A stretch of DNA of 64,000 bases, taken from the sequence record OZ346222.1; one strand, written 5' to 3'. How positions within the stretch are numbered: the stretch's first letter is position 1; each line of letters opens with the position of its first letter. The stretch comes from a phage. Below the pieces are notes generated by a model that was given only the letters and a program-made list of their open reading frames with translations, was not told the origin of the DNA and ran no database searches. The position numbers and the translations under genes are program-made. This document shows positions 1-64,000 of this stretch, piece after piece.

Positions 1-42
1 AAGTAATATAACTTTCCAACAAACTATTTAAGGCGGCGAGAT

Positions 43-729
43 ATGGCAGAGATTAAGTCGGATGTTAACCACATCCACACTCTGCCAGATTTTGTTCAGG
101 GAGGTCTTGACTACCTACCTGGAGATTTTCTGGCTGAGAAGGTTAATTTAGTCACATTCTTAACCGTATACCTTAAAAGGTTGGAGGATGTTGATAAGAT
201 GCTGGTAGGTTTGGCTGAAGGAAGATTGCTTAACAATGCCAGCGGAAGATACCTTGACGAAGTTGGTAATCAACTTGGTATTCTTAGGAATGGACTTTCA
301 GATGCTGATTTTCGTGCCACACTAATTATTCAGCAGGCCGCAGCATCAAGGGGCGGGACTCGCGAAGATGTCATCTCCACCTTGCGACAATTGTTCGGAA
401 GAGACAATTTCGATACGTGGAAAGGAGACAACTTCAGGTTTGACATAAATATTAGAAAAACTTGCTTTGACATATTGCAGTCTATCGATCAGATCTTAGA
501 TATGCTACCATTGCCTTGTCATTTGCGTCTTACAGAATCGCAAGGGCAAGCTTTTGGTTTTGAAGGGGACTCTACAGCTCTGGGCTTCGGATCAGTGTGG
601 GAAGAAAACCAATTCGGAGTTGGTGGGCTGGCTACTTTGCTATATGTTCCTGACGTAAGACCTGATTGGGACACCACAACCATTTATTGTGAAAGTATTA
701 CAGTAAACGCAACTAGACAGGAGGGTTAA
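43..729 (+). CDS. hypothetical virion protein (possible baseplate/tail component)
   Basis: 228-aa ORF at head of rightward structural gene block; stop overlaps start of next gene (TAATG at 727-731); no diagnostic motif recognised. Confidence 0.45.
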   Translation: MAEIKSDVNHIHTLPDFVQGGLDYLPGDFLAEKVNLVTFLTVYLKRLEDVDKMLVGLAEGRLLNNASGRYLDEVGNQLGILRNGLSDADFRATLIIQQAAASRGGTREDVISTLRQLFGRDNFDTWKGDNFRFDINIRKTCFDILQSIDQILDMLPLPCHLRLTESQGQAFGFEGDSTALGFGSVWEENQFGVGGLATLLYVPDVRPDWDTTTIYCESITVNATRQEG

Positions 730-2801
730 TGGCAACAGCTGTTTTTAAACCTTACCGTGATTACTCTACAATGGCTGCACAGTTTCATTACCGCACAGTT
801 CAGGATACTGCCGTTCCTGGTAGAGATTATGATCATGTTGAGGGCGATGTAACTATCCCAGTTGGGGCAACCAGTATTGAGATCCCAGTGGAAATTGTTG
901 ACAAATTACCCAACAGGTTGCCAAGAAGCTTCTTTATGGAGTTTTCATCAAAATCTCAAGGAGTGATGATTGGAACACAAAGGGCGAAATGTACAATAGT
1001 TTCAGATGAGAATCTTGACAGGATATCTTGGGATACTGTTGAGGAGAGAATGTTTCACCCAAGATATTGGGTTACAACCACTCAGCAGACTGAAAGTACC
1101 TGTATTGTTGCAGATAACAACTGTTGTATTAACCGTTTAGTGTCAAGAACATATGGAGGTATGGCTGGGTGCATTTGGGAAACAGTTGACAAGTATGACC
1201 ATTTCGGTATTGGGTTTGATGATCACTATGAGATGAGAAACACCAAGCTTTGGTTCAGAATGTCAATAACCAACGCCAGCAACTTCTCCACTCCTGAAAA
1301 GATGATTATGACTGTAGACCTTGTTGATGGCACAATCATCTATGTTCCTTTAGCTCAATATGCTGTCAGCATCTCAGAGGATAAAAATGTTGCAGAAATT
1401 CATATTGATTTTGAGGACTGCGTCGGGATGGACCAGAACAACAACATGATGGGTGTTGATCCTCGGCAGGTGAGAAGGATTTTAATACCACTTATGCCTA
1501 AAGACTGGGTAAGTAATAGCACAGATCCAAGAACGGAAAATGTAGAGTGTGAGTTGCGCCTAGATCTGCTTCAGCCAGACACAGGCTGGAAAATGATGCA
1601 ACTTAATAATATCCAGGTGAGAGAGCACGACGTTGGGATCTGCACCGCATATGACGATATGTGGAACGTGTCCCCTTTAAGGGTGTTGAACAATATCAAG
1701 CGTCTGGGCTATACCGGAACCATAAACCATTATGTTGGTATGAGTCATTATTATGACTACACATGGTCAGGAACCCAATGGTCTATAAACAGAACAGGAG
1801 CGCTAAACGCTGCAGCTTATAAATGGCATGATGATTTTATGTACAATGCCAAACGACATAACTTCGACGTTATGCAATCTGTAAGTTTTGAGCTTTTCAG
1901 CGATGCCTGCCCGTTGGAATGGACCCAAAGAGACTGGAACGATAACTACGCTAAAACAGGGTATACACCTTGTAGCTACCTCCTGTCTCCAACCATTGAA
2001 GAGGGTATGAATTTCCTTACTGCAGTATTTAAGAATTTTGCATCAGCCGCTATGAGAAACAACCTGCCAGTGATTATGCAGGTTGGTGAACCGTGGTGGT
2101 GGTACAATACCGATACTCGTAGACCTTGTATTTATGATTACCCTACAAAACAGGCGTTTTATGATGAGACAGGCGAGTATGCATTAGATATTGGGACTAT
2201 TGACGATCCTAAAACTGGCGGTGTTTACGATAAGTATGTAGCATTTTGTCGTGGTAAGCTTGGCGCTCGTATTGCGGCTATTTCAAAGGCAATAAAGGCA
2301 CACGCTGCATCAGCTCAGATGACAGCTCTGCTGTTTTTCCCAACCATTATGGAAACCGAGCTTACGCAAAAGCTTAACCTTGCTGACCAATATAAAAAGG
2401 AAGCAGGTGCTCTTGATTTCTTCTGCACCGAGTGCTACGATTGGGTGATGCAGGGAGGTATTGAAAAGGCAAAAGAGTCTGTAAACATACCTATCGTTAA
2501 GTTAGGTTGGCAACCGTCTGAAATACAATACCTTGCAGGGTTCGTTCCTAGTAAAGAGCTTGCTCCGGTATATGGTTACGACCCAACCAGGAATTACCAA
2601 GAATTTTTATGGAGATGTATTTGCGGAAACATGGCAACTATAGAGTATAGATATCCTGAGGTAAAACAGTATGTGTGGGCATACCCGCAAGTAATGTCTG
2701 ACAGCATCACTGTTACCGCTAGAGATTCTACCGTGCTTCATATGGGGCAGGTTGCTCTGAAAGGGTATGTAGAAGATGTTGTCCCGCCAGACTTCTCATA
2801 A
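729..2801 (+). CDS. hypothetical structural protein
   Basis: 690-aa ORF translationally coupled to upstream gene, immediately upstream of tail fiber genes; Trp/Tyr-rich, beta-rich composition. Confidence 0.5.
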   Translation: MATAVFKPYRDYSTMAAQFHYRTVQDTAVPGRDYDHVEGDVTIPVGATSIEIPVEIVDKLPNRLPRSFFMEFSSKSQGVMIGTQRAKCTIVSDENLDRISWDTVEERMFHPRYWVTTTQQTESTCIVADNNCCINRLVSRTYGGMAGCIWETVDKYDHFGIGFDDHYEMRNTKLWFRMSITNASNFSTPEKMIMTVDLVDGTIIYVPLAQYAVSISEDKNVAEIHIDFEDCVGMDQNNNMMGVDPRQVRRILIPLMPKDWVSNSTDPRTENVECELRLDLLQPDTGWKMMQLNNIQVREHDVGICTAYDDMWNVSPLRVLNNIKRLGYTGTINHYVGMSHYYDYTWSGTQWSINRTGALNAAAYKWHDDFMYNAKRHNFDVMQSVSFELFSDACPLEWTQRDWNDNYAKTGYTPCSYLLSPTIEEGMNFLTAVFKNFASAAMRNNLPVIMQVGEPWWWYNTDTRRPCIYDYPTKQAFYDETGEYALDIGTIDDPKTGGVYDKYVAFCRGKLGARIAAISKAIKAHAASAQMTALLFFPTIMETELTQKLNLADQYKKEAGALDFFCTECYDWVMQGGIEKAKESVNIPIVKLGWQPSEIQYLAGFVPSKELAPVYGYDPTRNYQEFLWRCICGNMATIEYRYPEVKQYVWAYPQVMSDSITVTARDSTVLHMGQVALKGYVEDVVPPDFS

Positions 2802-2813
2802 TCAGGAGATAAA

Positions 2814-3854
2814 ATGTCAAAACCTAGTTTTCCATTAGAGATTTGGGCAGAGGAGGATCAGGTTCTGCCTAACACCCACAGACAGAACAGGCTACGCCCG
2901 ATTGATGATTTGTGGAGAAAAGGTTGGGATCTTGGTCAAAAGCCCTCATGTGAAGAACTTAACTATATTTTCAATATGCTCGGGACTTGGGCAAAATACA
3001 TCGCTGACGAGCAGATCCCCGCTCAAGAAGGCCGTTATCTGGTACGTGATAATAACTTGAGTGATCTTTTGAACATTCCTGTTGCCCGTAGAAACCTTGG
3101 GATTATTACTAAGGAAGAGGCAGACGCCAGGTATGTAAAAGTTACAGGTGATACAATGACAGGCCCATTGGGTTTGCAACGTATCAACTTTAAAGCTGCC
3201 GAGTCAGATAAGGCTTGGATAGAGACAACTATTGGCCCAGATAAGACAACTCTCGACTTTGGGTTAAGTGATAATACCGGGTCGTTTGATGATGGTGGTA
3301 CATCTACAGTGGATGCGTTCCGTTGGAGATTCCAGCCAACTCAGCCGGATATTAATCCAGAGTTCACTTTGATGTACCTTAACGCGATCACGGCTAACCG
3401 TGCGCTGTTGAAAGTGGTAGGCAATGTTGAAGTTGTCGATAACATGAGGTGCAATAACCTTACTATCAGCAATACAGCGACATTCACCAACTGTAATGTG
3501 GCTAGTCAGTTGACGGCTGGGTCAGTGTATGTTAATGGTGGTGCAAGTTGTGACAGTATGGTTGTAAGAAGCCAGCACTGTGTTGTCGGTAACAGAAATG
3601 TGGTTCGCTCTGTGAACGGAGTGACGGCTAACGGTAACGGTGATGTAACGATCACTATCCCGCAGACAGGTGTGCAAGACATCAGAATCGGTGCAAGACT
3701 TGTGGACGGAGTTTCTGAATCTCCAATCCGCAACGGCTACGTTGTCACAGGCTGGCATTTCGGTGACAAAAAAGAGATGCGTGGTTCAACCTACTGGGCA
3801 GGACCTTTACAAAAACTTGTAAATGGTCAATGGATCACTGTTAATTATGCATAG
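2814..3854 (+). CDS. tail fiber protein (paralog A)
   Basis: 346 aa; GDTMTGPL tail-fibre motif, LNAITANRA, NRNVVRSVNG..NG.VTI repeats, C-terminus QKLVNGQWITVNYA shared with the 4866..5912 paralog; RBS AGGAGA upstream. Confidence 0.7.
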   Translation: MSKPSFPLEIWAEEDQVLPNTHRQNRLRPIDDLWRKGWDLGQKPSCEELNYIFNMLGTWAKYIADEQIPAQEGRYLVRDNNLSDLLNIPVARRNLGIITKEEADARYVKVTGDTMTGPLGLQRINFKAAESDKAWIETTIGPDKTTLDFGLSDNTGSFDDGGTSTVDAFRWRFQPTQPDINPEFTLMYLNAITANRALLKVVGNVEVVDNMRCNNLTISNTATFTNCNVASQLTAGSVYVNGGASCDSMVVRSQHCVVGNRNVVRSVNGVTANGNGDVTITIPQTGVQDIRIGARLVDGVSESPIRNGYVVTGWHFGDKKEMRGSTYWAGPLQKLVNGQWITVNYA

Positions 3855-3868
3855 ATCGGAGGACTAGC

Positions 3869-4453
3869 ATGAAAATACTTCAAGAGTTTAAACTTTACCA
3901 ACCGGGATCTGGCGAATACCGCACCAACAAGGAAACCAAGGAGCTGACCCCTCAAGAGGTTGAGGATTACACAGCATACACTGGGTATTTTTTACGTAAT
4001 GATGATGGCGATTGGTATGTGCAGTCACGAACATTACGACAAGAAAATCCGGGGTGTATCTTCCTACTTGTTGACGAGAAGGGAATTCTTAAGACATCTA
4101 CAGAAGAACCTGATGCCTTATGGCCTGCTCCAGGTCTTCGTGTGGTTATCGCCAAAAAAGAAGAGGTACCAGAAAACATTATGCTTCACCACGACGCTTT
4201 GCGTTTAGTTGGTGATGAATTTGTCACAGACAATGAATTCTTTGTTCAACAGGCAGAGGGTGTCATAGAGACAGAACTTGCTTGGGCTACTGCTAGAATT
4301 GGTGCCTATCAAGACATGATTGACCTTGAATATGATCTTACTGATGACCAGAAACGTAACATCAGAGATTTGAAAATGTACAGGGTAAAACTTCTTGAAA
4401 TAGATACATCTAAAGCCCCTGACATTTTCTTCCCGGAGCGACCTACCCTCTAA
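3869..4453 (+). CDS. hypothetical protein (tail-fiber-associated position)
   Basis: 194-aa ORF between the two fiber paralogs; acidic; RBS GGAGGA upstream. Confidence 0.45.
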   Translation: MKILQEFKLYQPGSGEYRTNKETKELTPQEVEDYTAYTGYFLRNDDGDWYVQSRTLRQENPGCIFLLVDEKGILKTSTEEPDALWPAPGLRVVIAKKEEVPENIMLHHDALRLVGDEFVTDNEFFVQQAEGVIETELAWATARIGAYQDMIDLEYDLTDDQKRNIRDLKMYRVKLLEIDTSKAPDIFFPERPTL

Positions 4454-4464
4454 GAGGAGGTGTT

Positions 4465-4779
4465 GTGGAGTTGGATTTGGCGGCATTGTACGGTATCTGC
4501 ATGGGTACCGTTGTCCCGATCTGTGTATGGGCTTTCAACCAGTGGCACACCAAATGGAAAGGCATTTCCAAGAGGTTGGATGAACTGGAGAAAGACCTCA
4601 TCTTAGTGAAAAACAGTATGGTTACAAAAGATAAACTTGATTCCGTTATCGAGACCCGGTTAAGTAAGCTAGAGGCCGATATTAACGACCTTAAGCAGGA
4701 TGTCAGGACAGATGTCTCCGGTATCCGAGCTGATGTACAAAAGATTTTGCACATGCTCGTAGAGCATAGTAAAAGGTAA
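4465..4779 (+). CDS. membrane-anchored coiled-coil protein (i-spanin-like topology)
   Basis: GTG start 4 nt after AAGAGGAGG; N-terminal hydrophobic segment (ALYGICMGTVVPICVWAF) followed by heptad-rich coiled coil; topology resembles Rz-type spanins but no homology was established. Confidence 0.35.
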   Translation: MELDLAALYGICMGTVVPICVWAFNQWHTKWKGISKRLDELEKDLILVKNSMVTKDKLDSVIETRLSKLEADINDLKQDVRTDVSGIRADVQKILHMLVEHSKR

Positions 4780-4865
4780 ACAAAGGTCAGAACGGAAAGG
4801 ACTCTGTTCTTGCATTTTGTTCCCTAAAGTGTTAAAATAGTCCTAAGGAATTTTCTCAGGAGAAC

Positions 4866-5912
4866 GTGATGACTAAACCAGTTATCCCTCTTGATATTTG
4901 GGCCAATCAGGATGTTGTGCTTGAAAATACGGGAGAGTTGAATAAGTCTCAACCAAAAAAAGAAGAGAGATTGAAAGGTTGGGATATGACACAAAGAGTG
5001 GCATGTGAAGTTGTTAACTTTGAACTTCACATGCTTTCTGCGTGGTTGAAGCATTTAACAGAAGATGTTGTCCCAGGATGGGATAATAGATTCTTAAGGG
5101 TCACTAATAATCTAGCAGACGTTCCAGACAAAGCTGCTGCACGTCAAGTTCTCAATGTATACTCACCTGAAGAAATGGACGATCTATATGTTGACAAGTC
5201 TGGAGACATAATGACTCAGACTCAAACTTTAGGTCTTCAAAGAATCGAGTTTGCATCTGCGTCAACAGACAGTGCGGCAATATATACCACCATAACTCCA
5301 GACAAGACGACGATGGATTTCTGGATTATGGACAACATCGGTGGTGCTGACGGCACAGACCTTGATGATCCTTCTCACCAAATAGATGGGTTCCGTTGGA
5401 GATTTCAACCTTCTGGTGGGCAGCCTGTGTTTTCAGCTATGAAGCTCAATGCTATAACTGCCAACCGTGCAAGACTGGCTATCCAAGGAAATCTTGAATG
5501 CAACGATGCAAAAAGTTCCTCTGCAAATGCCAATGCGGTCACGATACCAAGAGCCACTGTTAATGGACAACAATCCTGCGGAAGCGCTCAAATAGGTGGA
5601 AGAGTTGATTGTAACGATGAAACCGTCAGGGGCCAATATGCAACAGTTGGTGGAAGAAACGTGGTCCGCAGGGTAAATGGTAACGGCGCAGACAGTAGTG
5701 GTAACCTTACTATTCCTATGCCTAGCAGAGGGGTTGATGATGTAAGGATAGCAAACCGTTTCAAAACCACCTACAGAGAGTCAAGAGTCTACCCTGGACA
5801 TGTGATGTGCTCTGGTAACTACGCTTATAAACACCCTTATCAAGGTGATTACTGGACAGGTGCTATCCAAAAACTTGTAAATGGTCAATGGATCACTATA
5901 TCTTATGCTTAA
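4866..5912 (+). CDS. tail fiber protein (paralog B)
   Basis: 348 aa; same architecture as 2814..3854 (DGFRWRFQP, LNAITANRA, GRNVVRRVNGNG, C-terminal QKLVNGQWITISYA) with a divergent central region. Confidence 0.7.
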   Translation: MMTKPVIPLDIWANQDVVLENTGELNKSQPKKEERLKGWDMTQRVACEVVNFELHMLSAWLKHLTEDVVPGWDNRFLRVTNNLADVPDKAAARQVLNVYSPEEMDDLYVDKSGDIMTQTQTLGLQRIEFASASTDSAAIYTTITPDKTTMDFWIMDNIGGADGTDLDDPSHQIDGFRWRFQPSGGQPVFSAMKLNAITANRARLAIQGNLECNDAKSSSANANAVTIPRATVNGQQSCGSAQIGGRVDCNDETVRGQYATVGGRNVVRRVNGNGADSSGNLTIPMPSRGVDDVRIANRFKTTYRESRVYPGHVMCSGNYAYKHPYQGDYWTGAIQKLVNGQWITISYA

Positions 5913-5923
5913 AAAGAGGGTAA

Positions 5924-6190
5924 ATGAAACTAACTCAGTTTTTATGGGGACTGGTTGCGGCATCTGATGACCCTACGAAAGTATCCCAAACTAAGCTATG
6001 GTCGAACATAGGCATGGCGGTGATGACTGGGGTGTTTATTCATATGGGGTATAATGATACGCTTCCTGAATGGTATGCGTGGATATACGCGCCTTCAGTA
6101 GCTTGCCCCCAGCTTATTAGCAAATTCATCTCGCTCCGGTGGGGTTGCCAGCACCCTGACCACGTTAAAAACGAAGAGCAAAAAGCTTAA
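5924..6190 (+). CDS. small membrane protein (holin-like?)
   Basis: 88 aa with 2-3 hydrophobic segments and a charged C-terminus (KNEEQKA); location next to fiber genes; function inferred from topology only. Confidence 0.3.
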   Translation: MKLTQFLWGLVAASDDPTKVSQTKLWSNIGMAVMTGVFIHMGYNDTLPEWYAWIYAPSVACPQLISKFISLRWGCQHPDHVKNEEQKA

Positions 6191-6199
6191 GGAGAAATC

Positions 6200-7945
6200 A
6201 TGGCGCAAGACATGACAAGCTTTGAGCAGGCGGTAGATCAAGTAATTGTTGATTCTGAACGTTTGCACCTGATTGTCAACGGTAACGCTGTGGATGAAGT
6301 TGTCGTAGAGGATGGGACCACCATCCCTACGGTACGAAAAGCCATGCTTGACACCCTTTATTTTAAAACGCCACCGATCCCTTGGGCGTATGGTGCATCC
6401 ACAACAGTTTTTAACCAGCTGTACGAGTTTAAAGGGGACACAGGCCCTCAGTGGTGGTACGCTCCCGCAGCATCAAAATCTAACCCGGTTAGAATGCCAG
6501 CAGATCCTTCACAATCTCCAAACTGGAGATTATATACCGATTCTGCAGTAATGGCAAAATACTACGCAAAACTTAACAGTCCGAGGTTCGAAGGTGACCC
6601 GCGAGTACCTACGCCTCCAATGGACGACAAATCCGAGTCTATAGCAAACACAGAGTTTGTTGTTGACTATGTGGATAGCATATTTGAAGCCATGGAGGGA
6701 ATGAAAGTTACTGTAGGGTCTTTGGTGGTAAAAGGTCTTACAGAACTTGCTAACACTATAGTTGGTGGCACACTCACCTTACATGGGCCTGTTAATGGAG
6801 CAGATTCTACTGCACGCTTCAGGAACCTAATCCTCACGGCAAATACTTCTACACTTACTTTTGCGTGGAGTGATCCTAAGCATGCAGACTGGAGAAGCAC
6901 AGAGCTGCAACCTCATGAAGTGTCCACCCACAGGGTTATAGCTGACACTATAACTTCTGGGAAACCAGTGGCTAATAATAACGATGTGCATTTTGATGGT
7001 CTAGGTAATAACTTTTTTGACTACGTGTACATTCGTGGTAATGCCATGAAGGCAGCAACCGAACCGACATTGCAGGTAGATGGAACCACCAGGGTTAAGA
7101 ACCTTGAGGTGACAGGCACTGTTACAGGGATAACATACTCTGTCGATGGCACCATGATCTACCCTAGCTATATTGAAAGCACGGGTGATGCATTGATAAA
7201 TGGCGATTTGGAGGTTGGCGGGTCTGTAGTTATTCGAGGTACAGCCTCTATCCAAAATATAGCTCTGAATACTCTAAGAGTCAATGAGCGTGCAACTTTT
7301 GAAGGAGAAGGGCTTACAGCCAATAAAGGTACAATTACCGAGCTGACCACCACCACTTTAACTGCAACAACTGCAAACTCTGAAAACTGCAACATTACCA
7401 GAAACTTGCAGGTAAATGGAGATGTTAGTTTAAACGCCGCAGGGACTGGCACCACCTACCTTCACAATCTTGAAATATCCGGCACAGTGACCGGATGGCT
7501 GCCAGACTTCTCTAATGTCAACTTTGTCTGTAATGGCATTAACTCCAGTGGTAAGATAACCACCTCTCAAGAAATTGAGGCTGGTAAAACCATCACTGCC
7601 CCTACTTTCCACGCAGGAAAGGTAGATTTTGACTTAGAGGAGGTTGACGCGTCCAGTGGGACATGGACACCTAACGGGCAGGCCAGTATGTATGTTGTCC
7701 ACGCTAAAGGGGATTTTACAATAGGTCAGTGGCCTGGGACATCAGCGGAAGATAAACCTTATCCATTCACTGCAGTTATCTATGTCATTCAGGATGCTGT
7801 AGGTCACAACGTGACTTTGCACGATAAGTATGCTATCCTGTCGGCAACACCTGTTATTAACAACAGGGCTAACAGTGTTACCTTGCTGCAATTAACGTAT
7901 TGTGGTGTTGGTGATATTGTAGACGTAGTAATTGCACAACGTTAA
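6200..7945 (+). CDS. tail fiber / tailspike-like protein
   Basis: 581 aa; repeated G-T/S-rich beta-strand motifs (VTGTVTG, GDLEVGGSVVIRG, NLQVNGDVSLNAAGTG) typical of fibrous or beta-helical receptor-binding proteins; followed by hairpin terminator. Confidence 0.55.
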   Translation: MAQDMTSFEQAVDQVIVDSERLHLIVNGNAVDEVVVEDGTTIPTVRKAMLDTLYFKTPPIPWAYGASTTVFNQLYEFKGDTGPQWWYAPAASKSNPVRMPADPSQSPNWRLYTDSAVMAKYYAKLNSPRFEGDPRVPTPPMDDKSESIANTEFVVDYVDSIFEAMEGMKVTVGSLVVKGLTELANTIVGGTLTLHGPVNGADSTARFRNLILTANTSTLTFAWSDPKHADWRSTELQPHEVSTHRVIADTITSGKPVANNNDVHFDGLGNNFFDYVYIRGNAMKAATEPTLQVDGTTRVKNLEVTGTVTGITYSVDGTMIYPSYIESTGDALINGDLEVGGSVVIRGTASIQNIALNTLRVNERATFEGEGLTANKGTITELTTTTLTATTANSENCNITRNLQVNGDVSLNAAGTGTTYLHNLEISGTVTGWLPDFSNVNFVCNGINSSGKITTSQEIEAGKTITAPTFHAGKVDFDLEEVDASSGTWTPNGQASMYVVHAKGDFTIGQWPGTSAEDKPYPFTAVIYVIQDAVGHNVTLHDKYAILSATPVINNRANSVTLLQLTYCGVGDIVDVVIAQR

Positions 7946-7949
7946 TATA

Positions 7950-7982
7950 TCTAACCGCTCCTGACGGGGCGGTTTTCTTATC
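7950..7982 (+). terminator. rho-independent terminator
   Basis: CCGCTCC-TGAC-GGGGCGG hairpin (one G.U pair) followed by TTTTCTTAT directly after the 6200..7945 stop. Confidence 0.5.
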
Positions 7983-7993
7983 TGGAGAACACA

Positions 7994-10900
7994 ATGCTTC
8001 CAATCCCTTTGCTAAAACTTGGTCGTCATTTCCTCGATAAGAGGGGTGGAATTAAGGAACTTGCTGTTCTGTCATACCCAATAGACAACAGTGATGGTAC
8101 AAGCAACACAGTATCCTATGTAAATAGCTTGGCTATACTTTTTGATGATGGTCAGCTTAATATTACGGGCTATAACAAGTTCGGGGAGTGTCGCACTGGG
8201 GATCGTAACCCTATAAACTACCCAAGCGAAACAGCCTGGAATGTTGATCATGTGTGGAGAGCAGACCGTGCGTTTGTGATCCGGACTTTTGATAACCAGT
8301 TTTTCTACATCGGCTGCACTGCAGGTCTTATCGGATCCACTGCGGCAGGCGGTAATGATGTTTGCGTAAACGAGTGGACACCTCTTCCGGAACAGATTGT
8401 TAAAGGGTTGCACCTTGACACCCACCCAGAGCGCCTTATTGAGGTGATGGGTGGTATTAACAACACTGTCTGGGTTATTGCAGAGGCAGAAGGCACTGGC
8501 ATACTTAAACTATATGGATCTGGTAACAACACCTACGGATCTTTGCATGTAGATAAAAATCAGCATGCAACCCCTGTAAAGATTGGTGAGACATCGGAAA
8601 ATCCGGAAACAGGTCCTTGGAAAAACCCAAGCATCAACTGCGAGGTGCATGACAACTCTGTTATTTTCGGTGGTCCTAGAGGCTTCTGGATTGCTGGATA
8701 CGACTTTCTAAGAAATAACAGTAGAAACGACCTTGTTTGGCCTCCTGTGCAGATTACTCGTAACGATTTGAGGGGCATTCCTGCAGATGAAGAGTGGAAA
8801 GGGTTTATGTGCGGTCCTAACGGGGCAATAATTGCCACACAGAGGATGCACAAACCAAATGACCAGCAGCTTGTTAACGTATTCTACGGGCAAGACGTTT
8901 GGGGAGATGACACGTGGCGTTCCTTAAATATCACCTACACCCATGAGGTGATAATGGCTCGTGGATACGGCACAAGTGGCATTTTCTTCAATAATGGCAC
9001 TAAACAGTATCGTGGATTCTCTCGCAACTTGTGTAATGATATTGGTGCACAATCTGCAAACAATAGCCCTAGGGCTAATTTTATCCACTATCAGGCTCTT
9101 GCTACAGCTAAATATGTTGAGCAACGCCTGCCAGTTAGCTGGACAGAGAGTGTTTATTTCCAAGGCATCCACAGGGAAGGTTTCTTAGGAACCTTTACTG
9201 TTGTTAATGGCAAACTTTGGTGGTCAGGCATCCCAAGGGGGAGTTTTGCAGGATCTAACAACCTCTTTGGCGGCAGACTTAACAGCCAAGGGTTCACAGA
9301 GATTCCGGAGAATTGGTATAAAAATGTCCCGGTAGATAGCTGGGGTATCGAAGACATCTTTGATGTCAATGGTGTGAGCAATGTTAGCAACATTTACATC
9401 GGAGATACTGTCAAGATGAAATTGAAACCTCAGCCGGAGGGTGCTACGTTCATTATTGACAAGATTGAGTTGGTAAATGCTGCAGGCACTGTTGTTACAG
9501 ATGCAAACTATCAGTTCTCCACTAACTGGAACCATGGTGGTGCTAACGAAGTTGTGGTCACCCAGTATAACCGTAACATCAACAGACGTGGTTTGTATTC
9601 TATCAAGATCACCTACCATGACAAGCATGGCACTGGAAGAACCTATACGACAAGAACTTTGAACTGGAACACTATAGTTCCTGCGTATCCGTCCAACGGC
9701 AAGTGGCATACCGTTGGTAGAAACAAGCAGTTCCATGTTAACGATACTGTATACTTTGGGCTGAATGGGACCCAGCCTGCAGTAGAAGGGGATACATCGT
9801 ATATGGTCAGACTCCACAGAATGGATGCTGGATCAGTCACTTATGATGTGACCCAAGAGATCTACGATCAAAGACGTGCCACGTATGACAATATTGTAAA
9901 AACACAAGCCTTGTGGGAGTTCAATCCTAATGGCAAGGGTGGTAAAATGTTGCAGGTTAATGAGCAGAACGGAACGTCGTTGACTGTTCACGAACACCCA
10001 GACCCTTGGCCTGATCCTGGAAAACCTCGCCCGGGAGCTCGTACACTGAAAATTGTCAGCCATGATGCAGGATATTTCGGAATACGCTGGGAAGCTACAG
10101 TAAGATATGTCGACGGGACAACAAACAACATAGGGATTACACTTGGCGGCACTAGTGAAGATAACTCGCTGAAAATTGCCTACACGCCCAGAGGTATCTC
10201 TATTGATAGTATGGATGTTGTTCGCAATGGCTACGGCGATGTGAATGTCAAAGTTACTCTTGGCGAACATCTTGGTGGGGAAAGGATCATCATGTATACC
10301 TTTGATCATGATCCACGCACCAATGGAACTTATGCAAATCAGGCATGGAGTTACCTGATAAATGCACCTGAGCCGAATACTAAAGAGTTCTACTATGGTA
10401 TGAAGCGAGATGTGTGCAAGAAAACAGGAACACATGACTGGATTGCTATCTGCGTTAAAGATGAGCGCACAGCTTGGGATGAGCCTGTTAACAGATGGTT
10501 CATAGGTATTCCTACCAGAAGTGATAAGTATGTCGCAGAATATATTGTATGCATGGGCGGTACCAACCTAAACATGTGTTGGAACGAAGATGTAAACAAA
10601 TACTCTGATTATGACTATATGAGGGATTACTCTTGTAATTTGTGGTTTAACCAAACTACAGGTTACCCTCCAAGACAGGCGAGAGTAAACCCTGCAATCT
10701 TCACAGACACGCAGGTTTTCTTGACAAAACAGGCCAACGAGGTTCAGACCTTCAAGAATAAATACGCTCCTAACAAGTGGTTCTACAACTGTTACGGCGC
10801 ATTTTTCTGGGGACCTGGTGAGTTACCTGGTGGGGGATCTTGCTTGAATGAGGCAACTTACGCAAGTGACTACATCATGGGGCAGGTCAAGAAGTATAAG

Positions 10901-13630
10901 ATAATCCCCGGTCCTGAGACTTTGGGCAATGCCGTTGACCCTTATATCATCATGACTGCACTGAGATCAAACATGGATGGGACATCCATGTCCATGCAAA
11001 TTCCGGTAACAAACGGATACAAACGTGTTGTGATGATCATTAAGTGCGACCTGATAGGTAAACAAGTTCTTGCAGAAAACGGGACATCCACACATCCTTT
11101 TGAGATCGCTCTGCACTATCAGTTTGCTGACTCACCTTTTGCAGGGGATAAGAGAATATCTGATACAGACGCACAGCGTTGTAAGAAAGTATTGTTGGGT
11201 GCAGGTTGGTGGTGGTATGAGTTTGATTTAACAGACAAATTCACCGACACGTCTAAAGTTGTAACAGGACTTCGTCTAGACCTTGGCGAGAACATGCACA
11301 AAGCTGTTTGTGATGGCACCTATGGTGACCCTACAATATACCTAAAATATGTTTCTTTTGAGCATCCGGAAGATGTTGTCTACGGTCCAAAACTGAGATT
11401 GTTTGGCAGCTGGATTGCAAAAGATAGGGTAGGCATGGGTAAGAAGGTAAGAGGGCTCTTGGTTGATGCAGGAACAGAAGACATGCTGGTTAATGCAGTG
11501 TGGCCTGAATTACCTGGGACTCAGTGGGACAACTCAGCCAAATCTATAAACTGGTTTAACATTCATAGGGCCATGTGGACCACTAACTGCTACTTGTGGA
11601 GAGAGCTTAACGATCAGGCCTTTGGATTCAGCGATGGTAGAAGGATGGCGATCATTTGCTGGACAACACTGCAAAGATGTTATGACCATGACTATGAGAT
11701 TGGGGGCAGGGCATGGAAAAATATCAGGGATAGAATCATAACCAATTTTGCAGACGACAACGGTGGTGGAGCACATAACTTTGGCACAAGCCGACTCATC
11801 CATTTGAACGGATCCTCAGCCTACAAGAAAGAAGGTTACTCTGGGTCTATGATCGAGTGGGGTCTGGTGAAAGATGCTCGCGTATTGATGGGCCAGCAAC
11901 TTGCTGCCGCAATAGGTCCCAGCGCAGTGCAGTCGGTTAAACCAGCGTGGTTCGATATTCCATTGTGGTCACCCGGAACACCGGGAACTGCTGCAATCAA
12001 CCCTACCACTGGGGATCTAGAAATCTCCTGGGAGGACTTGAAGCAGGTCGGTGGTTGGGACAAAACAGGGTACCAGGTTCAGTGGTGGAGAGCTGATGGA
12101 TCTTTAGCTGCTGATGAGTTTGTTAAGGACAATTTCTACACTATGTCCTCTGCAAAAGCACAGCAATTATTTGGTCAGGCAACTCCGTCAACGATCACCA
12201 TGTCTATGTGCTGTAAAGACAACAGGACTGGAGCTTTGGGGCCAAGGGTTGCTAAAGTTTTCTCAGGTATTAAATGGAATCTACCTGTCCAAAGTATTTC
12301 ATGGAAGCAAATAGGTGATAACAAGCTGCTGGTTACCCCTGCCTGTCAGTTCAACGCAACTCTTAACGTTGATCCTGCTGTTGCGGCAAACTCAGCTAAA
12401 GCTTCTGACTTCTCTGTGTCTAACACTGCTATGGCAGATGTGAGGAAGATTGACACGCTGAACGCCAGAATTACCTGTAAAAACACTTATGGCACATTCC
12501 AGATCATCAACAACTTCACAGATGCTGATTCTAAGGTAGTGAGGACAGCAAGCCAGACTTTGAGTTTAGGAACTCTGGCCTATGCGGCCCTAATCACTGA
12601 ACAGTCGGCAACACTCCAAGGAGGTGGTGTAGGCAAGTCCATTACAACACCTGTGTGGAAGCCAAATGAGTGGGTTGTGTTTGATTTGACTGTGGACTTC
12701 TCCAGCGATAATAACTGGACATGGGTAAGGAATTGTTTGTCACAGTTGATGGGCGGTCCAAGCTCCGTTAGTGATAGTCACGACTCTACTGACCCGAGTG
12801 TGTTCCAGGTAGGTAAAACTCACCCAGAGACTGGAGAAACGTTGCCTGACAGGAAGTATGCTTTGGTTTGCATCTCTTACGGGAAGGCAGATGTCACCTT
12901 CTCAGGGACACACACTTATAACGGAACCTACAACTTCTCAAGGAAGTATAGTCTCAAAGCAGGGAACATTATAGACGAGGTTGGTGTGCTGTATAATCCG
13001 GGCAACGGCATAGGGATTGTTGGTGGTAAACTGCAGATGCAGGAACCTTCTATTACCCCTTCCAACGTATCCGGGATTAGAAAGACTTGGGAAAGTAGTA
13101 ATACCAACATTGCAACAGTGGATGCCACCACAGGACTGGTAACATTTAAAGCTACTGGGAATGTCACCATAAAGTTTGTAGTTACAGATGATGCAGGGCG
13201 CAAAACGTCTTCAACATCTTTTACTGTCAAACAGATGGCACCACAGTGGAGAATGTGGATAGGTACAGCAACAAACGGGGCATACCCTAATCCGGCAGGT
13301 ACTTCTGGTATGAAGACTTTCTCTACAAGCAAACCGATGGAGTACGGCAGCGGTCCTAAGGTAGGGCAGATGGTGTACTTTGGTGCGTATATTCCTGAAA
13401 TTATAGGGCTTCCGAGAAGTCAGCTTCAGTTGCTGTTTGGGGCTGGTGTTGACGATCTTGCCACTTTCGGGTATAGCGACAACATCGAGGCTGCAAGGAG
13501 TTCAGGATGGGTAGGGTTCAGAATGGAGTCTGGAAAGGAAGGCAGGATTCTAGGGACAGCCTCTATAGGTGTTATGTTCCCTGGTGACCAGCAGTATCGT
13601 CTAGAAGCCTACGCAACCTTTTCTCGTTAA
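7994..13630 (+). CDS. giant virion-associated protein with C-terminal Ig-like (Big_2-type) domain; putative adhesin/fiber
   Basis: 1878-aa uninterrupted ORF; Trp/Cys/Asn/Gly/Thr-rich, not the Ala/helix-rich profile of a tape measure; segment ATVDATTGLVTFKATGNVTIKFVVTDDAGRKTSSTSFTV matches bacterial Ig-like group 2 pattern. Confidence 0.55.
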   Translation: MLPIPLLKLGRHFLDKRGGIKELAVLSYPIDNSDGTSNTVSYVNSLAILFDDGQLNITGYNKFGECRTGDRNPINYPSETAWNVDHVWRADRAFVIRTFDNQFFYIGCTAGLIGSTAAGGNDVCVNEWTPLPEQIVKGLHLDTHPERLIEVMGGINNTVWVIAEAEGTGILKLYGSGNNTYGSLHVDKNQHATPVKIGETSENPETGPWKNPSINCEVHDNSVIFGGPRGFWIAGYDFLRNNSRNDLVWPPVQITRNDLRGIPADEEWKGFMCGPNGAIIATQRMHKPNDQQLVNVFYGQDVWGDDTWRSLNITYTHEVIMARGYGTSGIFFNNGTKQYRGFSRNLCNDIGAQSANNSPRANFIHYQALATAKYVEQRLPVSWTESVYFQGIHREGFLGTFTVVNGKLWWSGIPRGSFAGSNNLFGGRLNSQGFTEIPENWYKNVPVDSWGIEDIFDVNGVSNVSNIYIGDTVKMKLKPQPEGATFIIDKIELVNAAGTVVTDANYQFSTNWNHGGANEVVVTQYNRNINRRGLYSIKITYHDKHGTGRTYTTRTLNWNTIVPAYPSNGKWHTVGRNKQFHVNDTVYFGLNGTQPAVEGDTSYMVRLHRMDAGSVTYDVTQEIYDQRRATYDNIVKTQALWEFNPNGKGGKMLQVNEQNGTSLTVHEHPDPWPDPGKPRPGARTLKIVSHDAGYFGIRWEATVRYVDGTTNNIGITLGGTSEDNSLKIAYTPRGISIDSMDVVRNGYGDVNVKVTLGEHLGGERIIMYTFDHDPRTNGTYANQAWSYLINAPEPNTKEFYYGMKRDVCKKTGTHDWIAICVKDERTAWDEPVNRWFIGIPTRSDKYVAEYIVCMGGTNLNMCWNEDVNKYSDYDYMRDYSCNLWFNQTTGYPPRQARVNPAIFTDTQVFLTKQANEVQTFKNKYAPNKWFYNCYGAFFWGPGELPGGGSCLNEATYASDYIMGQVKKYKIIPGPETLGNAVDPYIIMTALRSNMDGTSMSMQIPVTNGYKRVVMIIKCDLIGKQVLAENGTSTHPFEIALHYQFADSPFAGDKRISDTDAQRCKKVLLGAGWWWYEFDLTDKFTDTSKVVTGLRLDLGENMHKAVCDGTYGDPTIYLKYVSFEHPEDVVYGPKLRLFGSWIAKDRVGMGKKVRGLLVDAGTEDMLVNAVWPELPGTQWDNSAKSINWFNIHRAMWTTNCYLWRELNDQAFGFSDGRRMAIICWTTLQRCYDHDYEIGGRAWKNIRDRIITNFADDNGGGAHNFGTSRLIHLNGSSAYKKEGYSGSMIEWGLVKDARVLMGQQLAAAIGPSAVQSVKPAWFDIPLWSPGTPGTAAINPTTGDLEISWEDLKQVGGWDKTGYQVQWWRADGSLAADEFVKDNFYTMSSAKAQQLFGQATPSTITMSMCCKDNRTGALGPRVAKVFSGIKWNLPVQSISWKQIGDNKLLVTPACQFNATLNVDPAVAANSAKASDFSVSNTAMADVRKIDTLNARITCKNTYGTFQIINNFTDADSKVVRTASQTLSLGTLAYAALITEQSATLQGGGVGKSITTPVWKPNEWVVFDLTVDFSSDNNWTWVRNCLSQLMGGPSSVSDSHDSTDPSVFQVGKTHPETGETLPDRKYALVCISYGKADVTFSGTHTYNGTYNFSRKYSLKAGNIIDEVGVLYNPGNGIGIVGGKLQMQEPSITPSNVSGIRKTWESSNTNIATVDATTGLVTFKATGNVTIKFVVTDDAGRKTSSTSFTVKQMAPQWRMWIGTATNGAYPNPAGTSGMKTFSTSKPMEYGSGPKVGQMVYFGAYIPEIIGLPRSQLQLLFGAGVDDLATFGYSDNIEAARSSGWVGFRMESGKEGRILGTASIGVMFPGDQQYRLEAYATFSR

Positions 13631-13639
13631 CAAGGGGGT

Positions 13640-13675
13640 AAATAAAAAGGGGCCAAACGGCCCCTTTCTTTTTAT
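13640..13675. terminator. bidirectional rho-independent terminator between convergent gene blocks
   Basis: AAAAAGGGGCC-AAAC-GGCCCCTTTCTTTTT: perfect GC hairpin with A-tract upstream and T-tract downstream, between + strand stop 13630 and - strand stop 13678. Confidence 0.7.
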
Positions 13676-13677
13676 AG

Positions 13678-13878
13678 TTAGTAATACTCCCAACATGCCC
13701 CATCTTCAGACGGCTTGACGCGCTTACCTTTATGGTCAACATAGGTATAGCCACAACCTTCACAAATAACAGGTGCTGCATAGCCTTCCTTCCACTGATC
13801 CTCAGTGATCAATCCTTTCAGATCTCCGCAGTCACGACCAAACAACTCTTCAGAACAGTCTTTACAAAAATCAGCCAT
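13678..13878 (-). CDS. small Cys-rich (zinc-ribbon-like) protein
   Basis: 66 aa with CxxC ... CxxC spacing (CKDC ... CEGC). Confidence 0.45.
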   Translation of the reverse strand: MADFCKDCSEELFGRDCGDLKGLITEDQWKEGYAAPVICEGCGYTYVDHKGKRVKPSEDGACWEYY

Positions 13879-13947
13879 CTCTATCAGTCTCCATATTTAA
13901 CCAATCTATATTACATATTGCCGAAGAAACAGTATTTCATTTCATCA

Positions 13948-14166
13948 TCACAGATCTCCAACAACTTCCCAAATACCCCAGTGAGCATCTATATCCTTGA
14001 TAAAGTATCTTTCTCCACGGTTTGTCCACACACCTATCCCAACTTTACCATCTATCCCATTGTATACATCTGCCTCATACTCTTTGCCCGGTGTAAAGTG
14101 TACACCCATCATAAGGGCTGTTATTCCATTAGGATTTTTAAATTTAACAAATTTTACTTTGCTCAT
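13948..14166 (-). CDS. hypothetical protein
   Basis: 72-aa ORF in leftward block; start/stop junction with upstream gene. Confidence 0.4.
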   Translation of the reverse strand: MSKVKFVKFKNPNGITALMMGVHFTPGKEYEADVYNGIDGKVGIGVWTNRGERYFIKDIDAHWGIWEVVGDL

Positions 14167-14167
14167 A

Positions 14168-14497
14168 TTACTTAATCCTTGCAGTTACAGTAGCGCTATA
14201 CCCCATGTAGTTATGAGACATAAAGAATGTAAGCCCTTTAAGTTCAGGATTCTTTCTAAGAAATCGTTTCAATTTTCGAATGCAATTAACACCATGATCA
14301 TAGTTTGAGAAATTAAATTTAATACCCTGCTCCATCATAGTGCACACTTCTCCATGGGTATGCCATTGTCTATCGTGGTCACAAAACCAGTAACCAATAC
14401 CTTCTTTTTCTTGGATATGCAATCCCCAAAATACTTTATGCATTGGATATTTTGGTTTTCTACCATGATAATGTAGTTTAATATTCACATGTGCCAT
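14168..14497 (-). CDS. hypothetical protein
   Basis: 109-aa ORF, His/Trp-rich. Confidence 0.45.
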   Translation of the reverse strand: MAHVNIKLHYHGRKPKYPMHKVFWGLHIQEKEGIGYWFCDHDRQWHTHGEVCTMMEQGIKFNFSNYDHGVNCIRKLKRFLRKNPELKGLTFFMSHNYMGYSATVTARIK

Positions 14498-14666
14498 TTT
14501 TTTGTTACTCCGTTCTGTATCTGTGATAATGAGAATAGCAAACTGGGGTGTGTGCTGTCAACAACATTTTTAAGCGTTTTGGGGAAGTTTTTTGAAAGGT
14601 GGGTGTAATCACAAGAGAGGGTGGAGTTATTGAAGGCACAGGCCTCTTTTGAGGCCTTAAAATCGA

Positions 14667-15047
14667 TTATGACACTTTGACGTAGCGCTCTGACAGAGCT
14701 GGAAAGCCAAAAGCAGTACCTATACTACCGTATGCTACCCACCATTGAAGTTCATCGTGACACCATTTTCCGATCAGGAAGGTGCTGGAGTAGCGGGTCA
14801 GTATTTTGGCATAAGCTTTAGGGTCTGCATCTTCTGGGATAATGATACTTGGAACATCTTTGTTATGGCCACAGCAGCAGTTTAGAGTTTTCAATCCTGC
14901 CGCCCATAGACTCATGATAGGCTTAGCCATGCACTTATCAAGGCACACACGTTTTTTGCCGTCACGGAGCTTTTTAGGCACATCAACGATAACATTTTGA
15001 TGCTTGGCACCTTTCACTTTCCAATTATAGGATTTACACTTGCACAT
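14667..15047 (-). CDS. hypothetical Cys-rich protein
   Basis: 126-aa ORF with multiple Cys clusters (CLDKC, CCCGH). Confidence 0.45.
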   Translation of the reverse strand: MCKCKSYNWKVKGAKHQNVIVDVPKKLRDGKKRVCLDKCMAKPIMSLWAAGLKTLNCCCGHNKDVPSIIIPEDADPKAYAKILTRYSSTFLIGKWCHDELQWWVAYGSIGTAFGFPALSERYVKVS

Positions 15048-15077
15048 TTAATCAGTCTCCATCTAGAAAGCAATACT

Positions 15078-15248
15078 TTACTTAAAATCTTTGTCACCTA
15101 TTACGATTGCACGAATCCACTCATTGTGATGTTCAATGGCGGTAAGGTGTAACATAATGCAGTGATTGTCATTACCAAACACGGTGCGGTAAGCTTTAGC
15201 AGCACCATGATATAACTTCCACATCAGGTAATGATATCTTCGCCTCAT
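15078..15248 (-). CDS. small hypothetical protein (sub-60 aa)
   Basis: About 56-aa ORF whose ATG overlaps the stop of the upstream 15245..15724 gene (ATGA); below the track length cutoff; coordinates hand-counted. Confidence 0.3.
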   Translation of the reverse strand: MRRRYHYLMWKLYHGAAKAYRTVFGNDNHCIMLHLTAIEHHNEWIRAIVIGDKDFK

Positions 15249-15724
15249 GGCTCTTTCTCCGGTTCAGGATCTGGGTAATCTTCAATAATAAAGGGCCATC
15301 CGTTCCGCTTAGCCTCAGACTTGTACTCAATCTCCTTCATTGCAAACTCTAACTGATTTTTAGCCGGAATACATGCCGGAGAATCATCAACCCAGATATC
15401 TGGGTAGATATCAAACTGCGCCAGGTAGGATGCCTTCTGAACACCGCCAGTATAAAACACACCAACATCGAGCTCCTTGCGCCAATACTCAATGTCCACA
15501 TTGTCTTGAGTAATGAATCGGAAAGTCACAAGGTATACTGTCCACCCCTCCTTCTTCAGGTCCCTGATCAGGCGGGAGAAGATGAACGGACTCGCATTGA
15601 ACGTTCCATCAAAGTCAATGGCAATGATGTGTGTGCCGTGGCGAGTCTCATATGGATTGCTTGTGGTAAGATTGCTGTAGTTAAAAGGAACTTCTTCCCC
15701 GCAGTAGCTGTAGTCCATATTCAC
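15245..15724 (-). CDS. HAD-superfamily phosphatase (nucleotidase / polynucleotide 3'-phosphatase-like)
   Basis: 159 aa; N-terminal IAIDFDGT matches HAD motif I (DxDGT) with a hydrophobic lead-in. Confidence 0.5.
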   Translation of the reverse strand: MNMDYSYCGEEVPFNYSNLTTSNPYETRHGTHIIAIDFDGTFNASPFIFSRLIRDLKKEGWTVYLVTFRFITQDNVDIEYWRKELDVGVFYTGGVQKASYLAQFDIYPDIWVDDSPACIPAKNQLEFAMKEIEYKSEAKRNGWPFIIEDYPDPEPEKEP

Positions 15725-15996
15725 ACCTTCTCGTTGATAAATTTACGGGCGGTTTGGTGAGTTGTTTCTGCTGTCTTCAGAATGATATTAATTTTATTGT
15801 CAAGATCATTCATCTCTGCAGTTAATTCAGGAATCTCTCCGGCATGCATAGTGAAATCATACATAGACATGCCCAGAATCTCATTGATGCGGCGGTTGCA
15901 TTCTGCAGCACGCTGGTTCATTTTCCAAGCTAACACCAAAGCCTCCTGCGTAGCCTCTAGTGCAAAATCTAATACATCGGCCTCTTCTTTCGTCAT
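15721..15996 (-). CDS. hypothetical protein
   Basis: 91-aa ORF, coupled to neighbours. Confidence 0.45.
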   Translation of the reverse strand: MTKEEADVLDFALEATQEALVLAWKMNQRAAECNRRINEILGMSMYDFTMHAGEIPELTAEMNDLDNKINIILKTAETTHQTARKFINEKV

Positions 15997-16051
15997 CTCA
16001 GTCTCTCCTGTTGTATTGTTGGTAGGTGCATGAACACCTTATATCTCACTT

Positions 16052-16618
16052 TTATTCAAACTGCAATAGTAAGTCCACCACCGCGCTAGGTCTGTCAACA
16101 AATTCCCCAGGTCCACATGCCCACAGAGGGTATCCGTCTACATACCGCCAAATCCAACCTGCAGTGTGGAGTTCGAGCAGGGCAGTACCGTCCTTACTGT
16201 CAACCACTCTTTCCCACAGTGTTGGGCAGCGAAGCTTGAGAATCGGATCACCTCCCTTATACCCGTCCATGTAGATACCCATTGCAAAGTTCAGCATCAT
16301 CTTTTTGTGCACTGATCTCTTACTGAGGGTGCTCATCACTTCCTCTTTGTGAATGTTTGTAAGCTTCTCTTTGGCTACCCGCAGATCGTTGCAACCATTG
16401 TTCAGCAGATCTTCCAGACACTTGATCCGGAGGTCGTGAATGTCTTTGTCGTGTACCGTTGGCACAGGGTCGTAGCGGTATAGCACTGTTGATACAAGGT
16501 TGCTCGGGTGTGGGTCTGACAGCAACCCATAACCCCAATACTCTTCTGTATCTGAAAGGACAAGACACCCAATGTCTCTGTCAAGCTTTCCTGTGTTGTA
16601 AGCCACATTGACCGCCAT
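16052..16618 (-). CDS. hypothetical protein
   Basis: 188-aa ORF. Confidence 0.5.
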   Translation of the reverse strand: MAVNVAYNTGKLDRDIGCLVLSDTEEYWGYGLLSDPHPSNLVSTVLYRYDPVPTVHDKDIHDLRIKCLEDLLNNGCNDLRVAKEKLTNIHKEEVMSTLSKRSVHKKMMLNFAMGIYMDGYKGGDPILKLRCPTLWERVVDSKDGTALLELHTAGWIWRYVDGYPLWACGPGEFVDRPSAVVDLLLQFE

Positions 16619-16620
16619 GA

Positions 16621-16866
16621 CTATAGCTCCACTAGCAAAGTGCTTTCAAAGTGCCGTTCATGCAGACCGTTGTAAGGGACCACTTCCACAACACCATCAC
16701 GGACATACGGGGCCATCATAGTGGTATAATCTCCAAACGGGTTGGTATTGTCACTAACCACAACCACCTTCTGCCCTTCCTTGGCAGAGTGCCAAATAGA
16801 TCTACACTTCATCAGGTGTTCGAGAGCTCCAGGTAAAATTTTGTTACGTTCTTTACGGGTCTTCAT
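16621..16866 (-). CDS. hypothetical protein
   Basis: 81-aa ORF, overlaps neighbour by 4 nt. Confidence 0.45.
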   Translation of the reverse strand: MKTRKERNKILPGALEHLMKCRSIWHSAKEGQKVVVVSDNTNPFGDYTTMMAPYVRDGVVEVVPYNGLHERHFESTLLVEL

Positions 16867-17312
16867 AACAGATATAGCTCCTTATGAAAGTGGTCTTTTA
16901 ATTTCTCACTGAGAAACTTCTTGATACCTTCCTCTAAAGTGTTTTCGATGTAGTCCAGCTTAACTGCTTCGATGGACATATCATAGATTGCCAGCTCTAA
17001 GCTGTCAAGTCCCATCATAGCATGAACCATAAGATTTTCATCTTCAGATACATTCAGGGGACTTCCTATAACATCTGGAGGCAGAATAGTTTCCCAATTA
17101 TTCTGGGTGGTAGTTCTCCCGCCATCTACTTTACGGCGCAGTTCGAATGTGTTCTTAGTGTAGAACACTTCATAAGAAACGATACGACTGTCACTCTCAT
17201 AATAAACGAAGTTCAGGTAGGAGCCTAGCCGCAGTCGGCAAACTTCCACCCCAAACCATTGTTTCTTATAAGAATTCAGGCTAATGCTGTCGCATTCACG
17301 TTTGCTCAACAC
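16863..17312 (-). CDS. hypothetical protein
   Basis: 149-aa ORF. Confidence 0.5.
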   Translation of the reverse strand: MLSKRECDSISLNSYKKQWFGVEVCRLRLGSYLNFVYYESDSRIVSYEVFYTKNTFELRRKVDGGRTTTQNNWETILPPDVIGSPLNVSEDENLMVHAMMGLDSLELAIYDMSIEAVKLDYIENTLEEGIKKFLSEKLKDHFHKELYLL

Positions 17313-17564
17313 GGCTATCTCCTTTTTGTTAATCTTCGTAAATCAGGATTTCTGCTTTAGGTTTTCGTGCTTTCAGGTCCAGCTCTATCCAGTGCACCAT
17401 AGCTGTTTCAAGAAAAACAGCTTGGATGCATCCGTCCTCAGCGTGCCCCCACCAACATAACGAGATCTTCACCTTCGTCATCTGCATCACGAACATAAAG
17501 AATCTCTCCAGATTCGAAGTCTTTCACAACCTGATTGCTAGATAATTTTCGAATTTTTGCCATA

Positions 17565-17828
17565 TCAGAAACCCTCTAAAAAGCTCTTGTAGAAAACAAT
17601 CTCAGTATCCACACCAGTCACAATCTTGTCGTTCCTGATTTCATCGGTAAGATAGGTGTCAAAACGCAGAACCTGTGTGGTGTTGTCACACATCCACTCA
17701 GCTGTGACCATTGCGAAAATCTTAGCATCTTCATTATCTGGTGTGAATGTTACCACCTCACCGCACTTAAACTTTTCGATAGGCTGAGTGTTAGCTTTCG
17801 GTTCTGCGATAGTGATTTTTGTGGTCAT
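17565..17828 (-). CDS. small protein, tandem paralog 3 of 3
   Basis: 87 aa; same length and shared pattern (basic N-terminus, C/PG-x-VV core) as the two upstream copies; junction overlaps. Confidence 0.5.
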   Translation of the reverse strand: MTTKITIAEPKANTQPIEKFKCGEVVTFTPDNEDAKIFAMVTAEWMCDNTTQVLRFDTYLTDEIRNDKIVTGVDTEIVFYKSFLEGF

Positions 17829-18091
17829 TATTCTCCTCCTTCTTTTGAATAGCTTGTCTCTCCAAGGATGGTAATTTTGGTGTCAAGCTCTGTAACTTTC
17901 ATGTTTGGCGGCAGATCGTACAACTCATTATTTTCTAAATCGAACCCCCACACACAATGTTCTCCTGTTTTGACAATCATAACTATGTTTTGAATGCCGT
18001 CTCCGTCGCAACTTACCACGGTCCCACACGGAAAACTGTCTGCACGCTTTTTGTTCTTCACCTTAGAATTGAATACAATGCTGGTAGCCAT
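17828..18091 (-). CDS. small protein, tandem paralog 2 of 3
   Basis: 87 aa; FPCGTVVSCDGDG core; ATG overlaps neighbour stop. Confidence 0.5.
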   Translation of the reverse strand: MATSIVFNSKVKNKKRADSFPCGTVVSCDGDGIQNIVMIVKTGEHCVWGFDLENNELYDLPPNMKVTELDTKITILGETSYSKEGGE

Positions 18092-18354
18092 TATTGTTCC
18101 TCCACCATAACTTCGCCAAGAATTTCTATGCAGGCATCCATTTCTGTAACAACCAAACTGTGAGGTAGTTCTACAAACACCTTTCTGAACAGGTCAAATA
18201 CCCCAACATATATGTTTGCAGGATGTGATTTTACAACAAGTGCTGTATTCACATCCCCAAGTTCATCAACAAACATCACCACAGTGCCCGGAGCTACTGA
18301 GGACAGATACTTCTTAGTTTTACGGTTTGATGCAAATTTTAACTCTGTTGCCAT
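18091..18354 (-). CDS. small protein, tandem paralog 1 of 3
   Basis: 87 aa; VAPGTVVMFVDELGD core; ATG overlaps neighbour stop. Confidence 0.5.
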   Translation of the reverse strand: MATELKFASNRKTKKYLSSVAPGTVVMFVDELGDVNTALVVKSHPANIYVGVFDLFRKVFVELPHSLVVTEMDACIEILGEVMVEEQ

Positions 18355-18369
18355 AAATAACCTCCTCTC

Positions 18370-19851
18370 TTACTTAGCGTACTCGATTAATTCCACAGTT
18401 TTCCCAAAGCTCGGGATATAATTTTTATTATACCCCTCAGTGAGGACCCATAGAGTATCGTACTTTTTCCACTTGTTGTCAACAACCTTTTGTTCAAAGT
18501 TATGCTCAAAGTATAGGTCGGTCAGGACGATGACATCTTTTGCATTAGGTATGTTGGCATCCAGATACTCGAACACGCAAGCAGCTGTTGTGCCCCATGT
18601 TGAGTGGACCTCATAGTTGATCATCTCGTCTATGTTGCCGCGAGTGTATACTTTAACCTCTCCAACCTCAGTTGACCAACAGAACATTGTAACCTTAAAC
18701 TCTTTATACAGATTGCACAATCCGGTGATTTCATTGAACATTTTCTTTAAAGTTCTTTGAGAGATCGAGCCAGAAACGTCTAAAGCCACCACAATATCTA
18801 TAGTGTTTTCCGGATTACGACCAGGAACAATAACGTGCTGGTTCTTGTTTATAGCCCCAACTTTTCGCATTGTGCTGGTCAAAGACCCAGATCGGCGACC
18901 AGGTTTTCTGTAGGTCAGTTCGGCCTTTCTTTTAGACAACATACGTTGCTTAATGATGTCTATATAGTTGATTACAGGCTTACCTCTGTTCTTGACAAAC
19001 TCACGCACCGCCTCAGGGCAACGGCCTCCGGACGCTTGCATTGCTGCCTCCAGCATATCACCAGAGTCCTGCATGGCCTGATCTTTATCAGATTGGCTGA
19101 TTACAGGTTGTGGCTGATCATACCCCATAGCCTTTCCAAGATTATCACTGGTGCCACCGTTCCCACTCATGTGATCATCGGTTTGTCGCTTATCACTTTG
19201 AGAGTTCTCACCTTTACCGTTCTTACTTTTACCGTTATTCTGATCTCTTTGCTTATCAAGAACTGCATAAACGTTCTCAGCAATCCATCCATGAAACTTC
19301 ATGTCGCAGTAGCAGCTGGCTAAGAAGCCAAAAGGCTTACCTTTCATGAACGTAGTGCTTTTCCCCTTCGGGAAGAAAACACAAGGAGGTTTGCTAAAGT
19401 CAACCACAAGGCCTGTGTTGATAACGTGATCACAAGCAATATTGAACAGTTCCGGCTCAAAGCTTTTACCACGGACTAGGTGATCACAGATAATATGCCC
19501 CACCTCATGTGACAGAAGGAAGGCCACCTCTTTCACAGATTTTGGGGAATAGAAAACTTCAGCCATCTCAAACTGCTCGTCAGTTAGAGAAGCCTTAAGA
19601 ATAGCCTTGCGTTCATCAGCCAATCCCATAATGAACTCAGGACTGTAATAGATGCGTTTATGGTCGGTTGCCATGGTGGAGCACCATGTGTGGTTTTCTA
19701 CGAACTGCAACCCTGACAGTAGTGTGCCATAAAACGGCAGCTTTTCAAGGAGATACATACGTGCAGCCTGCAACATTCTCAGGGCATCATCTTTCTGCGA
19801 GGCAATGATTTCTGAACTTCTGCTATCCATTAAAACTCCAGAAGGGGCCAT
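18370..19851 (-). CDS. vWA-domain protein with N-terminal HExxH metallopeptidase-like domain
   Basis: 493 aa; HEVGHIICDH (HExxH) in the N-terminal half; VVALDVSGSI (DxSxS MIDAS motif) in the C-terminal half; architecture typical of VWA partners of MoxR-type ATPases. Confidence 0.65.
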   Translation of the reverse strand: MAPSGVLMDSRSSEIIASQKDDALRMLQAARMYLLEKLPFYGTLLSGLQFVENHTWCSTMATDHKRIYYSPEFIMGLADERKAILKASLTDEQFEMAEVFYSPKSVKEVAFLLSHEVGHIICDHLVRGKSFEPELFNIACDHVINTGLVVDFSKPPCVFFPKGKSTTFMKGKPFGFLASCYCDMKFHGWIAENVYAVLDKQRDQNNGKSKNGKGENSQSDKRQTDDHMSGNGGTSDNLGKAMGYDQPQPVISQSDKDQAMQDSGDMLEAAMQASGGRCPEAVREFVKNRGKPVINYIDIIKQRMLSKRKAELTYRKPGRRSGSLTSTMRKVGAINKNQHVIVPGRNPENTIDIVVALDVSGSISQRTLKKMFNEITGLCNLYKEFKVTMFCWSTEVGEVKVYTRGNIDEMINYEVHSTWGTTAACVFEYLDANIPNAKDVIVLTDLYFEHNFEQKVVDNKWKKYDTLWVLTEGYNKNYIPSFGKTVELIEYAK

Positions 19852-19863
19852 TGGCCCCTGTCA

Positions 19864-20907
19864 TTATTTAACGTGTTTGAAAATACCTGCCAACTCGGTC
19901 ATTGTCATGCGGGTGGTCTTCATAAGATCTGTCATAGCTTTCTCCATAATTGGAGATACTACCATAAAGTTTCCTTTAGTGAAACCTTTATTCCAGTCGG
20001 TCACCAACAGGGGTTTAAGTCCAGCTCCAAGACGTTCACCAGTTAAAGCACAGCATTTGCGAATATACGAACTCTTAAATTGGCTGAACGACAGATCAAC
20101 TTTCATACCTACATCGTAGAACGTTTGACAATAGAAAGTGTAAGCTTTGGCAATCTCAACATCATCAGGTAGTGCAGGAACCTCTTCTGTAAGCTCCTCT
20201 TCGACCTCCTGAGTCTCTTTTTCCTCTTCATGCACCTGTTGCGTCATTTCTTCAATCTCTTCTGTGATAGGCTCGTTTACAATGTCGGAAATGTGCTTCT
20301 TGGGTGCACGATAAGTAACTTTAGACATCGGTAGCATATCTTCCTCCTCTTCTTCGTCAAAGAGTGCTAGTTTATCCTCTTCCGTTCCATATTGCAAGAT
20401 GAAATCTTCAAAAGTATAATCACCTTTCAATTTCTCCATACGCTCTTCGCTCAGGTGGAGCATCATCTGCTGGACAATTTTTCGATCAGTTTCGTCTTTA
20501 ATCAAGACTGCAGTCTTTTTATCTACCAGACAGTCCTTTAGAGAGTTGCATCTCAATCCCACCACACAACAGTTATCAACCGCATAAGGACCTTCATCAT
20601 CTATCCGCTCCAGAGATGGGTAGAAAGGATTCCCCAGCCCGTTTTCATCTGTGTGCATGTCAAAAGGTATAAGGGTATAGTCGCATACTCCATCTCCTAA
20701 AAGTTTTTTACCAAATAGGAGATATTCTTCCCATGACAGGTCGAACTCTATATCTCGTTTCCGTGCGTTATTCTGTTTGCGTCTATATTTTTTGAGCAAG
20801 CGCTCTAACTCTTCTGGTGTATAATATTTTTCAAGATTCATGAGTCGTCTCTCGTGCTCTGTAAGTGAAGAAATCGTATCAATTGTCTCAACAGATGTCA
20901 ACATCAA
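19864..20907 (-). CDS. hypothetical protein with Glu-rich acidic central region
   Basis: 347 aa; acidic stretch (EEEKETQEVEEELTEEV); contains the PMSKVTYRA peptide shared with gene 22172..22528. Confidence 0.5.
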   Translation of the reverse strand: MMLTSVETIDTISSLTEHERRLMNLEKYYTPEELERLLKKYRRKQNNARKRDIEFDLSWEEYLLFGKKLLGDGVCDYTLIPFDMHTDENGLGNPFYPSLERIDDEGPYAVDNCCVVGLRCNSLKDCLVDKKTAVLIKDETDRKIVQQMMLHLSEERMEKLKGDYTFEDFILQYGTEEDKLALFDEEEEEDMLPMSKVTYRAPKKHISDIVNEPITEEIEEMTQQVHEEEKETQEVEEELTEEVPALPDDVEIAKAYTFYCQTFYDVGMKVDLSFSQFKSSYIRKCCALTGERLGAGLKPLLVTDWNKGFTKGNFMVVSPIMEKAMTDLMKTTRMTMTELAGIFKHVK

Positions 20908-20914
20908 AAACGTG

Positions 20915-20943
20915 TTGACTTTACTCTAACTCCACAATATAGT
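20915..20943 (+). promoter_or_regulatory. sigma70-type promoter for rightward gene block
   Basis: TTGACT-17 nt-TATAGT in the divergent intergenic region about 40 nt upstream of the 20984 start. Confidence 0.5.
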
Positions 20944-20983
20944 GCACCCATTCGAAAGAAAACTAACATAGGAGCACTTACTT

Positions 20984-21883
20984 ATGGCAAATCTTAACAG
21001 TTTTAGTACGCGGTGGAAACAGGACATAACAACCAATCTTTCAGCTGGGGACATCCTTTCTGCAATTTACGAGGCTTTAGATGATAAAGCTACTTCAAAA
21101 GCGGTTTGTACCAACCCATTAATTCCTATAGTGATGAAGGTTATTGAGCGTAGATTGGTATCTGGGTCTGATAAGTGGACATATTTAGATAATGAAGGAC
21201 ACACCTATTCCAATGGGTATGTCGATATAAAAGTAGAATACGCGGTATCATACCGCCGGAGCGGTTCTGTAACTTTCAACTTCTCTGGAGGTTTTCGATC
21301 TCTGGCTACCTCACCTTTTGTTTCCTCAGAGGAGAAGTATGAGCTGCCATTTCTTTGGATGATGGCTAACGCGACAGGAAAAACCCCCGTTAGCATCCGA
21401 GTAAAATACAACTACAACGGATCTAGTAAGATCTATGCCGAAAGTGTCTCAGCAAGTTTTTATTTTGTGATGGGGGATGGAATCCTCAAACATATAAAGA
21501 TGTGCGATATGCATGATGTTATAAATGAAGTGACTGATAAGAATGTTCTAGTGAAAGACCTCAACAATTTTTATACACCCGGAGACTATTACGTCAGCCG
21601 TCCACTGTGCATCTTTAATGCCGCACACCCTCTAGGTGAGTATTTGATCGCCAATAGCGATATTGCCAATAACCGCTTCGAGGTAGCAAGAGTTCAGAAT
21701 GAGGTATTGACATCTTGCAAGAGCGGTGATAAGTTTACCGAAGAAGAGATGGGTGTTTTAGAAATGATGGGATATAAGTGTAGCCTTTGGGTAGATGAGG
21801 TGTTCAATGATTGCATCTATGGACAGGATATTTACCCATTAAAGAAGTATACTGATTCCAGTTTAATTTACGCGGAGATTTGA
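20984..21883 (+). CDS. hypothetical protein
   Basis: 299-aa ORF, first gene of rightward block; RBS AGGAG upstream. Confidence 0.55.
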   Translation: MANLNSFSTRWKQDITTNLSAGDILSAIYEALDDKATSKAVCTNPLIPIVMKVIERRLVSGSDKWTYLDNEGHTYSNGYVDIKVEYAVSYRRSGSVTFNFSGGFRSLATSPFVSSEEKYELPFLWMMANATGKTPVSIRVKYNYNGSSKIYAESVSASFYFVMGDGILKHIKMCDMHDVINEVTDKNVLVKDLNNFYTPGDYYVSRPLCIFNAAHPLGEYLIANSDIANNRFEVARVQNEVLTSCKSGDKFTEEEMGVLEMMGYKCSLWVDEVFNDCIYGQDIYPLKKYTDSSLIYAEI

Positions 21884-22158
21884 CTATGATGAAGTCATGT
21901 GGTAGTGTATATTATGTTGGTGAGAATGTTCAGGCAGATAGTGTGTGGAAATCCATTAAGTCCACCACCGATGATGCCTTTCTGAGCGGGTTATGTTTTC
22001 CCAGCCCAGGGGACACTCTCCCTTACCCTGGAGATTTTGTTGTCAACAAGATGGACGGTTATACCGTGTGCCTGATGGTTGAAAAAATCTTTTTAGACAC
22101 TAGACACAATCACCGTCTTGTGTTAAAATTTCAAGAATGTAAAATGACAATTGCCTAA
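21880..22158 (+). CDS. hypothetical protein
   Basis: 92-aa ORF overlapping upstream stop (ATGA). Confidence 0.45.
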   Translation: MTMMKSCGSVYYVGENVQADSVWKSIKSTTDDAFLSGLCFPSPGDTLPYPGDFVVNKMDGYTVCLMVEKIFLDTRHNHRLVLKFQECKMTIA

Positions 22159-22171
22159 GGAGACCTTGCCG

Positions 22172-22528
22172 ATGTCTAAAGTTACTTATCGTGCAGCTAT
22201 TTACTGCAATGAACACCCAATCAATAATGATGGTCACTGCCTTTTTAAAGAAAATCAATTGGGCTGTATTGTCCTCCCTGATGAAGGGGAAGGTTATCTG
22301 ATTGCGTTGACAGGGTTTGAACCTGAAGCTCTGGAAGCCAATCTTGACTACCTGGTAGAGGAGGGTGCTGCAGACCTGGTTGCCAATGGCCTCTCCATAA
22401 GCCTTGACGAAGTGGAGCGCTTCATGGGCAATTACCGTGTAGTGCGTGAGTTTACTATCGAGGTGGAAACTCCCGAGTGGGGTAGCCATGAAACTAATGC
22501 CGAAGAAAAAGAAGAGGAGGTAGAATAA
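22172..22528 (+). CDS. hypothetical acidic protein
   Basis: Start taken at first ATG (track ORF begins at TTG 22151) with TAAGGAG 9 nt upstream; acidic C-terminus. Confidence 0.45.
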   Translation: MSKVTYRAAIYCNEHPINNDGHCLFKENQLGCIVLPDEGEGYLIALTGFEPEALEANLDYLVEEGAADLVANGLSISLDEVERFMGNYRVVREFTIEVETPEWGSHETNAEEKEEEVE

Positions 22529-22785
22529 TGAAAGTGCAGATCTTGACTAATGCCGAGAAGATGTTTATTGAAGATACACCTTTTGAAGCTGGTGAGCTAC
22601 AGTTCGTTTATTTTGTTGACTTAGATAAGGTGTTTCCTGCACTGAATCTAGGTTTGGATGAAGTTCCTCATAAGGTTTTGTGCCAAGTTGTTCGTGCCTT
22701 AGCGGCAGAGGGGGAGTTCCACACCCTTCAAGATATCCAGACCTACGGGTATCTTGAACTACAACGAGAAGAAGAGGTGGACTGA
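22528..22785 (+). CDS. hypothetical protein
   Basis: 85-aa ORF; ATG overlaps upstream stop. Confidence 0.5.
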   Translation: MKVQILTNAEKMFIEDTPFEAGELQFVYFVDLDKVFPALNLGLDEVPHKVLCQVVRALAAEGEFHTLQDIQTYGYLELQREEEVD

Positions 22786-22787
22786 TA

Positions 22788-23168
22788 ATGGCTCAGTGGA
22801 AGACAACAGTTGACCTTCATGATCAGTGGTTAGGACGCATCACTGAAGACGGGAAGCTAGTGGAGTGGGACAATAAGCATGTTAGCGAGTTGGCAAGTAT
22901 TGTGGCTGGCAAGTTACGCTCCAAGTTCCCTGAACAACTGGATCCTGATAGTTCAAAGTTCGATCCTGAGTTAGAGGATGTTGTATACTACTTCGACACC
23001 GTTGATGACTACGACGCGTGGTTTGCAGCACGGGAGCTTTACCCACAAGGCTCTGCTATGCGCCAGATGGAAGAAGATTATCCTCCGTGTGAGCAATTCA
23101 ATAGTGCAATGACTTGCCTCTATGATTGGGCAGATAAGAACCTTGTCTGGATTCGGACTGCATTTTAG
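22788..23168 (+). CDS. hypothetical protein
   Basis: 126-aa ORF. Confidence 0.5.
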   Translation: MAQWKTTVDLHDQWLGRITEDGKLVEWDNKHVSELASIVAGKLRSKFPEQLDPDSSKFDPELEDVVYYFDTVDDYDAWFAARELYPQGSAMRQMEEDYPPCEQFNSAMTCLYDWADKNLVWIRTAF

Positions 23169-23212
23169 TGGGCAGGAATGGCGGCAAGGATGCTGCTTAA
23201 GGAGTAGTAGAG

Positions 23213-23482
23213 ATGTTATACCAGCAATATGAACTTCGTGCAGAAAAAGAGTTAAATTTTGACAAAGATATTCACAGATATTATTATGGGAAAGTTAGAG
23301 GGCAAGCAAGAAAGTGTACTCCAACACTCTTTTATGCCAGCAGACGACTAGCGCCAGAAGAGGCAACAGCAGAAAGGGTTGCGTACAACTGGAGAGTCAC
23401 GTATGATATTGACAGATTCGATGTGATATCTGTTTTGGAAAACTTTGAAAACACTTACACACAAGTAGAGGACTTTTACTAA
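23213..23482 (+). CDS. hypothetical protein
   Basis: 89-aa ORF, RBS GGAG upstream. Confidence 0.5.
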   Translation: MLYQQYELRAEKELNFDKDIHRYYYGKVRGQARKCTPTLFYASRRLAPEEATAERVAYNWRVTYDIDRFDVISVLENFENTYTQVEDFY

Positions 23483-24666
23483 TGTCAAGAAACGTATTCG
23501 AAAGTGGTCAAATCACTGTCCGTGAGTTGCCAGCTATTATTCAGTTTGCCCAACGTCATAGCCGATCTGTCCTAATTTTGGGACCAATGGGTGTGGGTAA
23601 AAGCCAGGTGATGAAGCAGATCGCTGATAATATGTTCGGTGAGCGAGATGACAACCTTGTTGACGTGCGACTGTCAGATAAAGATCCTGCCGACTTATCT
23701 GGGCTACCTATCCCTGTAGAAGCGGATGGAACTACACGTACAGTGTTTGCAATTCCAGAATTTTGGCCTGCGGATCCTGACTGGAGCGGAATTATCTTTC
23801 TGGATGAGCTCACTCATGCAGATAACTACCTGCAAAAGGTTGCAATGCAAATTATGCTTGACCACAAGTGCGGCACCTATGCATTCCCTAAGGGTTCTGT
23901 TTTTGTGGCTGCGGGTAACCGTTCTACAGATGGTGCGGTTCTTTCGGCGCTCGAAGCCCCTCTGGCTAACCGTTTTATCATTGTAGAGGTTACAAGCAAT
24001 GCAGAGGTGTTTATTGAGGACTACGCATTCCTCAACGGGGTTCACTCCTCTGTAATTGGGTATCTGAAAAGAGTTCCATCAGCTATTGATAATTATGAGG
24101 CTATGGCTGAGATTAATTGTCCATCTTTTGCCACACCACGATCTTGGGTTGCTGCATCTGACATCTTGCACGATTTTGACAGCGGTATTATTTCTGACGC
24201 TATGGCCCGTGTTCTTCTACAAGGTGCTATTGGTCACACTGCAGCGGTAGAGATCTGGACTTACCACACCAAGAAACGTAATTTACCGGAAATCGGTCGG
24301 ATTATGGCAGGTGGCTGCAAAGAATACGTAGGTCCTAAGCAGCCAGACATTTTGTGGATTCTTGGATCTGAAGGTTGTATCGCTATTCGCAATATGATGG
24401 AAAATGCAAGTATCTCCGACGAAGATCTTGTTAGCTGTGTGGCAAACTTCCTCGATTTCCTTTGGGAAAATTTCAAGGACGAGAACCGAGATTTTGTATT
24501 CTCAGTCTTTATGGCGATGATGAAACCTAACGCCTTAGGAAATGCCTTGCTTATCGGTAAAGGGCGTGACAAGATTGTTGCTCAGTTGATCAAAGCATAT
24601 CCAAACCTGATGAAGATTGTAAAAGAGTTTGGTGAAGAGTTTAGCGCCATTTTGGCTAAAGCTTAA
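23482..24666 (+). CDS. AAA+ ATPase, MoxR-like
   Basis: 394 aa; Walker A GPMGVGKS, Walker B IIFLDELTHA; size and motifs typical of MoxR/CbbQ-type ATPases that pair with vWA proteins. Confidence 0.65.
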   Translation: MSRNVFESGQITVRELPAIIQFAQRHSRSVLILGPMGVGKSQVMKQIADNMFGERDDNLVDVRLSDKDPADLSGLPIPVEADGTTRTVFAIPEFWPADPDWSGIIFLDELTHADNYLQKVAMQIMLDHKCGTYAFPKGSVFVAAGNRSTDGAVLSALEAPLANRFIIVEVTSNAEVFIEDYAFLNGVHSSVIGYLKRVPSAIDNYEAMAEINCPSFATPRSWVAASDILHDFDSGIISDAMARVLLQGAIGHTAAVEIWTYHTKKRNLPEIGRIMAGGCKEYVGPKQPDILWILGSEGCIAIRNMMENASISDEDLVSCVANFLDFLWENFKDENRDFVFSVFMAMMKPNALGNALLIGKGRDKIVAQLIKAYPNLMKIVKEFGEEFSAILAKA

Positions 24667-24675
24667 GGGGGTTGT

Positions 24676-25056
24676 ATGGCTAAAGTAGGTAAGCGGGGAA
24701 ACTACCTGGTGGTATTGACCGAGGAGCCGGAGAAGGAGTACGAGTGCAGCTCCACTTGCGTGATCGATATCCGAGAAAAGGATGTGGATGAAATCTGGTT
24801 TGAAATATTAGACGCTTGCGACAGCAGTGATTATTTCTTCATCTATGTCAACGATAAGGCTGGATTCTTCCATGACGACGGAGAGTTGCCGTATGAAATC
24901 TATGAACTTGTAGAGGCTTGCCATCGTGGAGATGCGGAGTTGTTTGGCCTACGGCTGAAAAGCGGTAAATTCTTCTATCAAGATGAGTGCATGAATCTTC
25001 ATAACTTTGTAGAGGGAACTTGCAACGATGGAGAGATTTTGGCACACTACGATTAA
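24676..25056 (+). CDS. hypothetical acidic protein
   Basis: 126-aa ORF, Asp/Glu-rich; RBS GGGGG upstream. Confidence 0.5.
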   Translation: MAKVGKRGNYLVVLTEEPEKEYECSSTCVIDIREKDVDEIWFEILDACDSSDYFFIYVNDKAGFFHDDGELPYEIYELVEACHRGDAELFGLRLKSGKFFYQDECMNLHNFVEGTCNDGEILAHYD

Positions 25057-25065
25057 TTTCTAAGA

Positions 25066-25096
25066 CCTCCCCCGCTTCGGCGGGGATTTTCTATTT
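25066..25096 (+). terminator. rho-independent terminator
   Basis: CCCCCGC-TTCG-GCGGGG hairpin followed by ATTTTCTATTT. Confidence 0.55.
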
Positions 25097-25105
25097 GGAG
25101 TCATT

Positions 25106-25606
25106 GTGAAAATTAAGATCTTTGCTATTATTTTGAGCGCACTTTTATCGCTGCCTGTTGTTGCAGCACCAAAACAAAAAGTATATCATACTTGCAAGCC
25201 ATCAGATACTAAGGAAAACATTCTGGCATGCAATATCTACAGGGAAGCTAGAGGAGATGGCACGATGGGTATGCTGGCATCTGGGTTTGCCACACTAAAC
25301 AGGAAATCCCACCCTAAATACCCAGACACTATAAGAAAGATTGTCTACCAACCTAACCAGTTTTCGTGGACAAACCACGGCAAAACTTTTAAGGTGACAG
25401 AAAAAGATTCATGGGATCACGCTAAAAGTCTTGCAAAGATGCTTCTAAAGGTCTATAATAACAACCATGTTGCATACATGGCTATGGACATAACAGGTGG
25501 AGCAACACACTACCATACAACCAAAGTACGACCGAAATGGGCAAAAAAGATGCAGAGGACAGCTCAATTCGGGAGCCATATCTACTACAAGGAGCGCAAT
25601 AAATGA
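25106..25606 (+). CDS. secreted cell-wall hydrolase, SleB/CwlJ-like
   Basis: GTG start 5 nt after GGAG; N-terminal signal peptide (MKIKIFAIILSALLSLPVVAAP); core YREARGDG...LNRKSHPKYPDTIRKIVYQPNQFSW resembles the SleB-type hydrolase signature. Confidence 0.55.
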   Translation: MKIKIFAIILSALLSLPVVAAPKQKVYHTCKPSDTKENILACNIYREARGDGTMGMLASGFATLNRKSHPKYPDTIRKIVYQPNQFSWTNHGKTFKVTEKDSWDHAKSLAKMLLKVYNNNHVAYMAMDITGGATHYHTTKVRPKWAKKMQRTAQFGSHIYYKERNK

Positions 25607-27585
25607 TCGTAAACAGTAATGAAACTAAAGCGGTACTAACCGGGAATATGGAGGTCACCAGGGGCTCAATTTCTCTGAACAAAGAGACTTTTGGGCTAAT
25701 CATTAAAGGGATTTACGAAGATAAGGTGCTGGCAAGCTGCCGTGAACCAATCTTCAATGCCGTGGACTCCCATGTTGAGTCTGGACGGGGTGATGTACCG
25801 ATCATTATTCACTCTCCTACAGACCTTGAACCATACTTCTTTGTGCAGGACGTTGGATTGGGCATGTCAGAAGAGATGGTCCGCAACACTTTCATGAACC
25901 TCGGGGAGTCAACCAAGCGCAACAGCAACGCTCTGGTAGGTAATAAAGGTGTTGGTTCAAAGGCTCCGTTCAGCATGGTGGACACTTTCGATGTTATCAG
26001 TGTGCACAATGGTGTTGAAAGCACATATCTATTGTTCTTGGATCAGGGTATCCCAAACGTTACCAAGATCCGTGAGCGGAAGACTGAAGAGCACAACGGG
26101 GTAAAAGTTCAGTTCCATGTTAAGAAAGAGCATGTCCTGAAATATCGCACTGCTATTGCATCGTGCTTACGCTATGCGAAGTTTCCGTTCATCGTCACCG
26201 ATCCTATGACCAGTAAGATGTTAGAAGGTGACAAGGTTGAGGCACAGTATCATTACGAGAAGGATGGCTGGAAAATGACCATCCTGAAAGGTTATACCAG
26301 TTCTGATGAGAGCCGTGTTGTGATGGGTCACCAACCTTACCGCTCCAAGTTCCTGGAGACATTGACCGATTACCCTGCAATCTGCGTGGAAATTCCTATT
26401 GGGGATTGCAATATTAACCCTGGGCGTGAATGGACCATAGAGGGCCATGACGACGGTGGATTCCAGGATCGCCTGGAGGCCTTTGTCAAAGAAGGTATAC
26501 GTCTTCGCGGGGCAGAAGTTGTTGCAGAACTGGAGACGGCAAAAACCTCCGCAGAAGCACGTGAAATGATGAAGAATAGTGGAGTGTTCGGACACATCTT
26601 CGGCAAAAACTTTATGTGGAACCGTTGGGAAGAAACAGGGCTTGGCGACTTAGGCGATTGTGAAATTTTCGCTGGCGGCTTAAATAAAGGCCGCATAGGC
26701 TATGCTCGTTACGGAAAGTCGGAGTTCTTACGAGGTGTATACCTTGTATTTAACGACGGAGACGGCAAATATAACCGGAATAAGTGTAACTACTTAAGCG
26801 AGATCACCGGACGCAACGTTTTCTATTGCCGGAACACGGATCTGGTGAAAGAGTTTAAAGAGGCGGCACACCATCCGTTCTTTGCAGATACGGTCAAATT
26901 GTTATCGGAGCTTCCACGCCGACCTGCGAAGAAAGGTGAAACCAAAACTCGTTACGAGCCAGGCTACTGGGTTAAGAAGCTTAGAGAGGATGGCTACTTC
27001 CATCGTGAGCGCCTCACGAAGGCAGAGTTCAAGAAGATTAAGCATTGCATCCCTTATGAGGGGGATATCCAACGGGGAAGCTGCTGGCTGGGCCAGATGA
27101 GTAACATCTACCAGCAAAATTATGACCGTGTGCGTGCGGCACTCCAGATTCCTGAAGGGGAAGACCTGTACCTGGTATCAGAATCCCGTCTGCTTTGGAC
27201 TGATCCTGATTGCCAGTATGTTACAGAGAAAAATGTGGAACATTTGTTGAAAGAGGACGCCTGGAAATTCTTACTGACTCGCGCAGCAAATGAAACTTCA
27301 TATGACAACCTGTATAGACAATTAGGGAAAATTATCCCCATGCAGGATTTTGGAAATTATCGGCCACATTTCCACAAGTGGGAAGGTAACACCGCGTGGA
27401 AGCACAGTGAGCTAAATCATCGTGCCAAAATCTTAATCGCCAACCGGGTTAAGTGCGGGAAGGCCTATATTGCAAGATTGGAAAAGAAATATCCACTTTT
27501 GAAGCATGTGGGCTTGAAATATTGGGACACTTCTGCTATGATTGAATACCGTGAACTGATCGATACAAAGAATAACATCAAATAA
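25603..27585 (+). CDS. rIIA-like protein with N-terminal GHKL-type ATPase fold
   Basis: 660 aa; FVQDVGLGMSEE (DxGxG box) and GNKGVGSKAPF (GxxGxG box) in N-terminal 130 aa match the Bergerat ATP-binding fold found in phage rIIA proteins. Confidence 0.45.
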   Translation: MIVNSNETKAVLTGNMEVTRGSISLNKETFGLIIKGIYEDKVLASCREPIFNAVDSHVESGRGDVPIIIHSPTDLEPYFFVQDVGLGMSEEMVRNTFMNLGESTKRNSNALVGNKGVGSKAPFSMVDTFDVISVHNGVESTYLLFLDQGIPNVTKIRERKTEEHNGVKVQFHVKKEHVLKYRTAIASCLRYAKFPFIVTDPMTSKMLEGDKVEAQYHYEKDGWKMTILKGYTSSDESRVVMGHQPYRSKFLETLTDYPAICVEIPIGDCNINPGREWTIEGHDDGGFQDRLEAFVKEGIRLRGAEVVAELETAKTSAEAREMMKNSGVFGHIFGKNFMWNRWEETGLGDLGDCEIFAGGLNKGRIGYARYGKSEFLRGVYLVFNDGDGKYNRNKCNYLSEITGRNVFYCRNTDLVKEFKEAAHHPFFADTVKLLSELPRRPAKKGETKTRYEPGYWVKKLREDGYFHRERLTKAEFKKIKHCIPYEGDIQRGSCWLGQMSNIYQQNYDRVRAALQIPEGEDLYLVSESRLLWTDPDCQYVTEKNVEHLLKEDAWKFLLTRAANETSYDNLYRQLGKIIPMQDFGNYRPHFHKWEGNTAWKHSELNHRAKILIANRVKCGKAYIARLEKKYPLLKHVGLKYWDTSAMIEYRELIDTKNNIK

Positions 27586-27595
27586 GGAGACCAAG

Positions 27596-28801
27596 ATGAT
27601 TTTCATCTACGAACATTTCAAAACCCGTAAAGAAGCACGAGACCGCCGTGCAGAACTTGAGAAGAAGGGTTTCACATGTGCCATTGAGAAAGGCGACACA
27701 ACCTGGACACTGGCAGTGGGTGCCCCAGAGTTGTTCGATCCTGACCGTGACAGCGTCTGCTACACCCGTGAGGATTTTGAAACCCGCGAAGAGGCCCGTT
27801 TATCCCGCTATGGATTGGAAGATAATGGTAAGTACGCCATGATCTTAGACTTAGGCGAAGGTTCCGTTAAACGTTGGGGCGTGGTATACCCACTGTGTGT
27901 TGTTCACGGTGTGGGGTTCACTGGGGTGGCAATCAAGTCAGAAGAACCTTTAGTAGAAGTTAAAGATCCGGTGCTGGAGGTGGTGAGCAGTGTGTCTCAG
28001 CAACAAACTCGAAGCATCGAGCCTTTGGTAGTTATTTGTGGGGAACTCCTCCAGATCACCTGCAACGAAGGCATTTTTGAAATTCGCCGCAGCGAAAGTG
28101 AGGAAGTTTACCAGAAAGTCTTCGACCATATCTCTGTTCAGGAATATGACGAGGCAATTGGTGAAATCCTTGTCTGGCTGGAACGCAAGAATGAGTTCAC
28201 CACACTTGCAGACAACCTGATCATGAAAGATGGTAAGCTCTACTACTACGGTGTAGAGATGCGATCCACCATTGCAAAGAAAATTGAGAAAGATTATGCA
28301 GACGGAACGCTGGATGACCGCTATGTGAAATTCCTCGTTCGCCTGCTACGCAATCCTTCTGCAAAATCTGTAAACATGCTCTACGATTTTATGCAGGCCA
28401 ATGATATTCAGATTGCAGAAGATGGTCGAATCATTTGCTACAAAGGGGTTCAGTTTAACGGTAGCAAGTGGGTGGATTGGCACAGTGGTAAAGTCCCACA
28501 ATACCAAGGTGCTTTTGTATCCATGCCTCGTAACTTTGTAGAGGATGATCCTGAAGCTGCGTGCTCCTATGGCTTACACTGCGCCAGCAAAGAGTATGCG
28601 AAGAGCTACGGCACTGTAATGCCTGTCATGGTTGACCCTGCAGATGTGGTTAGTGTGCCATACCAACACAATAGCGCTAAGTGCCGTGCATGCCGCTATG
28701 AGATTGTGGTAGCTCCGGAAGCACGCAAGGACGGAGACCCGATTGAATACGTGGTTGACCGAGACGGTAACACTATCGACATTCTTTACGAGGAGGCGTA
28801 A
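27596..28801 (+). CDS. hypothetical protein (position consistent with an rIIB-like partner)
   Basis: 401-aa ORF immediately downstream of rIIA-like gene, RBS AAGGAGA; no diagnostic motif, rIIB assignment is positional only. Confidence 0.35.
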   Translation: MIFIYEHFKTRKEARDRRAELEKKGFTCAIEKGDTTWTLAVGAPELFDPDRDSVCYTREDFETREEARLSRYGLEDNGKYAMILDLGEGSVKRWGVVYPLCVVHGVGFTGVAIKSEEPLVEVKDPVLEVVSSVSQQQTRSIEPLVVICGELLQITCNEGIFEIRRSESEEVYQKVFDHISVQEYDEAIGEILVWLERKNEFTTLADNLIMKDGKLYYYGVEMRSTIAKKIEKDYADGTLDDRYVKFLVRLLRNPSAKSVNMLYDFMQANDIQIAEDGRIICYKGVQFNGSKWVDWHSGKVPQYQGAFVSMPRNFVEDDPEAACSYGLHCASKEYAKSYGTVMPVMVDPADVVSVPYQHNSAKCRACRYEIVVAPEARKDGDPIEYVVDRDGNTIDILYEEA

Positions 28802-30171
28802 TGGAAAAAGGGCAGTATGATGTAGGCACAGATGCTGCCCTCGTTGCAATCATGAGCGGTGAGAATGTCTTCGTTTCAGGACCAGCAGGTTGTGGGAAGA
28901 CGTACCTCATCAACATGATCCAGTCAATGTATGGAGACTCTTGCATAACGGTTGCCCCGACAGGGGTAGCCGCTTTAAACGTTAATGGAGCAACAGCACA
29001 CCGAACCTTCGATCTTGCAGCAGGTGTGAGCATGGAGTCAGACTGGACCGCAATAAGGGCAAAAACAGCAAAGCCTTTGAAAAGCAAGGCATTTACCATC
29101 CTGATTATCGATGAAATCTCTATGATCCGTGCTGATAAGTTTATAGAGATGGATAGGAAACTTCGCTTCCTTCGAAAAAATGACAAACCTTTCGGAGGCA
29201 TACAGGTCATATTGTTTGGCGATTTTTACCAGGCACCTCCTGTTGTCTCTTCTATGGAGAAGGAAGCCTACTTCAACTTCTACCATACAGACCTGTGTTG
29301 CTATACCGAATCTTGGAAAGAGCTTGACCTCCACAACATAGCCCTAATAGATCAGTTCCGACAGGAGTCTATTCGATTTGCCACAATGCTCAACTGTGTT
29401 CGTGAGGGTCGTCGCATAAAAGAGGTTGTAGCAGAACTTAATGCTCGCTGTTACAAAGGCGGTGTACCAACAGACGCTCTCACAATTTGCGCCACCAACA
29501 AACAAGCAGAGGAAGTGAACAGAAGGTTCTATGATGCCATCAACGCCCCGGAGAAGGTATACACTGGGGAAATGAAGGGTAAGTTTCCCTCCACCCTGCC
29601 AGTTGAGCAGGAGATGAAGTTGAAAATTGGCATGAAAGTTATGATAACCGCCAACGATGTTGACCCGACGCACAAAGTACCTTATTATGTTAACGGAACA
29701 CGTGCCACAATTGTTAAATTTAAGAACAAGGCGGTGGTGGTAGAGCTTGAAGATGGAACACAGGTTGACATAGAGCAGAGGTTGTGGGAGAATAACGAGT
29801 ATAAGCCATCTCAGAGATACAACATTGCAGAAAGGAAGATGGAGAAGTTTATAGAGAGGGTAGTGATTGGGTCATACAAGCAACTTCCTCTGAAATCTGG
29901 GTACGCCGTAACATCTCATAAAAGTCAAGGACTTACGCTAGATTGTTACAACCTAGACCTTGGAAAGAACGGAGCTTTCTCTCCTGGGATGACGTATGTC
30001 GCTTTGAGCAGAGTTAAGACAATACAAGGAATAAACTTGTTGCGTCCACTAAGAGAAGTTGACATTATTGTTGACCCGCGAGTCGTAGAGTTTTACAATA
30101 CAACATTCCCTGACTTAGACAAAATTGTCAGGAAAGATTTTGAAACCAGAGCCGAAGAGGGGGGCGTATGA
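28801..30171 (+). CDS. Dda / PIF1-RecD-like superfamily 1 DNA helicase
   Basis: 456 aa; Walker A GPAGCGKTY, Walker B ILIIDEISM, C-terminal YVALSRVK motif characteristic of RecD/PIF1/Dda helicases. Confidence 0.7.
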   Translation: MEKGQYDVGTDAALVAIMSGENVFVSGPAGCGKTYLINMIQSMYGDSCITVAPTGVAALNVNGATAHRTFDLAAGVSMESDWTAIRAKTAKPLKSKAFTILIIDEISMIRADKFIEMDRKLRFLRKNDKPFGGIQVILFGDFYQAPPVVSSMEKEAYFNFYHTDLCCYTESWKELDLHNIALIDQFRQESIRFATMLNCVREGRRIKEVVAELNARCYKGGVPTDALTICATNKQAEEVNRRFYDAINAPEKVYTGEMKGKFPSTLPVEQEMKLKIGMKVMITANDVDPTHKVPYYVNGTRATIVKFKNKAVVVELEDGTQVDIEQRLWENNEYKPSQRYNIAERKMEKFIERVVIGSYKQLPLKSGYAVTSHKSQGLTLDCYNLDLGKNGAFSPGMTYVALSRVKTIQGINLLRPLREVDIIVDPRVVEFYNTTFPDLDKIVRKDFETRAEEGGV

Positions 30172-30509
30172 GTTTGTGGAGAAATATCGTTAACTACGTG
30201 TGTGGCAATCCAACTCCTGAAGAGAAGGATGTTGTGATTCACGATTTTACTAAAAGATCTCGTGAAAAAGATCTACTGCTAACAAAGGTGACTGATAAAG
30301 ATCCTGCAGTAGGGGACTGGGCAGGTTTTGCATTCACATCGGACAAATACACCTTTAACAAAGGTGACTACCTTGTTGTGGATTTTAACGAAGACATCGA
30401 GGGTGCTGAACCTTACTATCAGACCCTTATTGTTGCAGGGTGTGTTGATCTCTCTGCAGGCATGCACAGTTTGATTCTTTTTGAGCTTGACTCTGAAGAC
30501 CTTGAGTAG
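30168..30509 (+). CDS. hypothetical protein
   Basis: 113-aa ORF, overlaps upstream stop. Confidence 0.5.
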   Translation: MSLWRNIVNYVCGNPTPEEKDVVIHDFTKRSREKDLLLTKVTDKDPAVGDWAGFAFTSDKYTFNKGDYLVVDFNEDIEGAEPYYQTLIVAGCVDLSAGMHSLILFELDSEDLE

Positions 30510-30570
30510 TAAGATGTGAGTATAAAGGGGAGGCCTCCTCCCCACAAAAAACTAAGGAGAGCACCAAACG

Positions 30571-31899
30571 ATGAGCAAAACCAAATTAGAACTTACCTGG
30601 ATAGGTAAAAACGAGCGCAAAAAATTAGAGCCACACATTTTGTTAGAAGACCCGAGCAAGTCTTATCACGCCAGCCAAAAAGTGACCGAAAACGATATTT
30701 TTGATAATAAACTGATTTTTGGCGATAACTTATTAGCATTGAAGGCGCTAGAGCAAGAATATGCAGGCAAAGTGAAGTGTGTTTACATAGACCCACCATT
30801 CAACACCGGGAGGGCTTTTGAGCACTACGATGATAGTCTGGAGCATTCCATTTGGCTGGGCTTAATGAGGGATAGGTTAGAAATAATTCGTAATCTTCTA
30901 AGTGATGACGGGGTAATATTCGTTCACTTAGATGATTGCGAAATGGCGTATTTAAAAGTTTTGATGGACGAGATTTTTGGTCGTGCAAATCAGTTAAATA
31001 CCATATCGATGACCACAAATTCCCCTTCGGGATTTAAGGCAACAGGAGCCACAGTTTTCTCCACAGCAAACTTTTTGCTTGTATATGCAAAAGATCGCAC
31101 CCAGAAACCGCTTAACAAAATCTATATACCTAAAGGGTATGATACCGGATATAACAAATACCTATTAAACCCGGATGATCATTATAAAAATTGGACGTGG
31201 TGCGGTATTGCCGATGCGTTTGCAAAGGCCAATGGCTATAAAGATGCAAAAGAAGCCAAGAAAAAACTGCCTGACACATTCGATGATGAATTAGCACAAT
31301 TTGCAATTGATAATGCAGAACGTGTATTTCAATCTGTTGCAATTGGTGGTGGTGCTAAAATAAAGAGAAAAGAAACTATAGAGAAGTCAAAGAAAGATAG
31401 GGATAAGGTTTATGTACATCCAAATGAGGATGTTGAAGGATTTTATATCGCAAATGGTAGGCAAATGGTCTTTTACTCCAACAGGCTTTTGGAAATTGAC
31501 GGTGATATGCAACCTGCGGAACTAATAACTGATGTTTGGACAGACATTAGTTGGAATGGAATAGCAAATGAAGGCGGCGTTAGTTTCAAAAATGGGAAAA
31601 AACCAGAAGCGCTTTTGAAGCGGATTTTCGAAATGTGTACGCGAGAAGGTGATTTGGTATTGGATTCATTCGGTGGTTCGGGAACTACTGCCGCTGTAGC
31701 TCACAAGATGAAAAGACGTTGGATCTCCATCGAGATTGGTGATCATTGCCATACCCATATTATTCCGCGCTTGGAAAAAGTGATCGATGGGGAAGATCAA
31801 GGTGGTATTTCTAAGTCTGTAAACTGGCAAGGTGGTGGTGGCTTCCGTTATTACAAACTTGCCCCGACCTTAATTGCGAAAGATAAGTCTGATCAATAA
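30571..31899 (+). CDS. DNA methyltransferase, beta-class (N6-adenine or N4-cytosine)
   Basis: 442 aa; catalytic DPPF motif near N-terminus (YIDPPFNTG) and SAM-binding FGGSGTT near C-terminus; motif IV before motif I defines the beta-class amino-MTase order. Confidence 0.7.
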   Translation: MSKTKLELTWIGKNERKKLEPHILLEDPSKSYHASQKVTENDIFDNKLIFGDNLLALKALEQEYAGKVKCVYIDPPFNTGRAFEHYDDSLEHSIWLGLMRDRLEIIRNLLSDDGVIFVHLDDCEMAYLKVLMDEIFGRANQLNTISMTTNSPSGFKATGATVFSTANFLLVYAKDRTQKPLNKIYIPKGYDTGYNKYLLNPDDHYKNWTWCGIADAFAKANGYKDAKEAKKKLPDTFDDELAQFAIDNAERVFQSVAIGGGAKIKRKETIEKSKKDRDKVYVHPNEDVEGFYIANGRQMVFYSNRLLEIDGDMQPAELITDVWTDISWNGIANEGGVSFKNGKKPEALLKRIFEMCTREGDLVLDSFGGSGTTAAVAHKMKRRWISIEIGDHCHTHIIPRLEKVIDGEDQGGISKSVNWQGGGGFRYYKLAPTLIAKDKSDQ

Positions 31900-31912
31900 A
31901 GAGTACAATCAA

Positions 31913-32218
31913 ATGATGAAACGTTATAAACCATACACTTTTGAAATCGATTTCGAACTTGACGATATGTTCACTGTAGAAGCTCAGGCAGTTGTCCAGT
32001 TGCCAGACCCGGAGTGCCGTGATTCTGATGTTGACTATTACGGATTTAGACAGATCACTGATGTGCATGTTTACCACAACGGTGAAGAGGTGGACTTCCA
32101 CCAACTGCCAAACGATATTCGCCACTCAATTTACAAACGTGCAGCCCGTGAACTAGAGTCCTATCTGGATGCAGCGACGACAGCAGCTGCATTTGCCGAA
32201 GAAGTGGGAGGTTTCTGA
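31913..32218 (+). CDS. hypothetical protein
   Basis: Start chosen at first internal ATG of track ORF 31874..32218 to avoid overlap with the MTase gene; uncertain. Confidence 0.4.
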   Translation: MMKRYKPYTFEIDFELDDMFTVEAQAVVQLPDPECRDSDVDYYGFRQITDVHVYHNGEEVDFHQLPNDIRHSIYKRAARELESYLDAATTAAAFAEEVGGF

Positions 32219-32616
32219 TGATTACAGGTGTGAAGATTCTCCAATACCACTTAACCAAATTGGAAGATGCTGAAAAAGAGCTTGCAGAAGTTCTGAATAG
32301 TGGATATACTTTGCTATCATGCGCCTGCTCAGACACCTACGTTGTGTGGACACTTATCCGGAAGGAAGAGCCTGCAGGGATCTTGGTGCCAAACCCTAAG
32401 ATTATTAGTGAGGTGGATGACTATTCCCAGGACGGCCTGCCAGAAGGCTGGGAAGTATGGGAAGGTGGTGAAAACCCTGCACCAGGTAAGTGGGTAAAAT
32501 ATAAACTACGTAGTGGTGCACAGTACGCTGACTACTCTGATGACCTAGACTGGAGTCATTCTTCACCAGGATCGTCTGCAAGTTCATATGATATCGTTGC
32601 TTTTCAGGAAGAATAA
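32218..32616 (+). CDS. hypothetical protein
   Basis: 132-aa ORF; ATG overlaps upstream stop. Confidence 0.5.
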   Translation: MITGVKILQYHLTKLEDAEKELAEVLNSGYTLLSCACSDTYVVWTLIRKEEPAGILVPNPKIISEVDDYSQDGLPEGWEVWEGGENPAPGKWVKYKLRSGAQYADYSDDLDWSHSSPGSSASSYDIVAFQEE

Positions 32617-32628
32617 GGAGATAGTGTT

Positions 32629-33111
32629 ATGTCAGCTTTTATGTGGAAAGTAGGTTACGCAGCTCCTGAAATGTGTGAGGCTTGCTTTGTGAAAATAGGC
32701 CGCGAGGATATCGACAAAGTGATCCTTAAGTTTCGTGATGTGGCTGTGATCGGCAACCGAGTGCTTAAGCACTTAAAGAATTTGAAGCTCACCAAAAAGA
32801 AATTCTTCGGGCTTTTCGAAGAGAAAGTTGATGCTTGGACCCATTGCATTCAGGAAGCTAAATCTCACTACAGCGCTATCGTTACCCCAGAACGGGTAGC
32901 CAAGATGGAAGGATTCATCAACAGCACAGAGTTTGAGTGCCTGAAAGCTGCACTTGATAGTTATCCGAAATGCCTCAAGCACTTGGACAAGTATGTAGAA
33001 AAGGATGGGGAAATGTACCTAACCCTGGACGCATATTATGAGATGCAAGAAATTTTAAATTTAGATTTGACATTGGTATCCACCGAGTATACAATAGGTA
33101 TCCGGGTTTAA
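32629..33111 (+). CDS. hypothetical protein
   Basis: 160-aa ORF with RBS AGGAG; followed by terminator. Confidence 0.5.
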   Translation: MSAFMWKVGYAAPEMCEACFVKIGREDIDKVILKFRDVAVIGNRVLKHLKNLKLTKKKFFGLFEEKVDAWTHCIQEAKSHYSAIVTPERVAKMEGFINSTEFECLKAALDSYPKCLKHLDKYVEKDGEMYLTLDAYYEMQEILNLDLTLVSTEYTIGIRV

Positions 33112-33116
33112 CACTA

Positions 33117-33150
33117 GGCCCTGCCCGAAAGGGTGGGGCTTTTTGCATTA
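33117..33150 (+). terminator. rho-independent terminator (copy 1 of a duplicated terminator sequence)
   Basis: GCCCTGCCC-GAAA-GGGTGGGGC hairpin plus TTTTTG; identical hairpin recurs at about 43512. Confidence 0.55.
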
Positions 33151-33162
33151 GGAGACAGCAAA

Positions 33163-33927
33163 TTGAAATTTATCTACAAAGAACACTACCACAAAGGTGT
33201 TGTGTGGAGCCTGTTTGACGGATCTGGTGGTGCAGTCATTGACTGGGCAAAAGCTGGGTATCTGTGCCTGTGCTTTAATGCAGAAGGTGCTGATCACGGC
33301 AGTTATGCAGAGGTGATAACCGATCATCCCAACATTCACTATGTGGATTATTGGATTGACCCATGGTTCCCTCAGGAAACTTTTTGCATGTACCCAGCTC
33401 CAGACTTTATTCTTGCATTTCCTCCGTGCACGCATTTAGCGGTATCAGGTGCTGCACATTTTAAGAAAAAGCTGGCTAAGGATCCTTTGATCCAAATTAA
33501 TGCTGTAAAGGATGCTCGGGTTGCGGAAGAGTTGGGAGAGATTTACGATTGCCCGTGGCATGTAGAGAATCCTGTAGGGGTTATGTCCACACTGTGGCGA
33601 AAACCTGATTACCGTTTTCATCCTTCGGATTATGGTGGGTATTTACCGGAGGATGATGTAAACCCCTGGTTTCCTGAATTTATAGCTCCACGTGATGCCT
33701 ATCCAAAAATAACTTGCGGCTGGATAGGCAATGGATTTATAATCCCGGCCACAAAACCTGTCCCGCAAATAGTTGACGCGGTTAGCGGGTATTCCATGCA
33801 ACACGCCAAGCTGGGTGGAAAGAGTGCAAGAACGAAGATGATCCGAAGCCTCACGCCACGTGGCTGGGCAAAAGCCGTATTCTTAGCAAACGAGCCTGTA
33901 GTAAGGAGCAGAATTAATGGGAAGTAA
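33163..33927 (+). CDS. compact DNA (cytosine-5)-methyltransferase-like protein
   Basis: Motif I-like WSLFDGSGG, motif IV-like FPPCTHLAVSG (catalytic Pro-Cys) and motif VI-like HVENPVG in canonical order; protein only about 254 aa; start placed at TTG 33163 (GGAG 8 nt upstream) because the in-frame GTG at 33133 lies inside the terminator hairpin. Confidence 0.45.
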   Translation: MKFIYKEHYHKGVVWSLFDGSGGAVIDWAKAGYLCLCFNAEGADHGSYAEVITDHPNIHYVDYWIDPWFPQETFCMYPAPDFILAFPPCTHLAVSGAAHFKKKLAKDPLIQINAVKDARVAEELGEIYDCPWHVENPVGVMSTLWRKPDYRFHPSDYGGYLPEDDVNPWFPEFIAPRDAYPKITCGWIGNGFIIPATKPVPQIVDAVSGYSMQHAKLGGKSARTKMIRSLTPRGWAKAVFLANEPVVRSRINGK

Positions 33928-35995
33928 ATTTATGGCATCTGCATACAACCGTTTCGGTGAGCCAAACCCGAAAGCAACTAAGTATAAAAGTGGGGGAAGT
34001 GTGAAACGAGACTATCGTGATGAAAAAGAGGTTGAAACTGTAGAGACTGTTTTAGAAAATACTAAAATCGTCCCTGTCCCACAACAAAATATCGGTCTGA
34101 TGGCTGCACAATATTTTGGTGTGCGATCAGCATTATCCCAAGAAGATGGTGTGACAGTCACTGCAACATATTTCCCATATTACGACCGCTACGGAAATCT
34201 GTCCGGTTTCAAAAAGCGTGACTGGACGATTCCTAAAGAGCAAAGAGGCCATTTCTCCGTTGTTGGCATAGTAAAGGCTAACTCTCAGATGTTTGGTCAA
34301 AAGCTGTGTGCATCTTCCAACAACCGTAAGCAGATTAACGTTTGTGAGGGAGAAGGTGATGTTATTGCAGCATGGCAGGCTGCATATCAGATACAAGTAA
34401 AAGGGATTCTCACCAACGCTAAAGCCCCGGCAAAGGTGAAACAGTGGGCTAAAGAGGTCCAGGACGGGATCGATGCAGTTATCAACGGTGGCGATCTGGC
34501 AGGAAAACCATGCCTGCCTTTTGTTGGAATTAACTGTGGATGTGCAAACGCAGTAGATACTTTTGCAAACAATGAGAAGTTTATCCGTAGCTATGGAACA
34601 GTTGTGCTGGCAATGGATAACGATGCAGCTAACGAGGTAGAGAAGCAAAAACACGTCATTAAAGGTGTTGAGGCCACGCACAATATCGCAGCATTTTTGA
34701 TGGCTGATAACGTTTACCACGTAGAATACCCTGGTGAAGTAAATGACCCTGACGGGGTAAAAGATATCCGTGACATGCTGAAGGCTAAAAAGCTGGAAGA
34801 TATTGTCAACATGTTCCGGCACCCTGTTAAATATGTGCCTGATGCTGTGTCGGATTTAGAAGACTTCTCTATCGAGTCTTTGCGGAAAAAGACTTCCAAC
34901 GGGGTAGATATCAGCGCAGAGTTCCCAAAACTGCAAAAAATGCTAAAAGGCTTGCACAAAGGGACACTCGTAATGCTTACAGGGCCATCAGGGGGCGGTA
35001 AAACAACTGTAGCTAAAAAACTGGAACATTGTATTGCAAGATACCTAATGGACCCGACATGCCCGAAGGCTGATGACTATGAAGAGGATGATCGTCTATG
35101 TATGATCCATCTTGAGGAGGACCCGGAGGAAGCAATTAACTCCTTGTATGCAAACCAGTTAGGGTTTGATGTTAAAGAGTTTGTTGAAGATCCTAGCCAG
35201 TTTTTAACTGATCAAGAACACGCAGAGATTCACCAATCATGGGCAAAAGCTGGAAAAATCAAAGTGTTCAAACATTTCGGATCTATTCCGGTGGACGAGT
35301 TGATTACCAAGCTTAAGCAAATGGTTTGCCTGTACCATTGCCGTTATATTGTGCTGGATCACCTGTCCATGGTAATTTCAGGGCTTAATGTTAAGGATGA
35401 GCGAAAAGAACTGGACATGGCTATGACTCAGCTGGCTGCGTTTTGTAAGCAGTTTAACGTGTTTATCTTAGTGATCGCTCACCTCAAACGTACAGAGATT
35501 GTGCCTCCTAAGGACAAGGATGGTAACCCGTTACCTTTCTGGTATCCTGTGCGAAAAGAGAATTTGCGAGGATCGGCGGGGCTTGAACAGTTGAGTTGGG
35601 TAGTCATAGGTGTCGAGGCCGAAGAAATGGTGGATCGTTCTCGTGGACGTGTCCGTCTGGTAGGTCTTAAAAACCGTCCAGCAAAAACTTTAGGTATTGC
35701 TGACACTTTGGTTATGGACCCGCACACAGGTAAGTTCCATGATGCCAGTAATTGGTACTGGGACAAAGAAATGCAAATGTTTACAGACGGAGAAGGTGGG
35801 GAGGTTGTTTGGAGACCTCAGGCTATGTTTGAGGATCAGGAGCATGCAGTTGTAGAAACACCTATGGGCAAGGTTGTGGCTGATAAGGTTGTAACTCCTA
35901 CTGTTAAGCCTGTTGACACGCAGGAAGACCTCCAGTACGATGATCCATCCTCTGACCCGGTCCCTGGTTTTGAGGATGATGAAACGCCTTTTTAA
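33917..35995 (+). CDS. DNA primase-helicase (Toprim primase fused to DnaB-like helicase)
   Basis: 692 aa; Toprim-like EGEGD and MDNDAANE motifs in N-terminal half; Walker A GPSGGGKTT and Walker B IVLDHL in C-terminal half; RBS AAGGAG. Confidence 0.65.
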   Translation: MGSKFMASAYNRFGEPNPKATKYKSGGSVKRDYRDEKEVETVETVLENTKIVPVPQQNIGLMAAQYFGVRSALSQEDGVTVTATYFPYYDRYGNLSGFKKRDWTIPKEQRGHFSVVGIVKANSQMFGQKLCASSNNRKQINVCEGEGDVIAAWQAAYQIQVKGILTNAKAPAKVKQWAKEVQDGIDAVINGGDLAGKPCLPFVGINCGCANAVDTFANNEKFIRSYGTVVLAMDNDAANEVEKQKHVIKGVEATHNIAAFLMADNVYHVEYPGEVNDPDGVKDIRDMLKAKKLEDIVNMFRHPVKYVPDAVSDLEDFSIESLRKKTSNGVDISAEFPKLQKMLKGLHKGTLVMLTGPSGGGKTTVAKKLEHCIARYLMDPTCPKADDYEEDDRLCMIHLEEDPEEAINSLYANQLGFDVKEFVEDPSQFLTDQEHAEIHQSWAKAGKIKVFKHFGSIPVDELITKLKQMVCLYHCRYIVLDHLSMVISGLNVKDERKELDMAMTQLAAFCKQFNVFILVIAHLKRTEIVPPKDKDGNPLPFWYPVRKENLRGSAGLEQLSWVVIGVEAEEMVDRSRGRVRLVGLKNRPAKTLGIADTLVMDPHTGKFHDASNWYWDKEMQMFTDGEGGEVVWRPQAMFEDQEHAVVETPMGKVVADKVVTPTVKPVDTQEDLQYDDPSSDPVPGFEDDETPF

Positions 35996-36053
35996 TGTTT
36001 AACAAAGAGTGGGAGGGGTAGTACAACCGCCTCCCCTTTAAGGAGAACTGTAT

Positions 36054-38483
36054 ATGAGTATGTGGTCTTTCGATTTTGAGTCATCCGGTTTGCTGGAAGA
36101 CCCAGATCTTTATTATCACTGCGGTCTGTTTAAAGAGCTGAATAAGAACCGTTTTATGCTGTTCCTTCCTCTAAATGACCGCACACACTACTCCGAGGAG
36201 GATATAGAAAAGGCTAAGAACTTCATTCTGTCAAAGAAAACTCTTTATAAAGATTTTGAAGTTCGCATAGCAGATTTTTCGGAGTTGGAAGGTTGGCTTA
36301 CAGGCAATTCTGACTGGTCACCAACAGCTTTGAACTGCCATAACTGCTACAGTTATGACTTTATGCTAATGGAAAGATTATCCGGTATTCATTTTGATAT
36401 GTTCCGTGATCCTAAATGCATGGGGACTATCAACGACCACCAGGTTAACCTGTTTGATACGTTGGCTATGAGCCGAATCTTGTGGCCTGATCGCCCTTTA
36501 CCAAAAGGTTGTCCGGACGCTGTATTCAACCCGGTTACTAAGAAAATGCAACCTGTTGGTCCTCACGGCCTTATGGCATGGGGCTACGCCCTTGGTAACC
36601 AGAAAGTTCAAATTGATGACTGGCGCGATCTTCCGTTGTGGAAGTATGTGGATCGTGTATTCGAGGACGTTATCATCCAGGAGCTGCTCTGGAAAGAGCT
36701 GGTAGCGGAATCAAAAGGTGTATTCTACGGCAAATCTGACATGCAGAACTTTATGTACGATCCAGCCAAAGAGAAGCCGAAAGGGTTCAAGAAGATCACC
36801 TGGAAGAACGCATTACGTCGAGGCATGCTGCAGCACTTCCTGATGGAGCTGCAGGCCCGTCAGGGTGTATACTTCGACATAGATGGAGCTATTGCTTTAC
36901 GTGACCGTTGCGATGCGTGGATGAAAGAAATCGCTGATCGTGTTGAACCACAACTACCTTTAAAAGAGCTGTCAATGTCTCAGCGGCCCAAGTTCCCTGA
37001 AAAGCCGTTTAACCAAGACGGGACAATCTCTAATAATGGTTGGAAATGGTTAAAAGATAAGCTTGGCTATCCTGTAGACATGAGTGCTTTAGAGTTCAAA
37101 GCCCCGCCTAAGCGAGCATTTACCTCTACAGGAGATGTCAGCAAGATGGGGATAAAATGGTGTGAAGAGATGGGCTGCAAAGACCCCGATAAGATGGCTG
37201 ATTTCTTGAGAGGCTATATTAAGGGCACCTCCACACCACAACCCTTACCTAAAGAGCTGATGGATCAGGCAATAAGTGATCTGCAGCAGAAGCGAATGCC
37301 TGACTGCAAGATACCTATGAAAATCAGCAATCAGGACGACATCAAGCGATACCTAATCAGTGCTGGTTGGCTCCCAACAATGTGGAGAACTAAAGATGTA
37401 ACTAAAGACAGCAAGAAGAAAGCTTTACCTGATGCAGATGTTGATGCACGAGTATATGCATATATGGACGAGCTTTTGGAGTCAGAGTATTGTGACCTAA
37501 TTATCAACTTCTGGAACAAAACTGATGCTAAGTTCCAGACAACCGTGCACAAGTTCCGAAGCTTTCCTAACTCCGAAAGGATTAAAAAGGAAGTATTCGG
37601 GAAAATACGTAGAAAAGCCAGGGCACTTATTACTTCTCCGCAACTGAAAGATACGTTTGGACACCTATGCCCAAATCTTGAAAAATTGAACGGAGAGATG
37701 GCTAAAGATATCGTCTTGTGGTTATCATTGCGAAACCGCAGATCGGTCCTTGATCCAATCAAGGAGGATAAGGTTGATACTGGTCTTCTTAATCACCCAC
37801 GTTTGAAGATTGACCATAAGCTTCCTGCTAAAAGCTCTGGATTAACAAACACTTCCAGACAGAAACACAGTATTTGTGCAAACATGCCTAAACCATCTCC
37901 TAAAGTGGTTATGGGTAAAGAGATGCGTAGTCTGTGGGGTGTTCCTCCGGGATACTTTGAGATCGGTATTGACGGGTCCAACTTAGAGCAGCTTATCGGG
38001 GCTTGGGGTGCCTTTGAGTTCGACAACGGCCTGTATTATGATGTTGTAAGTAACGGAGACGCACACCAAAACAATGCTGAGGCATATACAAAAGTGGCAG
38101 GCAGAGAGGTGTCCCGTAACGACGGTAAACCTATCACGTATGGGGTTATGTACGGGGCACAAAAAGATAAAGTTGCAGATATGTTGGACATCTCCCCAGA
38201 GTTGGGACAAAGGGTAATCGATGCACTCTGGGATGCCAACCCAGGTCTTAAGGGGCGCAAAGAGGATCTGGAGAAATTCTGGGAAGCAACAGGTAAGAAG
38301 TTTATCTACTCTTTTGATGGTCATGCTATCTGGACCCGATCTAAACACTCTTTACTTAATGCATACCAACAAAATGGCGGTGCATCGTTGTGTGACTTAG
38401 TTGGAATACTCATGCACCACCAGATGGTGAAGCGTGGGTGGTACGATGAAGGTGTTCGTCGTATTATTTATTACCATAAATAA
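36054..38483 (+). CDS. DNA polymerase, family A: exon 1 (3'-5' exonuclease + polymerase through motif B)
   Basis: 809-aa ORF; Exo I-like FDFESSG at N-terminus; motif A-like IGIDGSNLEQL; motif B-like KPITYGVMYGAQ; ORF terminates ...RRIIYYH-K-stop exactly where motif C (HDE) is expected. Confidence 0.7.
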   Translation: MSMWSFDFESSGLLEDPDLYYHCGLFKELNKNRFMLFLPLNDRTHYSEEDIEKAKNFILSKKTLYKDFEVRIADFSELEGWLTGNSDWSPTALNCHNCYSYDFMLMERLSGIHFDMFRDPKCMGTINDHQVNLFDTLAMSRILWPDRPLPKGCPDAVFNPVTKKMQPVGPHGLMAWGYALGNQKVQIDDWRDLPLWKYVDRVFEDVIIQELLWKELVAESKGVFYGKSDMQNFMYDPAKEKPKGFKKITWKNALRRGMLQHFLMELQARQGVYFDIDGAIALRDRCDAWMKEIADRVEPQLPLKELSMSQRPKFPEKPFNQDGTISNNGWKWLKDKLGYPVDMSALEFKAPPKRAFTSTGDVSKMGIKWCEEMGCKDPDKMADFLRGYIKGTSTPQPLPKELMDQAISDLQQKRMPDCKIPMKISNQDDIKRYLISAGWLPTMWRTKDVTKDSKKKALPDADVDARVYAYMDELLESEYCDLIINFWNKTDAKFQTTVHKFRSFPNSERIKKEVFGKIRRKARALITSPQLKDTFGHLCPNLEKLNGEMAKDIVLWLSLRNRRSVLDPIKEDKVDTGLLNHPRLKIDHKLPAKSSGLTNTSRQKHSICANMPKPSPKVVMGKEMRSLWGVPPGYFEIGIDGSNLEQLIGAWGAFEFDNGLYYDVVSNGDAHQNNAEAYTKVAGREVSRNDGKPITYGVMYGAQKDKVADMLDISPELGQRVIDALWDANPGLKGRKEDLEKFWEATGKKFIYSFDGHAIWTRSKHSLLNAYQQNGGASLCDLVGILMHHQMVKRGWYDEGVRRIIYYHK

Positions 38484-38753
38484 CATTGTGGCTTCATAGA
38501 GTAATCTATGTCGAATAACCTCTTTAACTGCGGGAAGCCTAAACCTTATGGCAAGGTAATCCGCAACGAAGCGCTCAAAAGAGCGAACGCTCAGAGGCCA
38601 TTCCGAAAGGAAGTAGACCAGCAAGTGCGGTCGAAATGGGAGGATTCCTGTGGTTGCTTATCATAGGAATATGAGATGGTCCGATCCTACGTGAAAACGT
38701 ATGGCTATGCACGTAATGGTGCGGGGTAGCTTAACGACCTACCTGAACTATTG
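38478..38753 (+). other. putative group I intron (about 276 nt, no ORF) interrupting the DNA polymerase gene at motif C
   Basis: Exon 1 ends in U (CAU His codon); intervening sequence ends in G; downstream frame resumes with GAT GAG (DE) to complete HDE; intron-internal GUGG about 10 nt in can pair with exon-terminal CCAU (P1 with U.G at splice site); boundaries +/- 2 nt. Confidence 0.5.
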
Positions 38754-39107
38754 GATGAGTACCAACTTCAAGTGCCTGACACACCGAAGTATAAGACTGT
38801 GTACACCTTCGACACAATTGAAGAACTGGAAGCATTTAAGGCAGAGCAGGAAGCCAAACTTCATGTGTTCGACGGTCATAAGTACAAAAAGGCACGCAAG
38901 GATGAGGACGGAAACGAAGTGGTTGACAGAGACGGAAACACGGTGTACGATCCTATCCTGAACGATGACGGAAAGCTTGAACTTATCTGGAGCCCTGTGG
39001 GTGAAATGGTGGTACATTGCTTCTGGCAAGCTTCTAAAATGATGGGAGTCCCGTTCCAGATCACAGGTGAATACTTGTGTGGTCGTAATTGGGGTGATTG
39101 TCACTAA
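38754..39107 (+). CDS. DNA polymerase, family A: exon 2 (motif C aspartate through C-terminus)
   Basis: Frame of track ORF 38751..39107 read from codon 2: DEYQLQV... ending ...GVPFQITGEYLCGRNWGDCH, resembling the Pol I C-terminus (...VPLLVEVGSGENWDQAH); no RBS or ATG of its own. Confidence 0.5.
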   Translation, partial: DEYQLQVPDTPKYKTVYTFDTIEELEAFKAEQEAKLHVFDGHKYKKARKDEDGNEVVDRDGNTVYDPILNDDGKLELIWSPVGEMVVHCFWQASKMMGVPFQITGEYLCGRNWGDCH

Positions 39108-39156
39108 TGTAAACTATCAACACATGGAAGTGTTGTTGAGCAAAGAGGAGACTTTT

Positions 39157-39441
39157 ATGGTAGTAGAACCAACAAAAACATTTACATCCATGACTATCCC
39201 TGTTATTATGCAGGTGGAGTGTGTTCAGGTATCTCAAGTGTGGCCTGGCACCAAAATCCCAACAGGGCCTGATTTCTTTCAGGTTGGGAAAGTGTACAAT
39301 GTCTGGAAGGCACCAGATTGTTACCCTTTCATTAAAGATGACCGTGGGATGCTGTGGTATCTTGGAAATGACTTGACACTGCACCTTGGGAATGCTATTA
39401 TTGCAGTATTCAGACTTAACAAGAAGGAGACCGATCAATGA
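39157..39441 (+). CDS. small hypothetical protein (small-protein family member)
   Basis: Start at ATG with AAAGAGGAG upstream; Gly/aromatic-rich. Confidence 0.45.
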   Translation: MVVEPTKTFTSMTIPVIMQVECVQVSQVWPGTKIPTGPDFFQVGKVYNVWKAPDCYPFIKDDRGMLWYLGNDLTLHLGNAIIAVFRLNKKETDQ

Positions 39442-39665
39442 CGACTTTGGTTAAAGCCACCTTTGTAGAAGAAAAGATGACAGACATGTCATTCTTTAAA
39501 GAAGGAAAGACCTACGAGGTTTATTACGATAAAGCTCGTGCAAACAAAATGATTAAAGACGAGGAAGGGGTTGACTGGTATATCTCTCACCTGGCAAACG
39601 GTGAGTATCATATCTACGGAACCACTTTGCTTGCCAAGTTTGTAGTTGTTGAAGAGGACCTATGA
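39438..39665 (+). CDS. small hypothetical protein (small-protein family member)
   Basis: 75 aa; RBS AAGGAGA; ATGA overlap with upstream gene. Confidence 0.5.
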   Translation: MTTLVKATFVEEKMTDMSFFKEGKTYEVYYDKARANKMIKDEEGVDWYISHLANGEYHIYGTTLLAKFVVVEEDL

Positions 39666-39856
39666 AAGTAAAGTATCTTGCTGAAGGTATGAATAGGTAT
39701 TTTACCCTTGGTGAAGAATATTGGCCCTTTACAAACAACGGCGATGTCTACGTGAAAGATAATTTCGGCACGCCGTGGTTTCTGCACTCTAATGGGCTGG
39801 GATACTCCATTTACTGCGGTGCAGTGAACAACACAACTCTTGCAGAGTTCGTTTAG
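39662..39856 (+). CDS. small hypothetical protein (small-protein family member)
   Basis: 64 aa; RBS GAAGAGGA; ATGA overlap. Confidence 0.5.
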   Translation: MKVKYLAEGMNRYFTLGEEYWPFTNNGDVYVKDNFGTPWFLHSNGLGYSIYCGAVNNTTLAEFV

Positions 39857-39866
39857 AGGAGGTAGG

Positions 39867-40238
39867 ATGTTAGTAAAAGGTACCCACACAGTCAAACAAC
39901 GTATTGAAGTTGAGATTGATGATTGTGAGCTGAAGCATATTTTACGGTCATGCTCCAACGTTTTGCTCCTTAGTATTCTTCAGGAGCGAGCGGAGAACGA
40001 GTTCTTAAATGCATTGGCAGGCCGTCCCGGTGACTTCTGTGTGCGTAAGCGTGGTGACAACAAGTCGTGGTTGTGGGAGATCGATGCCGACTGGGATTAC
40101 CACAAAAATGAGGGTATAGATGAGCCTATTCGTGAACTGACGGACAAAGAGATTCAGATGTACAATGAAGTTTGTCATTGGGCAACACGCCAACAAATTT
40201 ACCTAGACCCTGTGTGGCTGATTGAAAATAGTCGTTGA
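39867..40238 (+). CDS. hypothetical protein
   Basis: Start at ATG with AGAGGAGG upstream (track ORF from 39840). Confidence 0.5.
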   Translation: MLVKGTHTVKQRIEVEIDDCELKHILRSCSNVLLLSILQERAENEFLNALAGRPGDFCVRKRGDNKSWLWEIDADWDYHKNEGIDEPIRELTDKEIQMYNEVCHWATRQQIYLDPVWLIENSR

Positions 40239-40263
40239 CAAGAAGTAAGGTTAGATGTAAGAT
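40235..40263 (+). promoter_or_regulatory. sigma70-type promoter
   Basis: TTGACA-17 nt-TAAGAT about 50 nt upstream of the 40315 gene. Confidence 0.45.
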
Positions 40264-40314
40264 ACTCCTCACAAACAGAGTATTGATTGTTAAATAATTA
40301 AGGAGACCTCTAAG

Positions 40315-40569
40315 ATGAAAATCATGTTGAAACCAGAATGCGTTGCAAACGACCGAGCTTTTAAAGATTGCACACTTGGCGCTACTTATGAAGCAGAGTT
40401 TTGTGAGAACCCTTTGGTAAAAGCCCTTTTGGAAGAAGGGGCCCCTCTATCACAAGAAGAGCTTGATGAGCTGGAAAACTCAGCACAGTGCCTTACCTTT
40501 AAAGATGATGAAGGAGACTCTGTCTGGTGCACTGTTAACGAAGTAGTTTTTGTAAAAACTGAACATTAA
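40315..40569 (+). CDS. small hypothetical acidic protein
   Basis: 84 aa; RBS TAAGGAGA. Confidence 0.5.
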   Translation: MKIMLKPECVANDRAFKDCTLGATYEAEFCENPLVKALLEEGAPLSQEELDELENSAQCLTFKDDEGDSVWCTVNEVVFVKTEH

Positions 40570-40573
40570 TACT

Positions 40574-40602
40574 TGACAACAGCGATAGGACCTAATACAA
40601 TG
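40574..40602 (+). promoter_or_regulatory. sigma70-type promoter overlapping an inverted repeat
   Basis: TTGACA-17 nt-TACAAT; AGGACC...GGTCCT inverted repeat overlaps the -10 element. Confidence 0.45.
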
Positions 40603-40632
40603 GTCCTATCAAAACGAAAGGGGACCACAGCA

Positions 40633-40893
40633 ATGACCAAACAATATCAACGAATTAAAGCCAAGGTTAAGCCAGACTATCTAGAGAAGGACTCTGCTTT
40701 TCGGGACTGCACAGCTGACAAAGTTTACACAGGGGCCGTCCTGTTGAACGATAAACTTGAAGTAGATGTGCTGGGTAAAGAGGCCGTTATCGAGGATGAC
40801 AACGGTGACTGTGTTTTCTGCACCACACGAGAGCTAGAAGTCTTAGAATATTTCGGTGAAATCTTCAACTCCTTAGACGACGAGGAAGCGTGA
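40633..40893 (+). CDS. small hypothetical protein
   Basis: Start at ATG after AAAGGGGA (track ORF from 40573 would include the promoter). Confidence 0.5.
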   Translation: MTKQYQRIKAKVKPDYLEKDSAFRDCTADKVYTGAVLLNDKLEVDVLGKEAVIEDDNGDCVFCTTRELEVLEYFGEIFNSLDDEEA

Positions 40894-41282
40894 TGAAAAA
40901 TATTTGGGATATCGATATCTTTGAAGCCTCTAAGCTTGACGGTGCTGATGGAGTGATTATGGTGTCTGATGGCAAGGCAACACTAACTTCCGGAGATATC
41001 ATCTATGCCTTGGACGAGCTGGCGCTTCTGAAATCTACCGGTAACACTTTGGAGGAGCGTCTTCAAGGATTCGCTTTCAAAGAAGGTACAAATACAGCCA
41101 TGATGTGCACCACACGGACAGTCCAGGTTGGTAACGGTGTCTATATGATTATTGCTGTGTGTCCTAAATTCAGCAACGTCAACAAAGATGATGCTGACGC
41201 GGTCAACGATGTGGTTGTTCTCTTCGTGGGTGACGCTATGGCAGATCTGATGAATGCAGGAGAAGCAGCAAATGAAGACTGA
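40890..41282 (+). CDS. hypothetical protein
   Basis: 130 aa; ATGA overlap with upstream gene. Confidence 0.5.
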   Translation: MMKNIWDIDIFEASKLDGADGVIMVSDGKATLTSGDIIYALDELALLKSTGNTLEERLQGFAFKEGTNTAMMCTTRTVQVGNGVYMIIAVCPKFSNVNKDDADAVNDVVVLFVGDAMADLMNAGEAANED

Positions 41283-41574
41283 AAACATCACCCCAGCAGG
41301 GTTCTTAAAAGTATACCGTGAACTGCTATATACTACAGAGGACAGTGTTCTAGAGTATCCAGAATATCTTTTGCTGTATAAGTATCTGCAGGAGGCTGGT
41401 GAAAATCTGCCAGTTAGTGCAGAAGGTGGTCCAAACTGGATATACAGCGCATGGAGAAAGGTTGACATTCTCCCAAACCCAGGTAAAGATATGGTAGTTT
41501 GGCAGCTTATCAACAACATCGGGATTCCAATCTTTGATGAAGCTGTTAAAATCTATTTTGAACTTGACGATTAA
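41272..41574 (+). CDS. hypothetical protein
   Basis: Start at ATG with AGGAGAAG upstream. Confidence 0.5.
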   Translation: MKTENITPAGFLKVYRELLYTTEDSVLEYPEYLLLYKYLQEAGENLPVSAEGGPNWIYSAWRKVDILPNPGKDMVVWQLINNIGIPIFDEAVKIYFELDD

Positions 41575-41591
41575 TATCAGGAGACCTTAAG

Positions 41592-41837
41592 ATGACTGAA
41601 GCAGTTGCTCGCGCAGGACAGAAAGTACGTTGTGTTGAAGTAGGTTTTGGTGGCAAAGGGTGTCAAAACTTGACTCAAGGCAAGGAATATGCTGTTATCT
41701 CTGGTGGTGGCGACGAAAGTATTGTGTTCGAGGGTCACATCCTGGATGCTGAAAACTTTGAAATCTTTGACGACGATGGGGATCCGATCACCTGCCTGCT
41801 GGACGGGAATTGGGGAACTTTCGAAGTGATTGGCTAA
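41592..41837 (+). CDS. small hypothetical protein
   Basis: 81 aa; RBS AGGAGA; Gly-rich. Confidence 0.5.
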   Translation: MTEAVARAGQKVRCVEVGFGGKGCQNLTQGKEYAVISGGGDESIVFEGHILDAENFEIFDDDGDPITCLLDGNWGTFEVIG

Positions 41838-41920
41838 CAAATACCTATTGTAATTTACAGAAGGGGATGCTAAAATAGTGTCTCCTTCTATGTTGTTCAA
41901 ATAAAATCGGAGATTCCATA

Positions 41921-42289
41921 ATGGAACAAATGAACGATCAAGAGTCGGTTGCGATGAACGAGCAAGAACAACCTCAAGAATTTTTCTTAGGGTTAAGTAA
42001 AGATCAAGTGTCTCTTTTGCTAGTGCTTTCTTCTTTCATGGGAAGACTTCAGGAGCTCACACAACAACCGGAGGCTGAACAATTATTTCAGGCTCTGCGT
42101 GAAGAAGAAAAATATCGTCGTTTGGACTATGCCTTAGGTTGGGTAGCTCAACAACGAGATATGCTGATGGCCCTCTCTGGGACCACAAGTTTTGCAATGG
42201 GCCTGTTGGCTCAAGTTCAGGACAAATTAATTCAAGCAGGGTTTGCACACACGGCAAACACTAACGAAGAACAAGGAGACAAAGAATGA
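41921..42289 (+). CDS. hypothetical protein
   Basis: 122 aa; RBS GGAG; possible TTGTAA-17-TAAAAT promoter about 40 nt upstream. Confidence 0.5.
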   Translation: MEQMNDQESVAMNEQEQPQEFFLGLSKDQVSLLLVLSSFMGRLQELTQQPEAEQLFQALREEEKYRRLDYALGWVAQQRDMLMALSGTTSFAMGLLAQVQDKLIQAGFAHTANTNEEQGDKE

Positions 42290-43500
42290 GCGTTATTCAA
42301 CAATTCGCTAACCCGATGAATCCGCGTGAAACTGTTTTACTGGCTCACGGCATGATTAAACGCGTCAGCATCAAGCCTATCAAAGGTGCTGATCCTACAA
42401 CAGGTATTAAAACCACTGTGTGGCAAGGTAAGAAAATTGAATCCAGCCACACCATCTCTTTACTGATTTCTGAACTGGATTCCTCTGATAACCTACTTCA
42501 AGGTGGTGAAGAAGTTTGGATCAGTATGGGCGATAAGCTGCTTAAACCGGGTCATCAAGACTCTGTCTCTGTTAAAATTGATGACAAGTGGGAAACCGTA
42601 ACGCCAGGATGGATCGTAAATATTCCTTTGAAGGCAAACGAGCATAACGGTAAGACCTATTACAAAGGCTCACTGGCTAAGATGGTTAAGCTGGGTGTAG
42701 GAGAGGCTCCAGCAGCGACTCAGCAGCAAAAACAGCAACAAGGTGTACAATCACAAGGCCAGAAGCAGAATGCCAATCAGGACGTTTTACGCATCTATGG
42801 CGATGTGACTCAGATTGTTGGCAACGTGGTTACTGTCAATGACCACAAGATTGGCGAAGGTGCTATGGTTGTCACCGATGAGCAGCTTAAAGATCTGGTG
42901 GTAGGTGGTCGTGTTGCAGCCATTGTTGACAAAGACACCGGAAACATTATCAGTGGTTTCAAAGCCTACCCCCCTAAGGCAGAGAACGGCACTCAAGGCT
43001 CCGGTGGCAAGCGTAAATCCTCTTACGACCCTATCGGTGTGGAAACGGGGCATAGCATCAATGCGTTGCAGATCATCCTGGATCGCGGGTTTAAGGTAGA
43101 CGACCCACTGGGCGTGGCTAAAACACTGCACGTAGTCACCATTGAGCTTAAGAAAGAGTATGCTCAGGCCACCAACCGAACTGAAGATGAAGTAGGTGCC
43201 AGTGTCGGTAATGCGGTGTTGAACGCTTGTCGCCGTATTGACAAGAAAACGAAAGTTGATGATTTTGCAGCGGCAATTACTGCAGAAGCAAAAGATGTCT
43301 TGACTAATCTGGCTGAGCCGTTGTACGATTGGATCAAGAACGGTGCTGGGTCAACTGACCATCAAGAACCTCAGGCTACCAAACAGGAAGCAGCTCCACA
43401 GCAAAACACTGTAGACGCTCCTCCTGTAAATGATGAGGAAGATGACCCAATGGATCAGAATCCAGCACAGTACTCCTTTGATGATGACATCCCTTTTTAA
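42286..43500 (+). CDS. ssb: single-stranded DNA-binding protein
   Basis: 404 aa; Gln/Gly-rich flexible central linker; C-terminus ...QYSFDDDIPF identical in its last six residues to the conserved acidic tip of E. coli SSB (DDDIPF); RBS AAGGAGA. Confidence 0.6.
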   Translation: MSVIQQFANPMNPRETVLLAHGMIKRVSIKPIKGADPTTGIKTTVWQGKKIESSHTISLLISELDSSDNLLQGGEEVWISMGDKLLKPGHQDSVSVKIDDKWETVTPGWIVNIPLKANEHNGKTYYKGSLAKMVKLGVGEAPAATQQQKQQQGVQSQGQKQNANQDVLRIYGDVTQIVGNVVTVNDHKIGEGAMVVTDEQLKDLVVGGRVAAIVDKDTGNIISGFKAYPPKAENGTQGSGGKRKSSYDPIGVETGHSINALQIILDRGFKVDDPLGVAKTLHVVTIELKKEYAQATNRTEDEVGASVGNAVLNACRRIDKKTKVDDFAAAITAEAKDVLTNLAEPLYDWIKNGAGSTDHQEPQATKQEAAPQQNTVDAPPVNDEEDDPMDQNPAQYSFDDDIPF

Positions 43501-43510
43501 CAATTAGTTA

Positions 43511-43545
43511 ACATAGCCCTGCCCGAAAGGGTGGGGCATTTTTAT
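43511..43545 (+). terminator. rho-independent terminator (copy 2 of duplicated terminator sequence)
   Basis: GCCCTGCCC-GAAA-GGGTGGGGC hairpin plus ATTTTTAT; same hairpin as at about 33117. Confidence 0.55.
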
Positions 43546-43562
43546 ATAAGGAGATCTGAAAA

Positions 43563-43979
43563 ATGACATTAGAAGATATCATTGTTAAACCTGAGAACTA
43601 TGACCAATACAACCTGTCAACTCAATCTGTAGACCTTGGATGCGCCACGGTCAGTGCGTGGCCGGTTAACGGAAAAGAGCTAGATAAATGCTTAGAAGCT
43701 CACATGTCTATTAACAAGTTTCTGGATGAAAATACTCACTGGCTTGAGGGTGCAGGAGTATATGCTTCATGGTTGGAGAGTATGGGATTCGACTACCAAT
43801 CTGAAGAAGGGTGGTGGAGCTATTTAGCTATCTGTCCAGAGACGCTACAATGCTTCATGAAATACTCTGAAGATTTAGAGTACCGGGCGGTGGTTGATAG
43901 TGCTATTGCCCGTTATAGCCGTAAACCTTTTTCCCACGACATTAAAACTGTGGAAGAGTTTGTTGAAGTTTTCTGTTGA
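43563..43979 (+). CDS. hypothetical protein
   Basis: 138 aa; RBS TAAGGAGA. Confidence 0.5.
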   Translation: MTLEDIIVKPENYDQYNLSTQSVDLGCATVSAWPVNGKELDKCLEAHMSINKFLDENTHWLEGAGVYASWLESMGFDYQSEEGWWSYLAICPETLQCFMKYSEDLEYRAVVDSAIARYSRKPFSHDIKTVEEFVEVFC

Positions 43980-44075
43980 CACAGGTTGAAAGGTGTGCAA
44001 TTATAACTTCATATGACTGGAGGACGTGATGAACGAAGAAAACTGGGATGTATAACTAACAGGAGGCCACTGCCC

Positions 44076-44273
44076 ATGATTTATCGAATCCGTGTAAGAG
44101 AAGATGCACCAGGCTGTTACTTTGACTGGCGTGGGTGGTGGTTTCTCCACCCAATGGATGGACTCACAGATAGAATGCTGGATGCTGCCCTTTATACAGA
44201 TACCGACATAGAGTATAATCTCTATCTGAAGGACGGTATAGATAACGGCCTGTTTGAAGCAATTCCTGTGTAA
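44076..44273 (+). CDS. small hypothetical protein
   Basis: Start at ATG after AGGAGG (track ORF from 44013); Trp/Arg-rich. Confidence 0.45.
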   Translation: MIYRIRVREDAPGCYFDWRGWWFLHPMDGLTDRMLDAALYTDTDIEYNLYLKDGIDNGLFEAIPV

Positions 44274-44341
44274 GAGACTGTGATAGCTATGTTTTATGAT
44301 CTTCCTGTAGCGCCACCACCTGTTGAACCCGGAGAACTAAG

Positions 44342-44767
44342 ATGATCTATGAAATGCCAAAACTGATTCGTGACGATGCCCAAAACGCTCACACCATTAT
44401 TATGGGCAAACGCATGGATATTATTTGTCATAAAGATTTCTGGGAAGGAAGTTACTTCACAGAGTATTTTGGTAAACTGGATAATGGTCTGCTGATCCAG
44501 TTCTACACCGATGCGGAAAACAACATTCCCTGGGAGTTCGAAACTGAAGATATTCATAAACTTTTCACCTTCCTCGATATTAAGGTTAAGGCCAAGTTTG
44601 AAGAGGGTGAGTGCGACGATTGTGGATTTTATGAGGTAACAGATTTCTATCTTCCAAGTGGTAAGAACCTTTACTATGAAAGCCACTTCGGTAACTCAAA
44701 TATGCCACAGTGCTGGACTGAGTTTTTTGAAATTGTGGAAGAGGAGCTGGCATATCGTGATTATTGA
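44342..44767 (+). CDS. hypothetical protein
   Basis: 141 aa; RBS GGAG. Confidence 0.5.
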   Translation: MIYEMPKLIRDDAQNAHTIIMGKRMDIICHKDFWEGSYFTEYFGKLDNGLLIQFYTDAENNIPWEFETEDIHKLFTFLDIKVKAKFEEGECDDCGFYEVTDFYLPSGKNLYYESHFGNSNMPQCWTEFFEIVEEELAYRDY

Positions 44768-45215
44768 TACTGTAGAGGGAGATTTAATCTCCCTTTTTAA
44801 GAGCGGTGCTGGTCACCTGATCCACGGTTGTAACTGCTTCCACACAATGGGTAAGGGTGTAGCAAAACAGATTGCCCGTGAGTTCCCTCAAGCATTGGAA
44901 GCTGATAAAATGACTATGCACGGTTGCCTAAGTAAACTGGGCGCGTTCTCCCGCTGGGAGCACTTATCTCCGAGAGGTATTGTCTACGGAATAAATCTGT
45001 ATACTCAGTTCTACCCAGGGCCTAATGCTGAATATTTCTCAATACTGAAAGGCTTTGAGCGAGTCAATGAAGTATTTGAGGGGTCGATTTTACCATTCTA
45101 CATCCCTAAGATCGGGTGCGGCATAGGTGGTTTGAAGTGGGAACATGTAGAGGACATTATTAACCTTGCCACTTTTGATATAGATATTATCGTGGTGGAG
45201 TACAAAGAGTGTTGA
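44757..45215 (+). CDS. macro-domain protein (ADP-ribose binding / ADP-ribosyl hydrolase-like)
   Basis: GTG start about 10 nt after GAGGAG (track ORF from 44658 overlaps upstream gene); motifs GHLIHGCNCFHTMGKGVAKQI and IPKIGCGIGGL resemble the macro-domain phosphate-binding loops (aligned by eye). Confidence 0.5.
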   Translation: MIIDTVEGDLISLFKSGAGHLIHGCNCFHTMGKGVAKQIAREFPQALEADKMTMHGCLSKLGAFSRWEHLSPRGIVYGINLYTQFYPGPNAEYFSILKGFERVNEVFEGSILPFYIPKIGCGIGGLKWEHVEDIINLATFDIDIIVVEYKEC

Positions 45216-45240
45216 CAGCTATATTTTAAGATGGTATAGT
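45212..45240 (+). promoter_or_regulatory. sigma70-type promoter
   Basis: TTGACA-17 nt-TATAGT upstream of the 45270 gene. Confidence 0.5.
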
Positions 45241-45269
45241 CGCCACAACGATTAAGACAGAGGAGCACT

Positions 45270-45464
45270 ATGGAGACTAAAATCTTAATTCTAGCTGTGA
45301 TAGATACAACAGAAGGAGCCATGTTTGAATCTGCAGGAGGGTATTTCTACCTGCCCTATGGAAAAAGAACTTCCGAGCCGAGTAAAGATTCAATCCTTAA
45401 AGTGTTCCCGTGTGCTTTCTGGCTGGAGATCTTGGTAGAAGATTGCAGAGGACTAGGGAGATAA
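45270..45464 (+). CDS. small hypothetical protein
   Basis: 64 aa; RBS AGAGGAG. Confidence 0.5.
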   Translation: METKILILAVIDTTEGAMFESAGGYFYLPYGKRTSEPSKDSILKVFPCAFWLEILVEDCRGLGR

Positions 45465-45466
45465 TT

Positions 45467-45661
45467 ATGAGAAACAAGAAAGAGCTTTACTCTGGTGAGT
45501 GGATAAACGATCAACAGGTAGGAGAGGTAACCTGCTTCCGGTGCTTTACTAGGTACAATCTTAAAACTGCACCAAAAAGTGTTCCAAAGACTGACGGTTA
45601 TTACATAAAAGAACCTCATTGCCCAAAATGCAAATGCCGATTATACTGGAGTAACCTGTAA
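45467..45661 (+). CDS. small zinc-ribbon protein
   Basis: Start at ATG after AGGGAG; CFRCFTRY ... CPKCKC Cys pairs. Confidence 0.45.
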   Translation: MRNKKELYSGEWINDQQVGEVTCFRCFTRYNLKTAPKSVPKTDGYYIKEPHCPKCKCRLYWSNL

Positions 45662-45665
45662 AAGA

Positions 45666-45693
45666 TTGACATCTGAAAACTGCGGTGTATAAT
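45666..45693 (+). promoter_or_regulatory. near-consensus sigma70 promoter
   Basis: TTGACA-16 nt-TATAAT upstream of the 45725 gene. Confidence 0.55.
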
Positions 45694-45724
45694 ATAAACA
45701 TAAACTAGCAGAGAGTGATATATT

Positions 45725-45916
45725 ATGGTAATTTTTAATCGAGACGGTATCATAGTTAGACAGCACCCATTCCTTGAATACTATCAAATTGAGCAATGGT
45801 GCTACGGGGATTGCAGTCACTCCTATGGGCAAAGTTGGGGATATCGCACAGTTTTTGAATCAACAGATCTTGATAAGGTAAGACAGAAAGTTTTAGAACT
45901 TATTAACAACAAGTGA
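45725..45916 (+). CDS. small hypothetical protein
   Basis: 63-aa ORF downstream of consensus promoter. Confidence 0.45.
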   Translation: MVIFNRDGIIVRQHPFLEYYQIEQWCYGDCSHSYGQSWGYRTVFESTDLDKVRQKVLELINNK

Positions 45917-45923
45917 GTATGAT

Positions 45924-46259
45924 ATGGTAACATTAGAAAGACGTAAAGCTATCGCCGCCACACTGGCAGACATCTTTTGGGAGTGCAATTTAAAAGATAC
46001 CCGATATTGTGGCGCATCTGTAGATGCATTATTCCCACGGCCCACTATTGTTGCAATGGGAAACCTGTCAAACGTGGTGTATGGAGCATGGGACAAAGAA
46101 GGTGGATTTTATATCTGGCAACCTGACTACGGGACCTGGAAAGAGGTAAGGGGTGCGGATGACTTTGGGCCTGCAGTTGCCAAAACGATGGATGGCTGGA
46201 AAATCTATGTCGGTAACGACATGAAGCTGAAAGGCGAGATTGTTTACTGGTTACCTTAA
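45924..46259 (+). CDS. hypothetical protein
   Basis: 111-aa ORF. Confidence 0.5.
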   Translation: MVTLERRKAIAATLADIFWECNLKDTRYCGASVDALFPRPTIVAMGNLSNVVYGAWDKEGGFYIWQPDYGTWKEVRGADDFGPAVAKTMDGWKIYVGNDMKLKGEIVYWLP

Positions 46260-46280
46260 TAAAACGCAGGAGATAAAGTT

Positions 46281-46526
46281 ATGAACAAAGGGTGGACATT
46301 TGTAGACGGCGTTAAAAACATGCCTCTAGGAAAGTATATTGTAGCCATGGCAGATGAGAATGGCAAGGTGGATTTCGGAGTTTGCGAGGTTGTTCTTGCA
46401 GGATCTGGTGACTATGCTCACAAAACTGGGATAATTAACGGTCATTTCTACTTTGATTACAACCCTGTTGTGGCGTATATGGCTATGCCAGAGTTCGAGC
46501 TCCCAAAGGAGGGTGCGGATGTTTAA
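46281..46526 (+). CDS. small hypothetical protein
   Basis: 81 aa; RBS AGGAGA. Confidence 0.5.
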   Translation: MNKGWTFVDGVKNMPLGKYIVAMADENGKVDFGVCEVVLAGSGDYAHKTGIINGHFYFDYNPVVAYMAMPEFELPKEGADV

Positions 46527-46716
46527 GCTTAAATCTGCATGGAACATCGCTGTGGGGGACGAGATCCGCATCCCAGGTGGAAAGACCATTATGAAGATAT
46601 CTCGTATCGAGTACGAAGGTGATCGTGTATTTCATATCTTTGCAGAAGATGGTCGAGAAATTTATATACAGGCAGGCTCTCACATCTATATTCGTAAGAA
46701 AGGGGACGACAAATGA
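46519..46716 (+). CDS. small hypothetical protein
   Basis: Start at ATG with AAGGAGGG upstream; overlaps upstream gene end by 8 nt. Confidence 0.45.
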   Translation: MFKLKSAWNIAVGDEIRIPGGKTIMKISRIEYEGDRVFHIFAEDGREIYIQAGSHIYIRKKGDDK

Positions 46717-47042
46717 CAGAGATCATCATTTCAACTGCAGGGTATGTGTTCCTGACAATCATTGCACTGACCATTCTGGTGGTGGTATATGGAATTGTTA
46801 TTCTCCCTATTCTTGAGACAATTAGTTTGTGTCGGTGTTGGAGAAAGGCTTACGGTCCACAGCCGTGGAAGGACTGGCCCCACCTGGTGCACATAGCGTT
46901 CTCTTATGCTTATGATCACGCCAGCAGTGCATGCATAACCGGGTATCACGCCCACAACTGGAGCTGGGAAGGGTTGAGGAAATGGAATGTTACAAAGACC
47001 ATACCTCTGCGCATGTACAAACCTAAAAACAAAGACAGCTGA
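46713..47042 (+). CDS. membrane protein
   Basis: 109 aa; ATGA overlap; N-terminal hydrophobic span (YVFLTIIALTILVVVYGIVILPIL). Confidence 0.5.
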   Translation: MTEIIISTAGYVFLTIIALTILVVVYGIVILPILETISLCRCWRKAYGPQPWKDWPHLVHIAFSYAYDHASSACITGYHAHNWSWEGLRKWNVTKTIPLRMYKPKNKDS

Positions 47043-47355
47043 TACTTGAAAATCCCTGGCATATCAAGTGTAAGGAGGATTTCTAAAATGGATTTCCTCC
47101 TTTTGATATTTCACCGGGCCAGATATTTTAAAATTCTTAGAAAATCAGAAAATGGATCGAAAACTAAAATGGATTTTTCAAGACAGGCACGATAAGATGT
47201 GCTGCTCATTCTATCGTTCGCACCGTACTTTAAGTCACTATTCCAGATTTTTCCGCACATACTCTCACCCTTCTACCAGAACTTTCCCAGCTTACCTCTG
47301 ACCTTTTATAACAATAAGTCCATTATTATCAGAAAGTTTCGGCACATCTCTTTCG

Positions 47356-47550
47356 GTACTCGATCTGTTTTTCATTTCAAAGACCTGATTTTCTGAAAAT
47401 TTTTCTCGATAAATTTCTTAGTACTCGATCTGTTTTTCATTTCAAAGACCTGATTTTCTGAAAATTTTTCTCGATAAATTTCTTAGTACTCGATCTGTTT
47501 TTCGTTTTCTGAATCGGATTTTCTGGAAATCGTTCCAGCTCTCGACCTGA
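47356..47550. repeat. tandem direct repeat, 65-bp unit, about 3 copies (third degenerate)
   Basis: Unit GTACTCGATCTGTTTTTCATTTCAAAGACCTGATTTTCTGAAAATTTTTCTCGATAAATTTCTTA starts at about 47356, 47421 and 47486 in an ORF-poor AT-rich region; AAATGGAT and GATTTTCTG sub-motifs recur on both sides. Confidence 0.7.
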
Positions 47551-47744
47551 AATTTTTGGGGACGAAATCGATTTTTCGTTTTCAGAAATGGATTTTTAAA
47601 ATTTCTATATGGGAATATTTTATGGGATACTGTTTTATAGGAAATTGTTACGGAGGGTAATTAGCATGCTAATTAAATTTATTAAATGCGAGGAGTTCTC
47701 ATTTAGAATTTTGAATGATAATCATTCTCGTTTGCAGAATAACG

Positions 47745-47767
47745 GGCAGGCCCGGTGATTGTCTCCC
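47745..47767. repeat. conserved 23-nt GC-rich motif, copy A (GGCAGGCCCGGTGATTGTCTCCC)
   Basis: Near-identical copy in inverted orientation at about 57523..57547; related variant CCGGTGGTTGTCTCCCCC at about 47887. Confidence 0.55.
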
Positions 47768-48124
47768 GGCCCCTACTGCCCCGGCTTGTTATTATAGTAT
47801 CACACAGGACAAAGAAAGCAAGGATTTTTTGCATAAATTTTTAAATGATAATGATAACCGTTCTCATTTTATGCAGCGCCCATCCCCGGTGGTTGTCTCC
47901 CCCGTCACCGGTGCCTGCCGTCCTTTCGATAGGTATATCGTGCCACCTGGCGGGGCCGCTGTCAACACTTTTCAAAAAATTTTTCTAACCTGATGCGCTA
48001 ACCGCTGCAACCTGGCGGGGTCAGCCTGGCAGGACCTAACTGACCGGGTAGGAGAGAATGAAGGCTTGTAAACCTGGTGGGCCTATGCTACAGGATAGGT
48101 AACAATTGAAGAGGAGGTACAAAA

Positions 48125-48292
48125 ATGAAAGGTAATATGATCCCCCTAGAAAATGTAGCTATTAATGACGCTGAGGCTATCGCCCTGGTTGAAAAGGCTA
48201 TGGCGGGAGCGTTGGAACATAAAGAAGAGTACGAAAAATGGTGGTTAACCTGGCGGGGGCGGCAGGTGGATTCTATCATAAAAATAATTTAA
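48125..48292 (+). CDS. small hypothetical protein (about 55 aa)
   Basis: ATG 5 nt after strong RBS GAAGAGGAGG; below track cutoff; coordinates hand-counted. Confidence 0.4.
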   Translation: MKGNMIPLENVAINDAEAIALVEKAMAGALEHKEEYEKWWLTWRGRQVDSIIKII

Positions 48293-48301
48293 AATAGTCG
48301 T

Positions 48302-48329
48302 TGACAACAAGGTTAATCATGGTATTATT
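48302..48329 (+). promoter_or_regulatory. sigma70-type promoter
   Basis: TTGACA-16 nt-TATTAT upstream of the 48379 gene. Confidence 0.5.
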
Positions 48330-48378
48330 ACCCTACAAGGTGAACAACACCGCACTAACCAGTAAAGAGGATAAATTT

Positions 48379-48576
48379 ATGAACGCATACGGGATCAAAG
48401 TACGTCGCAACACTCGCCAGGTGGTCACCAATCAAGTGATTTGCCGGGTGGATGTAACCATCAACAACGGGCAAGGCCTTTATAAATTTCGTCGCGGTCA
48501 TAGCTATACCCTGCAACAGCTTAATCGTTGCGCCCTGACAAAAGGTCAGATCAACCATTGGTTTAATAAAAAATAA
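48379..48576 (+). CDS. small basic protein
   Basis: Start at ATG after AAAGAGGA (track ORF from 48301 would cover the promoter); Arg/Lys-rich. Confidence 0.5.
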   Translation: MNAYGIKVRRNTRQVVTNQVICRVDVTINNGQGLYKFRRGHSYTLQQLNRCALTKGQINHWFNKK

Positions 48577-48640
48577 GTATTGACATACAGTCCGACACCA
48601 AATACACTAAAAGCACAAAAGACACTAAGAGGATAAAATC

Positions 48641-49039
48641 ATGAAAACCACTACCTTTAATTTTGATAATGCAGACTTTTCTTTTTCTGATGTCAAGAAC
48701 TGCCGCCGTGATCGTGGATTTTACAAGGCTTATAATCTGGTGGGCCTGGACGATGACAATAATTTGCACGAAGTAGCTGAGATCCGGTATTATGCCGCCG
48801 CCAGCGGTAACACTAACTACTGCGTTTTTTGGATACACGACAACAAGAACAATAAGTACGGTTATACTGGTGGCAAGGCGAGCGGTCACGGTTACGATAA
48901 AGCTAATGCAGCACTTGAGAGCGCATTAAATGCTATGGGGATCACTGCCAACGGCTGGATCTATGAAGAAGAGTTTTTGTCGGCACTTGCTGACCACCTG
49001 GGCTATAAAAAGCACATTGTAACATGCGCCCACGAATAA
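48641..49039 (+). CDS. hypothetical protein
   Basis: 132 aa; RBS AAGAGGA; TTGACA-17-TACACT promoter about 60 nt upstream. Confidence 0.55.
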   Translation: MKTTTFNFDNADFSFSDVKNCRRDRGFYKAYNLVGLDDDNNLHEVAEIRYYAAASGNTNYCVFWIHDNKNNKYGYTGGKASGHGYDKANAALESALNAMGITANGWIYEEEFLSALADHLGYKKHIVTCAHE

Positions 49040-49121
49040 AAATTGTTGACACGCTGCAAAATTCAAGTAAACTAGTCACAAAAGGCGGGAATGTTTCCCG
49101 CCAACACAAAGGAAAAAGATC

Positions 49122-49526
49122 ATGAATAAGAACGTACGCCGCATCATGAACGAACTGGCAAACGATGAAAAAATTATTGACATGCATTTGATCAACATTT
49201 GCCGCCGTTGTGTAACATACAACAACCGCGCCGCAAAAGCGCGTGAGATGAACGCAAAAGGCACCTTAAAGCCATTCCAGGTGGTGGTAAAGGCCATTAA
49301 AGATGTAACTAATACGGCAAACCAGGTACAGGGGAACACCAACGAGAGTACCAATATTGATCCGGCTTACATCATGAAACGGATCCGGACCTGCAAGAAC
49401 AAAGAGCAAGTGTATAATGTCATAGACTGGTTGGATTCTATGGGCGATGTGGTGTACAATAGATTCTCGGCAGCTATTGAGATCCAGCTTGACAGGTTAG
49501 ACGGTAAAGTACTTAAAACTTACTAA
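49122..49526 (+). CDS. hypothetical protein
   Basis: 134 aa; promoter TTGACA...TAAACT, leader hairpin GGCGGGAA-TGT-TTCCCGCC, CA-rich spacer, RBS. Confidence 0.55.
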   Translation: MNKNVRRIMNELANDEKIIDMHLINICRRCVTYNNRAAKAREMNAKGTLKPFQVVVKAIKDVTNTANQVQGNTNESTNIDPAYIMKRIRTCKNKEQVYNVIDWLDSMGDVVYNRFSAAIEIQLDRLDGKVLKTY

Positions 49527-49537
49527 ATTTATTTTTA

Positions 49538-49561
49538 GATGGCCTTGACTCCAGGGCCATC
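49538..49561. promoter_or_regulatory. dyad-symmetric element GATGGCC-N10-GGCCATC with TTGACT in the spacer (copy 1 of 3)
   Basis: Part of a roughly 44-nt block TTATTTTTAGATGGCCTTGACTCCAGGGCCATCAATAAAGTAAA repeated at about 50159 and 53897, each directly after a gene stop. Confidence 0.5.
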
Positions 49562-49726
49562 AATAAAGTAAATTAATCTCAGCTAAGCGAAAAAGGGGGC
49601 TTTAAGATGAGCACTACACGCCAATACACAAAGGTAACTATTATCGCCTGCGTTGTCGGTTACATCCTGGCGCAAATGTTAATGAGTAGCGCTAACAGTT
49701 TTGCAAAATTTTTCTTAAATTTTTAA

Positions 49727-49754
49727 TTGACAAGCTAACTTAGATTGATATACT
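49727..49754 (+). promoter_or_regulatory. sigma70-type promoter
   Basis: TTGACA-16 nt-TATACT, followed by leader hairpin GGGAA-AAC-TTCCC and CA-rich spacer. Confidence 0.5.
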
Positions 49755-49805
49755 TAAACACGTAAACGGGAAAACTTCCCAGAACACACAAAAGGAGAAA
49801 ACACC

Positions 49806-50147
49806 ATGACTACTATGGCCGCCGCAGAAAAAGCTATTCAGATCGCCGCACTGAAAAAACAGATCGCAGACCTTGAGAACAAGATCGATAACTTTGAAAT
49901 CGACGAGGACAAGTACGACGAAAACTATGATGAATGGTTAGACGAGATCTACGGCGAAATTATGATCGGAAACATTTCTTTTCTTCCGTCGCGTATCCTC
50001 AAGGAGCTAGATCCTATCGCTTACCGCTGCGGATTTAGCGACTACATCGACAGCCTGGATATTGAGGACGATGAAGAATACCAGGAATTACAGACAGAGT
50101 TAGAAGAAGCAAAAGAAGAGCTTGCAGAACTGGAAGAAAACGAGTAA
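49806..50147 (+). CDS. highly acidic coiled-coil protein
   Basis: 113 aa, strongly Asp/Glu-rich; RBS AAAGGAGAAA. Confidence 0.55.
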   Translation: MTTMAAAEKAIQIAALKKQIADLENKIDNFEIDEDKYDENYDEWLDEIYGEIMIGNISFLPSRILKELDPIAYRCGFSDYIDSLDIEDDEEYQELQTELEEAKEELAELEENE

Positions 50148-50158
50148 GATTATTTTTA

Positions 50159-50182
50159 GATGGCCTTGACTCCAGGGCCATC
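50159..50182. promoter_or_regulatory. dyad-symmetric element GATGGCC-N10-GGCCATC (copy 2 of 3)
   Basis: Identical to copy 1 including flanks. Confidence 0.5.
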
Positions 50183-50236
50183 AATAAAGTAAACTTTATA
50201 CTGTTAACACTGAACTAATGCATAGGAGTTAAAACC

Positions 50237-50482
50237 ATGGCAGCACTAATCACCAAATATTATGCCCCTACCAACACCAAAAGCGCCCGTATCATGGTAA
50301 AAGGCTTCGGACGTAAAAAGGTGTACACCTGGGATTATGCCTTAGACACGGAAGACAACTACACCAACGCGATGACCGATTTTATTAATGATCTGAACAC
50401 GCGGATCTTGACAAATTATAAAATTACCGATATTGCCTATATAGGGGAAGGCGGGATCTGTTTTGTCGGTATCGTCAAATAA
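50237..50482 (+). CDS. small hypothetical protein
   Basis: 81 aa; RBS TAGGAG. Confidence 0.5.
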   Translation: MAALITKYYAPTNTKSARIMVKGFGRKKVYTWDYALDTEDNYTNAMTDFINDLNTRILTNYKITDIAYIGEGGICFVGIVK

Positions 50483-50557
50483 GCTGTTTTTTCGGTGGTC
50501 CTGGTAGCAGGGCCATCTATAAAGATAGTTTATCAATACAATGAAAGGAGAAAGTAC

Positions 50558-50911
50558 ATGATCAGCGGGGCAAGTTTTATTATTGGCGCTATTGCTACGG
50601 CTTTAATTGTAAACAAGATCCAATCTAAAAACGAAAAAGATAGCAACGCCCTTACAGAATACCCGTTTTGGGTATTCAACGACAATGAAGACTATATTAT
50701 CAAGTACAAGAATGAGAAGGGCGACCAGGTAACACCGCGACCGATCCCGGCTTACAAGATGCAAGAAACACTATACCGCCTAAAGGCTGGAGGCGCAAAA
50801 ATCGTAGACTTTTGGGGATACGATCACACAGATCAGGAAGTTATAAAGCGCCGTATCCGGGCTATTCAGGCCAATATTGAAGTTAGCAAGGGGGGAATAT
50901 ATGAAGATTAA
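50558..50911 (+). CDS. membrane-anchored protein
   Basis: Start at ATG after AAAGGAGAAAG; N-terminal hydrophobic span (ASFIIGAIATALIV). Confidence 0.5.
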   Translation: MISGASFIIGAIATALIVNKIQSKNEKDSNALTEYPFWVFNDNEDYIIKYKNEKGDQVTPRPIPAYKMQETLYRLKAGGAKIVDFWGYDHTDQEVIKRRIRAIQANIEVSKGGIYED

Positions 50912-51098
50912 TTTTGAGAAGATTGTAAAGCGATCTCATGCTTCCGAAGAGCTGCCGGAACGCCGCCAGCGCAACAATAAACTGAATAAGCCAAAAAGAT
51001 TTGGGAAGATCTGGCGGAATCATTATGATCGCAAATTACCGGGCCTGCTTTTGGAACGTGAACGACAGGCGGAACGATACCGCCACAAAGGCAAATAA
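50901..51098 (+). CDS. small basic protein
   Basis: Start at internal ATG of track ORF 50877..51098 after a G-rich RBS; Arg/Lys-rich; followed by terminator. Confidence 0.45.
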   Translation: MKINFEKIVKRSHASEELPERRQRNNKLNKPKRFGKIWRNHYDRKLPGLLLERERQAERYRHKGK

Positions 51099-51106
51099 CA
51101 ACCAAC

Positions 51107-51137
51107 GCCCCGCCATTGTGCGGGGCTTTTTATTTCT
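51107..51137 (+). terminator. rho-independent terminator
   Basis: GCCCCGC-CATTGT-GCGGGGC hairpin followed by TTTTTATTTC. Confidence 0.6.
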
Positions 51138-51279
51138 ATCCTACGAATAGCGCCCCTGGTTGGCCCTGTAAGCGCCAAAAAGGCCCCACCTATGCAATCG
51201 CCCACCTTTAACCTGAAAACATCGCTTAGGGCCGTTTTATGGCGTTAAAAATATCATTGACAGTGATTTTATTTAAAGC

Positions 51280-51308
51280 TTGACATCTTAAACAGGTTAG
51301 CTATACTA
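51280..51308 (+). promoter_or_regulatory. sigma70-type promoter with AT-rich upstream element
   Basis: TTGACA-16 nt-TATACT with A/T-rich upstream sequence and a second TTGACA about 22 nt upstream. Confidence 0.5.
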
Positions 51309-51341
51309 ACCACATCAAAGAGAGAGAAAGGAGTAAACGCC

Positions 51342-51602
51342 ATGCGTAAATTAAAAAATTTTGATAAAGTTGATGTTGTCCTGAATAATTTTTACTACTG
51401 CAACAACAAGGCCATTTGGTGGCGTGATAGTTCCACCGATAAAGTCAAGGCGCGCTTTCTCCAGGGGCACTGGCAAGGCCGCCCAGTGATTAAAATCATG
51501 GGGCAATTGGTAGCGTTTAAAAATTGCCGCCGTGTTGATGACGTTGAAGAGATCTTGAATATTTTACGCCACAATAATTTAAAAAATAGTGTTGACAAGT
51601 AA
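51342..51602 (+). CDS. hypothetical protein
   Basis: 86 aa; RBS AAAGGAG. Confidence 0.55.
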   Translation: MRKLKNFDKVDVVLNNFYYCNNKAIWWRDSSTDKVKARFLQGHWQGRPVIKIMGQLVAFKNCRRVDDVEEILNILRHNNLKNSVDK

Positions 51603-51620
51603 ATCTCAATAAGTATACTT
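51592..51620 (+). promoter_or_regulatory. sigma70-type promoter
   Basis: TTGACA-16 nt-TATACT, then hairpin GGCGGGAA-GTT-TTCCCGCC, CA-rich spacer and RBS. Confidence 0.5.
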
Positions 51621-51676
51621 AAGCACACAGGCGGGAAGTTTTCCCGCCACTAACAAAGAAAATAGGAGAAAATATC

Positions 51677-52300
51677 ATGACCACCGTTAACATTACCACA
51701 GGTTGCAATTTATCTTTCGACGTGCTGACCGACGAACAAAAAGAAAAAGCTGTTGAAATGGTCCGCGAAAGAGAAGAACACAGCGGGGATAACTTTTTTG
51801 CAGAAAGTGTAATTGAATACTATAAAGAATATGTTTTTCCAGAGTACGGGCTTGAAGATACCAAGGTACAGTGGTCCGGCTTTTGGTGTCAAGGCGACGG
51901 CGCATCAATTAGCGCTGAAAATGTAAACTTAGAAAAATTCTTGCGTAAGGTTAAAGCGCTTACAAAATTTCGCTCAATTAGACACTTGTTCGGCACAATG
52001 CACGATGGCGAACTATCAGCCAGCGTTGAACGTATCCCGTTTAGCCATTATCATCACGAAAACACAATAGGCGGGTGCATCGATACCAACTGGCTAGACC
52101 TGACCACCAAGCAAGAGGATAAAATTGAAGAGCTGGAAGAGCTGATCACCGAGACGGTACGGGAGCTATCCCGCAAGGTTTACGTAGACCTGGAGCAGGC
52201 CTATCTTGAACAATTCACTACCGAAAACCTGATCGGCCTTATCGAGGCCAATGATTGGCGGTTTGATGTGGATGAGTATGGCGAGATGACTTTTTCATAA
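51677..52300 (+). CDS. hypothetical protein
   Basis: 207 aa; RBS TAGGAGAAAA. Confidence 0.55.
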   Translation: MTTVNITTGCNLSFDVLTDEQKEKAVEMVREREEHSGDNFFAESVIEYYKEYVFPEYGLEDTKVQWSGFWCQGDGASISAENVNLEKFLRKVKALTKFRSIRHLFGTMHDGELSASVERIPFSHYHHENTIGGCIDTNWLDLTTKQEDKIEELEELITETVRELSRKVYVDLEQAYLEQFTTENLIGLIEANDWRFDVDEYGEMTFS

Positions 52301-52389
52301 ATAAAGTGTTGCAATAACCTAAAAACCTGCTATATTAAAACTCAAGGGGCAAGACGTTTGCCCCCACACAAAACAAAGAGGAAAACATC

Positions 52390-52770
52390 ATGAAAAACAC
52401 TACTAAAGCTATTGACACCGTTATGTTTAACCTGGTTACCTTTCGCGAGGATATGAAAGATCTTCCACGTGAAACAGTGTGCGATCACATTGAAAACTAT
52501 CGCAAACTAATCAAAGAGTTGCCTTTAAAACGTGACCAGTATGCGGCTAACGCCATGCTTAATGCCATGATCAAAAAGATGATTCAGTGTGATTTAACTC
52601 TGGCCTATGACTATGCGGGTGGTCGTTTTGCAGTATACAATCAGCCCGTGCCCGGTATGGGCACCACCGAAGAATTGCACGCGCTCAATCTAAAACAAGA
52701 CGTATGGGATAACATGCCCCGCGTGGTGGTGTGGGCAGAAAGCGGAAAGATTTACGGCGATAATTTTTAA
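52390..52770 (+). CDS. hypothetical protein
   Basis: 126 aa; promoter TTGCAA...TATATT, hairpin GGGGCAA-GACG-TTGCCCC, CA-rich spacer, RBS AAAGAGGAAAA. Confidence 0.55.
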   Translation: MKNTTKAIDTVMFNLVTFREDMKDLPRETVCDHIENYRKLIKELPLKRDQYAANAMLNAMIKKMIQCDLTLAYDYAGGRFAVYNQPVPGMGTTEELHALNLKQDVWDNMPRVVVWAESGKIYGDNF

Positions 52771-52780
52771 TCAGGTAACA

Positions 52781-52810
52781 GGCGGCATATTTGCCGCCTT
52801 ATTGTTAAAC
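52781..52810 (+). terminator. rho-independent terminator
   Basis: GGCGGCA-TATT-TGCCGCC hairpin followed by TTATTGTT. Confidence 0.5.
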
Positions 52811-52834
52811 AGAGTTGCAAAAGAGGTACATAGA

Positions 52835-53206
52835 ATGGAATTTATTATTTTGGCTGTAGTAGTTGCCTTGTTCAACGCCTGGATCGCTGGCAAGATGGGT
52901 AGATCCGCCTTTTTATGGTTTATTATATCTATTTTCCTGGGGGTGGTTGCAACTATTGTACTTGTTATCCTTGCAATTGTTGACAAGGGGAATAATAGAA
53001 AGGGTAAAGTATTTTCAGACCTGTACGACGCTCAAACGTTTGTCAACGCCTATTATAGTGATCTTCCAGTCTCCCTACGCTGCAGCCTGGCACAACAAGT
53101 TTTCGATGAGGCTAAAACCAGAGATCAAGCCCATGAGATATGTTTAACTGAGGCGGATCGCCTATTTGAGAGGAATAGAAAATATGTGGGCCAACCGTTT
53201 AAATAA
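52835..53206 (+). CDS. membrane protein (two predicted TM helices)
   Basis: Start at ATG after AAAGAGG; hydrophobic spans FIILAVVVALFNAWIAG and FLWFIISIFLGVVATIVLVILAIV. Confidence 0.5.
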   Translation: MEFIILAVVVALFNAWIAGKMGRSAFLWFIISIFLGVVATIVLVILAIVDKGNNRKGKVFSDLYDAQTFVNAYYSDLPVSLRCSLAQQVFDEAKTRDQAHEICLTEADRLFERNRKYVGQPFK

Positions 53207-53429
53207 TGCCACGTTAATTAATCCCTTTAGTGAAGATTTGAAGCCAGCCGCCTGGCGTGATGGATTCAATAACGAACGCTTTATTTTCAAGCCTGATCTT
53301 GAGGAATTTTATAACAATGGATCGAACAACAGCGGAGATAATTTTTCTTGGGATGTGCGTGGTGATGGTACTCCTGGGGGCCATTGTAAACCACGTCACT
53401 ACTACCAGGAGGAAAGAGGGAGACGATGA
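53184..53429 (+). CDS. small hypothetical protein
   Basis: Start at ATG after GAGGAA; overlaps upstream gene end by about 23 nt, so start is uncertain. Confidence 0.4.
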   Translation: MWANRLNNATLINPFSEDLKPAAWRDGFNNERFIFKPDLEEFYNNGSNNSGDNFSWDVRGDGTPGGHCKPRHYYQEERGRR

Positions 53430-53545
53430 CAACCAAGGATAAGCCCCGTACCGATAAGGCGCGCCGGGTTATGGTATGGCTTGAGATCATCGCCCTTGAA
53501 ATATTGCTAGGCGTAGGGATGTACTTTATCGCTGTAAGTAACTAA

Positions 53546-53580
53546 GAGCGGCCCCCGATCATGGGGGCCTATCTTTTAAA
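53546..53580 (+). terminator. rho-independent terminator
   Basis: GGCCCCC-GATCAT-GGGGGCC hairpin followed by TATCTTTT. Confidence 0.6.
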
Positions 53581-53683
53581 AAATTTTTCTTCCGGGGTGT
53601 TGCAATCCGGTCCGGAATGTGGATAATAACAATCAACGGGGAGCTAATCCCCACCACCACAAAAACCAGAAAGGAGAAACAAA

Positions 53684-53884
53684 ATGAGCAACAATATCCG
53701 CGTTATTAACTTCAAAAAAGAAGAAAAAATTGCCGTGCTGATTGACGGTCAAGAAATCTTCAAGGGCGACTATGAAGATCATCAAACGGCGATTAGTATC
53801 ACTCGCGTGATTGGTTATCATAATTTCTACCCCCAAGGCGCTGAGGCAGCAGTTAAACGAATCAAAGAGATTGTAGGCCTGTAA
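53684..53884 (+). CDS. small hypothetical protein
   Basis: 66 aa; promoter TTGCAA-17-ATAATA, hairpin GGGGA-GCTAA-TCCCC, CA-rich spacer ACCACCACAAAAACC, RBS AAAGGAGAAA. Confidence 0.55.
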   Translation: MSNNIRVINFKKEEKIAVLIDGQEIFKGDYEDHQTAISITRVIGYHNFYPQGAEAAVKRIKEIVGL

Positions 53885-53896
53885 AATTTATTTTTA

Positions 53897-53920
53897 GATG
53901 GCCTTGACTTCAGGGCCATC
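53897..53920. promoter_or_regulatory. dyad-symmetric element GATGGCC-N10-GGCCATC (copy 3 of 3)
   Basis: Two substitutions relative to copies 1-2 (TTGACTTCAG, CGATAAAG); directly after the 53684..53884 stop. Confidence 0.5.
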
Positions 53921-53977
53921 GATAAAGTAAATTTAAACCCTGTTAAAATACCACGCAGTTAACAAGGAGTGATAGAC

Positions 53978-54277
53978 ATGTTTATCCAGGCTAATAATCT
54001 TTATTTCTTTGATGGTCAGATCGTAGATGGTGTGGAAGTGGAGATCACCGGGTGCCCTGGCGGTCAGGCTATGACTTTTCGGAATAATGCCTTTGATGAT
54101 TCTCATATCGTTATGAGAATGGAAGTTACGAAGCTGGACGACAAGAAAACACTTATTGACTATTCTGTGAAAGATCATCCAGACTACCGCATGATCCATG
54201 GTGATTTGTGCATTGTTGACCGTGACAAGGTGGGCGGCATTGTGATCGCTATTGTGAACGATGTTTTCTCAAACTAA
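53978..54277 (+). CDS. hypothetical protein
   Basis: Start at ATG after AAGGAG (track ORF from 53969). Confidence 0.5.
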   Translation: MFIQANNLYFFDGQIVDGVEVEITGCPGGQAMTFRNNAFDDSHIVMRMEVTKLDDKKTLIDYSVKDHPDYRMIHGDLCIVDRDKVGGIVIAIVNDVFSN

Positions 54278-54294
54278 TTTCAGCAGGCGATTTT

Positions 54295-54645
54295 ATGAAA
54301 GTCAAACTATATTACCTTAATGAGCTTAACCCCCTTGCCCAGGTCCGCGCCCTAGCTAATACCTTGATTTGTGAGAAATCTGTATATTGTGTTGAGCTTA
54401 ACGCCATGCGTGAACGTCTCAAAGGTGGTTACTTTGACATCCATGCTGCAATCAACGGCCTGAATATGGAATTTATACGCTTACGTAACAGCCGCCGGAA
54501 TCTGGCAAGAATGGAACAAGATCCGGCCCACCTTCGTAAGCTGGTTATTGAAAATCATCTGATGTTTAATGCCGAGGGTGATTATTACCATTTTCACCGC
54601 AAACGCTGGTACCGTGGCGGCAATACAGGCAAGAATGCAAAATAA
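54295..54645 (+). CDS. hypothetical protein
   Basis: 116-aa ORF; weak RBS. Confidence 0.45.
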   Translation: MKVKLYYLNELNPLAQVRALANTLICEKSVYCVELNAMRERLKGGYFDIHAAINGLNMEFIRLRNSRRNLARMEQDPAHLRKLVIENHLMFNAEGDYYHFHRKRWYRGGNTGKNAK

Positions 54646-54847
54646 GGCCCCTAGCAGGGCCTGCAGCAATATAATCACATAAAGGCCATGCGGTTGCATG
54701 GCCTTTATTATTTTGGCGTTACAACGGCATACGGGGCGCTTAAAAAATTTTTAAAGAAGTACTTGCATCATTCCCGACAATATGGATAATAAGAGTTGTC
54801 GAGGGGGAGGCCCCCAATCGTTGACCAGATAGATAGGAGTTAAAATC

Positions 54848-55132
54848 ATGGCTATTGTTACCGCTGGCGATGTAGTAGAAATGGAAGCAAAATACTTAAA
54901 AGCGGGTATGCACATCCTACGGAATGATCAAGAGCTATTATTAACGATGGTTGACTATAATCACGGCCAGGATTATCCAAGCATCGACTACTTTTTTGAG
55001 TATGTTGATGAAGAGTTGAAAGAGGATGAGGCCTATTGCGGTGAGTTCTGCAACTTCTTTTGTCCTGATGAGGTTGTAAAGGTTATTTATCAACCTGGCG
55101 TAGCTTTCCCGCTGCACGCTATCAATAAATAA
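54848..55132 (+). CDS. hypothetical acidic protein
   Basis: 94 aa; promoter TTGCAT-17-ATAATA, leader hairpin GGGGGAGGCCCCC, RBS TAGGAG. Confidence 0.55.
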   Translation: MAIVTAGDVVEMEAKYLKAGMHILRNDQELLLTMVDYNHGQDYPSIDYFFEYVDEELKEDEAYCGEFCNFFCPDEVVKVIYQPGVAFPLHAINK

Positions 55133-55187
55133 ACCTGGCGGGGCCGAAAAGGCCCCCAATTATGAAAATAAAGAGAGGCAAATCATC

Positions 55188-55421
55188 ATGATGGAACAAA
55201 TTAAACGCGCCGAGGCTATTAATGGCAACGTGATCTATTTTGTCAGCAAAAACGAAAAAGGCGTACCATATGCGGCAGTAATAGTACAACCTGACGGCGA
55301 TTATTGGTTTACTGTGTACGGCGCTTATTCTTTTGGGCGTCCAGTGCATGATAAAATTTTGAAAGTAGCGAACCCTACCGGGAAGAATATCACAGCAGAA
55401 AAATTTTTTGAAAATAGTTGA
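55188..55421 (+). CDS. small hypothetical protein
   Basis: 77 aa; RBS AAAGAGAGG. Confidence 0.5.
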   Translation: MMEQIKRAEAINGNVIYFVSKNEKGVPYAAVIVQPDGDYWFTVYGAYSFGRPVHDKILKVANPTGKNITAEKFFENS

Positions 55422-55446
55422 CATGACCATATAAGACTGTAATATA
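55418..55446 (+). promoter_or_regulatory. sigma70-type promoter
   Basis: TTGACA-16 nt-TAATAT, then G/C hairpin, CA-rich spacer and RBS. Confidence 0.5.
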
Positions 55447-55497
55447 TAAATCAAAGGGGGCAACGAACCCCACCAACTACAAAGAGGATAAAAATCA

Positions 55498-55677
55498 TGG
55501 CTATTATTGCAAAGACTGAGATCATAGGCTTAGATTCTATTCTCCTCGCATATGAGGAAGCTATAGAAATGTATGTGGTTTCCTATGGTGAGTATATCCG
55601 TGAATATAAATCTATTGATCTGGCTTTTGAATGTTATATCCGCCAGGTTAATAAAGCGTACGATGATTATCGTTAAA
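55498..55677 (+). CDS. small hypothetical protein (about 59 aa)
   Basis: ATG after AAAGAGGATAAAAATC; below track cutoff; coordinates hand-counted. Confidence 0.45.
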
Positions 55678-55682
55678 ATAGT

Positions 55683-55711
55683 TTGACAACAGCCATCTTA
55701 CAAAGCATAAT
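55683..55711 (+). promoter_or_regulatory. sigma70-type promoter
   Basis: TTGACA-18 nt-ATAATA, then hairpin GGCGG...CCGCC and RBS. Confidence 0.45.
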
Positions 55712-55763
55712 ACATAAGGCGGTGGAATGGTCCGCCACCTGGAACAAAGAAGAGGTAAACACC

Positions 55764-56009
55764 ATGAAAAGCAATAAAGGTTATAACGGTTACAAAAACA
55801 AAACTCATTGGAATGTAAGCCTTTGGATTAATAACGATGAGTCATTGTACCGGTTGGCCCAAGGCTTTATTAACGCCAATGCTAATCGTAATGATGCGGC
55901 GCGGGATATGATGCTTTTTCTGGAGCTAACCGGACAAGATAAGACCCTGGACGGCTTCAAGTACAGCACTACGGCGATCCGTGCCGCGATGGTTGGAATG
56001 AAACACTAA
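55764..56009 (+). CDS. small hypothetical protein
   Basis: Start at ATG after AAAGAAGAGG (track ORF from 55683 would cover the promoter). Confidence 0.5.
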   Translation: MKSNKGYNGYKNKTHWNVSLWINNDESLYRLAQGFINANANRNDAARDMMLFLELTGQDKTLDGFKYSTTAIRAAMVGMKH

Positions 56010-56200
56010 AAGCACATAGCTGCCTTACCCTGGGGCTGTGGTAGCGGCCCCATGAATAAGGTTACTAACAGAAGAGAATAAACACCATGAAACAGAAATT
56101 AATCGATGCAGTGATCTTGGTTATTGCCCTGGGTATTGGCCTGATTGCAACCATGTCTAATATGATCTTGTCTTCCAACGGTATCGGGTGAGGTTGGCAA

Positions 56201-56416
56201 ATGATCACTAACAAAACAGGCAAAACGGAATTTTTACGCAACTTACAGATCGGCAAGCCTGAGATCTGGTACTGCACTAAAACACCGCGTGACGAAATGA
56301 AAGACTTCACCGCCACGCTGCAACGGGTAAAGATATCTATCACGCAGAAAAAGGCCTTACTAGTGGTGGAAGGGGAGATCCCCCAAACCGTTGTTATAGT
56401 TGATCGTACAGCATAG
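56201..56416 (+). CDS. small hypothetical protein
   Basis: 71-aa ORF; weak RBS. Confidence 0.45.
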   Translation: MITNKTGKTEFLRNLQIGKPEIWYCTKTPRDEMKDFTATLQRVKISITQKKALLVVEGEIPQTVVIVDRTA

Positions 56417-56507
56417 TTTAATTTATACAGATACCTGAAAATTAACCAACAAAGCATAAACAGGCGGTTACCGCCGCCTTAAACGTAGCAGAAAGAGGAT
56501 AGGCACA

Positions 56508-56792
56508 ATGAAAAAGATGATCGCAGTGGTTACCCTGGTTGTTGGACTTAATGCGCCTGTAATGGCTAAAGAGCTGGCAAAAGAGGTTAATCTAACGGAT
56601 ATTCATGCCGTCAATCAAATCGGGGTTACTTATCGCTTATGCCTTGCCGCTAAAACTTTTAAGGACGGCACAACAGAGTACTACGGATTCGAGGGTATCC
56701 GGTGCGGTGAGCTTGCTCGCGACCTTAAGGAAGATCCAGACCTGGAGGATCTGCCCATAACCGTGAACGGGAAAACTTACGTGAACCGTTAA
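56508..56792 (+). CDS. small secreted/periplasmic protein
   Basis: 94 aa; N-terminal signal peptide MKKMIAVVTLVVGLNAPVMA; RBS AAAGAGGATAGG. Confidence 0.55.
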   Translation: MKKMIAVVTLVVGLNAPVMAKELAKEVNLTDIHAVNQIGVTYRLCLAAKTFKDGTTEYYGFEGIRCGELARDLKEDPDLEDLPITVNGKTYVNR

Positions 56793-56937
56793 CCATGAGA
56801 AAGATAATTATTACCATGGGGATCGTGGCGGCAATGTTGGCGATCTTTCCCTTTATGGTTAGGTATGTGCTGATTAATGTTGTCCTGGTAGTCAGCGATC
56901 TGGTGTTATATATTAACTCATTGTTTTAGGCGCGATA

Positions 56938-57129
56938 ATGACAGCGGAAGAAGTTAAAAAAGTACTGGCGGTACTGCGTTATCATAATCATTGCAAGGTG
57001 AAGAATGATCCTGATTATCTTGATTCATCCCTTGAAGAGGATACACTACAAGCCATAAGCAACATGCAAGAATTGCTTAAGCGTATGACAGAGAAAAACC
57101 GACCGGACTACATAGGGGGTAAAATATGA
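56938..57129 (+). CDS. small hypothetical protein
   Basis: 63-aa ORF. Confidence 0.45.
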   Translation: MTAEEVKKVLAVLRYHNHCKVKNDPDYLDSSLEEDTLQAISNMQELLKRMTEKNRPDYIGGKI

Positions 57130-57437
57130 TCGCTATTACGCCAACCGTTTTAGATTGGTATCGGCAACGCATAGCGCCTCCGCTGGCTATCTTCAAAGAT
57201 GCGGAAGCAAAACAACGCCGGATCTCAATACATGAGATCATCAACCTTAACGCTGGAGGCACACCATACCGCCCAGGACCTGGCCGTGAGATGGACAATA
57301 CATTGGCGATCCTGAAGATACGCCGTAAACGGTCCTCCCTTACGCTGGATTCATTACACACAATGCAGTCTCCGTTCCAGGTGACTGGGAAACGGATCGC
57401 CAGGTCCTGGACAAAGGCCAATGACCGGACCGTATAA
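57126..57437 (+). CDS. hypothetical basic protein
   Basis: 103 aa; ATGA overlap with upstream gene; preferred over the overlapping minus-strand ORF because it continues the co-directional coupled gene series. Confidence 0.45.
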   Translation: MIAITPTVLDWYRQRIAPPLAIFKDAEAKQRRISIHEIINLNAGGTPYRPGPGREMDNTLAILKIRRKRSSLTLDSLHTMQSPFQVTGKRIARSWTKANDRTV

Positions 57438-57522
57438 ATAAAAAGTGTTTTGGTACTGATTTTGGGGTTGACTTGTTCGGCCCCTTTTGCTATTCTTATT
57501 AAACGGGCGGCACTTGGGAACA

Positions 57523-57547
57523 GGGGGAGACAATCACCAGGCCTGCC
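57523..57547. repeat. conserved 23-nt GC-rich motif, copy B (inverted relative to copy A at about 47745)
   Basis: GGGGGAGACAATCACCAGGCCTGCC is the reverse complement of GGCAGGCC(C/T)GGTGATTGTCTCCC at about 47745. Confidence 0.55.
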
Positions 57548-57572
57548 TGTCATATAAGAACTATAAAAACCG

Positions 57573-57601
57573 TTGACATCTGCCAGGGGGTGGGGTAACA
57601 T
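57573..57601 (+). promoter_or_regulatory. sigma70-type promoter
   Basis: TTGACA-17 nt-TAACAT, then hairpin GGGCA...TGCCC, CA-rich spacer CACACAACAACC, RBS. Confidence 0.5.
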
Positions 57602-57655
57602 TTATCTTGAAGGGGCAAAGGTGCCCACACAACAACCAGAAGAGAGGAAAACACT

Positions 57656-57928
57656 ATGTCAAGCTGGATTAATCAAGAAGTCGAATCACGTTTTAATGCT
57701 ATTTGGGATCTCATCGAAAAAGAAGACGGCACATCAAGCCCCTACCTCAACAATTTGGAATTCCATTTTGTGGAAGCGATGAACGCAGAACATGATCACG
57801 AAGGTGGTGCGGACGAGTTCGCTAAAGGGTATGGCTTCAACAATGCCAACGAAATGATCGAGGCGGTTGTACTCCAGGCTGAGGAAGATTATCAATTAAA
57901 AACGCTTGAATTCTGCCGCCGCAAGTAA
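57656..57928 (+). CDS. hypothetical acidic protein
   Basis: 90 aa; RBS AGAGAGGAAAA. Confidence 0.55.
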   Translation: MSSWINQEVESRFNAIWDLIEKEDGTSSPYLNNLEFHFVEAMNAEHDHEGGADEFAKGYGFNNANEMIEAVVLQAEEDYQLKTLEFCRRK

Positions 57929-57988
57929 TAAGATAATGACACGGGCCGGGAGGCCCACTAATCAGAACCACACAAAGAGGTAAACATC

Positions 57989-58252
57989 ATGAAACGTCTT
58001 GATCAGCTTAAACTAGTTCAGTACATGGCCTACAAAGTTCTTGAAGTCCAAAAAGGTAGCAAAAAAGAGGTTTGCGAGAAAGCGTACAAGATCTTTACCC
58101 GTAAAAAAGATGATTGGATGTTACGCCAGACCAAAAAAGCCGATATCTTGGGGTACCTGGAAGAAGAGATCCGACTTGAAGAGCAAGAAGAGATCCGCCG
58201 CAGTGAGGCAGATTATCAGGCAGCCTGGGAAAACTGGATGAGCAACAAATAA
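57989..58252 (+). CDS. hypothetical protein
   Basis: 87 aa; leader hairpin GGGCC-GGGA-GGCCC, CA-rich spacer, RBS AAAGAGG. Confidence 0.55.
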   Translation: MKRLDQLKLVQYMAYKVLEVQKGSKKEVCEKAYKIFTRKKDDWMLRQTKKADILGYLEEEIRLEEQEEIRRSEADYQAAWENWMSNK

Positions 58253-58319
58253 TACAACAAGTTGCACGATCAGGGGGCAATAAAGCCCCTTGATCACATA
58301 AAAATTATGCTATCCTTGG

Positions 58320-58348
58320 TTGACAAGGATCGGCAGTTTTGCTATATT
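58320..58348 (+). promoter_or_regulatory. sigma70-type promoter
   Basis: TTGACA-17 nt-TATATT upstream of the 58397 gene. Confidence 0.5.
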
Positions 58349-58396
58349 CTTTTTGAAGGGAAGTTGTAAGAAAATTAACTAAGAGGTAAAAACACC

Positions 58397-58816
58397 ATGA
58401 ACATTAAATCTAATAATCCGGCATATAGCTTTGATAACGCTTTTTGTCACGGTCCGGCGGCGAAAGGATTCGAAATCGATGGTAAACTAATTATTGTCAA
58501 TGTTGACGGGGAAGAGGTTGCAGTATATCCGGTGGCAGACGTAAAAAGCCGTTTACAATGCCGCATGGATGTTACCGCCTATCAGCTTGATCCGGTCCGC
58601 ATAGTTGCCCTGGTCCTGGAAGAAGAAATTAAAGCCATGCACCATAGCAACAGATTTATTGGTGACGCGCAGGATAATATGAAAGTATGCCGCCATAAAG
58701 TTAATGAAGTGCTTAAAGAGTACGGCTATAAAGATCTTATGATCAAACGTGAGGAAAAATTCCGCTACCGTAACGACCTGGCAAATCGGATTTTTGAAAT
58801 ATACGAATCATTATAA
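58397..58816 (+). CDS. hypothetical protein
   Basis: 139 aa; RBS TAAGAGG; followed by terminator. Confidence 0.55.
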   Translation: MNIKSNNPAYSFDNAFCHGPAAKGFEIDGKLIIVNVDGEEVAVYPVADVKSRLQCRMDVTAYQLDPVRIVALVLEEEIKAMHHSNRFIGDAQDNMKVCRHKVNEVLKEYGYKDLMIKREEKFRYRNDLANRIFEIYESL

Positions 58817-58832
58817 TTTTTTAACTGAATTA

Positions 58833-58860
58833 TCAAGGGGCTTAGGCCCCTTTCTTTTTG
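58833..58860 (+). terminator. rho-independent terminator
   Basis: AGGGGC-TTAG-GCCCCT hairpin followed by TTCTTTTTG; closes the rightward small-gene block. Confidence 0.6.
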
Positions 58861-59299
58861 TCTGCTCTTCCCCCTACCATAAACGGCCCTACCTGGCAAG
58901 TGGAATAATTGACGAGCCATCAATCCCACACACTGTACAAATATACATGTAAAATAACTATTGCATAACCTTTCATTGTGTGGTAGCGGTGCTATTTTTT
59001 ACCTGTTTTCCTTCCAAAATTGCACGTAATGCAGCTATTGCACAAAATTTAACCTGATGCACATCTCCAATATCCTGTCAACAACTAAAAATCTTTATAA
59101 GTCATACACTTACACAGCATCGAAAGCGTGTTCTACGCGAAAAATCGAGTATAACTATAGCCGCCAGATCTCAGAATTCACGTACGCACGCCATTCTATA
59201 GCCTGCAAAGTATTTATTCCAACCACAGAATAACGGAATAGTCAATACCTGAATAAAATAATTATTCGTTTAAACTGCATAACATAAATCAGCTCAGGT

Positions 59300-60830
59300 G
59301 TCAACATTTTTCGTAAACAGTCTGAAATTGTCACTGTGAGTTATCATAAACAGAGAAATCTTTAGTCGTATAATGTTTACTGTACGTTACTATACTGACT
59401 GGAATCATTAGATGACTAATAGAAAGATAAGAAATAATTAACAATACAATTATTTTACCTGTAACAATAAGACAACTATGCAAACGAATGGCATGGCGCG
59501 ACGGAGTCGCGACATAATATAAAAGCAGTAACCATCACCCCCGTGATGGTTTGTCTGCAATCTATTAATCAGATCATAGTTGCCTTGTATTCAGTTAATC
59601 ATGACATAATAAGCAAGGCAACTATAGATCTGCTAATAGTTGCCCTGCTTTTATATTATGTCATATATTATTAACTTGTTAATTGTTAACTTGCTAATTG
59701 TTTTCATGCAAACGAATGTCATGGCTTATCCTATCTGTGTAAACAGTTAAGGTGTAAACTATCCAGGCGTAAACAGTCTATGCGGGAACAATCTATACGT
59801 GAACAGTGAAACATGAAATAATAACAGTCGTTATTGTGTCGAAAGTGTATAAGGTGTCAGACAAGTTTTTCTCCTCTTTGTCAAGTGCTGCATGAAAAAT
59901 TTACAAGCTTGTATGGTAGCATTTTTGCGGCCCTGTTTACATTCAGCGATGTATGTATAATCCTTGTTGTGTGGGCGTTTAGACGTCTAGACGGTCAGAA
60001 GTCTGCAGGTTAATACCTAATCTATCGGCTGCTAACTATATCCCACACAAATAGTAAGAAATATAATTGTTATGTGCGTAAACAGTAACTCATGTTATCA
60101 ATCCCTGTATGTATCGCCAGTGGTGCGCATAATGGGTATTATGTTAAATTGCCCGTAATGATAACTATTCTCACAATGATAGGTATTCTCATTCACTCCC
60201 ACAAGATAGGTTGCAAATGTTGTGCCACTGTGTGAACGGCCTAACCTATTAATTTGCCTCACTGCCTCGATATTTGAGAATTGTTATAAGAATGAGAAGT
60301 ATTCCCATTTCGTCCGCCTGGCAGCACTCCAGTCGCTACCGCTCATGACAGGGCAGAACTAGACCCTCTTCAGATATTTCTGGCTGACTCTTCAGGTCTG
60401 TGTGGGAAAAGCCAACCTCTCCGGCGGCGGGGAGGGGGTCAATTAAAAAAAATTACGTGGTGCATGAAGCGCTCTTCAGGTAAGGCATGTGTTATGGGAT
60501 GAAACCCTCTTCAGGCAATGATATTTGTGGGTGTGATATTTGCTGGAAAGCCAGATATGACGGGACTCCTGGCGGGGCAGGGGTAGTACAGACAGGGAAA
60601 ATATGGGGGATGTAGTTGGGGAAATTGATCAGACAGGTAGAGTATGGAATATGTTACAAGTATGTTAAATAGGGAGGATGAATATCTGCAGGATTTGTGT
60701 GTAAAATCAAAGACTTAAGTGGTGTTGTGGTATTTTCTATAAATAATTCAAGTTTAATAGGTAATATTTGTCTCTATCCACTTTGTGTGGTAAACAGATT
60801 CAGATGAAATTGGTTTACAAGTGTATACAT
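59300..60830. repeat. iteron-like dispersed repeats (GTAAACAG family) and palindromes in an ORF-free region
   Basis: At least 7 copies of (G)TAAACAG in both orientations, five within about 90 bp near 59.74-59.83 kb; 12-bp inverted repeat ATAGTTGCCTTG/CAAGGCAACTAT near 59.58-59.62 kb; TGCAAACGAATG(G/T)CATGGC twice. Confidence 0.55.
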
Positions 60831-61281
60831 AATATACAAATTAAAGATACAAGAAACCCCCCTCCCCCTTCGGCTACCATTCACCTTTTCCTCTGACTGG
60901 TACTTAAACACTTATTCAGACTCTTCAGGTTATCACCCATATATCATATGGCAGTGACTGGTGTCCTCCGGCCCCTCTTTCGTCACCCGTCCGCTTCGCC
61001 ATGCTAATGCCATAGCCAATGGTTCGGTTGTTCACTCTGTTCACTCAGGTGTATCTCCATACCCCTTCAAACCGAAGAGAACAGAAAACCCGAATTACTC
61101 GGTAAAAGAAAAGAGAAGAACTTAATTTTATCAGGATAGGCAAGAATGTCAAGGCATGACTGCTCACTAAACAAGCAAACAGTCATGTGTGGAAGGTAAG
61201 TGATTGTGGTGGTGGGAAATTTAGTTGAAAGATGTGTTATAGGTGCGCTTCCAGCACTTTGGCCGGGCAGCTAATTGTGTG

Positions 61282-61497
61282 TCAGTCCAGCGGTTCATCC
61301 TCTACTTCACTGAAATCAATGTTCATGGTCTCCTCCCAACCATCGATCTCAGCACAAGAGTGGAGTTCTTTAGGGTTTACTCCCAAAGCCTCAGCAACAG
61401 AGTCTATATTTAACACCTCTGGCAGGTATGATTCATCGAATTCAAGGTAAATCAGGCCACGAGTGTTGTCAGCTCCACCAAATATCTCTATCTTCAT
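61282..61497 (-). CDS. small hypothetical acidic protein
   Basis: 71-aa ORF, first of leftward small-gene block. Confidence 0.45.
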   Translation of the reverse strand: MKIEIFGGADNTRGLIYLEFDESYLPEVLNIDSVAEALGVNPKELHSCAEIDGWEETMNIDFSEVEDEPLD

Positions 61498-61618
61498 GAA
61501 ATCTCCTCTGGAAATGAGAGTGTGAACAGGGTTTTATACGTTCTAATGCACAGGAATTATACACGTTTGCCTCTTCAGGCCATGCTTTAGCATGAGGAAC
61601 CTGTGTGGGCTCGGTGCT

Positions 61619-61831
61619 TCATAGTCTACCACCTCTGAACTCTTCGTGCTCAGGCATAATAGAGAACCAGATATCTACGATGTCCTCCCACGTCAGGTCA
61701 TCAGCCTCAGGATCTGTCTGGGACGAAGATGAAGAGTCCTCAGAATCTAAGTTTTCCTCTTTAACTGGCTCATCCAAGGGACATATGGTCACTCCTTCGG
61801 ATGTCTCTTCAGATGCATGTGTGTTGATCAT
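61619..61831 (-). CDS. small hypothetical acidic protein
   Basis: 70 aa, Asp/Glu/Ser-rich; its ATG overlaps the stop of an upstream about 34-aa hydrophobic ORF. Confidence 0.45.
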   Translation of the reverse strand: MINTHASEETSEGVTICPLDEPVKEENLDSEDSSSSSQTDPEADDLTWEDIVDIWFSIMPEHEEFRGGRL

Positions 61832-62191
61832 GTTCCCCCCGTGAGTATTCCGGCAACAGCCGCTATGGAAGTAATGATCATCAGGATCACCACTAAAACT
61901 TCAGACAATGTTCTCATTGTGTATTCCATATTCTCCAAACTGTGTGTGGATACTATCACGGGAGCGGTAATGTGTCAACAGCAACGCCGCGAGGGTTTGG
62001 TTAAAATCCGAGCGTATGGTGATTTGGGTCAAAACGGACGTGCGTTCTCGCTACGCTCGAAAGAGAGACTTGTTTGTAGAAAGCTCTTAAACGCTCTGTA
62101 ACGAGATTATCTGTCCAAGGTATGCAATCGTGCACCAGATAAAGAAAAGGACGCCACAGAGCGTCCTAGGTGTCTTAAATTTGATATTTTG

Positions 62192-62503
62192 CTATACCCA
62201 TGAGGGCTTATCAAGGTTGGAGTAGCTGAAAGGTGTCAAAAGGTGACTGTCAAAATCCCTCAAACTATCCAAATCTTTTTCCTCGTCCTGACACCATCTG
62301 TGCCTACATTTATTGTTGTAGTGCATAGAATGCATAGCGTTCTGCAACTTAACAGGTACAAGTGATTCAGGAGTAGATAGTATTGTTGGGTATGCCAGAA
62401 TCACCTCAAACAGTGGAAACACATCGAAACTAAAGTCTATCTCTGCAGAGGTTGATGGCATATAGGAGTATTTAGCCGCCTTTGTAGACATAATCCACCT
62501 CAC
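62192..62503 (-). CDS. hypothetical protein
   Basis: 103-aa ORF. Confidence 0.4.
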   Translation of the reverse strand: MRWIMSTKAAKYSYMPSTSAEIDFSFDVFPLFEVILAYPTILSTPESLVPVKLQNAMHSMHYNNKCRHRWCQDEEKDLDSLRDFDSHLLTPFSYSNLDKPSWV

Positions 62504-62617
62504 ACAGGTTTGATAATACCTTTACCGAATAATTCTTCGTATCTAATCTTATCCGGATCCCACTCTTGGATAATTTCGAAGACAATATCCAACCCAGGGA
62601 TAATCACTTCTCCAGTG

Positions 62618-62827
62618 TCAAGTTTGGCAAGAACAAAACCAGAAGGCTGAATGGTTTCCCAGTTGTGCTTCATTGGAATAGAAGACCTCGAAAATATCGC
62701 CGACCTTTATCTGTTGATCAAGATGTTCAAGATTCTCTTTCATATAGACGCAGCGGATTTTTCGTGCAGGCCAGAGACCACCTGCATCACGTTCATTTAG
62801 CTCTTTTACAGTAATCGGTATACCCAT
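62618..62827 (-). CDS. small hypothetical protein
   Basis: 69-aa ORF. Confidence 0.45.
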   Translation of the reverse strand: MGIPITVKELNERDAGGLWPARKIRCVYMKENLEHLDQQIKVGDIFEVFYSNEAQLGNHSAFWFCSCQT

Positions 62828-62847
62828 CTCAAATCTCCTTCATAGAT

Positions 62848-62880
62848 AGTAAAAAGAGGGGCCCAAGCCCCCCTCTTTGT
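62848..62880 (-). terminator. rho-independent terminator (leftward)
   Basis: GC hairpin (AGAGGGGCCCAAGCCCCCCTCT on + strand) followed by a T-run on the minus strand, just downstream of the 62883..63188 gene. Confidence 0.45.
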
Positions 62881-62882
62881 CA

Positions 62883-63188
62883 TTATTCTACAGAGCGTTT
62901 GAACAGAATGTCTGCCTCAGACATGTGCTCAACCTCTTCTTCGATTTTAGCGCGACGTTTTTCAGCCTCATAGCGAATATCGAACTCGGTAGCCACCAGA
63001 GATTTGATGAATTTAGGAGAATACAGGTGATCCTGCTTCTCAACGAGAATGATATCCTTAATGGCATCTTTCAGATCTTTAATCTGAAGTTGGAGTTCTA
63101 CCAGTTCTTCGATTGTTTTGCGAAGGCGATCACGCTCTGCAGTGTCAGAAGGAAGAGAGGTGAACAGTTCAACTTTAGATTTAGCCAT
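62883..63188 (-). CDS. coiled-coil protein
   Basis: 101 aa; Lys/Glu-rich heptad pattern. Confidence 0.5.
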   Translation of the reverse strand: MAKSKVELFTSLPSDTAERDRLRKTIEELVELQLQIKDLKDAIKDIILVEKQDHLYSPKFIKSLVATEFDIRYEAEKRRAKIEEEVEHMSEADILFKRSVE

Positions 63189-63216
63189 AGTAAGAGTCTC
63201 CTTATGTTGTTTTAAA

Positions 63217-63534
63217 TTAACGTTCTACAAAAATACCGTTCAGTTCAATAACCAGGAATTTCTGGTCTTCACTATCGTCTCGTGCCAGCACCTCACAGAC
63301 GTATCGGTCATCCCCATCATCATCGCAGTCAAATACAAGACTGAGGACTTTATCATGGTAAACCTTCGCCACTACCGCCTCGTAAGTATTGCCGATTGTG
63401 AATCCAAGATAATCTCCGATGCATTTGACAACAACATGGTCTCCAGCATTTAAGTCAATCTTCGTCATTACTGCGCTCCTTGGGTAATAATACTGTATGT
63501 AAAACTTTAACCAGAGATGTGAATAACGCCCCAA
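63217..63534 (-). CDS. hypothetical protein
   Basis: 105-aa ORF. Confidence 0.5.
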   Translation of the reverse strand: MGRYSHLWLKFYIQYYYPRSAVMTKIDLNAGDHVVVKCIGDYLGFTIGNTYEAVVAKVYHDKVLSLVFDCDDDGDDRYVCEVLARDDSEDQKFLVIELNGIFVER

Positions 63535-63623
63535 AACACACCGATAGCGCTAAAACAGACAAGGCCATCATTAAAGCTTCAGTAAAATCAGTCATTCCTC
63601 ACCTCTTGTTAGTCACTGTACTA

Positions 63624-63887
63624 TCATTTATCCTTGTCGTCAAGAACTTTTTTAAATCTTTCAGGGATATCTCCCGTTCTTAGATAGTTCATGACCTCGC
63701 AAGGTTCCCACTTGAATTTCTTACAGAGCAGGGCGGCTGAGATTGTTTCATTGCGAAAAGAAAGGATATTAATATCCCACTCTGAGAACCCCAACTTCCG
63801 AAGGGTAGCTACAGAAATCCTCACCGCAACCCAGCAGCAAAAACATGCAACAAACGCCACTGCTACAACCCACATCAGGATGTTCAT
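63624..63887 (-). CDS. membrane-anchored small protein
   Basis: 87 aa; N-terminal hydrophobic span WVVAVAFVACFCCWVAV. Confidence 0.45.
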   Translation of the reverse strand: MNILMWVVAVAFVACFCCWVAVRISVATLRKLGFSEWDINILSFRNETISAALLCKKFKWEPCEVMNYLRTGDIPERFKKVLDDKDK

Positions 63888-64000
63888 ATAAGCACCTTAC
63901 TGAAATACAAGACACAGTGTTAAGGTTACTGACCAGCAAATAATTAACAGTGCCGTTGCAACCTTTGCAAGATTTATCATAGTGCCTCTAAGATTTCATA

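Follow-up and report, generated by a model that had tools for sequence, protein, structure and literature searches.

A MoxR-like AAA+ ATPase and a putative peptidase-vWA adaptor encoded by separated, divergent genes in an rV5-like coliphage

Overview

The stretch of phage DNA analyzed here (sequence record OZ346222.1; 64,000 nucleotides, hereafter the window) carries the genes of a MoxR-like AAA+ ATPase and of a DUF2201 protein combining a putative zincin-like peptidase domain with a von Willebrand factor A (vWA) domain. We consider it probable, with moderate confidence, that the two proteins are components of one conserved phage system, produced with similar early or middle timing and with their dosage uncoupled. 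Judged by homology, the pair is the same system as gp24/gp25 of phage N4 and the MoxR plus peptidase-vWA pair of jumbo phages, and this ATPase/peptidase-vWA system is widespread among phages. By comparison of gene orders, the separation of the two genes in the window is a single derived relocation, an old change in gene order and not a new kind of system. The features of the locus are as follows.

18370..19830, minus strand: gene for the putative zincin-like peptidase plus vWA/MIDAS adaptor (DUF2201 gene; 486 aa; rV5 gene 12; N4 gp25 homologue)
19843..19859, minus strand: GC-rich hairpin (AGGGGCCAAUGGCCCCU) between the Srd-like and DUF2201 genes; local fold -18 kcal/mol
19864..20841, minus strand: Srd-like anti-sigma gene (rV5 gene 11, phrog_3118), first gene of the leftward arm
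20842..20983, both directions: bidirectional promoter junction (consensus matches, conservation, publication for rV5)
20984..25056, plus strand: rightward arm (rV5 genes 10 to 3), nine tightly packed genes
23482..24666, plus strand: gene for the MoxR-like AAA+ ATPase (394 aa; rV5 gene 4; N4 gp24 homologue)
25070..25085, plus strand: intrinsic-terminator-like hairpin (CCCCGCTTCGGCGGGG then a T-rich tail), an annotated terminator in Murica and Gotham

The putative peptidase-vWA protein

Both open reading frames were found where the initial annotation had placed them, with the motifs it had read, and these motifs are backed by Pfam domains and by invariant residues. For the DUF2201 gene, the frame was right but the start probably was not. 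The longest ORF spans 18370-19851 on the minus strand (493 aa), and the true start is probably the ATG at 19830, which is preceded by GGAG and used in deposited records, yielding 486 aa. The alternative ATG at 19851 sits in the loop of the GC-rich hairpin at 19843-19859. Residue numbers below refer to the 493-aa ORF.

The suggested DUF2201-type metallopeptidase/VWA assignment was borne out by a domain HMM search, in which both domains passed their gathering cutoffs: from N- to C-terminus, DUF2201_N (PF13203; E 4.4e-28, 99.1 bits vs. 23.2) and DUF2201 (PF09967; E 6.1e-11, 43 bits vs. 26.4). The N-terminal motif HEVGHIICDH (residues 115-124, nt 19509-19480) follows the pattern HExxHx4H, and residues H115, E116, H119, H124, and D141 were invariant in 25-29 relatives, down to approximately 20% identity. 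Over the same number of relatives, D358, S360, G361, S362, G420, T421, T444, and D445 were also invariant. They include the DVSGS motif (residues 358-362, nt 18780-18766), and the alignment indicates that the MIDAS (DxSxS ... T ... D) is complete. A flexible, low-confidence linker rich in acidic residues, Gly, Ser, and Gln occupies approximately residues 205-250, a conserved TYxRPxRR motif lies at approximately residues 315-320, and W468 and a P..FG483 motif are conserved near the C-terminus.

The vWA fold was confirmed; among its structural matches are the adaptors NorD, midasin, and BchD. For the N-terminal domain, the fold search matched no solved structure, and its profile gave weak matches only to minigluzincin and M48 peptidases (E 0.011-0.23). 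The domain is a putative zincin-like peptidase. No PADLOC defence-system model matched the DUF2201 protein.

The MoxR-like ATPase

The ATPase carries Walker A (GPMGVGKS, residues 34-41, nt 23581-23604) and Walker B (IIFLDELTHA, residues 104-113, nt 23791-23820) motifs. Twelve residues were invariant in 30 relatives: G37, G39, K40, S41, D108, E109, N146, R147, N163, R164, P219, and R220. From their positions, N146 is a candidate sensor 1, R164 a candidate arginine finger and R220 a candidate sensor 2.

The MoxR-like assignment, for which an HMM search had been suggested, also held. By itself, the ATPase remained below every Pfam cutoff (AAA_5 at 16.7 bits vs. a cutoff of 22, AAA_3 unreported) and reached none of the NCBIfam families. 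Its relatives and its predicted fold nevertheless support the label. AAA_3 (PF07726) and AAA_5 (PF07728) are present in relatives found at E ~1e-44 (34% identical across 85% of the query), and among 30 aligned family members 13 matched both AAA_5 (best E 2.4e-9) and AAA_3 (best E 3.1e-8), while bpMoxR was matched by five. The ATPase profile also matched the AAA domains of midasin (E 1.8e-13). With an AF2 monomer model (pLDDT 85.6), the best Foldseek matches were NorQ and CbbQ2 (E 6e-9), and the MoxR protein CHU_0153 (2r44) was matched at E 7.5e-7. The protein is thus MoxR-like by transitive homology and modelled fold, not by its own Pfam score.

The model contains a helix-2-insert hairpin, which follows helix 2, precedes the Walker B strand and is built from strands 75-81 and 84-90, a pre-sensor-1 insert at approximately residues 128-139, and an additional C-terminal helical region of about 125 residues (~270-394). 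Outside the catalytic parts, no portion of the ATPase is more conserved than the helix-2-insert region. Against the PADLOC defence models, the ATPase gave P-loop-level matches only, none significant (E above 0.002).

Gene order and origin of the split

The initial annotation described the two genes as 3.6 kb apart on opposite strands, and the gap between the ORFs is indeed 3,630 bp, with the genes flanking the junction at 20842-20983. The DUF2201 gene is the second on the leftward arm and the ATPase gene the eighth on the rightward arm. The statement that such pairs are normally adjacent was also upheld by a gene-neighbourhood comparison: 68 of 70 viral loci and 65 of 75 cellular loci have the adaptor gene directly downstream of the ATPase gene and in the same orientation (with 0/75 cellular loci divergent), these surveys being dominated by a few clades so that the counts are not independent events. 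The adjacent ATPase-then-adaptor order was seen in N4-like, jumbo, Aeromonas, and Certrevirus phages, and is retained in Certrevirus, A73, and ABPH49.

What had been treated as an unexplained arrangement is a single derived relocation, judged from the split, divergent pair common to the genera Vequintavirus, Seunavirus, Mydovirus, and Henunavirus. In their common ancestor, the adaptor gene left the site directly downstream of the ATPase gene, crossed a conserved bidirectional sigma-70-type promoter and landed behind the Srd-like anti-sigma gene, which lies immediately upstream of the DUF2201 gene in every genus of the split type.

Relocation could also have dissolved the partnership, leaving the rV5-like proteins to act independently or one of them to decay. 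The operon link is indeed lost, and in the original rV5 record a frameshift breaks the DUF2201 gene in two, as genes 12 and 13. This frameshift is confined to that one record, however, and the window and more than 100 near-identical genomes carry intact copies of both genes. Both have been retained since the relocation in all four split-type genera, whose proteins have diverged to 43-53% identity with every catalytic and MIDAS residue intact. The ATPase and the adaptor also diverge in parallel, with identities to the window proteins of 50/46, 53/43, 43/43, 37/37, 35/36, 34/36, and 32/27%. We therefore hold a dissolved partnership to be very improbable.

Promoters, hairpins, and timing

The two genes had been placed in divergent units on either side of a promoter region, and the junction agrees with this description. 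It carries back-to-back sigma-70-like sites, leftward at 20901-20873 (TTGACA-17-TACGAT with TG) and rightward at 20915-20943 (TTGACT-17-TATAGT); like the other promoters and terminators called here, these rest only on matches to a consensus, with 36 promoter-like sites in the region vs. 27 expected from shuffles. A palindrome (20897-20919) has the two -35 boxes as its arms, the Gotham record predicts promoters at the same positions, and the junction core GTCAA(C/T)ACTTGA is kept across the subfamily, in split and adjacent relatives alike. The transcription units of rV5 have been published, with bidirectional promoters in the space that separates gene 10 from gene 11, as well as a separate late unit comprising genes 27-66 (PMC3606486).

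Separate temporal control had been read into the split. On such a reading, production of the ATPase and of the adaptor would fall at different times, confining their complex to a defined phase of infection. The genes do occupy different transcription units, a hairpin precedes the DUF2201 gene, and a strong sigma-70-like site (11/12 matches, 23259-23287) lies inside gene 5, just upstream of the ATPase gene. Through this site and the hairpin at 19843-19859, the two genes could be regulated individually. However, one bidirectional promoter with similar sigma-70-like elements starts both arms, and its junction is conserved in relatives of the adjacent type. Separate timing is unsupported since both genes lie a few genes from this one conserved back-to-back promoter and outside the late unit, and we regard it as improbable.

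The hairpins, too, speak against separate timing, as they are also frequent between the genes in adjacent loci (30% vs. ~4-5% in controls). Among 143 distinct loci, 43 had a comparable hairpin upstream of the DUF2201 gene; the corresponding counts were 8/156 upstream of the ATPase gene and 26/715 for shuffles. Their frequency in adjacent loci implies that a partial uncoupling is older than the split, which fits dosage control, for which the 6:1 stoichiometry of NorQD offers an example. The hairpin at 19843-19859, labelled a terminator by the Murica annotators, might serve for attenuation or affect RNA stability, and the one at 25070-25085 closes the rightward-arm segment that holds the ATPase gene.

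The pair lies outside the rV5 late unit, which suggests that it is not expressed late. Judged by gene position, both proteins would be made early or mid-infection from host RNA polymerase promoters, and the split would then alter their relative dosage, not their timing. The simplest reading, in our view, is that the two share a similar early timing and that it is dosage which has been uncoupled.

Proposed mechanism and alternative functions

The role of the pair in phages had been described as not well established, and our literature search concurs: no report on interaction, ATPase activity, peptidase activity, or expression of these proteins was found for any phage. Taking NorQD, CbbQO, and midasin as analogues, we would expect the ATPase to form a hexamer whose conserved helix-2 inserts grip a finger of the vWA domain inside the pore. 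The conservation of the helix-2-insert region, and of W468 and the P..FG483 motif in the adaptor, is compatible with the finger-in-pore contact described for NorQD (PMC13036017). The MIDAS of the adaptor would, by the same analogy, capture an acidic residue on a target protein, and ATP-driven rotation would stretch the linker, which would remodel the target and either present it to the putative zinc-peptidase domain or activate that domain.

The client of such a machine could be a structural protein, the pair then acting as an assembly chaperone and processing protease that assembles virion proteins or matures them proteolytically. For group 2.2 jumbo phages, a role of the pair in virion assembly has been proposed, the analogue being the MoxR-vWA proteins of Acidianus two-tailed virus (PMC7824862), and in jumbo phage Muenster the pair is directly downstream of baseplate-wedge and head-completion genes. 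In the window, on the other hand, the genes belong to two non-late arms, beside the Srd-like, rIIA, and rIIB genes and outside genes 27-66, and N4 gp24/gp25 are middle, not late, genes. Elsewhere, the pair adjoins replication and nucleotide-metabolism genes, its neighbours including 5'-3' exonuclease, thymidylate synthase, dUTPase, Thy1, DNA polymerase, and primase. Neither protein was flagged as a virion protein in rV5 mass spectrometry, a weak point against the assembly role since a chaperone need not be packaged. On this evidence, an assembly function appears unlikely.

The pair could alternatively be a metal-insertion or enzyme-maturation module comparable to NorQD, CbbQO, CobST, and BchID, loading metal into or reactivating a phage or host enzyme, possibly a nucleotide-metabolism metalloenzyme; the HExxH would then be a metal-handling site and not a protease. 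NorQ and CbbQ are the nearest solved folds of the ATPase, the vWA domains of NorD and BchD were matched, NorD shows a parallel arrangement in which an N-terminal domain and a linker precede the vWA domain, and the pair often lies near the thymidylate synthase, dUTPase, and other nucleotide-metabolism genes listed above. Several observations argue the other way. Neither protein, nor the ATPase family, had a Pfam/NCBIfam match to the CobS/CobT or BchI/BchD chelatase families, and CbbQ_C and NorD were likewise not matched in Pfam. An invariant HExxH with a conserved Glu is a hallmark of zincin hydrolases, the weak profile matches of the N-terminal domain are all peptidases, and no conserved candidate client gene accompanied the pair across the lineages surveyed. 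We give this function a low probability.

Comparison with known systems

The closest known counterpart is the gp24/gp25 pair of N4 (Schitoviridae), in which both proteins are homologous to the window pair and share its domain architecture. An N4-like Sulfitobacter phage matched the family HMMs at E 4.6e-41 for the ATPase and E 3e-133 for the DUF2201 protein, the window DUF2201 protein matched a record annotated 'N4 gp25-like protein', and the Muenster annotators described the pair as homologous to N4 YP_950502 and YP_950503. The N4 genes give middle transcripts and are among the 14 N4-like core genes (PMC4193335), so that both pairs are classed as non-late, that of the window by gene position. 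In N4-like phages, however, the genes are adjacent, co-directional middle genes of the phage RNAPII, whereas in the window they are on opposite strands, 3.6 kb apart and behind host-type sigma-70 promoters, and identity is ~20-27%.

The same two-protein architecture has been described in group 2.2 jumbo phages as a 'chaperone-cochaperone' pair of a MoxR AAA+ protein and a metallopeptidase-vWA protein (Iyer et al., 2021, PMC7824862), and 121Q, Muenster, and GAP32 were among the tblastn matches of both window proteins. That description is limited to jumbo phages, with adjacent genes and a proposed virion-assembly role, while the rV5-like pair has split genes and a context pointing to early or middle expression.

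NorQ/NorD and CbbQ/CbbO share with the window pair an ATPase with a conserved helix-2 insert and an adaptor in which an N-terminal domain is connected by a linker to a MIDAS-containing vWA domain at the C-terminus; the finger-in-pore mechanism is considered to apply to AAA+/vWA pairs in general. The window proteins differ from them in having no detectable membership of these sequence families, no evident metalloenzyme or Rubisco-type client, a zincin-like HExxH N-terminal domain that NorD and CbbO are without, and, in the ATPase, the extra helical C-terminal region of ~125 residues. The vWA domain of BchD is matched by the window adaptor at the fold level only. Midasin (Rea1/Mdn1) differs in that it is a single giant eukaryotic chain, in which six AAA domains are fused, that acts in ribosome biogenesis and is without a peptidase domain.

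In FtsH-type AAA+ zinc proteases, an AAA+ motor is coupled to an HExxH zinc peptidase, a combination that the window pair would share. The analogy is functional only, as FtsH belongs to a different AAA+ clade and to another peptidase family, M41, and is a single membrane-anchored chain without a vWA/MIDAS adaptor. Should the phage pair work in the proposed way, it would be a counterpart of FtsH made of two polypeptides.

Identity of the phage and of the two proteins

Over positions 18000-25100, the window shares 99.5% identity with Escherichia phage A51.2 and 99% with Murica, CM1 and numerous further rV5-like phages (genus Vequintavirus). Used as a query, this region matched 122 records, 115 of which covered at least 80% of its length. 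The genes under study are rV5 genes 4 and 12, which the rV5 genome paper entered as "MoxR - ATPase" (394 aa) and as a conserved hypothetical protein bearing PF13203 DUF2201_N, respectively (PMC3606486, Table S3). Approximately 750 sequenced phage records match the ATPase and about 580 match its putative adaptor, the DUF2201 protein. N4-like phages have homologues of both in their set of 14 core genes (PMC4193335). The same region is also matched by 16 records named 'Campylobacter phage' (host Campylobacter jejuni), including MG065635, MG065647 and MG065666, with about 99% identity for those listed. Their host attribution is doubtful, and contamination or sample mix-up is possible.

Both ORFs and the four motifs from which the initial annotation had proposed a MoxR-type ATPase (23482-24666, plus strand) and an HExxH/vWA protein (18370-19851, minus strand) were confirmed. 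The plus-strand ORF contains Walker A and Walker B motifs, and its residues N146, R147, N163, R164, P219 and R220 are invariant in 30 relatives. Taken alone, the protein falls below every Pfam and NCBIfam cutoff (AAA_5, 16.7 bits vs. a cutoff of 22). Single-sequence searches of the PDB either came back empty or reached no further than the P-loop of Clp and p97 ATPases. The relatives of the ATPase number in the thousands, and AAA_3 and AAA_5 occur in a large group of them that align with 85% of the query at 34% identity (E ~1e-44). Among 30 aligned family members, AAA_5 and AAA_3 were found in 13 and bpMoxR in five, and the family profile matched the AAA domains of midasin (E = 1.8e-13). A confident AF2 model (pLDDT 85.6) displays a helix-2-insert hairpin and a pre-sensor-1 insert; the best solved structures for this model were NorQ and the "MoxR AAA+ ATPase" CbbQ2 (E = 6e-9), with the classical MoxR structure 2r44, dynein and McrB scoring lower. 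Because of these relatives, the midasin match and the modelled fold, the ATPase core is assigned to the MoxR class, closest to the CbbQ/NorQ branch. The proposed MoxR type therefore holds through relatives, family profile and predicted fold, but not through the protein's own Pfam or NCBIfam scores. NorQ and CbbQ (~250-270 aa) lack the following feature of the window ATPase:

24290-24666, plus strand: helical C-terminal extension of ~125 residues (residues ~270-394)

Residues ~335-360 of this extension are absent from 360-aa relatives. In NorQD, the N-terminal domain of the adaptor docks onto the ATPase's C-terminal domain (PMC13036017).

The minus-strand ORF matched Pfam DUF2201_N (E = 4.4e-28) and the DUF2201 "VWA-like domain" (E = 6.1e-11), both above cutoffs, in agreement with the DUF2201-type metallopeptidase/vWA family suggested initially. 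H115, E116, H119, H124 and D141 of the peptidase-like domain are invariant in 25-29 relatives (identity down to ~20%), as is the full MIDAS set (D358, S360, G361, S362, G420, T421, T444 and D445). The N-terminal domain had no match among solved structures. Weak profile matches all land on the HExxH region (E = 0.011 for minigluzincin MJ1213; E = 0.14-0.23 for the M48, BepA and HtpX peptidases), and the domain is likely a zincin-like peptidase. PADLOC and NCBIfam searches gave nothing useful for either protein; a chelatase identity was rejected for lack of a family match, and a defence-system identity for lack of a PADLOC match.

The longest ORF begins at ATG 19851, which lies in the loop of a hairpin:

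19843-19859: perfect 7-bp GC-rich hairpin separating the Srd-like and DUF2201 genes

A GGAG precedes ATG 19830, from which deposited records begin the gene; this is probably its real start, correcting the ORF coordinate. The window and other relatives carry an unbroken copy of the gene (18370-19830). In DQ832317, the original rV5 record, two tblastn pieces and Table S3 indicate that it is broken into a 441-aa ORF (gene 12) and an 81-aa ORF (gene 13), owing either to an error in sequencing or to a frameshift peculiar to the strain. The PHROGs label 'HNH endonuclease' for this family (phrog_1314) was rejected, as Pfam finds no HNH domain and the family is DUF2201. The Srd-like family phrog_3118 (19864-20907, minus strand) bears the same label, also with no HNH domain by Pfam. 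The label has spread through RefSeq/GenBank, including Murica NC_041871, Hena1, Aeromonas 4L372XY and Bacillus phage G.

Genomic arrangement of the pair

Loci were collected by a search seeded with the ATPase alignment, HMMs of both families were built, and every collected locus was scanned. A DUF2201 gene was also present in 70 of the 80 viral contigs with an ATPase relative. That such pairs are normally adjacent, as first claimed, was borne out by 68 of these 70 loci, where it lies directly downstream of the ATPase on the same strand, and by 65 of 75 informative loci from cellular genomes; both samples were clade-biased and the counts are not independent events. The remaining two viral loci, an rV5-like contig and Klebsiella phage BIS47, have the genes split onto opposite strands. 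Among the other cellular loci, eight had the DUF2201 gene 1-5.7 kb off with no change of strand, two had none within reach, and none was divergent. Nine of the ten viral loci with no DUF2201 gene run off the contig edge. The one such locus with downstream room (L041, IMGVR_UViG_3300043446_001178) had no DUF2201 match in 1.07 kb; its contig is only 4 kb long, and a gene inserted between the ATPase and a DUF2201 gene is possible. Adjacent order was also seen in independent lineages: a large-phage contig, Sulfurivermis, an N4-like Sulfitobacter phage, Aeromonas phage 4L372XY and jumbo phage Muenster, as well as, judged by match coordinates, in DL64, Frozen, R7L and phiA009.

Within the Vequintavirinae, Certrevirus POP15, phage A73 and Acinetobacter phage ABPH49 have the ATPase-then-adaptor order, the pair sitting 2-5 genes downstream of a divergent junction. 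In four genera, Vequintavirus, Seunavirus (4MG), Mydovirus (BIS47) and Henunavirus (Hena1), the adaptor gene is on the other arm, in every case behind an Srd-like anti-sigma gene. The junction is homologous in both types, with a core GTCAA(C/T)ACTTGA made of back-to-back -35 boxes. In the simplest history suggested by these comparisons, the adaptor gene would have crossed the junction once, in a common ancestor, and both genes would have been kept afterwards as their proteins drifted apart in parallel to 43-53% identity. No similarity was found between the 126-aa gene that comes after the ATPase (24676-25056) and the gene following DUF2201 in adjacent-type genomes; such similarity would have pointed to a clean excision. 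More generally, a tightly conserved adjacent pair appears separable across a bidirectional promoter, yet long co-retained.

Promoters, timing and dosage

The junction (20842-20983) contains two sigma-70-like matches, and promoters were independently predicted at these same positions in the Gotham record:

20901-20873, leftward: TTGACA-17-TACGAT with TG
20915-20943, rightward: TTGACT-17-TATAGT

Their -35 boxes form the arms of a palindrome (20897-20919). The junctions of five fetched loci (L088, L009, L089, L090 and L093) keep the core with the boxes directly abutting, and a shared regulator-binding site at the palindrome is conceivable. On the leftward arm the adaptor gene comes second; the ATPase gene is eighth on the rightward arm, which has no large gaps up to a terminator at 25070-25085. 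The rV5 transcription units were defined as 10-1-238-164 and 11-26, with late genes 27-66 forming a separate unit with a T4-late-like motif (PMC3606486), and N4 gp24/gp25 are middle transcripts (PMC4193335). Since both arms leave one junction, the late unit is separate and the N4 pair is middle, the split gives no ground for different timing. The observation, the identities and the normal arrangement put forward in the initial annotation stand, but the separate temporal control it read into the split is unsupported. The T4 late-promoter motif TATAAATA was uninformative, with two matches in the window vs. 2.8 expected and none near the genes. The literature search found no expression or fitness data for these genes in rV5-like, N4-like or PA5oct-type phages. 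Sigma-70-like sites numbered 36 in the scanned region vs. 27 expected, and the best of them, perhaps an internal promoter or else a coincidental match, lies ~200 nt upstream of the ATPase start:

23259-23287, plus strand: TTGACA-17-TATTAT, 11/12, inside gene 5

The split does allow different dosage. GC-rich hairpins, often terminator-like, precede the DUF2201 gene in 43 of 143 distinct loci; for the ATPase gene the upstream count is 8 of 156, and for shuffles it is 26 of 715. This amounts to an enrichment just upstream of the DUF2201 gene of ~6-8x (loci L003-L174) in counts that ignore relatedness. The intergenic hairpins of these loci are perfect, many with flanking A-runs and T-runs, and the Muenster annotators placed a terminator between the two adjacent genes. 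These sequences suggest that attenuation is built in between the ATPase and DUF2201 genes. By analogy with NorQD, in which one NorD is bound by a NorQ hexamer (PMC13036017), the hairpins would fit a need for fewer adaptors than ATPase subunits, and dosage control may be inherent to the system.

Neighbouring genes and possible role

The two genes are flanked in the window by:

17565-18354, minus strand: three genes in tandem, each exactly 264 nt long and encoding 87 aa, immediately downstream of the DUF2201 gene
23213-23482, plus strand: 89-aa ORF with its stop codon overlapping the start of the ATPase (ATGA), labelled 'ATPase' (phrog_13164)
25106-28801, plus strand: SleB-like cell-wall hydrolase (hydrophobic N-terminus), rIIA (HATPase_c_3) and rIIB, directly after the ATPase-arm terminator

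The 87-aa genes are paralogues that have diverged: identity between the first two is 39% (E = 1e-12), and all three share 10 invariant columns. The 89-aa ORF has no P-loop or Pfam match, and no counterpart turned up by BLASTP in Seunavirus, Mydovirus or Henunavirus; its label has led to 'ATPase (x2)' in several records. Knock-down of rII in T4, MM02, EdH4, SUSP1 and N4 was studied in one paper, which describes divergent rII modules as letting phages superinfect lysogens with a Rex system (PMC11879866).

In most lineages, the neighbours are replication and nucleotide-metabolism genes, and in the window they are Srd-like, rIIA and rIIB genes; this context argues for a non-late role of the pair. 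A virion-assembly chaperone has been proposed for jumbo phages (PMC7824862), and such a role is possible; mass spectrometry of rV5 virions flagged neither of the two proteins (PMC3606486), which argues only weakly against it.

Already on record are both genes, with their MoxR label and DUF2201_N match, as well as the bidirectional promoter and the system type in jumbo and N4-like phages. The finding is ordinary in that the genes were annotated, the phage known and the junction published, with the arrangement accounted for by one old rearrangement. The papers searched held no statement that rV5 genes 4 and 12 are the halves of an N4 gp24/gp25-type pair, that the divergent split is a derived state common to four genera, or that hairpins commonly separate the adjacent genes; these three points are modest additions. 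The rV5-like phages are easy E. coli phages, present in the BASEL collection and also represented by EdH4. As the two genes are in separate transcripts, each could be knocked down or removed alone with no polar effect on the other, which makes partnership and target directly testable.

The folds, intact motifs, linkage elsewhere and co-retention in the split phages are results of the analysis. From NorQD, CbbQO and midasin (PMC13036017), the ATPase would be a hexamer whose conserved helix-2 inserts grip a vWA finger in the pore; the MIDAS would capture an acidic residue of the target, and ATP-driven rotation would then stretch the linker. Compared with these three systems, the zincin-like N-terminal domain is specific to this adaptor family and suggests that remodelling may be coupled to cleavage. 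A speculative reading, which we regard as improbable, is that the pair is a two-polypeptide, MIDAS-targeted AAA+ protease used early by many virulent phages (N4-like, rV5-like and jumbo) to cut or dismantle specific host proteins, such as defence or transcription factors, the adaptor having been recruited in rV5-like phages into the Srd-like anti-sigma transcript as a host-takeover cassette. Read as such a AAA+ protease, the phage pair would be a split functional counterpart of FtsH.

Follow-up and report, generated by a model that had tools for sequence, protein, structure and literature searches.

The 64,000-nucleotide stretch of DNA analyzed here (sequence record OZ346222.1; hereafter the window) comes from a Vequintavirus, or rV5-like, phage, and the locus in question consists of two divergently transcribed genes and the region between them. 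The minus-strand gene encodes two conserved domains, N-terminal and C-terminal, joined by a hypervariable acidic linker, a layout defined by alignment with Seunavirus, Mydovirus and Avunavirus homologues, in which linker length ranges from about 20 to 90 aa across genera. PHROGs places this gene in phrog_3118 ("HNH endonuclease"), a weaker resemblance links it to the T4 Srd and endonuclease VII families, and in GenBank its product is named an anti-sigma factor, an HNH endonuclease or an anti-termination protein. An earlier, sequence-only reading of the window had placed the start of the gene at TTG 20907, but most GenBank records use ATG 20841, giving a protein of 325 aa. The plus-strand gene was found in Vequintavirus only. 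Pfam and PDB sequence searches returned no match for either gene, and the family assignments come from PHROGs only. The features of the locus, with donor and recipient named according to the interpretation developed below, are:

19864 to 20841, minus strand: putative recipient gene, 325 aa, two conserved domains joined by the acidic linker
20111 to 20349, minus strand: linker haplotype block, containing all 12 of the substitutions that are private to the repeat-bearing allele
20305 to 20331, minus strand: left arm of the repeat, probably the derived, recipient copy, codons 171-179 (PMSKVTYRA) of the 325-aa product
20305 to 20310 and 20326 to 20331, read on the plus strand: left-arm anchors TGCACG and CATCGG
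20311 to 20325: 15-nt interior of the left arm, probably copied
20335 to 20349, minus strand: GAGGAGG and, 5 nt later, the ATG of M169, a putative internal start read from the sequence
20873 to 20943, both strands: divergent promoter-like region from a consensus scan, between the gene blocks and inside the segment bounded by the arms
22169 to 22195, plus strand: right arm of the repeat, probably the donor, -3 to +24 around ATG 22172 of the 118-aa gene
22169 to 22174 and 22190 to 22195, plus strand: right-arm anchors CCGATG and CGTGCA
22172 to 22528, plus strand: putative donor gene, 118 aa, phrog_12908 (PHROGs), with the ribosome-binding site AAGGAG at 22157-22162

The 27-bp exact inverted repeat described as shared by the two genes was borne out: the window contains exactly two copies of CCGATGTCTAAAGTTACTTATCGTGCA, one at 22169-22195 on the plus strand and one, as the reverse complement, at 20305-20331 on the minus strand. 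No further copies with up to 3 mismatches were found within the window, dinucleotide-preserving shuffles yielded no matches (0/100), so that none are expected by chance, and no longer perfect inverted repeat was found in the 64 kb. The arms are 1837 nt apart, and comparison of their flanks revealed no similarity beyond the 27 nt. In Murica and inoa the identity of the arms reaches 29 nt (29/29, TACCGATG...), while in the window the right arm has a G polymorphism that shortens it to 27 nt. The two copies are each in frame, and the peptide attributed to both genes, PMSKVTYRA, is indeed common to them over the 8 aa MSKVTYRA; the proline is probably untranslated in the plus-strand gene, since its CCG falls between AAGGAG (22157-22162) and the ATG. 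The repeat had also been described as flanking a divergent promoter region, which is literally correct, the promoter-like sites at 20873-20943 (TTGACT-17-TATAGT on the plus strand and TTGACA-17-TACGAT on the minus strand, from the consensus scan only) lying between the arms but separated from them by 0.6 and 1.2 kb.

Comparison with related phages, which had been suggested from the sequence alone, proved informative. Fuzzy matching of the left-arm context with substitutions only, which is blind to indel alleles, recovered Murica only; alleles were compared across relatives by MAFFT alignment, which handles indels. Of 118 phage records, only 28, among them Murica and PMBT16, contained the left arm, and 90, rV5 and MaxBurger included, carried a version that is 12 nt longer, PMQDFKNFMADRA. 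Over the 131-nt left-arm region 27 records were 100% identical, one was 97.7% identical, and the 90 were 60-80% identical. Arm copies occurred at 144 places in 116 records, with two copies in 28 records and three in none, and the right arm was kept in all relatives sampled (116-117 records). A scan of IMG/VR for intermediates returned two contigs only, both with the long allele. The sequence-only reading had counted relatives without the repeat as evidence against itself, and because 90 of the 118 records are of this kind a conserved function of the repeat fails.

We consider it improbable that the shared sequence is nonetheless under selection, as a peptide motif (MSKVTYRA) or mRNA operator needed by both genes. 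The 131-nt allele is unchanged in its 27 records despite differences of up to 5% in the surrounding 2.8-4.5 kb, and among phages that carry the repeat, diversity within the gene is lowest in the linker (0.014, versus 0.034-0.053 for the domains flanking it), as a sweep could produce. This low diversity could hint at selection, and it also fits a young allele moved by recombination; a young neutral allele spread in this way gives the same pattern in phages as highly mosaic as these. Heavy mosaicism was evident in sliding distances, where the private differences fell in the linker. They did not mark a junction between modules at the arm, and a mosaic boundary at the repeat, for which the earlier reading had suggested looking, was rejected. 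Three quarters of the related phages do without the shared sequence in the minus-strand gene, the right arm accepts a V-to-A replacement (slur16 and bov10K2) and synonymous changes (FV3), and ECP32 has an altered left arm. The copied stretch excludes the ribosome-binding site, and no family or motif match was found for either protein region.

It is very unlikely that the repeat marks an internal translation start, as had also been proposed, from which the C-terminal domain would be made separately beginning at the Met of PMSKV. That Met, M172, follows the acidic run, encoded by the Shine-Dalgarno-like GAGGAGG. This is the nearest such run, but at 14 nt from M172 it falls outside the 5-10 nt expected between such a site and a start codon; the well-spaced ATG is that of M169, which lies outside the arm. 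M169, M172 and the purine-rich run are also present in phages without the repeat, the M169 site occurring in both allele types and M172 in all 90 repeat-less records (PMQDF...), so the repeat neither creates nor marks a start. Our literature search found no ribosome-profiling or N-terminomics paper on Vequintavirus.

The composition of the two alleles points instead to a copying event. Long alleles match the donor only at CCRATG and CGTGCA; in JES2013 and V5 the long allele has exact CCGATG and CGTGCA, both as in the donor, and the shared anchor becomes ACCGATG when the commoner donor variant is taken. Between these anchors, alignment of the old and new interiors scored no better than shuffles (p = 0.35), by which a pre-existing extended similarity was rejected, and since the interiors are alike only at chance level we infer one wholesale replacement and not gradual divergence. 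The short-allele interior, unlike that of the long allele, has a template in the window, where no template for the long-allele interior was found with up to 3 mismatches.

We think it likely that the left arm is a derived, non-reciprocal, microhomology-anchored templated copy of the right arm. An ancestor of roughly a quarter of the sequenced Vequintavirus would have carried a linker of the form CCGATG-(27 nt, QDFKNFMAD)-CGTGCA. By way of CCGATG, probably as ACCGATG, a nascent strand may have annealed to the same hexamer on the other strand, where the 118-aa gene begins 1.84 kb away; 15 nt (TCTAAAGTTACTTAT) would have been copied there before the strand rejoined its own template through CGTGCA. 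This would have exchanged 27 nt for 15 nt, nine codons for five, shortening the linker by 12 nt without loss of frame, and a quasi-repeat of 6+6 nt would have become a perfect inverted repeat of 27-29 nt. Because the two genes run in opposite directions and the anchors already shared a frame, the copy specifies the same peptide, and the in-frame patch would have been tolerated, presumably as a neutral change, owing to its location in a fast-evolving, indel-tolerant acidic linker. As to enzymology, either a replication template switch or recombination-primed short-patch ectopic conversion could have been responsible. The earlier idea of domain shuffling survives to the extent that sequence probably passed between the two genes, but what passed was a 15-nt interior between two 6-nt anchors in a disordered linker.

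Several observations are those expected of a template switch. The derived cluster is the reverse complement of another site on the same molecule (27/27 in the window, 29/29 in Murica and inoa), a state without the cluster exists in the 90 long-allele records, its polarity being probable but not strictly proven, and both switch points show microhomology. The repeat-bearing genomes examined (the window, Murica and inoa) have the same right arm as non-bearing genomes, indicating that the transfer was non-reciprocal. Concerted evolution of the arms was rejected, as those of ECP32 do not co-vary (CCTATG left, TCAATG right) and right-arm variants occur in FV3 and slur16.

The opposite polarity, in which the repeat was ancestral to Vequintavirus and was lost elsewhere when the interior was replaced, seems distinctly unlikely to us. 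With distances of 0.124-0.136, the three linker types lie about equally far from one another; the tree therefore gives no strict polarity, and this near-star permits a root on the repeat-bearing branch. Such a history would require some source for the 27-nt QDFKNFMAD interior, for which the window holds none, and the long allele is common to two linker types separated by 12.6% divergence and two indels. The left arm, moreover, is identical to the right arm at 27-29 of 29 positions although the surrounding linker has accumulated 12 private changes. Outgroup linkers, at 37-40% protein identity and barely alignable, bear a weak, loose resemblance to the long allele (Mydo DMKEHMAK, 4MG EDFPRH).

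One feature of the linker counts against the templated copy. Six of the 12 private substitutions lie within 18 nt of the arm edges (clustering p about 0.009), and no template for these was found in the donor or elsewhere in the window; half of the private changes are thus unexplained by the copy. A second donor for the flanking CTA change (the repeat pair 498-516 and 20323-20341) was considered and rejected: the longest exact matches over each private substitution, 9-12 nt, are within the distribution of 400 random control sites, and a multi-template event was therefore rejected.

An in-frame inverted repeat also invites comparison with invertible DNA switches. Here the arms would recombine and the 1.84-kb segment would invert, fusing the Srd/HNH-like N-terminal domain to the body of the 118-aa protein and leaving the C-terminal domain to be expressed alone; the junctions expected are the N-terminal domain joined to ...RAAIYCNE and AAGGAGACCTTRCCGATG...RAPKKH. 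Both inversion products are open frames (317 and 162 codons), both promoter-like sites lie inside the segment, such that the downstream operons would presumably stay transcribed, and for some phage recombination systems arms of 27-29 bp suffice. Nevertheless, we regard such a switch as extremely unlikely. All 115-116 full-length matches, including every repeat-bearing record listed, were single collinear pieces in one orientation, the left site is missing from 90 of the 118 relatives, and in ECP32 the arms drift independently. Pfam revealed no resolvase or integrase domain among 16 neighboring proteins, and no recombinase, serine or tyrosine, is annotated within 10 kb in PMBT16. It is just as hard to credit that the accidental in-frame repeat, with both promoters inside the segment it bounds, gives rise by homologous recombination to a viable inverted minority isoform; if it did, the locus would be a "shufflon" at its birth, incipient and recombinase-free, and the low diversity of this allele on diverged backgrounds would reflect selection for the allele. 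The known invertible systems (Gin/gix of Mu, Cin/cix of P1, Hin/hix and the Rci shufflon) resemble this locus in having short in-frame inverted repeats in coding sequences and in swapping protein C-termini upon inversion, as inversion would here. Unlike them, the locus has no detected recombinase, no second orientation, a repeat that is not conserved and arms that are not maintained.

Most probably, then, the exact 27-base repeat is a scar left by mutation in a single sub-lineage of the rV5-like coliphages, and nothing we found suggests a present function for it. The templated copy reveals no new biological system; the kind of mutation is already known, and the event works like a template switch, yet it is no textbook quasipalindrome, with a donor-recipient distance, 1.84 kb, that is unusually long. 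It would represent a naturally fixed, clean one-step templated mutation in a phage, from a donor gene 1.8 kb away and with anchors of 6-7 bases. More broadly, a cluster of differences in a phage alignment may stem from a single event and should not be tallied as many substitutions or taken for positive selection, and an exact short repeat common to two genes is not necessarily a regulatory or recombination site.

The conversion of imperfect into perfect inverted repeats by template switching was first seen in yeast CYC1 and phage T4 rIIB (Ripley, 1982; PMC7202029), and template-switch mutations in coding DNA can replace multiple residues (PMC8604942). The events described under the Ripley model, at the natural thyA hotspot of E. 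coli, in lacZ reporters and in yeast and great-ape surveys, share with this locus one-step perfecting and a substitution cluster plus indel produced by reverse-complement copying (PMC7202029, PMC8604942, PMC7954356), as well as microhomology at both switch points, an unchanged donor and the replacement of adjacent residues. They differ in spacing, being mostly confined to spacers of tens of nucleotides in one hairpin element, and the survey of yeast coding DNA took only spacers of 70 nt or less (PMC8604942), whereas here two genes are involved and the spacer is 1837 nt. As this is far above typical quasipalindrome spacers, a simple hairpin fold-back is unlikely, and a switch across a fork or a recombination intermediate would be needed.

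Events of the FoSTeS/MMBIR type can leave extra point changes near their junctions. In these, as here, identity of a few bases guides the switch, and microhomology-mediated switches need no closeness in the linear sequence (PMC7954356). They are usually large rearrangements, in contrast to a 15-nt patch with immediate return to the original template.

Phage T4 offers a parallel, as a lytic phage with recombination-dependent replication in which complex mutations are templated by partly similar sequence elsewhere. Schultz and Drake (2008, cited in PMC8604942) reportedly described templated mutagenesis in T4 from imperfect direct or inverted repeats. Those T4 cases are laboratory reporter-gene mutants, whereas the allele described here is a fixed natural one, carried by 28 sequenced phages. 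The locus is probably a natural example of long-range switching, and a reporter modeled on it could be built in a tractable coliphage.

The 27-mer CCGATGTCTAAAGTTACTTATCGTGCA is a real and non-random repeat, present in two exact copies on opposite strands of two divergently transcribed genes, as the sequence-only reading had reported. No additional copies at up to three mismatches were found in the window, the 27-mer appeared in 0 of 100 dinucleotide-preserving shuffles, and the pair exceeds every other perfect inverted repeat of the 64-kb window in length. Its arms are 1837 nt apart, with no similarity past the edges of either arm when their flanks were compared. The features of the locus are:

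20305-20331, minus strand: left arm, codons 171-179 (PMSKVTYRA) of the minus-strand gene
20335-20349, minus strand: GAGGAGG, then the ATG of M169 5 nt downstream, in the Srd/HNH-like (minus-strand) gene just before its C-terminal half
22157-22162, plus strand: ribosome-binding site AAGGAG of the 118-aa gene
22169-22195, plus strand: right arm, -3 to +24 about the ATG (22172) of the 118-aa gene

PMSKVTYRA had been assigned to both genes, which holds for the minus-strand gene; in the 118-aa gene the CCG is probably untranslated, because the arm starts at -3 and AAGGAG and the ATG define the gene start. The minus-strand gene, previously placed at 19864..20907, starts at 20841 in most records.

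The phage is a Vequintavirus (rV5-like) coliphage with 99.6-99.9% identity to PMBT16 and A51.2, and the locus is 91-99.9% identical in about 118 related records. Sixteen MG0656xx records carry a Campylobacter phage label, 15 of them with C. jejuni given as host, and over this locus they share 92-99% identity with E. coli Vequintavirus phages; A147 (MG065644.1), the only one of them retrieved, is flagged UNVERIFIED, and the host label looks doubtful. The 118-aa gene belongs to phrog_12908, was found in Vequintavirus only, and its protein alignment starts at residue 1 in all records listed. The minus-strand gene had no Pfam match or PDB sequence match; it falls in phrog_3118 ("HNH endonuclease"), with weaker matches to the T4 Srd and endonuclease VII families, hence its inconsistent GenBank names (at 19864-20841: anti-sigma factor, HNH endonuclease or anti-termination protein). 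According to Qi et al. 2015 (cited in PMC4980113), T4 Srd stimulates RNase E. Alignment with Seunavirus, Mydovirus and Avunavirus homologues (37-40% identity) indicated two conserved domains joined by a barely alignable acidic linker, about 20 to 90 residues long across genera, and the left arm sits inside this linker. Public annotation is also inconsistent at 18370-19851, a DUF2201 metallopeptidase/VWA-like gene labelled "HNH endonuclease" in RefSeq, and at 20984-21883, a 299-aa "alpha 1-3 fucosyltransferase" without Pfam support.

Other repeats were also present in the window. A 65-nt tandem repeat at 47346-47596 (two perfect copies at 47356-47485, a third 68% identical), accompanied by a related 47-nt family, could be iteron-like or regulatory. 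A dispersed 50-nt element in a block of small genes (49525-49574, 50146-50195, 50481-50530 and 53884-53933; 68-96% identical to the reference copy) carries the hairpin GATGGCCTTGACTCCAGGGCCATC with A/T-rich flanks and might serve as a recurring terminator or promoter cassette. Nearly identical GC-rich hairpins followed by a T run (GCCCTGCCCGAAAGGGTGGGGCTTTTT) at 33118-33144 and 43516-43542 look like terminators. A perfect 18-nt inverted repeat lies at 59511-59528 and 59645-59662 (116 nt between arms), and direct repeats at 3792-3853/5850-5911 and 3312-3337/5385-5410 (84-88% identical, spaced about 2.06 kb) suggest two paralogous genes or domains close to the window's beginning.

Comparison with related phages, the check that had been proposed, yields an allele distribution that decides how the repeat should be read. 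The right arm is kept in all relatives examined, with at most a few substitutions, and the left arm is found in 28 of 118 records: a 131-nt left-arm query matched 27 at 100% identity, ECP32 at 97.7% and 90 at 60-80%. An independent 39-nt right-arm query hit 144 places in 116 records, which corresponds to two copies in exactly 28 records and three copies in none. The other 90 records carry a long allele, CCRATG-CAGGAYTTTAAAAAYTTCATGGCTRAY-CGTGSA (PMQDFKNFMA[DN]R[AG]), which is 12 nt longer than the repeat-bearing allele and has only the terminal hexamers in common with the 118-aa gene; both hexamers are exact in the long alleles of JES2013 and V5. The long and short interiors resemble each other at the level of shuffled sequence (p = 0.35), and no template for the long interior was found in the window. 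Arm identity is 29 nt in Murica and inoa; in the window, a polymorphic G on the upstream side of the right arm cuts it to 27 nt. The repeat is most plausibly the trace of one in-frame templated copying event, carried by a minority lineage, in which the start of the 118-aa gene (donor) would have been copied into the linker of its neighbour.

A maintained or functional repeat would be an alternative. The arms drift independently: in ECP32 the left arm reads CCTATG and the right one TCAATG, and the right arm varies in FV3 (two synonymous changes) and in slur16 and bov10K2 (V to A). The right arm is under coding constraint alone. No inverted isoform was seen, all 115-116 full-length matches being single collinear pieces, and there was no resolvase/integrase domain in 16 neighbouring proteins and none annotated within 10 kb. 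A hypothetical inversion would leave two open frames because the arms share frame, and this is thus no evidence of use. The two mRNAs would carry the same, not complementary, sequence, and as the genes are divergent no ordinary transcript would contain both arms. The suggestion that the repeat marks an internal start did not hold up: M172 occurs in both allele types, 14 nt from GAGGAGG, and M169, also in both, is better spaced and lies outside the arm; from this M169 start the C-terminal domain could be made separately. These comparisons offer no evidence of a present function.

The three linker types lie at equal distances from one another (0.124-0.136), so polarity rests on donor logic, the hexamer anchors, the untemplated long allele and a weak outgroup likeness rather than on a rooted tree. 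The repeat-bearing haplotype has 12 private substitutions, every one of them in the linker (20111-20349), and six sit no more than 18 nt from an arm edge (binomial p about 0.009); in long-allele phages, 5 of 36 arm-flank sites are polymorphic versus 48 of 176 in the rest of the linker. No template for the private changes was found in the donor or elsewhere in the window, and those near the arms possibly reflect error-prone synthesis at switch junctions or later compensatory changes. Among phages with the repeat, diversity within the gene is lowest in the linker (0.014 versus 0.034-0.053). Within this strongly mosaic locus (19800-22600), MaxBurger is identical to the window at 20850-22500 and 15-25% different in the linker (20100-20400), and the repeat-bearing block occurs on backgrounds 5-13% different in adjoining bins (ECP32 and inoa compared). 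Low diversity and mosaicism are consistent with a recently arisen allele carried between phages by recombination, though selection may also lie behind the low diversity.

The donor is unaltered and the recipient altered, with microhomology at both ends, and the reverse complement of a second site accounts for the whole substitution block and the 12-nt deletion; the pattern therefore fits templated mutation by template switching, a documented class. The arm spacing of 1.84 kb makes simple hairpin fold-back unlikely. We infer either that, at the fork, the nascent strand changed template to the other parental strand or the other nascent strand, the arms being roughly one Okazaki fragment apart, or that a recombination-primed short patch was copied, possibly between co-infecting genomes, with neither preferred. 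Microhomology-guided switches do not require linear proximity (PMC7954356), and template switching in coding DNA can replace several adjacent residues (PMC8604942). In the Ripley model it converts imperfect inverted repeats to perfect ones (PMC7202029), and the Vequintavirus recipient would likewise have gained a perfect inverted repeat with its donor. The locus is a newly seen natural case of an already known mutational process, one whose donor and recipient lie unusually far apart.

Follow-up and report, generated by a model that had tools for sequence, protein, structure and literature searches.

The SleB-type cell wall hydrolase encoded by this rV5-like phage (OZ346222.1) is probably an accessory enzyme that is exported by the Sec route, cleaves peptidoglycan and assists lysis, and not the main endolysin. 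The canonical endolysin of rV5-like phages is a lambda R-type enzyme rather than the SleB-like protein, and in relatives of the present phage it is encoded beyond the 64,000-nucleotide stretch analysed here (the window), which is less than half of a roughly 136-kb genome. The finding is largely an ordinary one, because the gene is the annotated 'cell wall hydrolase' of rV5-like coliphages and the main, lambda-type lysis enzyme lies elsewhere. The gene, its family and the dispersed lysis genes were already known, as were the signal peptide and the fact that a homologue is toxic in E. coli (Buttimer 2020). Its modest interest lies in the use of an exported SleB-type enzyme to a phage equipped with a separate endolysin, and in the identity of the rV5-like holin. 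Resolving these two points could inform the use of rV5-like phages, which are therapeutic candidates, and of their lysins.

Identity, fold and predicted catalytic residue

The hydrolase gene is real. In both the ORF list and the sequence as read directly, the frame coincides exactly with 25106..25606 on the + strand, its GTG is the earliest start possible 3' of the preceding in-frame stop, a Shine-Dalgarno sequence precedes it (Table 1), and the TGA stop overlaps the ATG of the rIIA homologue as ATGA. The coding sequence is identical at 501 of 501 nt to bas55_0064 of Escherichia phage JeffSchatz (Bas55), annotated as "putative cell wall hydrolase", and the identity extends over the 60 nt 5' of the gene. 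It is likewise rV5 gene 2, 'cell wall hydrolase', with which it agrees in length (166 aa), pI (10.0) and Pfam family as given in the rV5 table, and there is no detectable difference from either counterpart. Homologues were sought by tblastn against phage records and by an exhaustive search of cluster representatives, and about 116 phage records carry a copy that is at least 95% identical.

Table 1. Features of the hydrolase gene, its surroundings and candidate lysis genes in the window
Feature	Coordinates	Strand	Basis or remarks
Product of 104 aa with N-terminal transmembrane segment, earlier spanin candidate	4465..4779	+	PHROG 5345, no functional label
Small conserved 88-aa protein in tail-fibre module, earlier holin candidate	5924..6190	+	PHROG 1322 'membrane protein'
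Sigma-70-type promoter TTGACT-17-TATAGT, head of the unit running into hydrolase-rIIA-rIIB	20915..20943	+	Sequence equals rV5 promoter P010
Acidic, Cys-rich 126-aa protein, upstream of hydrolase	24676..25056	+	PHROG 12370
Intrinsic terminator directly 5' of hydrolase, CCCCGC-TTCG-GCGGGG then ATTTTCTATTT	25070..25096	+	Identical to rV5 Table S4 t003 (-16 kcal/mol)
Shine-Dalgarno GGAG of hydrolase	25097..25100	+	5 nt 5' of GTG; read from sequence
Exported SleB-type (Hydrolase_2) cell wall hydrolase, CDS	25106..25606	+	166 aa, GTG start; ORF call
Predicted signal peptide, residues 1-20 (n MKIK, h IFAIILSALLSL, c PVVA; cut between VVA and AP)	25106..25165	+	Sequence rules
Predicted mature catalytic domain, residues 21-166, 16.9 kDa, pI about 9.95	25166..25603	+	Pfam, model, Foldseek
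Cys30 codon, one of only two Cys	25193..25195	+	Sequence, Cys counts of relatives
Cys42 codon, five residues ahead of the catalytic Glu	25229..25231	+	Sequence, Cys pattern of relatives
Glu47 codon GAA, predicted catalytic, motif N-I-Y-R-E-A-R-G	25244..25246	+	SleB motif alignment
rIIA homologue, start overlapping hydrolase stop	25603..27585	+	PHROG 612, E=1e-124
rIIB homologue	27596..28801	+	ORF and PHROG match
Product of 123 aa with two N-terminal transmembrane segments, 'putative holin' (bas55_0113) in relative	52835..53206	+	Annotation

The original prediction of a SleB-like hydrolase is borne out by several comparisons. Pfam Hydrolase_2 (PF07486) matches residues 51-161 over profile positions 2-100 of 100 with E=2.1e-19 and 70.4 bits against a gathering threshold of 27, and PHROG 938, labelled 'endolysin', is matched with E=1.6e-27. 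A sequence search of solved structures returned the catalytic domains of Bacillus SleB only (4F55, 4FET; E about 2e-6), and the same two entries were the only significant Foldseek matches in the PDB to an AlphaFold2 model of mean pLDDT 87.9 (probability 1.00; TM 0.74-0.79, target-normalised), which places the hydrolase in the SleB catalytic-domain fold. Because the segment 'YrEArGd' aligns with 'YgEsRGe' of SleB, Glu47 is the predicted catalytic residue. It is invariant in the homologue alignment and in 13 phage homologues, the motif is found in 143 of 150 family representatives, and the hydrolase retains the motif together with 17 invariant residues.

Bacillus SleB, a germination-specific lytic transglycosylase, thus shares with the hydrolase its fold and an aligned Glu in Y-x-E-[AS]-R-G at 24% identity, but it also has an N-terminal peptidoglycan-binding domain that the phage protein lacks: there is no second Pfam domain, and only about 30 residues separate the signal peptide from the catalytic domain. 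The TIGR02869 equivalog, which represents SleB proper, is not reached either (48.3 bits against 236.5, with profile positions 82-201 only). By analogy with SleB the chemistry is most likely that of a lytic transglycosylase. Bacillus SleB requires muramic-delta-lactam, which is absent from E. coli peptidoglycan, and the substrate of the hydrolase and the bond that it cleaves are therefore extrapolated; in a host without a muramic-delta-lactam cortex, its substrate specificity must differ from that of SleB.

Predicted export of the hydrolase

By sequence rules, which are the sole basis of the call, the N-terminus has the look of a classical, cleavable Sec signal peptide, in keeping with what had been proposed originally. 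The h-region IFAIILSALLSL is 12 residues long and strongly hydrophobic (Kyte-Doolittle 2.5-2.6), and the c-region PVVA places Val at -3, Ala at -1 and Pro at -4, followed by A21-P22. The protein is not a lipoprotein, because no Cys occurs before residue 30. A cleavable Sec signal, as predicted here, is a feature of muralytic enzymes of the Lys44 type, and the n/h/c signal with its V-x-A site sets the hydrolase apart from canonical holin-dependent endolysins, which are cytoplasmic and have no export signal.

All phage homologues inspected begin with a hydrophobic segment for export or anchoring, as do 135 of the 150 nearest 50%-cluster representatives, and signal peptides were recognised in the P0002 homologue (81% identical), PVP-SE1 gp243, KP12_56, Certrevirus F4M1E, phi92-like phages and T5.083. 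The sequence of this region varies among homologues while the n/h/c design is kept, and hence the signal peptide appears to be conserved as a property and not as a sequence, and to be normal for the hydrolase family. The cysteines point the same way. Two or four domain cysteines are found in 119 of 143 relatives, and 130 of the 143 have a Cys no more than five residues upstream of the motif, a pattern that seems typical of periplasmic proteins; in the present protein Cys30 and Cys42, near the active site, probably form a periplasmic disulfide.

Transcriptional setting and the other lysis genes

The hydrolase gene lies, as had been noted, between an acidic protein and rIIA. The acidic protein (pI 4.3 in the rV5 table) has no export signal, and its gene is separated from that of the hydrolase by the terminator. 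It was considered as a conserved partner or inhibitor of the hydrolase and rejected, the upstream genes in PVP-SE1, in F4M1E and in phi1_175008 and WPEC6, both phi92-like, being unrelated (15-20% identity). On the downstream side, Vequintavirus, PVP-SE1 and Klebsiella phage KP12 all have rIIA and then rIIB after the hydrolase. For rV5 a transcription unit '10-1-238-164' has been proposed (PMC3606486), and in the window the rV5 late-promoter motif TGGTAAAATA has 17 matches, none of them close to the hydrolase. Gene layout and promoter motifs thus suggest that the gene belongs to a non-late early/replication unit, in agreement with the module originally assigned to it; no transcriptome for Vequintavirus was found in the literature. 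There is no holin-like gene adjoining the hydrolase in Vequintavirus. A search for a small membrane ORF that overlaps the gene at its 3' end, as in Certrevirus, found none, the only hydrophobic overlap being antisense (25482..25703, - strand) and treated as spurious.

The hydrolase had been described as the sole recognisable peptidoglycan hydrolase in the window, and this agrees with the curated annotation of JeffSchatz, which is collinear and 99% identical. Beyond the window, JeffSchatz has the gene of a 156-aa endolysin (bas55_0204) closely related to lambda R (PDB 1AM7, E=6e-57). It equals rV5 gp89, the 'obvious lysin' of rV5 (PMC3606486), and lytic activity has been shown for purified LysECP26, which is 98% identical to the rV5 endolysin (PMC9728275). 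About 92 phage records have a lysin of this type with at least 80% identity, among them rV5, O157 typing phage 5 and A6-1, which carry the hydrolase gene as well. An Rz/Rz1-type spanin pair adjoins the terminase in JeffSchatz (PHROG 4297, E=4e-47; PHROG 1267, E=2e-22). Judged by relatives, both the R-type endolysin and the Rz/Rz1 spanins map outside the window, and the present genome probably carries the R-type lysin, its relatives being 98-100% identical over the window. The two enzymes occur in the same genomes and are alike in cleaving glycan strands with a single Glu, by prediction in the case of the hydrolase. The R-type endolysin (rV5 gp89, LysECP26), however, is of a family unrelated to that of the hydrolase, aligns at its N-terminus with the signal-less lambda R, and is of proven lytic action.

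Originally a holin-independent, exported endolysin or a dispersed lysis system had been suggested. The dispersal stands, and it is already published for rV5-like phages; the reading as the phage's holin-independent endolysin is not supported, given the R-type endolysin in the 99% identical relative, and it arose because under half of the genome was seen. The canonical cassette that had been named as counter-evidence is half there, in that another part of the genome does hold a canonical endolysin, though not one grouped with a holin. Candidate holins for rV5-like phages now number three rivals across the literature and annotations, namely rV5 gp129 and the products of 52835..53206 and 5924..6190. 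The product of 5924..6190, the earlier holin candidate, has no segment above the transmembrane threshold used, and its role as a holin is neither supported nor excluded. Labels for it and for the product of 4465..4779 in hundreds of relatives read only 'membrane' or 'hypothetical' protein. The latter, for which no lipoprotein partner was found, is not the spanin, because the Rz/Rz1-type pair adjoins the terminase, outside the window. Its sequence beyond the transmembrane segment reads as a coiled coil.

Proposed role and alternatives

Under the reading that we prefer, an accessory exported enzyme, the hydrolase would be transcribed from the promoter at the head of the non-late replication unit, and transcription would have to read through the strong terminator directly in front of the gene. 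The need for read-through and the GTG start would both keep the level of the hydrolase low. The precursor would be led by its 20-residue signal through SecYEG and cut by signal peptidase I after Ala20, which, by sequence rules, would yield a basic, soluble periplasmic protein of 16.9 kDa. There, with the Cys30-Cys42 disulfide formed, it would cut the glycan strand of peptidoglycan by means of the single Glu47, the fold and residue being predicted in silico and the chemistry carried over from Bacillus SleB. The least certain step is the last one, in which the periplasm would be pre-loaded with hydrolase activity for which no holin is needed and which would assist or accelerate lysis, while lysis itself would be driven by the separate lambda R-type endolysin, a putative holin and the Rz/Rz1 spanins.

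Several known enzymes bear on this proposal. T5.083 and the homologues of phi92-like phages (Stephanstirmvirinae) likewise consist of one small Hydrolase_2 domain behind a classical signal peptide, for which cleavage would fall between ...SSQA and SH (T5.083) or between ...IAEA and AN (phi1_175008), but they are 36-43% identical to the hydrolase, have other neighbours and do not lie beside rII. A genome with two lytic enzymes is a recurring arrangement in such virulent phages: the phi92-like ones have a Phage_lysozyme protein and a Hydrolase_2 protein, and in T5 an L-Ala-D-Glu peptidase serves as endolysin besides T5.083. Lys44 of the Oenococcus phage fOg44 and the SAR endolysins P1 Lyz and R21 each act as the only endolysin of the phage concerned. 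They reach the wall by the Sec route without a holin, as is proposed for the hydrolase, and differ from it in that its signal looks like an ordinary cleaved one and in that a second, cytoplasmic endolysin exists. SleB-like homologues have been noted in all genera of the Vequintavirinae (PMC7344957; PMC9769974). Those of Certrevirus (CB7_83, CR3_087, P7_95) share with the present phage the family, the signal peptide, the lack of a classic lysis cassette and spanins beside the terminase, the F4M1E homologue being 49% identical to the hydrolase. Certrevirus differs in that the 3' end of the hydrolase gene is overlapped by the gene of a class II holin candidate, 65 aa long and with two transmembrane segments, and in lacking rII, whereas in the present phage rIIA and rIIB follow the hydrolase and there is no such small membrane protein. 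CB7_83, which has a signal peptide, was toxic in E. coli ('data not shown'; Buttimer 2020, PMC7344957). A bacterial SleB-like effector, T6EC3, exerts its action on E. coli in the periplasm, where it makes the cells round up and burst, and its toxicity depends on the catalytic Glu (PMC11148199); it is unlike the hydrolase in being delivered by a T6SS and paired with an immunity protein, and its homology is one of structure only.

That the hydrolase is after all the principal endolysin, exported by Sec without a holin and activated on membrane depolarisation as in Lys44 of fOg44, we regard as quite improbable. It is the only peptidoglycan hydrolase within the window and has a signal peptide, PHROG 938 and many annotations of homologues use the word 'endolysin', CR3_087 is described as 'implicated in host lysis', the CB7 homologue is toxic, and the 65-aa protein of Certrevirus could speak for a holin partner there. 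Against these stand the demonstrated activity of the lambda R-type endolysin of relatives, the position of the gene in a non-late unit behind a terminator, the lack of an adjoining holin-like gene in Vequintavirus, and the separate endolysins of phi92-like phages and of T5. The signal region bears more directly on a SAR endolysin, tethered to the inner membrane and released by pinholin depolarisation, and makes this reading more doubtful still. A hydrophobic N-terminal segment is present, and in PaoP5_032, from a Pakpunavirus, no cleavage site is evident after the N-terminal transmembrane segment. SAR domains, however, are uncleaved and Gly/Ala-rich, with about 50-65% Gly/Ala/Ser/Thr, whereas the h-region of the hydrolase has only 33% and contains much Ile, Leu and Phe; Pro at -4, the V-x-A site and the lack of an adjoining pinholin-like gene weigh in the same direction. 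We give hardly any credence to a virion-associated entry lysin or a catalytically dead wall-binding protein. Phages of the same type do have several wall-active virion proteins, but the hydrolase has a Sec signal peptide, its gene lies outside the structural module and it does not appear in the set of virion proteins that mass spectrometry identified for rV5, while the retained catalytic motif and invariant residues argue against a dead protein.

A less likely reading that nevertheless deserves some weight is that of an enzyme which remodels the wall from the periplasm early on and takes no direct part in lysis, acting in envelope loosening, in superinfection interference or as a partner of rIIA/rIIB, and an early, non-lysis task fits an early-made and immediately exported enzyme just as well as help in lysis does. 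In its favour are the location in an early/replication unit, the overlap with the rIIA start, the hydrolase-rIIA-rIIB order kept in Vequintavirus, PVP-SE1 and KP12, and the separate endolysin that all these phages already have. T5.083 also lies in a non-structural block (RNase H, exonuclease, tRNAs) with annotated promoters, which we take to be the T5 early region, and no publication on T5.083 was found in the literature. The link to rII is missing, however, in Certrevirus, phi92-like phages and T5. The broader idea that small, Sec-exported SleB-fold enzymes, made from non-late genes beside a canonical endolysin in unrelated rV5-, phi92- and T5-like coliphages, have a dedicated non-lysis role in the envelope seems unlikely to us; if true, that role could be early peptidoglycan remodelling, competitor exclusion or, in the Vequintavirinae, functional pairing with rIIA/rIIB. 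In E. coli, SleB-fold enzymes that are exported cause lysis or toxicity, as CB7_83 and T6EC3 indicate, and by this analogy a lysis helper would be the simpler fit.

A SleB-type hydrolase with a signal peptide design

The 6 kb around the SleB-like hydrolase gene share 99.0% identity with Escherichia phage JeffSchatz (BASEL Bas55, genus Vequintavirus) and 97-99% with many further rV5-like phages. By comparison with JeffSchatz the window represents about 33.4-97.4 kb of a 135.6-kb genome, with more than half of the genome outside it. The gene and the 60 nt before it show no single-base difference from bas55_0064 ('putative cell wall hydrolase') and its upstream sequence in JeffSchatz, and it is the same gene as gene 2 of phage rV5, a 'cell wall hydrolase' of 166 aa and pI 10.0 with PF07486 (Kropinski et al., PMC3606486). 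Databases and the literature already contain this gene, its signal peptide and the scattered lysis genes. Identity of 97-98% to this rV5-like coliphage is also found in 16-23 GenBank records under the name 'Campylobacter phage' (MG0656xx, host C. jejuni), whose host labels look doubtful.

The SleB-like gene named in the original prediction is real and its coordinates agree exactly (see table), with a GGAG ribosome-binding site 5 nt 5' of the GTG and a TGA stop that shares bases with the ATG start of the following gene (ATGA). In profile searches the product hit Hydrolase_2 (PF07486, 'Cell Wall Hydrolase'; E=2.1e-19, 70.4 bits vs a threshold of 27) and PHROG 938 (E=1.6e-27). Searched by sequence, the whole set of solved structures gave no matches besides the SleB catalytic domains of Bacillus (4F55 and 4FET), and the intact motif N-I-Y-R-E47-A-R-G aligns with the catalytic-Glu motif of SleB. 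An AlphaFold2 model built from an alignment of 8 sequences was confident (mean pLDDT 87.9, pTM 0.80), and Foldseek against the PDB matched it to SleB only (TM 0.74-0.79, normalised to the target). By profile, motif and fold, therefore, the protein belongs to the Hydrolase_2/SleB-type catalytic-domain family. SleB proper was rejected as its identity, as it scores 48 bits vs an equivalog cut-off of 236.5 bits and is without the N-terminal peptidoglycan-binding domain.

The predicted signal peptide has a positively charged n-region (MKIK), a strongly hydrophobic h-region of 12 residues (IFAIILSALLSL) and a c-region V-V-A with Pro at -4, followed by Ala-Pro. Predicted cleavage after Ala20 agrees with the -3/-1 rule. 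A cut one residue further on would leave Pro at +1, a position where signal peptidase I does not tolerate it. Residues 1-29 contain no Cys, so the protein is not a lipoprotein. The predicted mature protein (146 aa, 16.9 kDa, pI about 9.95) contains exactly two Cys, one of them five residues before the catalytic Glu. Only 33% of the h-region is Gly, Ala, Ser or Thr, unlike signal-anchor-release (SAR) domains; judged by its sequence, the hydrolase lacks the defining features of both a SAR endolysin and a canonical holin-dependent endolysin and is built like a signal-peptide endolysin.

Features of the window and holin candidates of rV5-like phages
Feature	Position	Strand	Remarks
Candidate spanin, original prediction	4465..4779	+	104 aa
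Candidate holin, original prediction	5924..6190	+	88 aa
Sigma-70-type promoter	20915..20943	+	nearest strong one upstream of hydrolase
MoxR-type AAA ATPase	23482..24666	+	PHROG 1297, E=2e-110; replication unit, two genes upstream of hydrolase
Intrinsic terminator	25070..25096	+	strong; CCCCGC-TTCG-GCGGGG then T-run; ends about 10 nt before hydrolase start codon
Hydrolase ORF	25106..25606	+	166 aa, GTG start
Predicted signal peptide of hydrolase	residues 1-20		textbook layout; sequence rules and conservation
Sigma-70-like promoter match	25431..25459	+	TTGCAA-17-TATAAT, 10/12; inside hydrolase gene, about 145 nt before rIIA start
bas55_0113, putative holin (BASEL annotation)	52835..53206	+
Signal-peptide ORF	56508..56792	+	94 aa; MKKMIAVVTLVVGLNAPVMA|KE
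Very hydrophobic ORF	56795..56929	+	44 aa; directly 3' of the 94-aa ORF
rV5 gp129, putative holin (Kropinski 2013)	outside window		78 aa, two transmembrane segments

Homologues and gene context

The same signal design is kept across homologues despite differing N-terminal sequences, as seen in the signal ends of a homologue 81% identical (P0002, MKKFILAILLGILVSLPSFA|AT), PVP-SE1 gp243 (...TPVLA|KE), the homologues of Klebsiella phage KP12 (...TPVLA|KD), Certrevirus F4M1E (...ASALA|KE) and phi92-like phi1_175008 (...IAEA|AN), and T5.083 (...SSQA|SH). When 1.84 billion cluster representatives were searched exhaustively, 11,355 relatives appeared at E<=0.001 (2,961 at E<=1e-10). Among the best 150 of the 11,355, an N-terminal hydrophobic segment is present in 135 and the catalytic motif in 143, and 119 of these 143 have two or four Cys in the domain, as expected of periplasmic disulfide-bonded proteins. 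An export signal is therefore the rule for such enzymes and no peculiarity of this phage. Three metagenomic homologues (P0006, P0007 and P0009, 36-39% identical) have a lipoprotein-like N-terminus (...LFSTAS-C-D/E) in which the acidic residue after Cys is an inner-membrane retention signal in E. coli, which suggests a membrane-tethered variant. The Pakpunavirus homologue PaoP5_032 (L009; Pseudomonas phage PaoP5, 186 aa), which carries the annotation 'endolysin', begins with a transmembrane segment and lacks an obvious site for signal peptidase. It may be either anchored or of the SAR kind, in which case the export mode varies among SleB-like homologues.

The terminator before the hydrolase, t003 of rV5, leaves no room for a promoter, and the upstream promoter is rV5 P010, which heads the proposed unit 'genes 10-1-238-164' with replication genes (PMC3606486). 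No rV5 late-promoter motif was found near the hydrolase. We infer from this arrangement that the gene is transcribed with a non-late replication unit by terminator read-through, with the GTG start limiting the level further; a low level would be sensible because the product would be harmful in the periplasm. The promoter match inside the gene could give a rIIA/rIIB transcript that lacks the hydrolase; in total, promoter-like sites in this region are no more numerous than expected by chance.

The order hydrolase-rIIA-rIIB is kept in KP12 (KP12_57 vs rIIA of the window, 38% identical, E=4e-164) and, extended by the helicase, in PVP-SE1 across the ends of its linear record. In contrast, Certreviruses have no rII, and a 65-aa, two-transmembrane protein overlaps the hydrolase 3' end; neighbours also differ in phi92-like phages and T5, and the acidic protein encoded upstream shows no conservation from one genus to the next. 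Adjacency to rII is thus a trait of particular lineages and weak evidence of a functional link.

Lysis genes and the role of the hydrolase

The annotated JeffSchatz endolysin, bas55_0204 (156 aa, at 125 kb, outside the window), is closely related to lambda R lysozyme (PDB 1AM7, E=5.8e-57) and corresponds to rV5 gp89, which Kropinski et al. called the 'obvious lysin' (PMC3606486). Purified LysECP26, which shares 98% identity with the rV5 endolysin, is lytic to permeabilised Gram-negative cells (PMC9728275). The R-type lysin occurs at >=80% identity in about 92 phage records, and rV5, O157 typing phage 5, rV5_ev146 and A6-1 carry both it and the SleB-like gene. An i-spanin/o-spanin pair (PHROG 4297, E=4e-47; PHROG 1267, E=2e-22) adjoins the terminase right where the JeffSchatz record begins. 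Scattered lysis genes have already been stated for rV5, PVP-SE1 and Certrevirus, as have a signal peptide in the Certrevirus SleB-like protein and homologues in all Vequintavirinae genera (Buttimer et al., 2020, PMC7344957). The original observation of an exported-type hydrolase is confirmed. Its interpretation is partly supported: the lysis genes are dispersed, but the reading as a holin-independent endolysin is not upheld, since relatives encode an R-type endolysin and spanins elsewhere in the genome.

Because these phages have a canonical cytoplasmic endolysin and spanins, the hydrolase is read as an accessory muralytic enzyme that would reach the wall without a holin and assist lysis. Its precursor would be exported through Sec and cut after Ala20, the mature protein would probably gain a Cys30-Cys42 disulfide, and Glu47 would cleave glycan strands, the most likely mode being that of SleB, a lytic transglycosylase. 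SleB-fold enzymes that are exported are harmful to E. coli: expression of the homologue from Certrevirus was toxic ('data not shown', PMC7344957), and a SleB-like T6SS effector acting in the periplasm rounds and bursts the cells, its toxicity requiring the equivalent Glu (PMC11148199). A serious rival is an early enzyme without a lysis role, which the predicted replication-unit transcription would suit, whereas this toxicity fits a lysis helper more readily. The signal-peptide form would suit a principal endolysin, which is unlikely given the R-type lysin, and an N-terminal hydrophobic segment would suit a SAR endolysin, which is unlikely given the h-region composition. Roles as a virion lysin or as a catalytically dead protein are also unlikely, with signal design and catalytic residue both in place.

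Holin and spanin candidates

For the holin of rV5-like phages, BASEL, Kropinski 2013 and the original prediction give three mutually exclusive 'putative holin' assignments. rV5 gp129 adjoins a 174-aa 'putative glycosidase' (bas55_0168, PHROG 13467). The holin candidate of the original prediction found no support; its hydrophobic segments are weak, its tail is charged and its match, PHROG 1322, is labelled only 'membrane protein'; the protein is also present in phi92-like phages. The spanin candidate (PHROG 5345) has one N-terminal transmembrane segment, beyond which it reads as a coiled coil, and is not the spanin because it is without a lipoprotein partner and an Rz/Rz1-type pair is found elsewhere. 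Both genes are kept across Vequintavirinae between tail-fibre genes of the tail-fibre module, and relatives label their products only 'membrane' or 'hypothetical' protein. T4 gene t comes after gene 38, so a holin within a tail-fibre operon is not absurd. In a small-gene region, the 94-aa ORF, which has a classical signal design and no match in an NCBIfam search, and the 44-aa ORF form a predicted second exported or membrane pair.
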